Source: Opitutales bacterium (GTDB taxonomy: Bacteria > Verrucomicrobiota > Verrucomicrobiia > Opitutales > UBA9783). From it: a stretch of 32,000 nucleotides of DNA. Of this stretch, positions 1 through 32,000 are shown in pieces. Below the pieces are notes generated by a model, which ran no database searches, was not told the origin of the DNA, and was given only the letters and a program-made list of their open reading frames with translations. Where the stretch lies: assembly GCA_024407725.1 (NCBI GenBank), contig JAKSVZ010000007.1, positions 1 through 32,000 on the forward strand, read 5' to 3'. How positions within the stretch are numbered: position 1 is the first letter of the stretch; each line of letters begins with the position of its first letter. Both the position numbers and the translations under genes were made by a program.

Positions 1-67
1 ATTCCAACATCAGTCCTGACAGTACTCTTGCTGATGTACTGAATCTTACCGCAAAGTCAAATGAAGA

Positions 68-1501
68 CTATGTCTTTGACGGCTGGTTTAAAAAAATCAC
101 CATACCGTCATAGCGGCCATCAGGAATTAACACGTTTGCACCATGCCCTAGGACAAAAAAGTCCAAACCGATCGATTGGCATTGATGCAAAACCCCTTGC
201 AGCTCCGACAAATCCTTGGGTTCGCAGGCAAACAAAGCTTCCCCTCCAATATGCATCCGTGAAGCTTGTTTCAAGGATACATGCGTACGCACCTCGACCG
301 GTTTAAAGCGCTCAACCACCAACCGCGTCCATTGTTCTACCCAATGGCGCGCATAGGTATCAATTTTTCCAGCCCCTACAAATGCCAAAGTCGCGGGTTG
401 TTGCACCTCAAGCCAATCGGCAGGGATTAAATCCTGAATGCGCCCCGCATGAGGCAAGGATTCTTGCAACGAAGCATCGCAATGCGTATCCACTTCAAAG
501 GCTTCATAAAGCGGATGTAAATAAAGGCGCGGGCATTGGTTTAATAGCGCTACAAATTCCTTAAAAAAGCACTGCAAGCGCGAAGCCCGATGCGGTTCAA
601 ACGCAACCGTCCATTGAGCCTTATCCGCCGTTAATTTTTGCAGAAGCGCTTTTAATTCGTTCGGATGGTGCGCATAATCCGATAAAACGGTCAGCTTTTT
701 GGTTTTCAACAATACCTCTTGGCGGCGCCTTACGCCCGGAAACGTATCTAAATCCAAATGAATGGCCGATTGTTGGGTTAAGTACTGAAATGCTTGAGAC
801 GCGGCAGACGCATCCAAACCCAATAACGTAGAAGCGCTAGGTATTGCCGTTTGCTTCGAGGCTGGCAAACCAAAGGATTCATTGGAAATTACCTGTTCTT
901 TTGTACGGCTGGCTAACGACGCAAACGCTTGTTTGTATGAAGCTTCCGTAGGATAATGCCGCGGATGATCCCAATCGGTATTTAAAATCACCGCTACATC
1001 AGGCGAAAACAAATCGATTGTGCCATCGCTTTCATCCAATTCGAATAAAGTAACAGCCCCCGAATGCTTTCCGCACGCAACGGGATAATAATCCATCTGA
1101 AATTCTGCCCCTGCTATATAATTAACCGGCAACTGGTGGCGTTGAAATAAATGGATTAAGTAAGCAGTAGTGGTTGATTTTCCATGGCTCCCACAAACCA
1201 CACACAAACGCTGATCTTTGAGCAAATGCGCTACAAAAGCTCCGCGTTGGTAACAGGTGCAACGCTGTTCTGCCGCAACACGCCGCGGATCTTTTTCTTC
1301 AATCGCGGAAGAATAGACGCACAGATCACAATTTGGCGGAACACTCGCAGTCCATTGAATGAACGACAGCTTAGCTTTGCGTTCATCCGAAGCAAAATCA
1401 TCCCAACCAAAAACCGTATGCCCTTGATCTGATAAATATTTGGCTAGCGGAGCCATTCCCATTCCGCCCGCACCCAACAGATAAATGCACGACCGTTGCA
1501 T
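68..1501 (-). CDS. murC: UDP-N-acetylmuramate--L-alanine ligase MurC with a C-terminal MurB-like (FAD-binding N-terminus) extension. The ORF ends at an in-frame TAG (68-70), but the frame stays open to position 1.
   Basis: 477-aa ORF with an ATG start at 1501. It has an N-terminal GAGGMGM dinucleotide-fold motif, the Mur-ligase P-loop CGSHGKSTTT, and the C-domain motifs DYAHHP and EPHRASR. The last ~75 aa (VSLKQASRMHIGGEA...VLGHGANVLIPDGRYDGMVIFL) follow the pattern of the MurB N-terminus. Confidence 0.85.
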   Translation of the reverse strand: MQRSCIYLLGAGGMGMAPLAKYLSDQGHTVFGWDDFASDERKAKLSFIQWTASVPPNCDLCVYSSAIEEKDPRRVAAEQRCTCYQRGAFVAHLLKDQRLCVVCGSHGKSTTTAYLIHLFQRHQLPVNYIAGAEFQMDYYPVACGKHSGAVTLFELDESDGTIDLFSPDVAVILNTDWDHPRHYPTEASYKQAFASLASRTKEQVISNESFGLPASKQTAIPSASTLLGLDASAASQAFQYLTQQSAIHLDLDTFPGVRRRQEVLLKTKKLTVLSDYAHHPNELKALLQKLTADKAQWTVAFEPHRASRLQCFFKEFVALLNQCPRLYLHPLYEAFEVDTHCDASLQESLPHAGRIQDLIPADWLEVQQPATLAFVGAGKIDTYARHWVEQWTRLVVERFKPVEVRTHVSLKQASRMHIGGEALFACEPKDLSELQGVLHQCQSIGLDFFVLGHGANVLIPDGRYDGMVIFLNQPSKT

Positions 1502-1511
1502 ACACCCTTTA

Positions 1512-2525
1512 TTATTTTATCGTATCCAATTTTAAATTTGGATTCAAAGCAAGTTCTGCTGAAACTTGAGCACCCGCAAACGCAATCATGGCCGCATTAT
1601 CCCCACAATAGCGCTTAGGTGGGGTTACAAATGGAATACCGTAATGCTCAGCCACCTGCTGCAATCGATTGCGCAAAACGCTATTGTTTGCAACGCCTCC
1701 TGACAAACCTAAGCTTTTATAATCGCCTATCGACAACACCTGTTGTACTTTATGGGACAACGCATCCACAACCGCCTCTTGATAAGCAGCACAGATATCC
1801 GCTTTATGCTGTTCAACTTCATCGGCAGATAATTTATCCAAAAATACGCGTAAACTCGTCTTTAAACCGGAAAAACTAAACTTCAAATCTGATTTATTTG
1901 GGAATGCGCGTGGAAAGCGAACCCATTGGGCATCGCCCGATTGCCCACAGCGTTCGATCAACGCCCCTCCGGGGTAAGGGAATCCTAGCATCTTAGCCCC
2001 CTTATCCAACGCTTCACCAGCCGCATCATCCACCGTTTGCGCTAAGGTACGGAATTGACCCACCGATGGCATTTCGAACAACAAGGTATTGCCGCCTGAA
2101 ACCAACAGCCCTAAATGCGGACAATACGTATTCCAATTAAAATCAGCATCTGCCTGAAATGGATCTAAAAACGGTGATAATGCATGCCCATGCAAATGGT
2201 TAACGCCATACAGCGGTACATTCAGCAACAATTGCAAGGCTTGCGCATAAGCAACCCCAATTCCCAAACATCCGACCAAACCGGGGCCATGAGTCACGCA
2301 CACTGCATCGATACGCGATAAATCGTAGGACTGGCGCAGCGACTCAATCAGCTGATGAAAGCCCTTTAAATGCTCGCGAATAGCCAACCCTGGAACTACA
2401 CCCCCATAGGGTCCATGCAACTCGACTTGCGTTAAGATTTGCTCGTATTCAACGCTGTGCTGTTCAGTATCCCAAATAGCAACAGCGGTTTCATCACACG
2501 AGCTCTCTAACGCTAAATAACGCAT
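1512..2525 (-). CDS. tsaD: tRNA N6-adenosine threonylcarbamoyltransferase TsaD (Gcp/Kae1 family)
   Basis: 337 aa. N-terminus LALESSCDETAVAI, plus the HLHGH metal-binding motif, VSGGNT and SGGVANN motifs typical of TsaD. ATG start. Confidence 0.93.
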   Translation of the reverse strand: MRYLALESSCDETAVAIWDTEQHSVEYEQILTQVELHGPYGGVVPGLAIREHLKGFHQLIESLRQSYDLSRIDAVCVTHGPGLVGCLGIGVAYAQALQLLLNVPLYGVNHLHGHALSPFLDPFQADADFNWNTYCPHLGLLVSGGNTLLFEMPSVGQFRTLAQTVDDAAGEALDKGAKMLGFPYPGGALIERCGQSGDAQWVRFPRAFPNKSDLKFSFSGLKTSLRVFLDKLSADEVEQHKADICAAYQEAVVDALSHKVQQVLSIGDYKSLGLSGGVANNSVLRNRLQQVAEHYGIPFVTPPKRYCGDNAAMIAFAGAQVSAELALNPNLKLDTIK

Positions 2526-3022
2526 TTATTTTGCGCTTCTAAGATCGCATCACACAATTCACGAACGGCACCCCGTCCTCCATTGTGTTCAGCGATAAAA
2601 TTACAGATAGCCTTAACTTGTGGGATGGCATCATTGGGGCACGCCGCACAACCTACCTCTTTCAATACAGGTATATCAATGTACTCATCACCCATATAAG
2701 CCACCTCAGAAGGGCTTAAGGATAAATCCTTGATAAATTGATTAAAAACAGGCAGTTTTTCCCTAACTTCAGCAAATACATGAGGAATACTTAAAGCTTT
2801 GGCGCGCTGCATAATAATAGGAGAACGTCCGCCGCTGAGCAAGGCCACATGATAACCCATAGCCACCATACGCATGAGGATATAACCATCCTTTGTGTTA
2901 AAGACTTTTGTGCATTCTCCATTTTCCCCAAAATAGATTGCTCCATCCGTCAACACTCCATCGACATCTAAAACAATACAACGAATTTTGGACAAAACAG
3001 CTTTCAAAGGGTCTTGAATCAT
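2513..3022 (-). CDS. kdsC: 3-deoxy-D-manno-octulosonate 8-phosphate phosphatase (KdsC, HAD superfamily)
   Basis: 169 aa. HAD motif I is VLDVDGVLTDG, followed by FNTKDG and GDEYIDIP (motif IV). Size and motif order match KdsC. It overlaps the tsaD start by 13 nt. Confidence 0.8.
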   Translation of the reverse strand: MIQDPLKAVLSKIRCIVLDVDGVLTDGAIYFGENGECTKVFNTKDGYILMRMVAMGYHVALLSGGRSPIIMQRAKALSIPHVFAEVREKLPVFNQFIKDLSLSPSEVAYMGDEYIDIPVLKEVGCAACPNDAIPQVKAICNFIAEHNGGRGAVRELCDAILEAQNKCVI

Positions 3023-3117
3023 AAATTACTAACCTAATATTTGTTTAGTATTAAAGGCTGGAAGGTGTAAAAAGCAACTTGAATTGTTAGGGTATTTTTT
3101 TTAAGCTCACTGTCATC

Positions 3118-4431
3118 ATGAGCAATCTATTACTGAATCCCATACTCATCGCAATCGGGGTACTGTATGTTTTGTGCTTAAAAAAGTTTAATGTTCTTGT
3201 GTCGTTGTTGATTGCGGCATTGCTCGCAGGTTCATGCTCTGGCCTGTCCCTAAAGCATACCATGGATCTATTTATTCAAGGCATGGGAGATAATGCAGAA
3301 ACAAGCCTCAGTTATATTTTGCTCGGAGCCCTAGCAGCTGCCATGATTCAAACTGGCTTTTCATCCGCGTTATCGCAGGTATTAACCCGATGGATCGGTA
3401 ATAAAAAATTCCTGTTGTTCATTATTTTGACGTGCTTGTCCATGTCATCCCAAAATATTTTGCCCATCCACATTGCGTTTATCCCCATGGTGATTCCGCC
3501 ACTGCTTTCGCTGATGAATCAATTAACAATTGATCGGCGCGCAATTGCCTGCATTTTATCGTTCGGATTGGTAGCCCCGTATATCTCCATACCGGCAGGA
3601 TTCGGATTGATTTTCCAAAAACTCATTTTGGATAACCTTCGCAAAAACGGCATCGAAACCACCTACGGCGCCAATTGGCACTGTTTTGCAATCCTAGGAG
3701 CCTCCATGGTTGTCGGATTACTCATTGCCATTTTCATTTCTTACAAAAAGCCCCGTACTTATACCCCTAAAGCGTTAACTATTTCTGCAGAAAAACCAGA
3801 AAAACTCACCAAAGGGAAAAGTATCGCATTAATCAGCGCTATTGTTGGAACGTTTGCGGTTCAATTAACAACGCACTCCCTACCCTTAGGAGCTATTTTA
3901 GGGCTCGGGATGCTCTTTGTATTCAAAGCTGTATCGCGCAAACATTTAGACAAAATGATCAATGACGGCATCATCAGCATGGGATTTATCGCTTTCGTCA
4001 TGTTAGCAGCTGCGGGGTTTGCCAATGTCTTAAAGGAAACCCATAGCGTCGATCGTTTGGTCAACGACCTACTGCCGTTATTGCCTCACAGCAAGGCTAT
4101 CAGCGCCGCACTCATTTTAACCATCGGCTTGGTCATTACCTTGGGCATCGGTTCATCCTTCGGAACCATCCCCATCATCGCTACCATCTTCGTTCCTTTG
4201 TGCGTACAACTCAATTATTCGGTACCGGAAATCGTTATTTTAATTGCTTCTGCAGCTGCTTTAGGAGATGCGGGTGCTCCTGTATCTGAATCGGCATTGG
4301 GACCCACAACCGGTCTTGCTATCGATGGGCAACACGACCACATTTGGGATACCTGCGTCCCTACCTTCTTACACTACAACATTCCGTTGTTCGTAAGCGC
4401 CTTACTGGCCGTCATGTTTGGCTGGGTTTAA
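3118..4431 (+). CDS. Polytopic membrane transporter, YuiF/NhaC-like (Na+/H+ antiporter-fold, putative amino-acid or ion transporter)
   Basis: 437 aa, hydrophobic throughout with more than 10 predicted helices. The C-terminal block GDAGAPVSESALGPTTGLAIDGQHDHIWDTCVPTFLHYNIP resembles the YuiF/HisP-type NhaC_C family from memory. The substrate is not inferable. Confidence 0.6.
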   Translation: MSNLLLNPILIAIGVLYVLCLKKFNVLVSLLIAALLAGSCSGLSLKHTMDLFIQGMGDNAETSLSYILLGALAAAMIQTGFSSALSQVLTRWIGNKKFLLFIILTCLSMSSQNILPIHIAFIPMVIPPLLSLMNQLTIDRRAIACILSFGLVAPYISIPAGFGLIFQKLILDNLRKNGIETTYGANWHCFAILGASMVVGLLIAIFISYKKPRTYTPKALTISAEKPEKLTKGKSIALISAIVGTFAVQLTTHSLPLGAILGLGMLFVFKAVSRKHLDKMINDGIISMGFIAFVMLAAAGFANVLKETHSVDRLVNDLLPLLPHSKAISAALILTIGLVITLGIGSSFGTIPIIATIFVPLCVQLNYSVPEIVILIASAAALGDAGAPVSESALGPTTGLAIDGQHDHIWDTCVPTFLHYNIPLFVSALLAVMFGWV

Positions 4432-4998
4432 AAACACATCCGGAGTACCGGTGGTACGCCAAAGAAAATCTGCTGTTAGCAATGGCAAAATGGCGTCAAA
4501 AGACAGCTGAGCCACTGGTAATTCCTTCGGTAAGCACGGATGCGGCAACCACAGCGCTTGTTGCAATTCCGACTCAGACGGCGTATGCAATTCATCCCTA
4601 GAATGCCTTACGCACAAGCGTTCCATTAAATTGATGCGCGCACATACGGGGCGCTGAATATGCTGCTGTTCCAAAGCATAACTAACGGCATGCAACGTAT
4701 CGCAGCTATACACCTGATCGGCATTGATTTTTCCTAATGCTAAAGCGGTGCGGATAAAGGCACAAAAGGCACGAATTCCCATGGTAGACCCAGGGCCATT
4801 CAGCAAAAAAATCCTAACGCTTTCCCAATGGATACGCGAAGTACACTCCTGTAAGGCTTGAAACAAGCAATGGGTAATGGGACTATCCCCCTGTTGGGTA
4901 TAAATCCACTTCTGGCCTTGCGCTAATCCGATACAAAAGTCCGAAAATCCTGAGGATAAGAACAAGTTTTCAGGAAGCAAATCGCCAGAATGCATCAT
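4402..4998 (-). CDS. tsaB: TsaB (YeaZ)-like tRNA threonylcarbamoyladenosine biosynthesis protein, divergent
   Basis: 198 aa. NGPGSTMGIRAFCAFIRTALAL aligns with the TsaB GPGSFTGxRIG...A.GLAL core. The N-terminus is atypical. The 3' end overlaps the convergent transporter gene by 30 nt. Confidence 0.5.
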   Translation of the reverse strand: MMHSGDLLPENLFLSSGFSDFCIGLAQGQKWIYTQQGDSPITHCLFQALQECTSRIHWESVRIFLLNGPGSTMGIRAFCAFIRTALALGKINADQVYSCDTLHAVSYALEQQHIQRPVCARINLMERLCVRHSRDELHTPSESELQQALWLPHPCLPKELPVAQLSFDAILPLLTADFLWRTTGTPDVFLNPAKHDGQ

Positions 4999-5023
4999 AT
5001 AAAGCTTCGCCTCGATTAACCCA

Positions 5024-6052
5024 TCAAGGATTTTCTGCCGGTACTTCCTCCGGCTGTGCCTTGGAATGCGACATAAAATGCTGAAATAGATAATCCTTCA
5101 GCTCGGTTAACCCCTCACCGGTTTTGCAGGAAATCGGCAACACCTCAACCTTAACCGCTCGCTTAAAAGCAGCTAAATTAGCTTCAAAATCCGGCAAATC
5201 GAGCTTGTTAGCCACCACAATAAATGGCTTATCCGCTAGATTTTTTCCGTAACACATCAACTCTTTACGCAAAATTTTAAAATCATCAATCGGGTTACGC
5301 GCTTCGCTTCCAGCCATATCCAAAAGCATAACCAACGCCTGGCAGCGCTCGATATGACGCAAAAATTGATACCCCAAACCTTTATTGTGGCTGGCGCCCT
5401 CAATAAGACCGGGAATATCGGCTAAAAACAAATAGCGATAATGGGAACCTGTTAATACCCCGACGCTCGGATTAATGGTGGTAAACGGATAATGAGCGAC
5501 CTTCGGTTGTGCACGCGTTAAACAACTGATGAGCGACGACTTGCCCGCGTTTGGGAATCCAACCAACCCTACATCAGCAATCGTTTTTAGCACCAACTTA
5601 AACCGTCCCTCTTCACCCGGTTCCCCTGGGGTAGTTTGGCGCGGCGCGCGATTAACTGAGTTTTTAAAATGTAAATTGCCTAAGCCCCCTTTGCCGCCTT
5701 TTAAAATAACCACGCGGCTATTAACTTCCAAGACTTCGGTTACCAAGCGCTGGGTAGCAATATCCCACACTTGGGTTCCCGGCGGCACCGATAAGATACA
5801 GTCCTCGCCCCCGCGCCCATAGCAGTCCGAACCCATACCATTTTGGCCATTTTGAGCTTCTGCATGCGGTTTATAGCTAAAATCCTGCAGGTCATTCACA
5901 TGGGGAGAACATACCAAAATAACATCTCCGCCCTTGCCGCCATCACCGCCATCGGGGCCACCCATTGGAATATACTTCCCTCGGTAGAAACTACAGCATC
6001 CGTTTCCCCCGTGCCCCGCTTTCCAAATTACTTCAACTTCATCAACAAACAT
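5024..6052 (-). CDS. obg: GTPase Obg/CgtA
   Basis: 342 aa. The glycine-rich Obg fold is MFVDEVEVIWKAGHGGNGCCSFYRGKYIPMGGPDGGDGGKGGDV. G1 is GFPNAGKSS, G3 is DIPGLIEGA and G4 is NKLD. Confidence 0.95.
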   Translation of the reverse strand: MFVDEVEVIWKAGHGGNGCCSFYRGKYIPMGGPDGGDGGKGGDVILVCSPHVNDLQDFSYKPHAEAQNGQNGMGSDCYGRGGEDCILSVPPGTQVWDIATQRLVTEVLEVNSRVVILKGGKGGLGNLHFKNSVNRAPRQTTPGEPGEEGRFKLVLKTIADVGLVGFPNAGKSSLISCLTRAQPKVAHYPFTTINPSVGVLTGSHYRYLFLADIPGLIEGASHNKGLGYQFLRHIERCQALVMLLDMAGSEARNPIDDFKILRKELMCYGKNLADKPFIVVANKLDLPDFEANLAAFKRAVKVEVLPISCKTGEGLTELKDYLFQHFMSHSKAQPEEVPAENP

Positions 6053-6054
6053 GG

Positions 6055-6657
6055 TTATTTCAACCCATGCGTAATAATTTCATCCGCTAAACCGTACGCA
6101 ATCGCTTCTTTCGCATTGAGATAAAAATCTCGATCCGTATCGCGCGTAATCTTTTCAATACTCTGACCCGAAGCATTCGCTAAAATTTGATTTAACTCTG
6201 CACGCGATTTTTCCATCTCTTGCGCTTGAATATGAATATCCACCGCTGAGGCTTCAATATGCCCCATAATTAACGGCTGGTGAATCAAAACGCGCGCATG
6301 AGGATATAAGAAACGGTAACCTTTCTTTGCACCACACAACAAAATAGAACCCATACTGGCGGCCAATCCCATAACAACCACGGAAATAGGCGACGATACT
6401 AACTGCATGGTATCATAAATAGCCATACCTGCTGTAATAGACCCACCCGGAGTATCGATGTAAAACGTGATAGGAGCGCCTGGTTTTTGCAGCTCTAAAT
6501 AAATAAGTTTTTCAGTAATATCCTTCGCCGAACGATCCGTTACTTCACCCCACAAAAAAATTTTTCGCTCTTGTAAGAAATGCTTCTCGATTAGCGTTGA
6601 AATAGGTTTTTCTACCGATTGTTCGTCTTCACCTGCCGTCATACTTTCATAAAGCAA
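6055..6657 (-). CDS. clpP: ATP-dependent Clp protease proteolytic subunit ClpP
   Basis: Ser-His-Asp triad context is GLAASMGS, LIHQP and DTDRDFYL, with TPGGSITAGMAIYD also present. The track start at 6657 is a TTG. The first ATG is at 6642 (MTAGEDE...) and may be the real start. The stop codon lies 2 nt upstream of the obg ATG. Confidence 0.93.
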   Translation of the reverse strand: MLYESMTAGEDEQSVEKPISTLIEKHFLQERKIFLWGEVTDRSAKDITEKLIYLELQKPGAPITFYIDTPGGSITAGMAIYDTMQLVSSPISVVVMGLAASMGSILLCGAKKGYRFLYPHARVLIHQPLIMGHIEASAVDIHIQAQEMEKSRAELNQILANASGQSIEKITRDTDRDFYLNAKEAIAYGLADEIITHGLK

Positions 6658-6758
6658 ATTACAAAAATAAATAGCAACCTAAAATACAAAATCTATTCGG
6701 TAGAAATGGGATTTAAAAGTTGTATTAAAAGCAATTTATAGATAACGTAACAATTGTT

Positions 6759-7751
6759 ATGCGCGATCTGTTTCAAATTTGCTTAAAATGCCTCAAGGAG
6801 CTGATTAAATCCATTTCTCCTTTGCTCTATTTATGCAATAAATTATCCCTTAAAAAAACCGGATGGCTATTGGATTATCGCTTGAAACCTCAATGGGTGC
6901 GTGAATACATCGACTTTTTAAACAACCATCATTCATCTTTGCAAATCCATTTTTTGGACATTGGTTCTCGGGAAGGCATTGAAGACAGTGGGATTTTTTC
7001 TAGCCTACAATGGTTAAATAACAAAATTACGTATGGTGTTGAACCCGACCCAGAAGAAGCCGAGCGTCTCATCCAAAAGCATGCCTATGACAAAATTTAC
7101 TCGGATGCCATAGCAGGTTACACGGGAGAAGGTACCTTATATATCCCCGAACCAACTCCTGCCTTCGCTTCTCTAGGCATTGAATTAGAAAACCTGAAAT
7201 CTTTACATCTTTCCTGCGCTTCTTTTTGCGAACCTATGAAATGCGTTCCGGTAAAGGTCAAAAAAATGAGCGAAGCAATTGGTTCGCAAACCTTCGATTT
7301 TATCAAATTAGATATTCATGGCGCTGAATATGGCGCCCTAGCATCCTTAGACGATTCTTTTTTCGAAAAAGCCCTCTGTTTTCATATTGAAACTAGTGCT
7401 ATTCACTTCTTTAAAAGTGAACACTTAATGGGCGATTTGCTTAATTTTATGCACAGCAAAGGCTTTATTCCTTTGTATACCGAACCCCTGCCATTTGATG
7501 GAATTGACATGTGGTACAATGTTACCTTCATTCAAAACCCAGTCAAAATGACCACACTGGAACAATGCCTAAAACATTGTCTCGTTGGATTCATGACCAA
7601 TAAACCGCATTATGTTGCCTATATCCTAAGACTATATCAGGAAAAATTTGGAATCACACCCGAGCTTGATCCTATTTTCAAACTCCTACGCTCTCCAAAA
7701 ATCCCTCCTTTCTTTTACGAAAAGAAATTCGGCACCCCAAAAGGTGCTTAA
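6759..7751 (+). CDS. FkbM-family (Methyltransf_21-like) methyltransferase, paralogue 1
   Basis: 330 aa. Motifs are FLDIGSREG (SAM-binding glycine loop position), YGVEPDPEEAERL, GTLYIP and FDFIKLDIHGAEYGAL (the FkbM-type IDxLKIDVEGAE motif). It is collinear with the ORF at 14685-15617. Confidence 0.6.
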   Translation: MRDLFQICLKCLKELIKSISPLLYLCNKLSLKKTGWLLDYRLKPQWVREYIDFLNNHHSSLQIHFLDIGSREGIEDSGIFSSLQWLNNKITYGVEPDPEEAERLIQKHAYDKIYSDAIAGYTGEGTLYIPEPTPAFASLGIELENLKSLHLSCASFCEPMKCVPVKVKKMSEAIGSQTFDFIKLDIHGAEYGALASLDDSFFEKALCFHIETSAIHFFKSEHLMGDLLNFMHSKGFIPLYTEPLPFDGIDMWYNVTFIQNPVKMTTLEQCLKHCLVGFMTNKPHYVAYILRLYQEKFGITPELDPIFKLLRSPKIPPFFYEKKFGTPKGA

Positions 7752-7770
7752 TCTCTAACCATCGATAAGG

Positions 7771-9123
7771 TTAGTGCTGATCGGCAGCGTACTCCTTGAG
7801 TTTATTGCTCAACGTACGAGTAGTGATGTTTAAAATCGATGCTGCGCGTGTTCGGTTGCCTTTTGTATTTTCCAAAACCCGCAAAATATGGCGTTTTTCA
7901 ACCTCATTCAGCGGTAACAGCTCACATACGTCGTTATCCTTTGTAGTAGCAGTTCCGGCATTAATATTTAACATTTTGGGTTCAATACTCGGAGAGCCGT
8001 TGGACAAAATAACCGCGCGTTCAACCACGTTTTGCAATTCTCGAACATTATCCGGCCAACTGTACGCCATTAATGCTTGTTTAGCGGCATCAGAAAAGCC
8101 ATTCAAAGGAATTCCGTACTTTTTCTGATACCGATTCAAAAAATCATTCGCCAATAACAAAACATCTCCCCCGCGTTCCCTCAAAGGCGGAACATGGATA
8201 GGGAATACGTTTAAGCGATAGAACAAATCTTCACGGAACTTACCTGCTTTGATCGCATGATGTAAGTCTTGATTCGTAGAAGCCAACACGCGGACATTCA
8301 ACGTAATGCTTTCAGAACCCCCAACGCGCTCACATTTCTTTTCTTGCAGCACGCGCAACAATTTTGCCTGTAAGTTTGGAGAAACTTCCCCGATTTCATC
8401 GAGCAAAATCGTCCCATTGTTCGCCAATTCAAAGCGCCCTATCCGCCGTTGCAAGGCATGGGTAAACGCTCCACGTTCATGGCCAAAAAACTCGCTTTCA
8501 ATGAGATTTTCGGGAATAGCAGCACAGTTAACGGTTACATATGGCTTGTCGCATAAATGGCTCTGTTTGTAAATCTCGTACGCAACCACTTCCTTACCCG
8601 TTCCATTTTCACCAGTAATTAACACGGTTGCATCGGTTGAAGCTACTTTTTGGATCAAGGAACGAACGGTCTTAATCGCTTCACATTCGCCCAACAAACA
8701 GTTATCTTCGTCACGGCTTGAGAAGAAATGATTGACCTGCGATAGGTGTCGATAAACCTCCGCCTTTTTCAACACCATATCCACTTCGGATAAGGAAAAT
8801 GGCTTTAAAATGCAGTCGAACGCGCCCGCTTTTAAGCAACTAACACCCAAATCAATGAATTTATAATCCAGTACAACCGCAATCAACGGTTTTTCGTTCG
8901 TAGCCGGTACCTCATTGAGATCACTCAAGAGATCGATTCCTTGCCCATCGGGGAAATGCGTACCGAGAAAAACCAAATCGAAATCATCCTGATGCACGCA
9001 CAATTTAGCTTTCGATAAGGTGGAAACACAAACGGTTTTACAGCGATAATGTTGCAATTGTTCCTGCAACGCTTTTTGAACCGAAGGCTCATTATTTGCT
9101 ATTAGAATTTTCTCAATTCGCAT
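7771..9123 (-). CDS. Sigma-54-dependent transcriptional activator (NtrC-family bEBP) with a degenerate receiver domain
   Basis: The AAA+ core has Walker A GENGTGKE, Walker B ILLDEIGE and a GAFTGA-loop variant, GAFTHA. There is a C-terminal Fis-type HTH, TRAASILNITTRTLSNKLKEY. The start is taken at ATG 9123 (MRIEKILIANNE...) rather than the track's upstream alternative start at 9207, whose 28 extra residues do not look like part of a receiver domain. Confidence 0.88.
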   Translation of the reverse strand: MRIEKILIANNEPSVQKALQEQLQHYRCKTVCVSTLSKAKLCVHQDDFDLVFLGTHFPDGQGIDLLSDLNEVPATNEKPLIAVVLDYKFIDLGVSCLKAGAFDCILKPFSLSEVDMVLKKAEVYRHLSQVNHFFSSRDEDNCLLGECEAIKTVRSLIQKVASTDATVLITGENGTGKEVVAYEIYKQSHLCDKPYVTVNCAAIPENLIESEFFGHERGAFTHALQRRIGRFELANNGTILLDEIGEVSPNLQAKLLRVLQEKKCERVGGSESITLNVRVLASTNQDLHHAIKAGKFREDLFYRLNVFPIHVPPLRERGGDVLLLANDFLNRYQKKYGIPLNGFSDAAKQALMAYSWPDNVRELQNVVERAVILSNGSPSIEPKMLNINAGTATTKDNDVCELLPLNEVEKRHILRVLENTKGNRTRAASILNITTRTLSNKLKEYAADQH

Positions 9124-9257
9124 AATGAGGATTAAAAATAGTATAGCTGTTTTACGTAACAAAATCAATGAAAACAACCCACCTAACCCATTTAAGCGTC
9201 CCAGCACTCATTGATAAAATATTGCCTGATTACCCTTAATTCCTGTACTTTTTAAGC

Positions 9258-11060
9258 ATGCCAGCAATTCACCTATTAGCCAATACGATTGCTAACCAAA
9301 TCGCTGCCGGCGAAGTTATTGAGCGCCCAGCAAATGTTGTAAAAGAATTGTTGGAAAACAGCCTAGATGCCAAAGCATCGCGCATCAATATTCAGTTTTC
9401 TTCAGGAGGCACCAATCTCATTTCGATTAGTGATAACGGAATCGGCATGGATGCAGTGGATGCGCTGCAATGCTTTAGCACCCATGCAACCAGCAAATTG
9501 CAAACCTTTCAAGATCTGCAACATCTAAACTCGTTTGGATTCCGCGGCGAAGCGCTTCCGTCGATTGCTAGCGTTGCAAAAGTAACCTTGGTTACCCGCA
9601 CCCAAGATCAAGAATTAGGTACCCGCGTCGAAATTGATGGCGAACTAAAACCCAAGCAAATGCCCTGCGCCTGCAATGTAGGAACCACGATAACCGTCAA
9701 ACACCTGTTTTATAACCTACCGGTGCGCCGCACGTTTTTAAAATCCGAATACACCGAAAATGCGCACATTATCGATTGCGTACGTTTGTATGCCGTAGCC
9801 TATCCCCAAATACAGTTGGAGTTAAAGCAGGACGCATCGCTTATCTTTTCTTCCTCCCCTTGCTCTACGCTCGAACAGCGCATCCATGAAATTTGGCCCA
9901 AACAAAACGCAAAAAACTGGATTCCTCTGCAGTACGAATCCAAAATCGGTTCCTTATCTGGCGTTATTAGCGCCCCTGGAACAGGAGAAACAAGCTCGCA
10001 AGCGATTCGTATTTTTCTCAATCAACGACCCATTGCACAAAGTGCGTTTTCGCGCGCCATTCTTGAGGGTTATCAAGGATTTATTCCTCCTCAACTCTTC
10101 CCGTTGGTCTTCCTGTTTTTAACGCTCCCGACCAACACCTTTGATGTTAATGTTCATCCGATGAAAAAAGAGGTGCGGTTTAAGCAAGAAGCTACCGTTC
10201 ATGCGTTCATCATAGACGCCATCCGTAAAACGTTAACCGACCATCAAAGCTCCAGCGTAAGCATTCAAAGCGTACCGACGCCCTCAAAACCCAACGCACC
10301 GGAGCCCTTGGTCAACGCTAAGTCCCAACCGATAACGCGCCCAACCCAACCGACACCCTCAGTGGACATTGCTCGGTGGGTTTCAAACCCCGTACCGAAA
10401 AACCCAATCCAATCGCTTGGATCGGTTTCAACCCCCCTGAGGGCTCAACCAACTCCTACGGTTCAACCACCCGCTTCTGAACCCCCTGTATTTCCTCTGA
10501 AGCTGATTACCGTATGGCAAAACCGCTATGCTTTCTTCGACGAAAGCCCGATTTTGGTCATTCTGGATTGCAAAGGTGCTCAAATGCGCATTTGGTACGA
10601 AGGCATCGTGCGCCTTTTGAAAAAAGAGCAAGTTGGCCCCCTACAAACCTTATTATACCCATACGTATTTTCGCTGGACGGCCCGCAAGCAATGGCCTTT
10701 GCAGAAGCGATTGATTACCTAAATCTCCGAAAAGTTTGTCTCGCAAAAGCGTTACCAACCGGTCAATTTCAAATCGATGCCATCCCTCAATGGCTCCCCT
10801 TGGAACAAATCCAATTGTTCGTCCATCAAACCTCGCACGCGCTCATCGAATGGGGACAAATGCAATCCATCGAACGACAATTGAATTCTTTACTGTTGAA
10901 GTTGGTGCAGCAGCAAAAATTTTCAGAAGTGACAACCGCCGAACAGGTTAAATCCATCTGCGAAGAGCTTAAAACCTGCTCGAATTACGTTACTACCCCC
11001 AATGGCTCTTCCATTTGGAATCGACTTTCTCCGCAAGAGCTTATGAAAAGCAAAGCGTAA
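9258..11060 (+). CDS. mutL: DNA mismatch repair protein MutL
   Basis: 600 aa. GHKL ATPase motifs are IAAGEVIERPANVVKELLENSLDA, DNGIGM and FGFRGEAL. A Pro/Thr/Gln-rich linker precedes the C-terminal dimerisation domain. Confidence 0.92.
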   Translation: MPAIHLLANTIANQIAAGEVIERPANVVKELLENSLDAKASRINIQFSSGGTNLISISDNGIGMDAVDALQCFSTHATSKLQTFQDLQHLNSFGFRGEALPSIASVAKVTLVTRTQDQELGTRVEIDGELKPKQMPCACNVGTTITVKHLFYNLPVRRTFLKSEYTENAHIIDCVRLYAVAYPQIQLELKQDASLIFSSSPCSTLEQRIHEIWPKQNAKNWIPLQYESKIGSLSGVISAPGTGETSSQAIRIFLNQRPIAQSAFSRAILEGYQGFIPPQLFPLVFLFLTLPTNTFDVNVHPMKKEVRFKQEATVHAFIIDAIRKTLTDHQSSSVSIQSVPTPSKPNAPEPLVNAKSQPITRPTQPTPSVDIARWVSNPVPKNPIQSLGSVSTPLRAQPTPTVQPPASEPPVFPLKLITVWQNRYAFFDESPILVILDCKGAQMRIWYEGIVRLLKKEQVGPLQTLLYPYVFSLDGPQAMAFAEAIDYLNLRKVCLAKALPTGQFQIDAIPQWLPLEQIQLFVHQTSHALIEWGQMQSIERQLNSLLLKLVQQQKFSEVTTAEQVKSICEELKTCSNYVTTPNGSSIWNRLSPQELMKSKA

Positions 11061-11081
11061 GCACTGTTGCTTTAACCTAAA

Positions 11082-12905
11082 TTACTGCTTAAATTCTGGG
11101 ATATAGCGGCGTATAAAGGGAAGCACTTCCGCATCTGATTGAAGCGCTTGAGCCTGTTGTAAACAATCCAAGGACGAAAATTGCCCCAATGCTTCCTGTT
11201 TGAAGATACCAATCAAGGGGTTAGCCGTTAAGGTTACTTGTTCGGCATTGAAAACCAAATCCTCATGCAACTTTTCCCCTGGGCGCGGCCCTGTAAATAC
11301 AATTTGAACATCAGTTCCAACGGTTAAATGATTGAGCTCAATCATCCGTTTAGCCACCTCCACTATTTTAACCGGTTGCCCCATATCCAAAACATAAATA
11401 ACCCCGCTTGCTTTTTTGAAAGTAAAGGCTTCCAAAATCAAGCTTACCGCCTCCGGTATGGTCATAAAAAACCGCGTCATATCCGGATGAGTAACCGTTA
11501 AAGGTCCCCCGCGCGCCAATTGCTCACGAAAGGTTTGCAACACACTCCCAGAAGAACCCAAAACATTGCCGAAACGCACCGCCACAAATTGAGTTGAATG
11601 GCTCACATGCTGCATTCCCATACACATCAACTCACAAAGGCGCTTACTGGCCCCCATAAAATTGTAAGGCTTAATGGCCTTATCGGTCGAAATAAGTACA
11701 AAATGCTTCACTCCCAATTCGCATGCATAGCGCGCAAGCAATCCCGTACCGACCACATTGTTTTTAATCGCTACTAACGGCTGATCTTCCAACAAAGGTA
11801 CATGTTTATAAGCAGCCGCATGGAAAATAATATCCGGTCGGTAATGCGTTAAACATTGCTTCAAATCCGCTTCGTGCGTAATGTTTAACAAAACCGGTTC
11901 GCATGCATGCCCATTGCGCAATAAATCCTGCTGGATTTTGAACAAATTAAATTCCGAATGATCGATTAAAATCAATTGTTTGGGTGAACGTTCGCTAATT
12001 TGACGGGATAATTCACTGCCAATAGAACCGCCCGCGCCCGTAACACAAACAACCTGCCCTTCAAGCTCACGCTGAATACCGCTCAAATCCAATTTAATAG
12101 GATCGCGAACCAAAAAATCCTCTACATCCAATTCGTGCAATTGGGTCGCATGAACTTCCCCTTTTAAAAAATTATCTGCCGAAGGAATATTAAAAATCTT
12201 CAAACGCAGAGCTTTCGCGCGCTCCACCAATTCTAAAAAGCGTTTTTGGGGTATTACTCCCGTAAAAATTACACCCTGAATGTTATATTTTTCGACCAAA
12301 TCCTGCAATAGATCAGGCGAACCACAAACCGGCACTGAATGTAATTCCTTACCGAAGTACTTAGGGTTATCATCCAGTACAATGATCGGCTTAATTTTAA
12401 GGAAGGAGCGTTCCTTCAATTCTGCAATTAAATGCGACGTAGACTCATTGATACCAATCAATGCGACCCGAGTAACAAAGGGGGTTTTCGATTCAGAATC
12501 AATTTCGACAAAATGTGCATGAATCAACCGTACGAATGCACGAACAAAGAACACAAAGAGAATTGAGAATAATAGATCCGATAAAATGACCTCGCGCTGT
12601 GGAATCCAATACGGGACTTGATAATACCGAAAGCACAACTCTCCAAAAGCAATGGTGGTTAGGCACGCAATGATTTTGGCCAAATCGGGAAAGCGAAAAT
12701 AAGCGAATAAATTGCGGAATTCTCCCGCTGCGTATAATACGGCTACTTTTATCGATACAATCCACAAAGCACCCGTCCACATAATGGGCTGGATGTACCG
12801 CGGGAGCATGAAACAATATTTTATGTGATAAGCCAGCAGGAAACTACCCAACAAACACAGGTAGTACCCGCTGATCTTAATACATAAATTCAATAAATCT
12901 CTCAT
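11082..12905 (-). CDS. Membrane-anchored polysaccharide biosynthesis protein, CapD/PglF/WbpM-like nucleotide-sugar 4,6-dehydratase
   Basis: 607 aa. Four or so N-terminal TM helices are followed by an SDR domain with VTGAGGSIGSEL, AAAYKHVP and STDKA motifs, as in CapD/PglF/WbpM. Confidence 0.85.
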   Translation of the reverse strand: MRDLLNLCIKISGYYLCLLGSFLLAYHIKYCFMLPRYIQPIMWTGALWIVSIKVAVLYAAGEFRNLFAYFRFPDLAKIIACLTTIAFGELCFRYYQVPYWIPQREVILSDLLFSILFVFFVRAFVRLIHAHFVEIDSESKTPFVTRVALIGINESTSHLIAELKERSFLKIKPIIVLDDNPKYFGKELHSVPVCGSPDLLQDLVEKYNIQGVIFTGVIPQKRFLELVERAKALRLKIFNIPSADNFLKGEVHATQLHELDVEDFLVRDPIKLDLSGIQRELEGQVVCVTGAGGSIGSELSRQISERSPKQLILIDHSEFNLFKIQQDLLRNGHACEPVLLNITHEADLKQCLTHYRPDIIFHAAAYKHVPLLEDQPLVAIKNNVVGTGLLARYACELGVKHFVLISTDKAIKPYNFMGASKRLCELMCMGMQHVSHSTQFVAVRFGNVLGSSGSVLQTFREQLARGGPLTVTHPDMTRFFMTIPEAVSLILEAFTFKKASGVIYVLDMGQPVKIVEVAKRMIELNHLTVGTDVQIVFTGPRPGEKLHEDLVFNAEQVTLTANPLIGIFKQEALGQFSSLDCLQQAQALQSDAEVLPFIRRYIPEFKQ

Positions 12906-12920
12906 TTAAGAGAGGAATGA

Positions 12921-14588
12921 TTAAGCATCCTTATGATAAACCTGATCAAAGGCATCGCTTAAGCTGGTCAATTCTTGTCCTGCCGGTATAGCATTCAAGG
13001 ATTTAACCTCTTCAGAGAAGCGCGAATCATCGTACTTCAACGCCTTGGTCGACAAGCAAATACGACGCTCTTTCTTATCAATTTTAATGATACGAGCCTC
13101 GATTTCGTCTCCAACTTTATAGGTTTCCTTTAAGTTCTTACCTTGCAGATCTTCCATTTGAGCCATCGGGATGAATCCATCGATTCCTCCTTCAAAGCCT
13201 ACAAACACACCACGTTCGATAACCTTAACAATCTTATTTTTAACGACTTTACCTACGTGATATAAGGTTTCAATGTCTTCCCATGGATCCTTGGTTAGCT
13301 GCTTAACGCCCAAAGAAATTTGATGCTTTTCGGTGTCCACGTCTAATACAACCGCTTCTACCTCATCGCCTTCCTTAAATAGATCACTGGGCTTATTAAC
13401 TTTATGAGTCCAATCCATTTGGGATACGTGGATCATTCCATCAATCCCTTCTGCAAGCTTAACAAACACACCAAAGGGGGTTAAATTACAAACCGTACCC
13501 TTTACACGAGCTCCCTTAGGATAATCATATTGAACGGTATCCCAAGGATTTTGGGTCAATTGACGCAAGCTGAGCAATAACGTTTGGGTATCTTTATTAA
13601 CCTCCACAACTTTAGCATCCACCTCATCCCCTTCGTGAAGCATTTCACTTGCCTTATGGAAGCGCTTGGTCCAAGATAACTCGCTCACCTTAATAAATCC
13701 TTCAAGACCCTCTGCAACCTTAACATAAGCGCCACGATCCAATACGGTAGAAACCGTTCCGTGAACCGTCATGCCAACAGGGAATTGTTGATCCATATGT
13801 TCCCATGGGTTCTTCTGAAGCTGCTTCATACCAACCGAAATCCGTTCTTGTTCCAAATCGACTTCGATTACCATAACCTCAACCTCATCACCCACTTTGA
13901 GCTTATCACTAGGACGAGCAATGCGCTCCCAAGAAATGTTGGTGATATGCAGGAATCCATCGATACCGTCGAGGTCAATAAAGGCTCCGAAATCGGTAAC
14001 GTTCTTCACGATTCCCTTGCAAACACAACCCACAGTCAGTTTGCTTAACGCTTCCTGACGCTTTTGTTTCCGATGGTCTTCAATCAATTCCCTACGTGAA
14101 ACAACAATGTTCTTATGCGCGCGATTGATCTTGATAATTTTTACATCTACCGTTTGACCGATATACTGCTCTAAATTCTTAGGAGCTACCACGTCCACAT
14201 GAGAAGCTGGGCAAAAAGCATCAACACCGATATAGATAACCAAACCGCCATTGATTTTGGATTTGACCACTCCAGCTAACTCAGTGCCTTCGGAACATTT
14301 CTCCAAAATAATCTCCCAGTTCTTCTGTTGCTGCGCTCGGCTGTAAGATACCACCGGACGTCCATCGACTGATTCTACGCGATCCACATAAACCTCAATC
14401 GAATCCCCAACCTTCATATCGTCCAACTGTAAAAATTCACTCGTTGGCACCAAGCACTCTGATTTTGCGCCGATATCTACGGTTACTCCATCCTCGCGGA
14501 TGCCGGTAATTGTTCCCGGAACAATACTATTGGCCTTTAACCGTTTAAAGGTGTCTGCATTCAACAGACGATCCATTACTTCTGACAT
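12921..14588 (-). CDS. rpsA: 30S ribosomal protein S1
   Basis: 555 aa. Six repeated S1 (OB-fold) domains, each with a G.V..V..FGAF(V/I).L...(D/E)G(L/M/F)(I/L)H.S(E/Q) pattern. A GAGGA SD lies upstream of the ATG. Confidence 0.93.
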   Translation of the reverse strand: MSEVMDRLLNADTFKRLKANSIVPGTITGIREDGVTVDIGAKSECLVPTSEFLQLDDMKVGDSIEVYVDRVESVDGRPVVSYSRAQQQKNWEIILEKCSEGTELAGVVKSKINGGLVIYIGVDAFCPASHVDVVAPKNLEQYIGQTVDVKIIKINRAHKNIVVSRRELIEDHRKQKRQEALSKLTVGCVCKGIVKNVTDFGAFIDLDGIDGFLHITNISWERIARPSDKLKVGDEVEVMVIEVDLEQERISVGMKQLQKNPWEHMDQQFPVGMTVHGTVSTVLDRGAYVKVAEGLEGFIKVSELSWTKRFHKASEMLHEGDEVDAKVVEVNKDTQTLLLSLRQLTQNPWDTVQYDYPKGARVKGTVCNLTPFGVFVKLAEGIDGMIHVSQMDWTHKVNKPSDLFKEGDEVEAVVLDVDTEKHQISLGVKQLTKDPWEDIETLYHVGKVVKNKIVKVIERGVFVGFEGGIDGFIPMAQMEDLQGKNLKETYKVGDEIEARIIKIDKKERRICLSTKALKYDDSRFSEEVKSLNAIPAGQELTSLSDAFDQVYHKDA

Positions 14589-14684
14589 ATTATTAAATCC
14601 TCACAAAAGAATTGAATCATTAATTCTTTTACCTTTAAACTTTGAGGAAAGTTCAAAGTAATAGCAAGTAATTTTATCGTAAAT

Positions 14685-15617
14685 ATGAACGAGGCTCTAA
14701 AAAACATTCTAAAATCAATCCCTTTCGTACGTAATACTCTTAATAATTATCAGCTATCCCATAACAAAAACGGAATTGCATCCTATCGCATCACTAAGCG
14801 CAAAATTCAGCGGTTTATTGACTTGCTTAACAACGATTACCCTCAGGTACACATTAATTTATTATGTATAGGAGCACGAGGTGGATGGAATAATTGCTCA
14901 ATCGCCGTCCAAAATATATGGGGAGCATTAGCTAATTTTAACAACAAAACCACCTACGGCATTGAACCCGAACCATCGGAAGCCGAAAGGTTACTAAAAA
15001 GCGGTGAGTTCGATAAAATTTACCCTTATGCTATCTACAATCATACGGGACCGGCAACCTTGTATATAACCAACTGGATAGGATGCTCTGGGATCACAGA
15101 ACCCAACACAGAATTTCTCAACCAGTACCATTCCGAATGGGCCGATTGGTGGACAACAACAAAAACTGCATCGGTTCAGGTCAAGGCTCCACAAGATATC
15201 CTTGAAGACATTCCCTATGATTACTGTAATAGCGGACTTATGGGGCCTGAATATGAGATATTCAGCGCTATGCATGACTCCTTCTTTCAGCGTTCAACCT
15301 GCATTCAATTACTCACGCACGCCATTCCTTTTTACAAAAATCAACATACCTTTGGAGACATTTTTAACTTCTTTAAGGACAAGCATTTTATACCTATTTC
15401 TATCGTAAAAAACCCATTATTTTCAGATCTAGAAGTCCATCATACGTTAACCTTTGTAAAATCCCCAACCGAGATCAAAACGTTGGATCAGCTACTCAAG
15501 CACTGCCTCATCGGGATGATGCTACAAAAGCCCTATTATGTAAGCTATTTGCTCAATAAATTCCGTTCATTGTTCCCGAACGAACAAGCTTATCGGAAAA
15601 TTTGGCGTTATGTATAA
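14685..15617 (+). CDS. FkbM-like methyltransferase paralogue 2 (motif-degenerate)
   Basis: 310 aa, collinear with 6759-7751. Aligned blocks are YGIEPEPSEAERL / YGVEPDPEEAERL, ATLYIT / GTLYIP, FIPISI / FIPLYT and LDQLLKHCLIGMMLQKPYYVSYLL / LEQCLKHCLVGFMTNKPHYVAYIL. The KLDIHGAE motif is replaced by NSGLMGPE. Confidence 0.5.
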   Translation: MNEALKNILKSIPFVRNTLNNYQLSHNKNGIASYRITKRKIQRFIDLLNNDYPQVHINLLCIGARGGWNNCSIAVQNIWGALANFNNKTTYGIEPEPSEAERLLKSGEFDKIYPYAIYNHTGPATLYITNWIGCSGITEPNTEFLNQYHSEWADWWTTTKTASVQVKAPQDILEDIPYDYCNSGLMGPEYEIFSAMHDSFFQRSTCIQLLTHAIPFYKNQHTFGDIFNFFKDKHFIPISIVKNPLFSDLEVHHTLTFVKSPTEIKTLDQLLKHCLIGMMLQKPYYVSYLLNKFRSLFPNEQAYRKIWRYV

Positions 15618-15647
15618 TTTAAAAGCAGCAAAAATGCTAACAAAAAT

Positions 15648-15724
<77 letters not shown>

Positions 15725-15760
15725 ATGCTTGAAATTAGTTAATAACTAAGGTAAATAACC

Positions 15761-16402
15761 TTATCTGTCAACGTTTTTTCGCAACTTATTGAGCTCTTTT
15801 TGCTTATAGGCAACGAATTGCTCATAGGTACCAAGAGAATGCCGATAAAAGCATTTATGTACCCAACACGTTACTAACGCACACGCGATCCCAATAAGAC
15901 TACCGCCGATACAAGCCAAGCAAAAGCCGCCAGCACCGATTGAAATCAAGGTTCCCCAAGAACCGCTTTTAATGGCCAACAGCAGGTCTTGCAAATTTGC
16001 CTGTTCAATAAAAGCTATACGGAACGGCAACCAACCACATAACCACTTACCCGTATAGAACTCCAGCGGGTACATAAATCCGATAGTCAATGGGTTAGAA
16101 ATCAACTGTAACGCAATTAAAACCAGCAAATTCGCGCGACACAGGAGCGCCAACAGAATCGCACAAGGAATTTGAATCCCCATCACTGGCCACCAGGTCA
16201 AAATCCAACCGGCGTAATACGCATTACGCATGGATGGATAAGCAAACGACCATAGATAGGGAACGAAAAATAACGAACCAAATTTTCTAAAGATGAAATA
16301 TTTCCGCAACGTGGCACGCGATGGGCAATAGCGCAAAAACTTCTTGATCCGCTGCCAACGCTTATTCCTTAAAACTTCCCACTCTTGCTTGAAAGGCTCC
16401 AT
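15761..16402 (-). CDS. DUF2062-family integral membrane protein
   Basis: 213 aa. The core GWILTWWPVMGIQIPCAILLALLCRANLLVLIALQLISNPLTIGFMYPLEFYTG matches the DUF2062 pattern (G.Q...A..LA...R.N.......ISNPLT...Y) as I remember it. It lies between tRNA-Cys and tRNA-fMet on the same strand. Confidence 0.6.
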   Translation of the reverse strand: MEPFKQEWEVLRNKRWQRIKKFLRYCPSRATLRKYFIFRKFGSLFFVPYLWSFAYPSMRNAYYAGWILTWWPVMGIQIPCAILLALLCRANLLVLIALQLISNPLTIGFMYPLEFYTGKWLCGWLPFRIAFIEQANLQDLLLAIKSGSWGTLISIGAGGFCLACIGGSLIGIACALVTCWVHKCFYRHSLGTYEQFVAYKQKELNKLRKNVDR

Positions 16403-16414
16403 CAGTCCTTACCT

Positions 16415-16489
16415 TGGAGGCACGGGTCGGAATCGGACCGACGTATAGAAGTTTTGCAGACTCCTGCCTTACCACTTGGCTACCGTGCC
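16415..16489 (-). tRNA. tRNA-Cys (anticodon GCA), CCA encoded
   Basis: The minus-strand 75-nt sequence is GGCACGGTAGCCAAGTGGTAAGGCAGGAGTCTGCAAAACTTCTATACGTCGGTCCGATTCCGACCCGTGCCTCCA. The acceptor stem is 7 bp, the anticodon loop is CTGCAAA, and the discriminator is U73, as in tRNA-Cys. Confidence 0.9.
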
Positions 16490-16499
16490 ATTGACAGGT

Positions 16500-16528
16500 A
16501 CTATCACAAAAAACCAACTTGTGCGCAA
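16500..16528 (-). promoter_or_regulatory. Candidate sigma-70-type promoter for tRNA-Cys (and possibly the downstream DUF2062 gene)
   Basis: The minus strand reads TTGCGC-(17 nt)-GATAGT, with the -10 element ending 10 nt before the tRNA 5' end. The match to consensus is weak (3/6 and 4/6). Confidence 0.3.
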
Positions 16529-16532
16529 CCTA

Positions 16533-16568
16533 TTTTTATAAAAATGGGTAAGTTTAAAAAACTTACCC
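16533..16568 (-). terminator. Rho-independent terminator downstream of eno
   Basis: The minus strand has an 8-bp stem, GGGTAAGT-TTTTTAA-ACTTACCC (16546-16568), followed by ATTTTTATAAAAA. It begins 37 nt after the eno stop codon. Confidence 0.6.
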
Positions 16569-16604
16569 AACAATCATCGTAATAAAACCGAATAAACGGC
16601 GGGG

Positions 16605-18778
<2,174 letters not shown>

Positions 18779-18822
18779 GCACTTATTATGATGGTTTTAA
18801 GTGCAAAATGCAAACGATGATG

Positions 18823-19963
18823 CTAATGCTCAGCGGCGACCAACTCCTCAAAGGTATCACGATGAGGATACGCATCTAGAATCTTAAACGCACGCAGGTT
18901 TTCGACACAACGCGCTTCGTATGCATCATAATTTTCTTTAGTTAACCGATGACGATCATGCTCAATACACCACGCCATATAACGGTTGATGTCGGGATGA
19001 TAATGGGCTTCATCGCAATAATTCGCTAAATTGCCAACAAAATGGCAATCATGCCAACCGTAGATTTTAACATTTGGAATATCAGCACAAACGGTAACTA
19101 GGTGGCGCCATAAGGAAAATAAGGCATCGCAATACTGAACTAACGACATTCTCTTTCCACAATCCATTGTGCACACCCTACTATAGGTAGTCCATGCATT
19201 AGGTGTTAATAAGATATAAAACTTGACCAATGGATTTTCTCGGATGACACGCAATATAGTGTTGTTGATTCGTTGATTCGTTGATTCGTTGAGTCGTTGA
19301 ATAAGTATTCAACTTATAAACACTTTGTAAATATTGACAGTGTTTTGCAAAATACCCAAAACTTTGAGAGCAATAAGGAAACCAACTATGAACCTCATTT
19401 AAATTATTCCATGTCCAAAAATGGCTATTATGTTGGGATACGAACCTATGAGTAATGCAGTAAAATGCAGCCAACGAACATATGGTTTTTAGATTAAATA
19501 AACACAAGTAAGGATGGTTAATATAAGGCTTTGCTGCTTCTAATGAAGAGTCTATGCCTGAATCAAGTAAAGATCGAAATGCGTCTATTTCTACAAAACA
19601 ATGTTTTACTTTTTCGGTTGCCAAACCTTTTCTTAACCACATCAACTTCATTTGTAGACTTTGTCCCCCATTGCACAACTTCAGCATGCCTTTAGCCCCA
19701 ACTGCTTTAACTAAATCGCTACCTTTGAAGTTCATCGTGTGCGAAGAACCTACCAAAATACTGTCGTAATCATTGCTTCTTTTGAAGTAGGTTTCAATTT
19801 GACCTAGATTGATTAAGGGTTGACTACCAAACCACAAATTCTTGTTCCACCGCGTCTCATGAAAAATATGATACGGATCTATGAGATACACCATCAACGG
19901 CCCTATTGTCCAAAATAGGAGCGTGAAGATAAAAAAATACAGGATGTTGCGGCGAGAAGACAT
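18823..19963 (-). pseudogene. Frameshift-split gene for a membrane-anchored DltD/SGNH-like protein. It comprises two overlapping ORFs, 19199-19963 and 18823-19254.
   Basis: The upstream ORF has an N-terminal TM helix and an ILVGSSH (GSS-type) motif. The downstream ORF has a C-terminal YCDEAHYHP (DxxH-type) motif. The two reading frames are both open across 19202-19308 and overlap inside an 8-bp tandem repeat. The downstream ORF only has a TTG start in the track. Confidence 0.55.
19261..19300. repeat. Tandem 8-bp repeat GTTGATTC, about 4.6 copies
   Basis: Three perfect units lie at 19264-19287. A fourth unit, GTTGAGTC, is at 19288-19295 with one mismatch. Partial units flank both sides (GTT at 19261-63, GTTGA at 19296-300). 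Confidence 0.9.
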
Positions 19964-19978
19964 AAGACCTATTCAAAG

Positions 19979-20407
19979 TTAATCCAATTCAGGATCCATC
20001 TGAATAAACCATATCGGTTCTTTGGATTTACACCATAAACGTTGTTCTTTAAAAACTTTCGCAGGAATTCGAGTACATGCTTCACTCAAGTTATTAACTG
20101 CATAGCGCCTGCCACTTTTCGACAAACGGAATGACTTTAAAGATTCCATAAGCTTATCCTGAACCGACTGAGGGGCTTCATCTGCAGGAATTTGGAAAAT
20201 CCAACAAGCCTTTGTAGCCATACCCTCATCCGACGATGATCCGACAACAACAAATTGCTTTTTAATCGGTTTTTGCTTAACTGCCTCTCGCTCATCAGCT
20301 TTATCTTCAGCAGCCGATTGAATTTCATCCAAAAGCTCACTCACAACCCCACTTTCTAGGTCTGAATGCCTTAAAATACGCTTAACCACTTCCAAATCTA
20401 CTTTCAT
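19979..20407 (-). CDS. Hypothetical 142-aa soluble protein with no recognisable domain
   Basis: ATG start. Packing is operon-like: 30 nt after the upstream gene and 15 nt before the downstream gene. It has a charged N-terminal helix, an acidic/lysine-rich linker, and a C-terminal region WIFQIPADE...RRYAVNNLSEACTRIPAKVF. I recognise no family. Confidence 0.55.
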   Translation of the reverse strand: MKVDLEVVKRILRHSDLESGVVSELLDEIQSAAEDKADEREAVKQKPIKKQFVVVGSSSDEGMATKACWIFQIPADEAPQSVQDKLMESLKSFRLSKSGRRYAVNNLSEACTRIPAKVFKEQRLWCKSKEPIWFIQMDPELD

Positions 20408-20437
20408 CCAACCCTCCTGCTTAAAAATTGCACCTTT

Positions 20438-21667
20438 TTATATAGATATTTTTTTAGCTTCTCCAAACCATTGTTGATGAATAATACTAGCAATTCGCTG
20501 ATTACCCGTTACCGAATGATGCCCGTATTTATCGACATAAAGACTTTGCAATTCAACATCATCTAAGGATTTCCAATAAGCATATAAATCTAAATAAGGT
20601 AAATTCAATTCAGCACAAATACTATCAAAAGCTGCACGATACAAAGCATGATTATCTTGCATATAACGAACATGCGTATAGGCAGGTAACATTACACAAT
20701 AAGGACGCCGACCTTTCTCCTGACATACATCTATAAAACGCTTTAATAGCGCACGCAATAGATCCTGTTGTGTTTCGTATAAGCCTTGCAGGTAATCATT
20801 TTTCTGCTGAAACGTTTTCAACAAATAAGGTTCGGCTTCCTGCAAAAAATGGTTAATGGCCATTGACCGATCTTGTTTACTGTCTGTTTTAACACGCGTT
20901 GAAGCCAATAAGCACTTTAGCAAATCTCCATCTTTTATAACATATCCTAAAGCCGTTTTAGGCGCTTTTTTTAATTGGGTAAAAAAATAAGGAGCATTGC
21001 CATCCTGTTGCCGGAAAAAATCCTGATAGCGCTCCAAATGTAAAAAATCATTCGGAGATTGAAGAGGACTTTTTACCAATTTTAATGCACCATCCGATAA
21101 AATGAAACGAGGCTTAACCGCTAAAACATTTCCTGGATTCGCATAATGCAACCAAACACTAAGAATTCGCTCAATAGTCCATGGAGTCAGAATCATGACA
21201 ACCGCACGAACCGATTCTGACAAATTTGTTGATTCCAAACGCAACAAAGCCTGATCCAAACCATAATTACCAACCCCATAATTAGTAACATACGATTGAG
21301 TAAACTGAGATAAATGATACTGGATCGTTTCCGTATCATTCACCTCACGGCACATACAAAAAGAATCACCAAAAGTTGCTATATAAGAATACGCTGGAGC
21401 ACCTGAAAAAGTACGACTCCCCTGATCATCAATCGAGTAAGTCGTGTTCCCTTGAAGCCCTATGTACGAACCTGTATTATCTCGATGATTCTTAACGGGA
21501 TTTGGCTTCCACCCCAACTGCACATCGAACGTTTTGTATTTATTAACAATCGCTGCAGTTACTTTGGGACATGCTTGTAAAAACAAACCTGATTTCAGAA
21601 GGAAAAAACGTACAACTCCTTCTAGGATCGCGCCAATTAACACAACACATCCTAAAAAAAACAACAT
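20438..21667 (-). CDS. Membrane-anchored SGNH/GDSL-family hydrolase or acyl-transfer protein
   Basis: 409 aa with an N-terminal TM helix (FFLGCVVLIGAILEGVVRFFLL). Block I is ATFGDSF and the glycine block is NYGVGNYGLDQ. The C-terminal Asp/His block is VDKYGHHSVTGNQ. The start codon is 12 nt after the tRNA-Leu CCA end and is preceded by TAAGGA. Confidence 0.65.
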   Translation of the reverse strand: MLFFLGCVVLIGAILEGVVRFFLLKSGLFLQACPKVTAAIVNKYKTFDVQLGWKPNPVKNHRDNTGSYIGLQGNTTYSIDDQGSRTFSGAPAYSYIATFGDSFCMCREVNDTETIQYHLSQFTQSYVTNYGVGNYGLDQALLRLESTNLSESVRAVVMILTPWTIERILSVWLHYANPGNVLAVKPRFILSDGALKLVKSPLQSPNDFLHLERYQDFFRQQDGNAPYFFTQLKKAPKTALGYVIKDGDLLKCLLASTRVKTDSKQDRSMAINHFLQEAEPYLLKTFQQKNDYLQGLYETQQDLLRALLKRFIDVCQEKGRRPYCVMLPAYTHVRYMQDNHALYRAAFDSICAELNLPYLDLYAYWKSLDDVELQSLYVDKYGHHSVTGNQRIASIIHQQWFGEAKKISI

Positions 21668-21679
21668 ATGAAATCCTTA

Positions 21680-21766
21680 TGGTACCTGGAGAGGGGGTCG
21701 AACCCTCATTCTCGTGAAAGAACCGGATTTTGAGTCCGGCGCGTCTGCCAATTCCGCCATCCAGGC
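21680..21766 (-). tRNA. tRNA-Leu (anticodon CAA), class II, CCA encoded
   Basis: The minus-strand 87-nt sequence is GCCTGGATGGCGGAATTGGCAGACGCGCCGGACTCAAAATCCGGTTCTTTCACGAGAATGAGGGTTCGACCCCCTCTCCAGGTACCA. The anticodon loop is CTCAAAA, there is a long variable arm, and the 1:72 pair is G:U. Confidence 0.9.
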
Positions 21767-21868
21767 AAAAACAAAAACAAAATTATGTTTCAAAAAAACG
21801 ATAAAAAGTACAAGTTATTTTATATAAAAATCTTATTAAAATGCTTCATTACCTAGAAAAAACTTTGC

Positions 21869-23080
21869 TTAACTATGAATATGATGCTGATAAAATGCCT
21901 TCCATTGACCCGAGCGAATTGCCTGACGGATAGCTTCCATCCAACGCATCATAAAACGGGCATTATGAATCGTTAGCAACAATCCTCCTGTGCTTTCCCT
22001 CGCTTTAAACAAATGGTGCACATAAGAACGCGTAAAGCGACGGCATGTATAGCAATCACATGCGCTATCTATTGGATTCACATCTTCTGCATAACAGGCA
22101 TTTTTTAAATTAATATGCTCTTTTGCAACTGCTTCTTCAGGACGGGCGATAAGCGCACACCCATGCCGTGCTATACGCGTAGGATGTACACAATCGAAAG
22201 TATCCACGCCTGAATTAACCCCTTCTAGCAAATCGCGCAATCCACCAATACCTAACAGATGCGTTGGACGATCAACCGGAACCTGTTGCATAATATAATC
22301 GACCAAACCGTACATCTCCTGTTTTTCTACTCCCAAACTTCCCCCAATCGCTTGACCAAAAAACGGATGACTTTTAATAAAATCAATGCTTTCCGTGCGC
22401 AAATCCTCATAAATTCCTCCTTGGATAATTCCGTACATACGCTGACGATCATCAAAGTGATCTAAAAACTGCTTTAAACTGCGCTCTTCCCAACGATGGC
22501 TCAATTGGGTAGAAGCAACAATTTCGCTACGTGTTCTATGAGTAGGAGCACATTCATCCAACGGCAAAATAAAATCAGCCCCTAAAGCTTGTTGAATCTC
22601 AACCGAACGCTCCGGAGTCAACATACACATCCTCCCATTCACATAAGAACGGAACATGGCTCCATCTTCTGTTATTTTTAACAAGGTACGAATGGCATTT
22701 GGACGGCTCTTACCTTTGATTTCATCAATAACACCCCCATAACCCATGCTAAAGATTTGGAATCCGCCTGAATCGGTTAACATAGGGCCATCCCAACCCG
22801 TAAACGCATGCAATCCACCGTTCAACTTAACAATATCCGGCCCTGGCTGTAACCAAAGATGATAGGTATTCCCTAAAACAATTTGGGCACCAACTGCTTT
22901 TATTTGCTCCATGGTAGCCCCTTTAATGGCTCCATGGGTTCCACAAAAAACAAAATTAGGGGTTTCAACCACTCCATGCGGGGTTTCGATAATACCGCAA
23001 TGCGCACGGCCATAATCAGCCTGCGCCGTTACGCGATAAGCAAAGGTTTTGGAAAATTCATCATCTGACAACGTTTCCAT
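21869..23080 (-). CDS. tgt: Queuine tRNA-ribosyltransferase (tRNA-guanine transglycosylase)
   Basis: 403 aa. Motifs are LGNTYHL, TDSGGFQ and LGIGG, plus the zinc site CDCYTC...H. It is longer than typical Tgt at the N-terminus. Confidence 0.95.
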   Translation of the reverse strand: METLSDDEFSKTFAYRVTAQADYGRAHCGIIETPHGVVETPNFVFCGTHGAIKGATMEQIKAVGAQIVLGNTYHLWLQPGPDIVKLNGGLHAFTGWDGPMLTDSGGFQIFSMGYGGVIDEIKGKSRPNAIRTLLKITEDGAMFRSYVNGRMCMLTPERSVEIQQALGADFILPLDECAPTHRTRSEIVASTQLSHRWEERSLKQFLDHFDDRQRMYGIIQGGIYEDLRTESIDFIKSHPFFGQAIGGSLGVEKQEMYGLVDYIMQQVPVDRPTHLLGIGGLRDLLEGVNSGVDTFDCVHPTRIARHGCALIARPEEAVAKEHINLKNACYAEDVNPIDSACDCYTCRRFTRSYVHHLFKARESTGGLLLTIHNARFMMRWMEAIRQAIRSGQWKAFYQHHIHS

Positions 23081-23132
23081 ACTAACCTGTATACCTTTAC
23101 CGATCCCTTATACTTACGATCAAGAACCTAGT

Positions 23133-24341
23133 TTATTGTTCCTTAATACTCTCTTCAGGTATATTCTCTGCTGAATTTTGCGGCTTTTGTAGCAATGCAA
23201 GGACAAACAAAAACAAAAATGCCACTTCTGATTGCATATAATGCAGAATATAAGTCGTATTAAGCGTTTTGGATATACAAGCAATCAGGATAGCGAGCAT
23301 ATCTAAAAGAATAAACACCTGCTTTTTATGTTCCTTAGAGAACAAACGAACATGCTTCAACTGTACAACAACAGCGCATACAAACCCAATCCATAGCAAA
23401 TTATAAACGCTATTTAGGATAAAAGAGGCATAGGTTTTTAGAGGAGCTTTAAAAAAAATTAACGAACCATTGCAGCAAAACGGAGCAAAAATCGGGTTCA
23501 GTAAGCGCTGATATAAAGGTACCATGGGGATATAAGAACCATTATATATTTTCTGATCCCAACATGTTGCATACCAATACAAAACAGAAACGATCTTTGT
23601 GATTAAAGGATAACAAGCTCCTATCAACACTATCCATAGCCATCGCAATCTAAATCTAAAGAAGCAATAAAAGCATAAGGTAACTAACGCACAAACATAA
23701 CACGATTTATGCACTACGCATAAGGCTACTAAAGCGATAATATTGAACACAAAATTCTGAAAGTGAGTCGTTAAAGCCCAACACACACCAATAAGTACTA
23801 ATAGCACGTAGCTCATAGGCAGCGGGCAACCACATTCGATCAATAAATATGGATTACATAGAGACAACAGACTGATCCATTTGAGTCCATCACTCGCATG
23901 CAATAGGTGCAATAGATGCATAATTAAAACCATTGCGCCCATAATCGCTAATCCATGCATAAGTGAACAAAAGAATAAACCTTCAATATAATACCGGTAC
24001 CCCCATAACTTACAAACACTCGCATCAATCCAACGTGGGATATACGTATCAAAGGCTATACTACAACGCCTACTACCACCATTGTGATCATATTTCGGGC
24101 TATAAGAATAAATATAATAGTTGCTCCAATCAGGATTAAGGATACGTAGTTTATAGCTAACCGCATTTCTTTGTAACCAACAAGCGCTTGTGGTATAAGT
24201 TGCTACGCCAAACAATAGGATGCTGTTGATGAGCACAACGTACCGAAAGGGCTTCCAAGCCTTAACTGCCGGTAAGGCATAAAATTTACCAACGCACCAA
24301 AAAAAGCACACCGCCGGTAAGAAGAACAAGAAATACCGCAT
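23133..24341 (-). CDS. Cysteine-rich polytopic membrane protein of unknown function
   Basis: 402 aa with about 10 hydrophobic segments and roughly 21 Cys by my count. It has one larger loop (NPDWSNYYIYSYSPKYDHNGGSRRCSIAFDTYIPRWIDASVC) and an acidic C-terminal tail. I recognise no family, so GT-C/polymerase-like is only a guess. Confidence 0.55.
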   Translation of the reverse strand: MRYFLFFLPAVCFFWCVGKFYALPAVKAWKPFRYVVLINSILLFGVATYTTSACWLQRNAVSYKLRILNPDWSNYYIYSYSPKYDHNGGSRRCSIAFDTYIPRWIDASVCKLWGYRYYIEGLFFCSLMHGLAIMGAMVLIMHLLHLLHASDGLKWISLLSLCNPYLLIECGCPLPMSYVLLVLIGVCWALTTHFQNFVFNIIALVALCVVHKSCYVCALVTLCFYCFFRFRLRWLWIVLIGACYPLITKIVSVLYWYATCWDQKIYNGSYIPMVPLYQRLLNPIFAPFCCNGSLIFFKAPLKTYASFILNSVYNLLWIGFVCAVVVQLKHVRLFSKEHKKQVFILLDMLAILIACISKTLNTTYILHYMQSEVAFLFLFVLALLQKPQNSAENIPEESIKEQ

Positions 24342-24347
24342 AAGTTG

Positions 24348-26789
24348 CTAAGATTGCATTTCTTCCGGTCCTTGAGCGACCTTACAGAGTCTAACCAATT
24401 GATCGTTGGGCTCTAGGCTAATCAACCGCACTCCTTGTGTGGTTCGACCGATCTTACGCACATCTTTGATAGGGCAACGAACTGCCTGACCGGATTGGGT
24501 AAAGAGCATCATTTCATCTGCATCCTCCACTACAATCGCCCCTGCAACCTCAACCTGCTTACCCTCTTTACCTTTAATCGCGATGATTCCCTTCCCTCCT
24601 CTGTGTTGTACTCGGTAATCCGAAAAGTCGGAACGCTTTCCTTGACCATTGATGCCAGCAATCAATAACGAACAGCTTGGGTTCACAATGCACAACGCTT
24701 GTACGACATCCTGTTCATCCAAGTCAATCCCGATAACGCCTCGGGTATCTCGACTTAACTGTCGGCATTCTGATTCATGGAAGCGAATCGATAGCCCTTT
24801 GCGGGTAATCAGCATCAATTCGTTCTGTCCATTGGTTAAATCCGCTCCTACGATCAAGTCATCCTCATCCACATTCATGCCAATCAAACCGGACGAACGG
24901 TAATTTTGGTAATCGGACAAAGCAGATTTTTTAATAATTCCATTTCGGGTTACCATCACCAACGAATGGACATCGTCAAAGGACTGGAAGCATAAAGTCG
25001 CAGCCACTACCTCGTCGGATTTTAAATTCAAAACGTTGATCAATGCACGCCCCTTAGAAGTACGTGAGCCCTCAGGAATATCGTATAGTTTCTTAATATA
25101 CACGCGGCCATTCTGCATCACGAACATAATAAAATCGTGTGCATTAGCGGTAAATGAATGCTCAATAAAATCCTCTTCGTACTGGCCAGCACTCAATACT
25201 CCTTTGCCACCTCGCTTTTGGGAACGGAAGGCTTCCATGTCGGTCCGTTTAATAAATCCTTTATGGGATAACGTAACGCAGCAACCAACATTCGGAATCA
25301 TATCTTCCATCCGGAATTCTGCCTCATCAGGGATAATGCGCGTTTTTCGATCGATGCCGTATTTTTCGCGTTCCTGTAAAAATTCTTCTTTTAATACCGA
25401 CAACAACTTGGTATCGCTCGACAAAATCAAACGCAGCTCTTCAGCGGTTTTTAGCAACGCTTCGTATTCTCCATCAATTTTTTCGCGCTCCATTCCGGTT
25501 AATTGATACAAGCGCAAATCCAAAATGGCAGTCGCTTGCGTAACCGACAACTGGTATTTCTTAATCAAGGCTGACTGTGCTTCTTCACGAGAGCCTGACC
25601 CACGAATGATTTTTACAAAATCATCCAAATGATCGATGGCGATCTTGTAACCCTCTAGGATATGCAGCCGTTCTTCCGCTTTTTGCAAACGGAATTGGGT
25701 ACGTCGGGATACAACTTCTCGACGATGCTCCAAATAGCATTCGAGCATCTCCTTGATGTTCATTTGCTTAGGTCGTTGCTGATCCAAAGCTAACAAAATG
25801 ACACCAAAAGAGGATTCTAACGGGGTTAATTTGTACAGTTTATTGAGCACCACGCGCGCAATTTCCCCTCGCTTTAGTTCAATAACAATGCGGGTTTGCT
25901 CATCGGATTCATCCCGTAAATCACTGATTTCGGTTAAAATCTTTAGGTGCACCAACTCCGCAATTTTGGTAACTAAAGTGGCGCGATTAACCGCGTAAGG
26001 AATTTCAGTGATAATAATTTGGTCTTTTCCATTATCATTTTCCTCAATATGAGCCTCTCCGCGGATATGGATAATACCACGTCCGGTGCGCAAATAACTC
26101 GAAATGCCACTCAATCCAACCACCGTACCGCCTGTTGGGAAATCGGGTCCCTTGATAACCCCCATTAAATCGTCAACAGTGGCGTTTTGGTTATCGATCA
26201 ACAAAACCAACGCATCCATCAATTCGCGAAGGTTGTGCGGAGGAATATTGGTGGTAATACCCACTGCAATTCCGGTTGATCCATTAAGAAGCAAATTGGG
26301 TAAAGCAGAAGGTAATACGGTTGGTTCTACCGTACTTTCCTTATAGTTCGGAATAAAATCAACGGTATTCTCATCGATATCCTTCAGAAGCTCTTCAGCA
26401 ACATCCTTCAAGCGGCATTCGGTGTAACGATACGCAGCAGCCAAATCCCCATCGATCGAGCCAAAATTCCCCTGTGGGTCGATCAACGGATGATTCATCA
26501 CCCAATCCTGACCTAAACGCACCAAGGCATCATAAACCGAACTATCGCCATGCGGGTGGTAGTTTTTGAGCACTTCTCCGACAACACCTGCGCATTTATC
26601 GAACGGCCGGTTGTGTACCAATCCCTCACGGAACATAGCATAAAGGATACGCCGATGAACCGGTTTAAACCCATCGCGTACATCGGGTAATGCACGGCTT
26701 ACGATAACGGACATCGAATAGTCGATATAAGCCGACTTCATGATGTCATTAACATTCGTATCAATTAAAAACTCTTTGTCTGTACTCAT
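24348..26789 (-). CDS. gyrA: DNA gyrase subunit A
   Basis: Motifs are DGFKPVHRRIL, HPHGDSSVYDALVRL (QRDR region) and the catalytic Tyr context AAAYRYTECRL, followed by C-terminal beta-pinwheel repeats. The track start at 26795 is a TTG. I use the ATG at 26789 (MSTDKEF...). Confidence 0.96.
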   Translation of the reverse strand: MSTDKEFLIDTNVNDIMKSAYIDYSMSVIVSRALPDVRDGFKPVHRRILYAMFREGLVHNRPFDKCAGVVGEVLKNYHPHGDSSVYDALVRLGQDWVMNHPLIDPQGNFGSIDGDLAAAYRYTECRLKDVAEELLKDIDENTVDFIPNYKESTVEPTVLPSALPNLLLNGSTGIAVGITTNIPPHNLRELMDALVLLIDNQNATVDDLMGVIKGPDFPTGGTVVGLSGISSYLRTGRGIIHIRGEAHIEENDNGKDQIIITEIPYAVNRATLVTKIAELVHLKILTEISDLRDESDEQTRIVIELKRGEIARVVLNKLYKLTPLESSFGVILLALDQQRPKQMNIKEMLECYLEHRREVVSRRTQFRLQKAEERLHILEGYKIAIDHLDDFVKIIRGSGSREEAQSALIKKYQLSVTQATAILDLRLYQLTGMEREKIDGEYEALLKTAEELRLILSSDTKLLSVLKEEFLQEREKYGIDRKTRIIPDEAEFRMEDMIPNVGCCVTLSHKGFIKRTDMEAFRSQKRGGKGVLSAGQYEEDFIEHSFTANAHDFIMFVMQNGRVYIKKLYDIPEGSRTSKGRALINVLNLKSDEVVAATLCFQSFDDVHSLVMVTRNGIIKKSALSDYQNYRSSGLIGMNVDEDDLIVGADLTNGQNELMLITRKGLSIRFHESECRQLSRDTRGVIGIDLDEQDVVQALCIVNPSCSLLIAGINGQGKRSDFSDYRVQHRGGKGIIAIKGKEGKQVEVAGAIVVEDADEMMLFTQSGQAVRCPIKDVRKIGRTTQGVRLISLEPNDQLVRLCKVAQGPEEMQS

Positions 26790-26828
26790 GTGCAATGCGT
26801 TAAATGGCTTCGTTCTCTGTCTTCCCTA

Positions 26829-29453
<2,625 letters not shown>

Positions 29454-29523
29454 TTAAGCATATGGAAGACAGTCAACACAGATTATTTTATAATCCGGAT
29501 ACTTGTTAAGCATATGGAACACA
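29454..29523. promoter_or_regulatory. Pair of 18-nt direct repeats, TTAAGCATATGGAA(G/C)ACA, in the gyrB / effector-like-gene divergent intergenic region. A candidate operator.
   Basis: Copy 1 is at 29454-29471 and copy 2 at 29506-29523. They are 17/18 identical with starts 52 bp apart, and each contains the palindrome CATATG. Confidence 0.4.
29466..29494 (+). promoter_or_regulatory. Candidate sigma-70-type promoter for the 29593 gene
   Basis: AAGACA (29466-71), a 17-nt spacer, then a perfect TATAAT (29489-94). The -35 element lies inside repeat copy 1, and repeat copy 2 starts about 12 nt after the -10. Confidence 0.3.
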
Positions 29524-29592
29524 AAATCCATAAGTATTACTCCCCTTTCAACTCAACTATTAACTCATAATCTCTGAATCGATCTCTTAACC

Positions 29593-30630
29593 ATGGGCAT
29601 TGAAACTAATCCACAAGCAATCCATTCTCAGATAGAATTAACTCAACCTAATGAGAATGTTAATGATAACTCAATCTCTGTATCTCAACAGGCAATTGTT
29701 AAAAATATAAACCTAGCAACCAAATCGTTGGCTAATATGCACGAGGCTGGGAAAGCACACTCCGTAAGCATCACCGATAAAACACAAGGGAAAGGTATTT
29801 TGGGGCGCATCAACCAAGTTTTCCAAAATATCGTACATAACCTTAAGCATTTATTCTCCACCCAAAGCGGCATCGTAAAATCCCTCAATCAGAGCGTCAC
29901 CGATCTAACTAACGCAACCGACCAAATCATGTATTCCTATAAAGATATTTCAAAAGACCAACAGCAAACGTTGGTGAACAATCTTGCAAATACCTTTGTA
30001 AAAACCGCTAATACCCTACAGCAAATCATCGGAACCGATCTTCCATTAAACGACATAGCTGAGTATTGTAATGACCTTGTTTGGAGTAATAATGAACCCG
30101 ATCCTGAGAAAGAAGCCTTAACTCAAGCATTAAATTTAGCAAACAAACCCGTAAATAAAGCAATTGTCGATTGCTTATGCTCAATGACCCGTCTTCAGCT
30201 TGCAATTGATTTGGCTGCTCGTTCAGAAACAAGGTCATCAAGCGCAATAGATAACAATGTACAGAACCAATCAGTTGAAAAACAGCAACCCATCAGCTTC
30301 AAATTTGAAAGCGACGAAGAATCATTTATCGATGACATAGATTACCATCCCCTAACCGACCGAGAGCTAGAAGCCTCAATCCAAACAGGGATGAAAACTC
30401 TGCGTACTTACATGCCAAAATTTCAACCGAATGCTGCTATAAGCGATATATTAACCCAAGACGAAAGTAGTCCAGAAGAGATCTGCCAACAATTATCCAT
30501 CGATACGAACTCATTAAATCCGGATCAAGTCAAAGACGTGAACAATCAAATCGAAGAATTACAACACAATCTTGGGATACAAGCCTTACGCAACGATCCA
30601 GACGTAATACAGTTGGATAAAGACGAATAA
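29593..30630 (+). CDS. Hypothetical N/Q/S-rich soluble protein, paralogue 1 of a tandem pair (candidate secreted effector)
   Basis: 345 aa with no signal peptide or TM segment. The conserved N-terminal ~90 aa and internal blocks are shared with the downstream ORF: SLANMHEA, GRI.Q...NI.HN.KHL, TAN(T/Q)...L.QIIG and NKAI.DCL. Confidence 0.7.
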   Translation: MGIETNPQAIHSQIELTQPNENVNDNSISVSQQAIVKNINLATKSLANMHEAGKAHSVSITDKTQGKGILGRINQVFQNIVHNLKHLFSTQSGIVKSLNQSVTDLTNATDQIMYSYKDISKDQQQTLVNNLANTFVKTANTLQQIIGTDLPLNDIAEYCNDLVWSNNEPDPEKEALTQALNLANKPVNKAIVDCLCSMTRLQLAIDLAARSETRSSSAIDNNVQNQSVEKQQPISFKFESDEESFIDDIDYHPLTDRELEASIQTGMKTLRTYMPKFQPNAAISDILTQDESSPEEICQQLSIDTNSLNPDQVKDVNNQIEELQHNLGIQALRNDPDVIQLDKDE

Positions 30631-30695
30631 TACTCAACATTGTAGGATTCTACCGCATCCCATTGAACCATAAACACTCCCTATAACCTAACACC

Positions 30696-32000
30696 ATGGC
30701 CATCCAAAATAATTCTCAAGTAAGCAATCCCCAGATTGAACAATTCAACCAACCCAATGCAAACGTTGGTAATAATTCCATCGCTATCGCTAACAATGCA
30801 ATTATTAAAAACGTAAATTCATTAACGACGCAATCGTTGGCTAACATGCACGAAGCAGATAAAACACGCTTGGTAACGCTTACCCATAATACAGAAGGCA
30901 AGAGCTTTTTCGGACGTATTCAACAAATCGCCATTAATATCGCGCACAACATTAAACATTTAGTATTTAAGGATTTTCAAGCGAGCGCTATACATGTGCT
31001 CAACAACAGCACCGCCGAACTGACTTTAATGGGGGAACAAATCCTACGTTCAAATATAGAGTTTTCACAATTGGAAAAAAAGGATTTGAATAAAACTCTA
31101 ATCAAGACCGCTAACCAAACCTATAATACCTTAAAGCAAATCATAGGTTTTCAAGATGGAGATTTTAAATGGGTAGGAGGAACTCTATTCAAATCTAATT
31201 TCGTTATTAACAACAACAATCACTTAACCTCAAAATTAAACGAGCCACTTAACAAAGCAATTACTGATTGCTTAAGTGCTTTAGACGGTCTCCAACAGGT
31301 GATTAACAGAGAGCATAGCAAAGCAACAAACGCTTCAAACTCTACCAATAATAACGTTCAAAACACCCCCATTGAGCAACCTAAGGCAGCTGAACCCGAA
31401 GCGATCAAAGAAGAACCCGCTCCATCCAATCTTCAAAATCCTGAACCTCAGTTGAAAAATGATTCTGAAGTAAAACAGCCTGTTCACTCAGAACCTATCC
31501 AAAACGAACCTATTCCTCAATCGGACGATTCATTCGAGGGAATGATTGATACGCTTTATAAACACATACCATCCGGTACGATCGAGTCTAAAGAAGCATT
31601 AATTTCGTTATTAACCAAGAGCAGTGATTTAGAAGGAACCCTCCAACAACTGGGGATTAATACCTCCTCATTACCTGACAATCTCATGGATGATTTACAA
31701 AATGAAATAATTTTGCAAAGTATTATCGCTAGCTCCCAAGCATCTTCTTCCGAAGAACAACCCGTTCAGCCTTCAAATCCATCTACAAACGGGGTAGCTT
31801 CACCTATTGAAAACCCAAATCTTCCAGTGGAAGACTCAAGTTCGCCAGTAGTAGAAAACAAGTCCTCAAACAACAATTCATCAGGGAAAGTCACCAATAA
31901 TAAGGGGAAAACCGGAACGAATCCGTCAGTGAATAAATCCAAAAAGGCAAAGAAGAAAACCCCTAGTTATTTAAAATCAACCCAAGCAACTCGTAATAAA
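30696..32000 (+). CDS. Hypothetical N/Q/S/P/E-rich protein, paralogue 2 of the tandem pair. It is 3'-truncated by the window end and absent from the supplied ORF track.
   Basis: My own translation from ATG 30696 gives 435 codons with no stop up to position 32000. It begins MAIQNNSQVSNPQIEQFNQPNANVGNNSIAIANNAIIKNVNSLTTQSLANMHEADK... and ends ...NKSKKAKKKTPSYLKSTQATRNK. It is collinear with 29593-30630. Confidence 0.7.
   Translation, partial: MAIQNNSQVSNPQIEQFNQPNANVGNNSIAIANNAIIKNVNSLTTQSLANMHEADKTRLVTLTHNTEGKSFFGRIQQIAINIAHNIKHLVFKDFQASAIHVLNNSTAELTLMGEQILRSNIEFSQLEKKDLNKTLIKTANQTYNTLKQIIGFQDGDFKWVGGTLFKSNFVINNNNHLTSKLNEPLNKAITDCLSALDGLQQVINREHSKATNASNSTNNNVQNTPIEQPKAAEPEAIKEEPAPSNLQNPEPQLKNDSEVKQPVHSEPIQNEPIPQSDDSFEGMIDTLYKHIPSGTIESKEALISLLTKSSDLEGTLQQLGINTSSLPDNLMDDLQNEIILQSIIASSQASSSEEQPVQPSNPSTNGVASPIENPNLPVEDSSSPVVENKSSNNNSSGKVTNNKGKTGTNPSVNKSKKAKKKTPSYLKSTQATRNK

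Follow-up and report, generated by a model that had tools for sequence, protein, structure and literature searches.

Within the stretch of DNA analysed here (32,000 bp from a metagenome-assembled genome, MAG, of an Opitutales bacterium; in the following, the window), a gene for an SGNH-like protein changes its reading frame inside a tandem repeat of 8 bp, which raises the question whether the gene is broken for good or only switched off. Most likely the gene is not dead but in an OFF state that can be reversed, and we regard it as highly probable that the gene constitutes a phase-variable contingency locus of the simple-sequence-repeat (SSR) type, of which the window carries an OFF allele with five repeat units.

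Organization of the split gene and its repeat tract

The gene consists of two parts in different frames, with the octanucleotide tract at the transition (Table 1). On the gene strand, from 19300 down to 19261, the tract reads TCAACGAC, TCAACGAA (three times) and TCAACAAC; on the forward strand, the three perfect copies of GTTGATTC at 19264-19287 and the subsequent GTTGAGTC, as described in a first-pass annotation of the window, were borne out by a check of the sequence. TRF places the repeat at 19264-19300 (period 8, 4.6 copies, 96% matches, score 67) and finds no second multi-copy repeat of this kind within the 32-kb window. The three-unit pattern occurred in 0 of 100 dinucleotide-preserving shuffles, so that the tract cannot be attributed to chance, and with its 8-bp unit and its five intra-ORF units, three of them perfect, it lies above the minimum of three units used for tetra- to octanucleotide SSR tracts (PMC7383803). 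Its mutability is probably modest, since the three perfect units are flanked by two imperfect ones. All four unit variants of the tract are free of stop codons in all three sense frames.

Table 1. Positions of the split gene, its repeat tract and the two genes upstream of it in the window
Feature	Position	Strand	Remarks
3' part of the gene, other frame	18823..19308	-	stop 18823-18825; open up to TGA 19309-19311
5' part of the gene, 254-aa ORF, annotated as MJ218_02140	19199..19963	-	P0001 100% identical
8-bp simple-sequence-repeat tract	19261..19300	-	5 units; site of the frame change
142-aa gene, function unassigned, immediately upstream	19979..20407	-	its stop lies 15 bp ahead of the start of the split gene
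409-aa GDSL/SGNH-like protein, two genes upstream	20438..21667	-	weak matches to Lipase_GDSL_2 and LA_2486

The 5' part encodes an N-terminal membrane helix (residues 5-27 approximately; here and below, residues are numbered according to the joined protein with one additional unit), a DPYH motif and, within VGSSH, the putative nucleophile Ser74 (codon 19744-19742). As described earlier, it reads ...STTQRINESTNQQ... through the tract and then stops at TAA (19199-19201), and the frame of the 3' part is indeed open over the whole length given in Table 1. This 3' part is the conserved C-terminal third of the protein (91% identity to the C-terminal consensus of the family) and contains, within CDEAHYHP, the putative catalytic residues Asp320 (19014-19012) and His323 (19005-19003). 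The protein was first described from an ILVGSSH motif, a CDEAHYHP motif and a hydrophobic helix at its N-terminus, and all three are present. Equally, the unit changes said to join the two frames did so when the sequence was edited in silico: one unit more gave a protein of 382 aa and two fewer one of 374 aa. Addition of four units gave a joined ORF of 390 aa; with -1, 0 or +2 units, the products were truncated.

Programmed ribosomal frameshifting was considered as a further candidate and rejected, since the frame relation differs among alleles (+1 and +2 states were both found) and, the repeat itself aside, neither a slippery site nor a stimulator is conserved.

Repeat number in related loci

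All comparisons of tract length refer to consensus assemblies. Homologous tracts are situated at the same site of the gene in the loci L001, L002, L016, L019, L020, L005 and L008; in other assemblies, this site lies just 5' of the part encoding ..ILR[IV][IV]RE[NS]P.V.FY.., and the tract ranges from 2 to 12 units across the family. The 142-aa gene next to the window gene is a conserved neighbour in L001, L008 and L015, which are therefore positional orthologues of the window locus. In L001, which is syntenic with the window, the tract is a perfect TCAACGAG repeated 11.9 times and the gene is split into 264 and 111 aa, and in L008, likewise syntenic, it comprises three imperfect units. The tract of L002 (3.9 copies) leaves its gene OFF.

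Concerning variation among strains, for which a comparison had been proposed in the first-pass annotation, the unit number does vary, as is seen at a paralogous locus (not at the window's own) covered by two contigs from different samples, L016 (ERZ27297710) and L020 (ERZ28633419). Over 6,096 alignment columns (99.738% identity) they exhibit no substitution (6,080 bp are identical) and 16 gap columns, and these correspond to two repeat units (3 vs 5; the unit in L016 is TCAACGAT). The products of both contigs are OFF, each in a different wrong frame. L019, which shares their middle cassette at 88% DNA identity, possesses 7 units and encodes an intact protein of 394 aa, such that in this related cassette both length classes exist, i.e., ON with 7 units and OFF with 3 or 5. 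In the MAG of the window itself, the paralogue MJ218_03945 (P0173) has a middle cassette identical to that of the window gene and 6 units (the DNA being deduced from the protein), after which the correct frame follows (..QRVNDTMSCVIRE..), in agreement with the prediction for one additional unit.

Among the alleles with an undegraded 8-bp tract, only L019 is ON, while those of the window, L001, L002, L016, L020, P0178, P0185 and P0175 are OFF. As neutral switching predicts that approximately two thirds of the alleles are OFF, this excess fits switching, yet it could also reflect decay. The tract of L005 has a frame-neutral unit of 9 bp, and the type-B paralogues, with different cassettes, contain no repeat at all.

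A scan of JGI metagenomes yielded two partial loci only, both at contig ends (L014, L015). A phage-borne module had been considered on account of a terminase adjoining L002; it is unsupported, since viral contigs yielded no family member but 13 pattern hits, all of them repeats without relation to this one. The contigs of L004 and L017 end 1.26 kb upstream of the gene, and a multicopy gene is probably not the cause, the sequence there being rRNA-like (a call made from spurious ORFs in six-frame translation only).

Intactness of the gene and alternatives to switching

Apart from the tract shift, the window allele has no second lesion. The joined protein aligns with intact homologues of 381-396 aa over 100% of its length and retains all residues that are invariant or at least 90% conserved in the superfamily alignment of 85 sequences (D29, P30, G54, G72, S74, F251, P257, N300, Y318, D320, H323). 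Over 93 codons 3' of the frameshift, dN/dS amounts to 0.02-0.07 (dS 0.2-1.5), even between two OFF alleles (0.067 for window and L001, 0.058 for window and L016); for the window 3' part against all other members it is 0.045-0.07. To judge from these substitution rates, strong purifying selection acts on the sequence 3' of the frameshift. The conserved appearance of the 3' end could, however, also stem from gene conversion among paralogues, and the dN of the window C-terminal part, which is the highest in the set (0.05-0.07 vs 0.01-0.04), hints at some relaxed constraint.

The last point bears on the alternative that survives best, although we consider it unlikely: a plain pseudogene, i.e., a member of a decaying family in which the break happens to lie at the repeat and the OFF state is permanent. 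Second lesions in some relatives leave room for such decay. In L008, a positional orthologue from UBA3869, the tract shift is accompanied by a deletion of 1 bp near codon 97, and P0173 and P0013, from the same MAG as the window, are truncated by apparent A4-to-A5 frameshifts away from the tract (that of P0173 deduced from the protein sequence); the prevalence of OFF alleles with intact tracts and the slightly raised dN of the window copy point in the same direction. Against permanent loss stand the absence of any second lesion in the window allele, the low dN/dS downstream of the shift, the change in tract length between L016 and L020 while 6 kb of flanking sequence remained identical, and the existence of the 7-unit ON allele. 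Furthermore, a tract that is free of stops in all sense frames and occupies one site across diverged paralogues is unlike random breakage. The proposal of the first-pass annotation that a contingency locus had been caught in its OFF state is accordingly supported by the conserved site of the tract, its range of 2-12 units, the ON allele and the purifying selection downstream.

That the true tract is in frame and the metagenome assembler collapsed or miscounted the repeat is very improbable. The source is a MAG, the near-identical ends of the paralogues invite mis-assembly, and the homopolymer-type frameshifts of P0173 and P0013 could themselves be errors; however, since the tract comprises just 40 bp, well inside a read, and out-of-frame tracts of varied length are found again in independent assemblies from different pipelines, an assembly collapse is not a likely explanation. 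A second NCBI record (L018, a 765-bp contig of GCA_024500515.1) encodes the identical 254-aa product, and the housekeeping genes gyrA, gyrB, eno and tgt are all intact in the window.

A main role as a variable-length linker or as a recombination junction for cassette swaps, with frame changes as a side effect, is just as improbable. It might be suspected because the tract marks the 3' border of the hypervariable middle region, because unrelated middle cassettes occupy one chromosomal locus in different genomes (window vs L008; L004 vs L017), because ON alleles tolerate very different tract lengths and because L005 has a 9-bp unit. A linker, however, would favour units that are multiples of 3, whereas units of 8 bp prevail and the majority of alleles are out of frame; L016 and L020 differ by whole units only, without a recombination tract, and the type-B paralogues carry their different cassettes without any repeat.

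Protein family and predicted function

The gene belongs to a lineage-specific multigene family found in Opitutales/Puniceicoccales from ruminant or gut metagenomes, with at least seven copies in the MAG of the window and at least six in UBA3869; the superfamily comprises 3,153 cluster representatives (50% identity) at E <= 1e-3. In an AlphaFold2 model of the joined protein (alignment of 85 sequences; pLDDT 91.4, pTM 0.92; a first run with 13 sequences, pLDDT 56, was set aside in its favour), a single alpha/beta domain of alternating beta-alpha elements follows the N-terminal helix. The joined product, for which folding and alignment as one unit had been named as a check, therefore behaves as one domain that aligns end to end. 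The segment encoded by the repeat (residues 222-237 approximately) corresponds in this model to a loop at the surface and the first part of a helix.

A Foldseek search against the PDB lists DltD first (3bma, 6pfx, 7dxm; around 390 aligned columns), though weakly (E 6e-3, TM around 0.3), followed by many SGNH hydrolases with probabilities of 0.8-0.98. S74 and D320 are at least 90% conserved and H323 is invariant among the 85 sequences. In model and alignment, the alpha/beta/alpha fold, the block I Ser and the block V Asp-x-x-His correspond to what defines an SGNH/GDSL hydrolase-like protein.

At the sequence level, the joined protein matched no Pfam family and, in NCBIfam, only Cas13c, spuriously (E 0.0085); none of the curated SGNH models (Pfam clan, NCBIfam) gave a significant match, and neither did sequence searches of the PDB with profiles of 13 and 85 sequences give any. 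Among the 85 relatives, one weak match to ALGX (E 0.008) and one to DUF1574 were found. Neither sequence (Pfam, PDB) nor operon context places the protein in the DltD family (PF04914-type), and the modelled resemblance to DltD is limited to fold and architecture. The label DltD/SGNH-like given in the first-pass annotation is partly supported: DltD is first in rank among the structural matches yet weak, and a Pfam match is lacking; the conserved Ser...DxxH and the neighbouring MBOAT genes of other loci agree with the label. A relationship to the 409-aa SGNH neighbour, which had been taken as a match in architecture and size, did not stand up: hhalign with the 85-sequence profile returned a probability of 0.07 and E 0.67, and homology between the two genes is rejected.

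In L002 and L003, an MBOAT gene is situated 24-26 bp upstream of the family member, and in L012 it adjoins it; these MBOAT proteins end with FLYWQF or FIYFNF. FxYxxF is the acyl-shuttle motif of MBOAT-SGNH pairs (PMC12148441), and both elements of such a pair, adjacency and the C-terminal motif, are found in L002, L003 and L012. The window itself contains no MBOAT gene, and no DltA, DltC or DltX was found in the fetched loci according to Pfam labels. By analogy with DltB/DltD and PatA/PatB, the product most likely acts outside the cytoplasm as the partner of an MBOAT acyltransferase, and the superfamily appears to represent a further SGNH-type partner of these acyltransferases.

Comparison with known systems

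The oafA gene of Haemophilus influenzae encodes a phase-variable lipooligosaccharide O-acetyltransferase, and similar genes exist in Haemophilus, Neisseria and Campylobacter. Surface-glycan modifying genes switched by SSRs are treated in three publications (PMC10505976, PMC6479036, PMC8437040). In the window gene as in oafA-type genes, the frame of an enzyme that acylates a surface polymer (acylation being predicted here) is shifted by a repeat inside the gene with a unit length not divisible by 3, and OFF alleles are otherwise intact. Despite this similarity, there are several differences: OafA is an AT3-SGNH fusion, whereas here the SGNH-like protein is encoded separately and assigned to an MBOAT-type system; the unit is an octanucleotide instead of a tetranucleotide or homopolymer; the host is an uncultured commensal of the Opitutales and not a proteobacterial pathogen; and the tract is carried by a whole paralogous family.

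In the last respect, the opa family of Neisseria is more similar, in which coding repeats of the pentanucleotide CTCTT switch each copy independently. Both are multicopy families with conserved ends, hypervariable middles, a coding repeat and signs of cassette exchange. Opa proteins, however, are adhesins of the outer membrane and have their repeat in the signal peptide, whereas the proteins described here are predicted enzymes with the repeat two thirds into the catalytic domain, and recombination between copies is deduced indirectly.

Concerning DltD and the other SGNH partners of MBOAT proteins (PatB, AlgJ/AlgX, WssI), the common features are an N-terminal membrane anchor followed by an SGNH-like alpha/beta domain of around 350 aa, the block I Ser and the block V DxxH, DltD as the top, albeit weak, structural match, and the position of family genes (L002, L003) directly downstream of an MBOAT gene with C-terminal FxYxxF. 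The differences are that in sequence the protein resembles neither DltD nor ALGX nor any Pfam family significantly, that no MBOAT gene adjoins the window copy and that the fetched loci are devoid of the other dlt genes mentioned above.

Proposed mechanism and significance

Under the contingency-locus reading, slipped-strand mispairing would add or remove whole units of TCAACGAN inside the coding sequence, and since 8 is not divisible by 3, every change in unit number puts the ribosome into another frame. One length class in three would yield the full enzyme and the other two a truncated protein without Asp and His. The window allele would return to ON by gaining one unit or losing two, provided that the tract is reversible in this strain, as we infer. 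The full product would be a type-II membrane-anchored SGNH-like enzyme of around 380 aa with a putative Ser...Asp-x-x-His triad, which may take an acyl group from the tyrosine of the C-terminal FxYxxF of the MBOAT protein and transfer it to an envelope glycan. The benefit might lie in a variable pattern of acylation at the surface as a response to pressure from phages or the host.

More tentatively, and with a probability that we put somewhat below even, the whole family might act as a combinatorial switchboard of surface acylation, comparable to the antigenic and phase variation of opa but built from enzymes instead of adhesins. At least six SGNH-like paralogues per genome, in which the N- and C-terminal thirds are conserved and enclose hypervariable cassettes that can be exchanged and presumably fix acceptor specificity, would share one or few MBOAT donors; the conserved octanucleotide tract would switch many of them independently of each other, and copies would occasionally be locked ON by degeneration of the tract (L003, L017) or by a 9-mer unit (L005).

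SSR contingency loci are textbook knowledge for few host-adapted pathogens (Haemophilus, Neisseria, Campylobacter, Helicobacter). For Opitutales or other Verrucomicrobia, a literature search found no report of them; the window gene would extend this known class to a new family and a new phylum. If the switchboard exists, no contingency-locus system will have been described before it in Verrucomicrobiota or in a non-pathogenic symbiont of the rumen or gut. The data indicate that an uncultured rumen/gut lineage of Opitutales uses the contingency strategy on probable envelope-acylating enzymes, which implies strong fluctuating selection on the surface, be it by phages, protists or host immunity. 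For a large family that had neither annotation nor Pfam model, the analysis furthermore provides a pointer to function and a structural model of high confidence.

For annotation, the case calls for caution, as a 'hypothetical protein' of 254 aa and an uncalled or separate 3' ORF together most likely represent one switchable gene. Hypermutable tracts of this kind can be detected from consensus metagenome contigs alone by comparing identical flanks across samples.

Repeat tract and reading frames

At the point where the window gene (MJ218_02140) changes frame, the 8-bp tandem repeat and the two ORFs described in the first-pass annotation were confirmed (see table). On the plus strand, GTTGATTC occurs three times at 19264-19287 and is followed by GTTGAGTC. 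Tandem Repeats Finder places the tract at 19264-19300 (period 8, 4.6 copies, 96% matches, score 67) and, across the window, reports no further multi-copy repeat of the type; the three-unit pattern appeared in none of 100 dinucleotide-preserving shuffles. A CAAAAA repeat (2.8 copies, 21766-21782), too short for interpretation, lies in intergenic sequence upstream of the 409-aa GDSL-like gene at a distance of around 100 bp.

The proposal that one extra unit or two fewer would rejoin the frames agrees with in-silico edits of the tract: +1, -2 and +4 units give products of 382, 374 and 390 aa, and with -1, 0 and +2 units the product is truncated. Among loci, the unit varies only at its eighth base, where each of the four nucleotides occurs; none of these four versions contains a stop codon in any of the three sense frames, and in rotation they encode the same polar octapeptide.

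Tracts and neighbouring features in the window and in homologous loci (L) from other assemblies; ON, tract length giving the full-length ORF; OFF, truncated product
Locus	Position	Strand	Feature	Gene setting	State
Window	19300-19261	minus (gene)	8-bp tract, 5 units; gene-strand order TCAACGAC, TCAACGAA, TCAACGAA, TCAACGAA, TCAACAAC		
Window	19963-19199	minus	254-aa ORF through the tract; ends at TAA 19199-19201		
Window	open below TGA 19309-19311, stop at 18823	minus	second reading frame		
L001			TCAACGAG x11.9, perfect	gyrB-gyrA-402aa-tgt-...-142aa-GENE-usp-eno-DUF2062, syntenic with window	OFF, split 264+111 aa
L002			tract x3.9	MBOAT upstream	OFF
L016			3 units of TCAACGAT		OFF
L003	8690-8730		4 point-mutated, degenerate 8-bp units	MBOAT upstream	ON
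L017	1930-1995		7 degenerate 8-bp units	rRNA-like sequence upstream, GT2 downstream	ON
L005 (UBA3869 contig_292583)	4656-4700		9-bp unit CTCAACGAG x~5, encoding LNELNELNELNELND		frame-neutral, ON
L002	27-1478		MBOAT gene, C-terminal FLYWQF or FIYFNF	directly upstream of family member	
L003	6523-7974		MBOAT gene, C-terminal FLYWQF or FIYFNF	directly upstream of family member	
L012	2520-3995		MBOAT gene, C-terminal FLYWQF or FIYFNF	directly upstream of family member	

Gene family and mosaic structure

MJ218_02140, from a MAG with the annotation 'Opitutales bacterium', has exactly the sequence of the 254-aa product, and all matches to the joined protein (one unit added) are unannotated. The two window ORFs together make up a single gene, since the joined query aligns over 100% of its length with intact homologues (381-396 aa, 55-57% identity). 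The window's MAG holds at least seven family members (MJ218_02140, 02435, 03285, 03760, 03930, 03935 and 03945), the MAG UBA3869 at least six, and more distant copies are found in a yak-rumen Opitutales MAG and in Puniceicoccales MAGs. Gene callers start many members (L016:4926-5001; database proteins P0002, P0008, P0009, P0016) at the internal Met of MVYIVDPYH, which removes the N-terminal membrane helix; an upstream in-frame ATG (MPHRRNIVYF...) exists, so that database lengths of 341-358 aa fall below the true length of around 380 aa.

The N-terminal ~97 aa and the C-terminal ~100 aa are strongly conserved and nearly identical between paralogues, whereas the middle ~190 aa form a hypervariable cassette. 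Unrelated cassettes occupy one chromosomal position in the window (18823-19963) and in UBA3869 (L008:4001-5100). A second such swap is found between L004:1261-2373 (type B, 370 aa) and L017:1261-2442 (type A, 393 aa), both with rRNA-like sequence upstream and a GT2 gene downstream. Such a mosaic points to gene conversion among the paralogues or to an exchange of their cassettes. Because it adjoins the variable cassette, and cassettes are swapped at these loci, the tract might be a linker or recombination junction with incidental frameshifts, but this is very improbable given a unit of 8 bp and alleles that are mostly out of frame.

Variation of the tract

Across the family the repeat is conserved and varies in length; the type B paralogues (P0010-12, L004, L006) are without it. 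Several database proteins end precisely within the repeat-derived peptide, e.g., P0017 (...QRVNESTSQRVNESTSQRVNESTSQRVNESTMLLCDL), P0015 and P0016. The degenerate tracts of the ON alleles L003 and L017 look like tracts stabilised in frame. With its 9-bp unit, L005 is ON at any copy number, which may represent an evolutionary 'lock'; its close relative P0174 reads ..LLLNGSTAQQLN.., implying 8-bp units at this site.

Direct evidence for hypermutability of the tract comes from a paralogous locus rather than from the window's own. L016 (sample ERZ27297710) and L020 (sample ERZ28633419) represent one chromosomal locus, in which the family gene comes after acetyl-CoA hydrolase, CesT, dnaX, ACP and KAS, and are 99.738% identical over 6,096 BLAST columns with 16 gap columns, i.e., without any substitution. 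The gap columns are two repeat units (3 vs 5), a change in unit number between identical flanks. Their products end in different wrong frames (P0016, ...RFIENFSI*; P0179, ...RFNDSTIY*), whereas L019, which shares their middle cassette at 88% DNA identity, has seven units and an intact 394-aa protein. The 3-, 5- and 7-unit states are thus OFF, OFF and ON, exactly as the 8-bp arithmetic predicts.

Within the window's own MAG, P0173 (MJ218_03945) carries a middle cassette identical to that of the window gene, apparently with six units, and is in the right frame beyond the tract (..QRVNDTMSCVIRE..), matching the prediction for one added unit. The readings on P0173, P0174 and P0175 are taken from protein sequences alone.

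Integrity of the window allele

Unit number would be altered through slipped-strand mispairing: one length class in three would give the full enzyme, the remaining classes a membrane-anchored fragment with the Ser and without the Asp and His, and the window allele would be OFF, a single unit away from ON. We regard this reading, a phase-variable locus caught OFF as first proposed, as quite probable in view of the unit change between L016 and L020, the ON state of L019 and low dN/dS.

A fixed pseudogene, a reading that draws support from the further lesions of some relatives and from OFF alleles being in excess, is unlikely: L016 and L020 differ by two units with zero substitutions, L019 is ON, and the window allele shows no second lesion, i.e., none of the additional inactivating mutations that were named as one part of the signature of a plain pseudogene. 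It keeps every position that is invariant, or conserved to 90% or more, among the 85 sequences of a superfamily alignment (D29, P30, G54, G72, S74, F251, P257, N300, Y318, D320, H323; joined-protein numbering). For the 93 codons 3' of the frameshift, dN/dS (Nei-Gojobori) is 0.02-0.07 in all pairs at dS 0.2-1.5, including the OFF-OFF pairs window-L001 (0.067), window-L002 (0.050), window-L016 (0.058) and L001-L002 (0.028), which is not expected of sequence long out of frame. Within the set, dN is highest for the window allele, and the apparent 3' conservation could partly stem from gene conversion between paralogues.

Some relatives are clearly more damaged than the window allele. In L008, which is the window gene's positional orthologue from UBA3869 and whose 409-aa and 142-aa neighbours are 93% identical, a 1-bp deletion near codon 97 is present in addition to the shift at the tract, and the middle cassette is entirely different. 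As read from the proteins, P0173 is later truncated, apparently by an extra A in GAAAAT, and P0013 (MJ218_03760, same MAG) by an A-run frameshift in GTTAAAATC. These apparent A4-to-A5 changes outside the repeat may mean that these family members are truly decaying, or may be homopolymer errors of the assembly, and bear on the trust to be placed in single-base frame calls of this MAG. That the split itself is an assembly artefact is hardly credible, since the tract is just 40 bp, the same ORF is present in a second record (L018) and independent assemblies show the same pattern.

Protein and MBOAT context

The joined protein matches no Pfam or NCBIfam model, and PDB sequence searches with the family were negative. 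An exhaustive HMM search places the family in a large unannotated superfamily (3,153 representatives reach E <= 1e-3 and 827 of them E <= 1e-30; most have ~350 aa); among 85 members scanned, one weakly matches ALGX and one DUF1574. AlphaFold2 with the 85-sequence alignment gave a model of high confidence (pLDDT 91.4, pTM 0.92; pLDDT 56 with 13 sequences), in which the fused product folds as a hydrophobic N-terminal helix (3-28) and one alpha/beta domain, in line with the first-pass expectation of a single fold. The repeat-encoded residues (~222-237) form a loop and the first turns of helix 229-245, which explains the tolerance of length steps of 8 aa.

In L002 and L003, family members have an MBOAT gene 24-26 bp upstream; in L012, a relative from Pseudomonadales, the two genes are adjacent. 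The C-terminal endings of these MBOATs fit the FxYxxF acyl-shuttle motif typical of MBOAT-SGNH acyltransferase pairs (PMC12148441), so that adjacency and motif of such pairs are found together in loci other than the window. Model, motifs and context make a putative DltD/PatB-like extracytoplasmic acyltransferase partner of MBOAT the best functional reading, with S74, D320 and H323 as the predicted triad; the fold assignment draws on one weak Foldseek result together with motif and context evidence. The original label 'DltD/SGNH-like' is partly supported; by sequence and operon context the family falls outside DltD. The supposed match to the 409-aa SGNH neighbour was not borne out (hhalign probability 0.07). 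As the window contains no MBOAT gene, its copy would rely on one encoded elsewhere. In L003 a GT4 gene is also found downstream. The L002 copy is followed by a terminase and by small phage-like genes, such that a prophage may be adjacent.

Comparison with known systems

The switch mode resembles that of Haemophilus influenzae oafA (phase-variable LOS acetylation) and other SSR-switched glycan-modifying genes, and the family organisation that of Neisseria opa. Literature searches found no account of phase variation by SSRs for Opitutales or Verrucomicrobia; the window gene would be a contingency locus from a protein family and a phylum that are both new for such loci, and its octanucleotide unit is uncommon. 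More tentatively, the paralogues might form a cassette-shuffling 'switchboard' of individually switched acyltransferases.

Neighbouring genes

At L001:5231-5482, syntenic with the window, all that is left of the 409-aa GDSL-like gene (window 20438-21667) is a remnant of ~84 aa (68% identical), and gene calling places a 117-aa ORF on the other strand; the gene has been largely deleted in that genome. The window further contains a 310-aa ORF without family matches (14685-15617, plus strand) and a polytopic membrane protein of 402 aa whose sole match, to TgpA_N, is faint (23133-24341, minus strand); genes of similar size (311 aa and 402 aa) are situated at the matching positions of L001.
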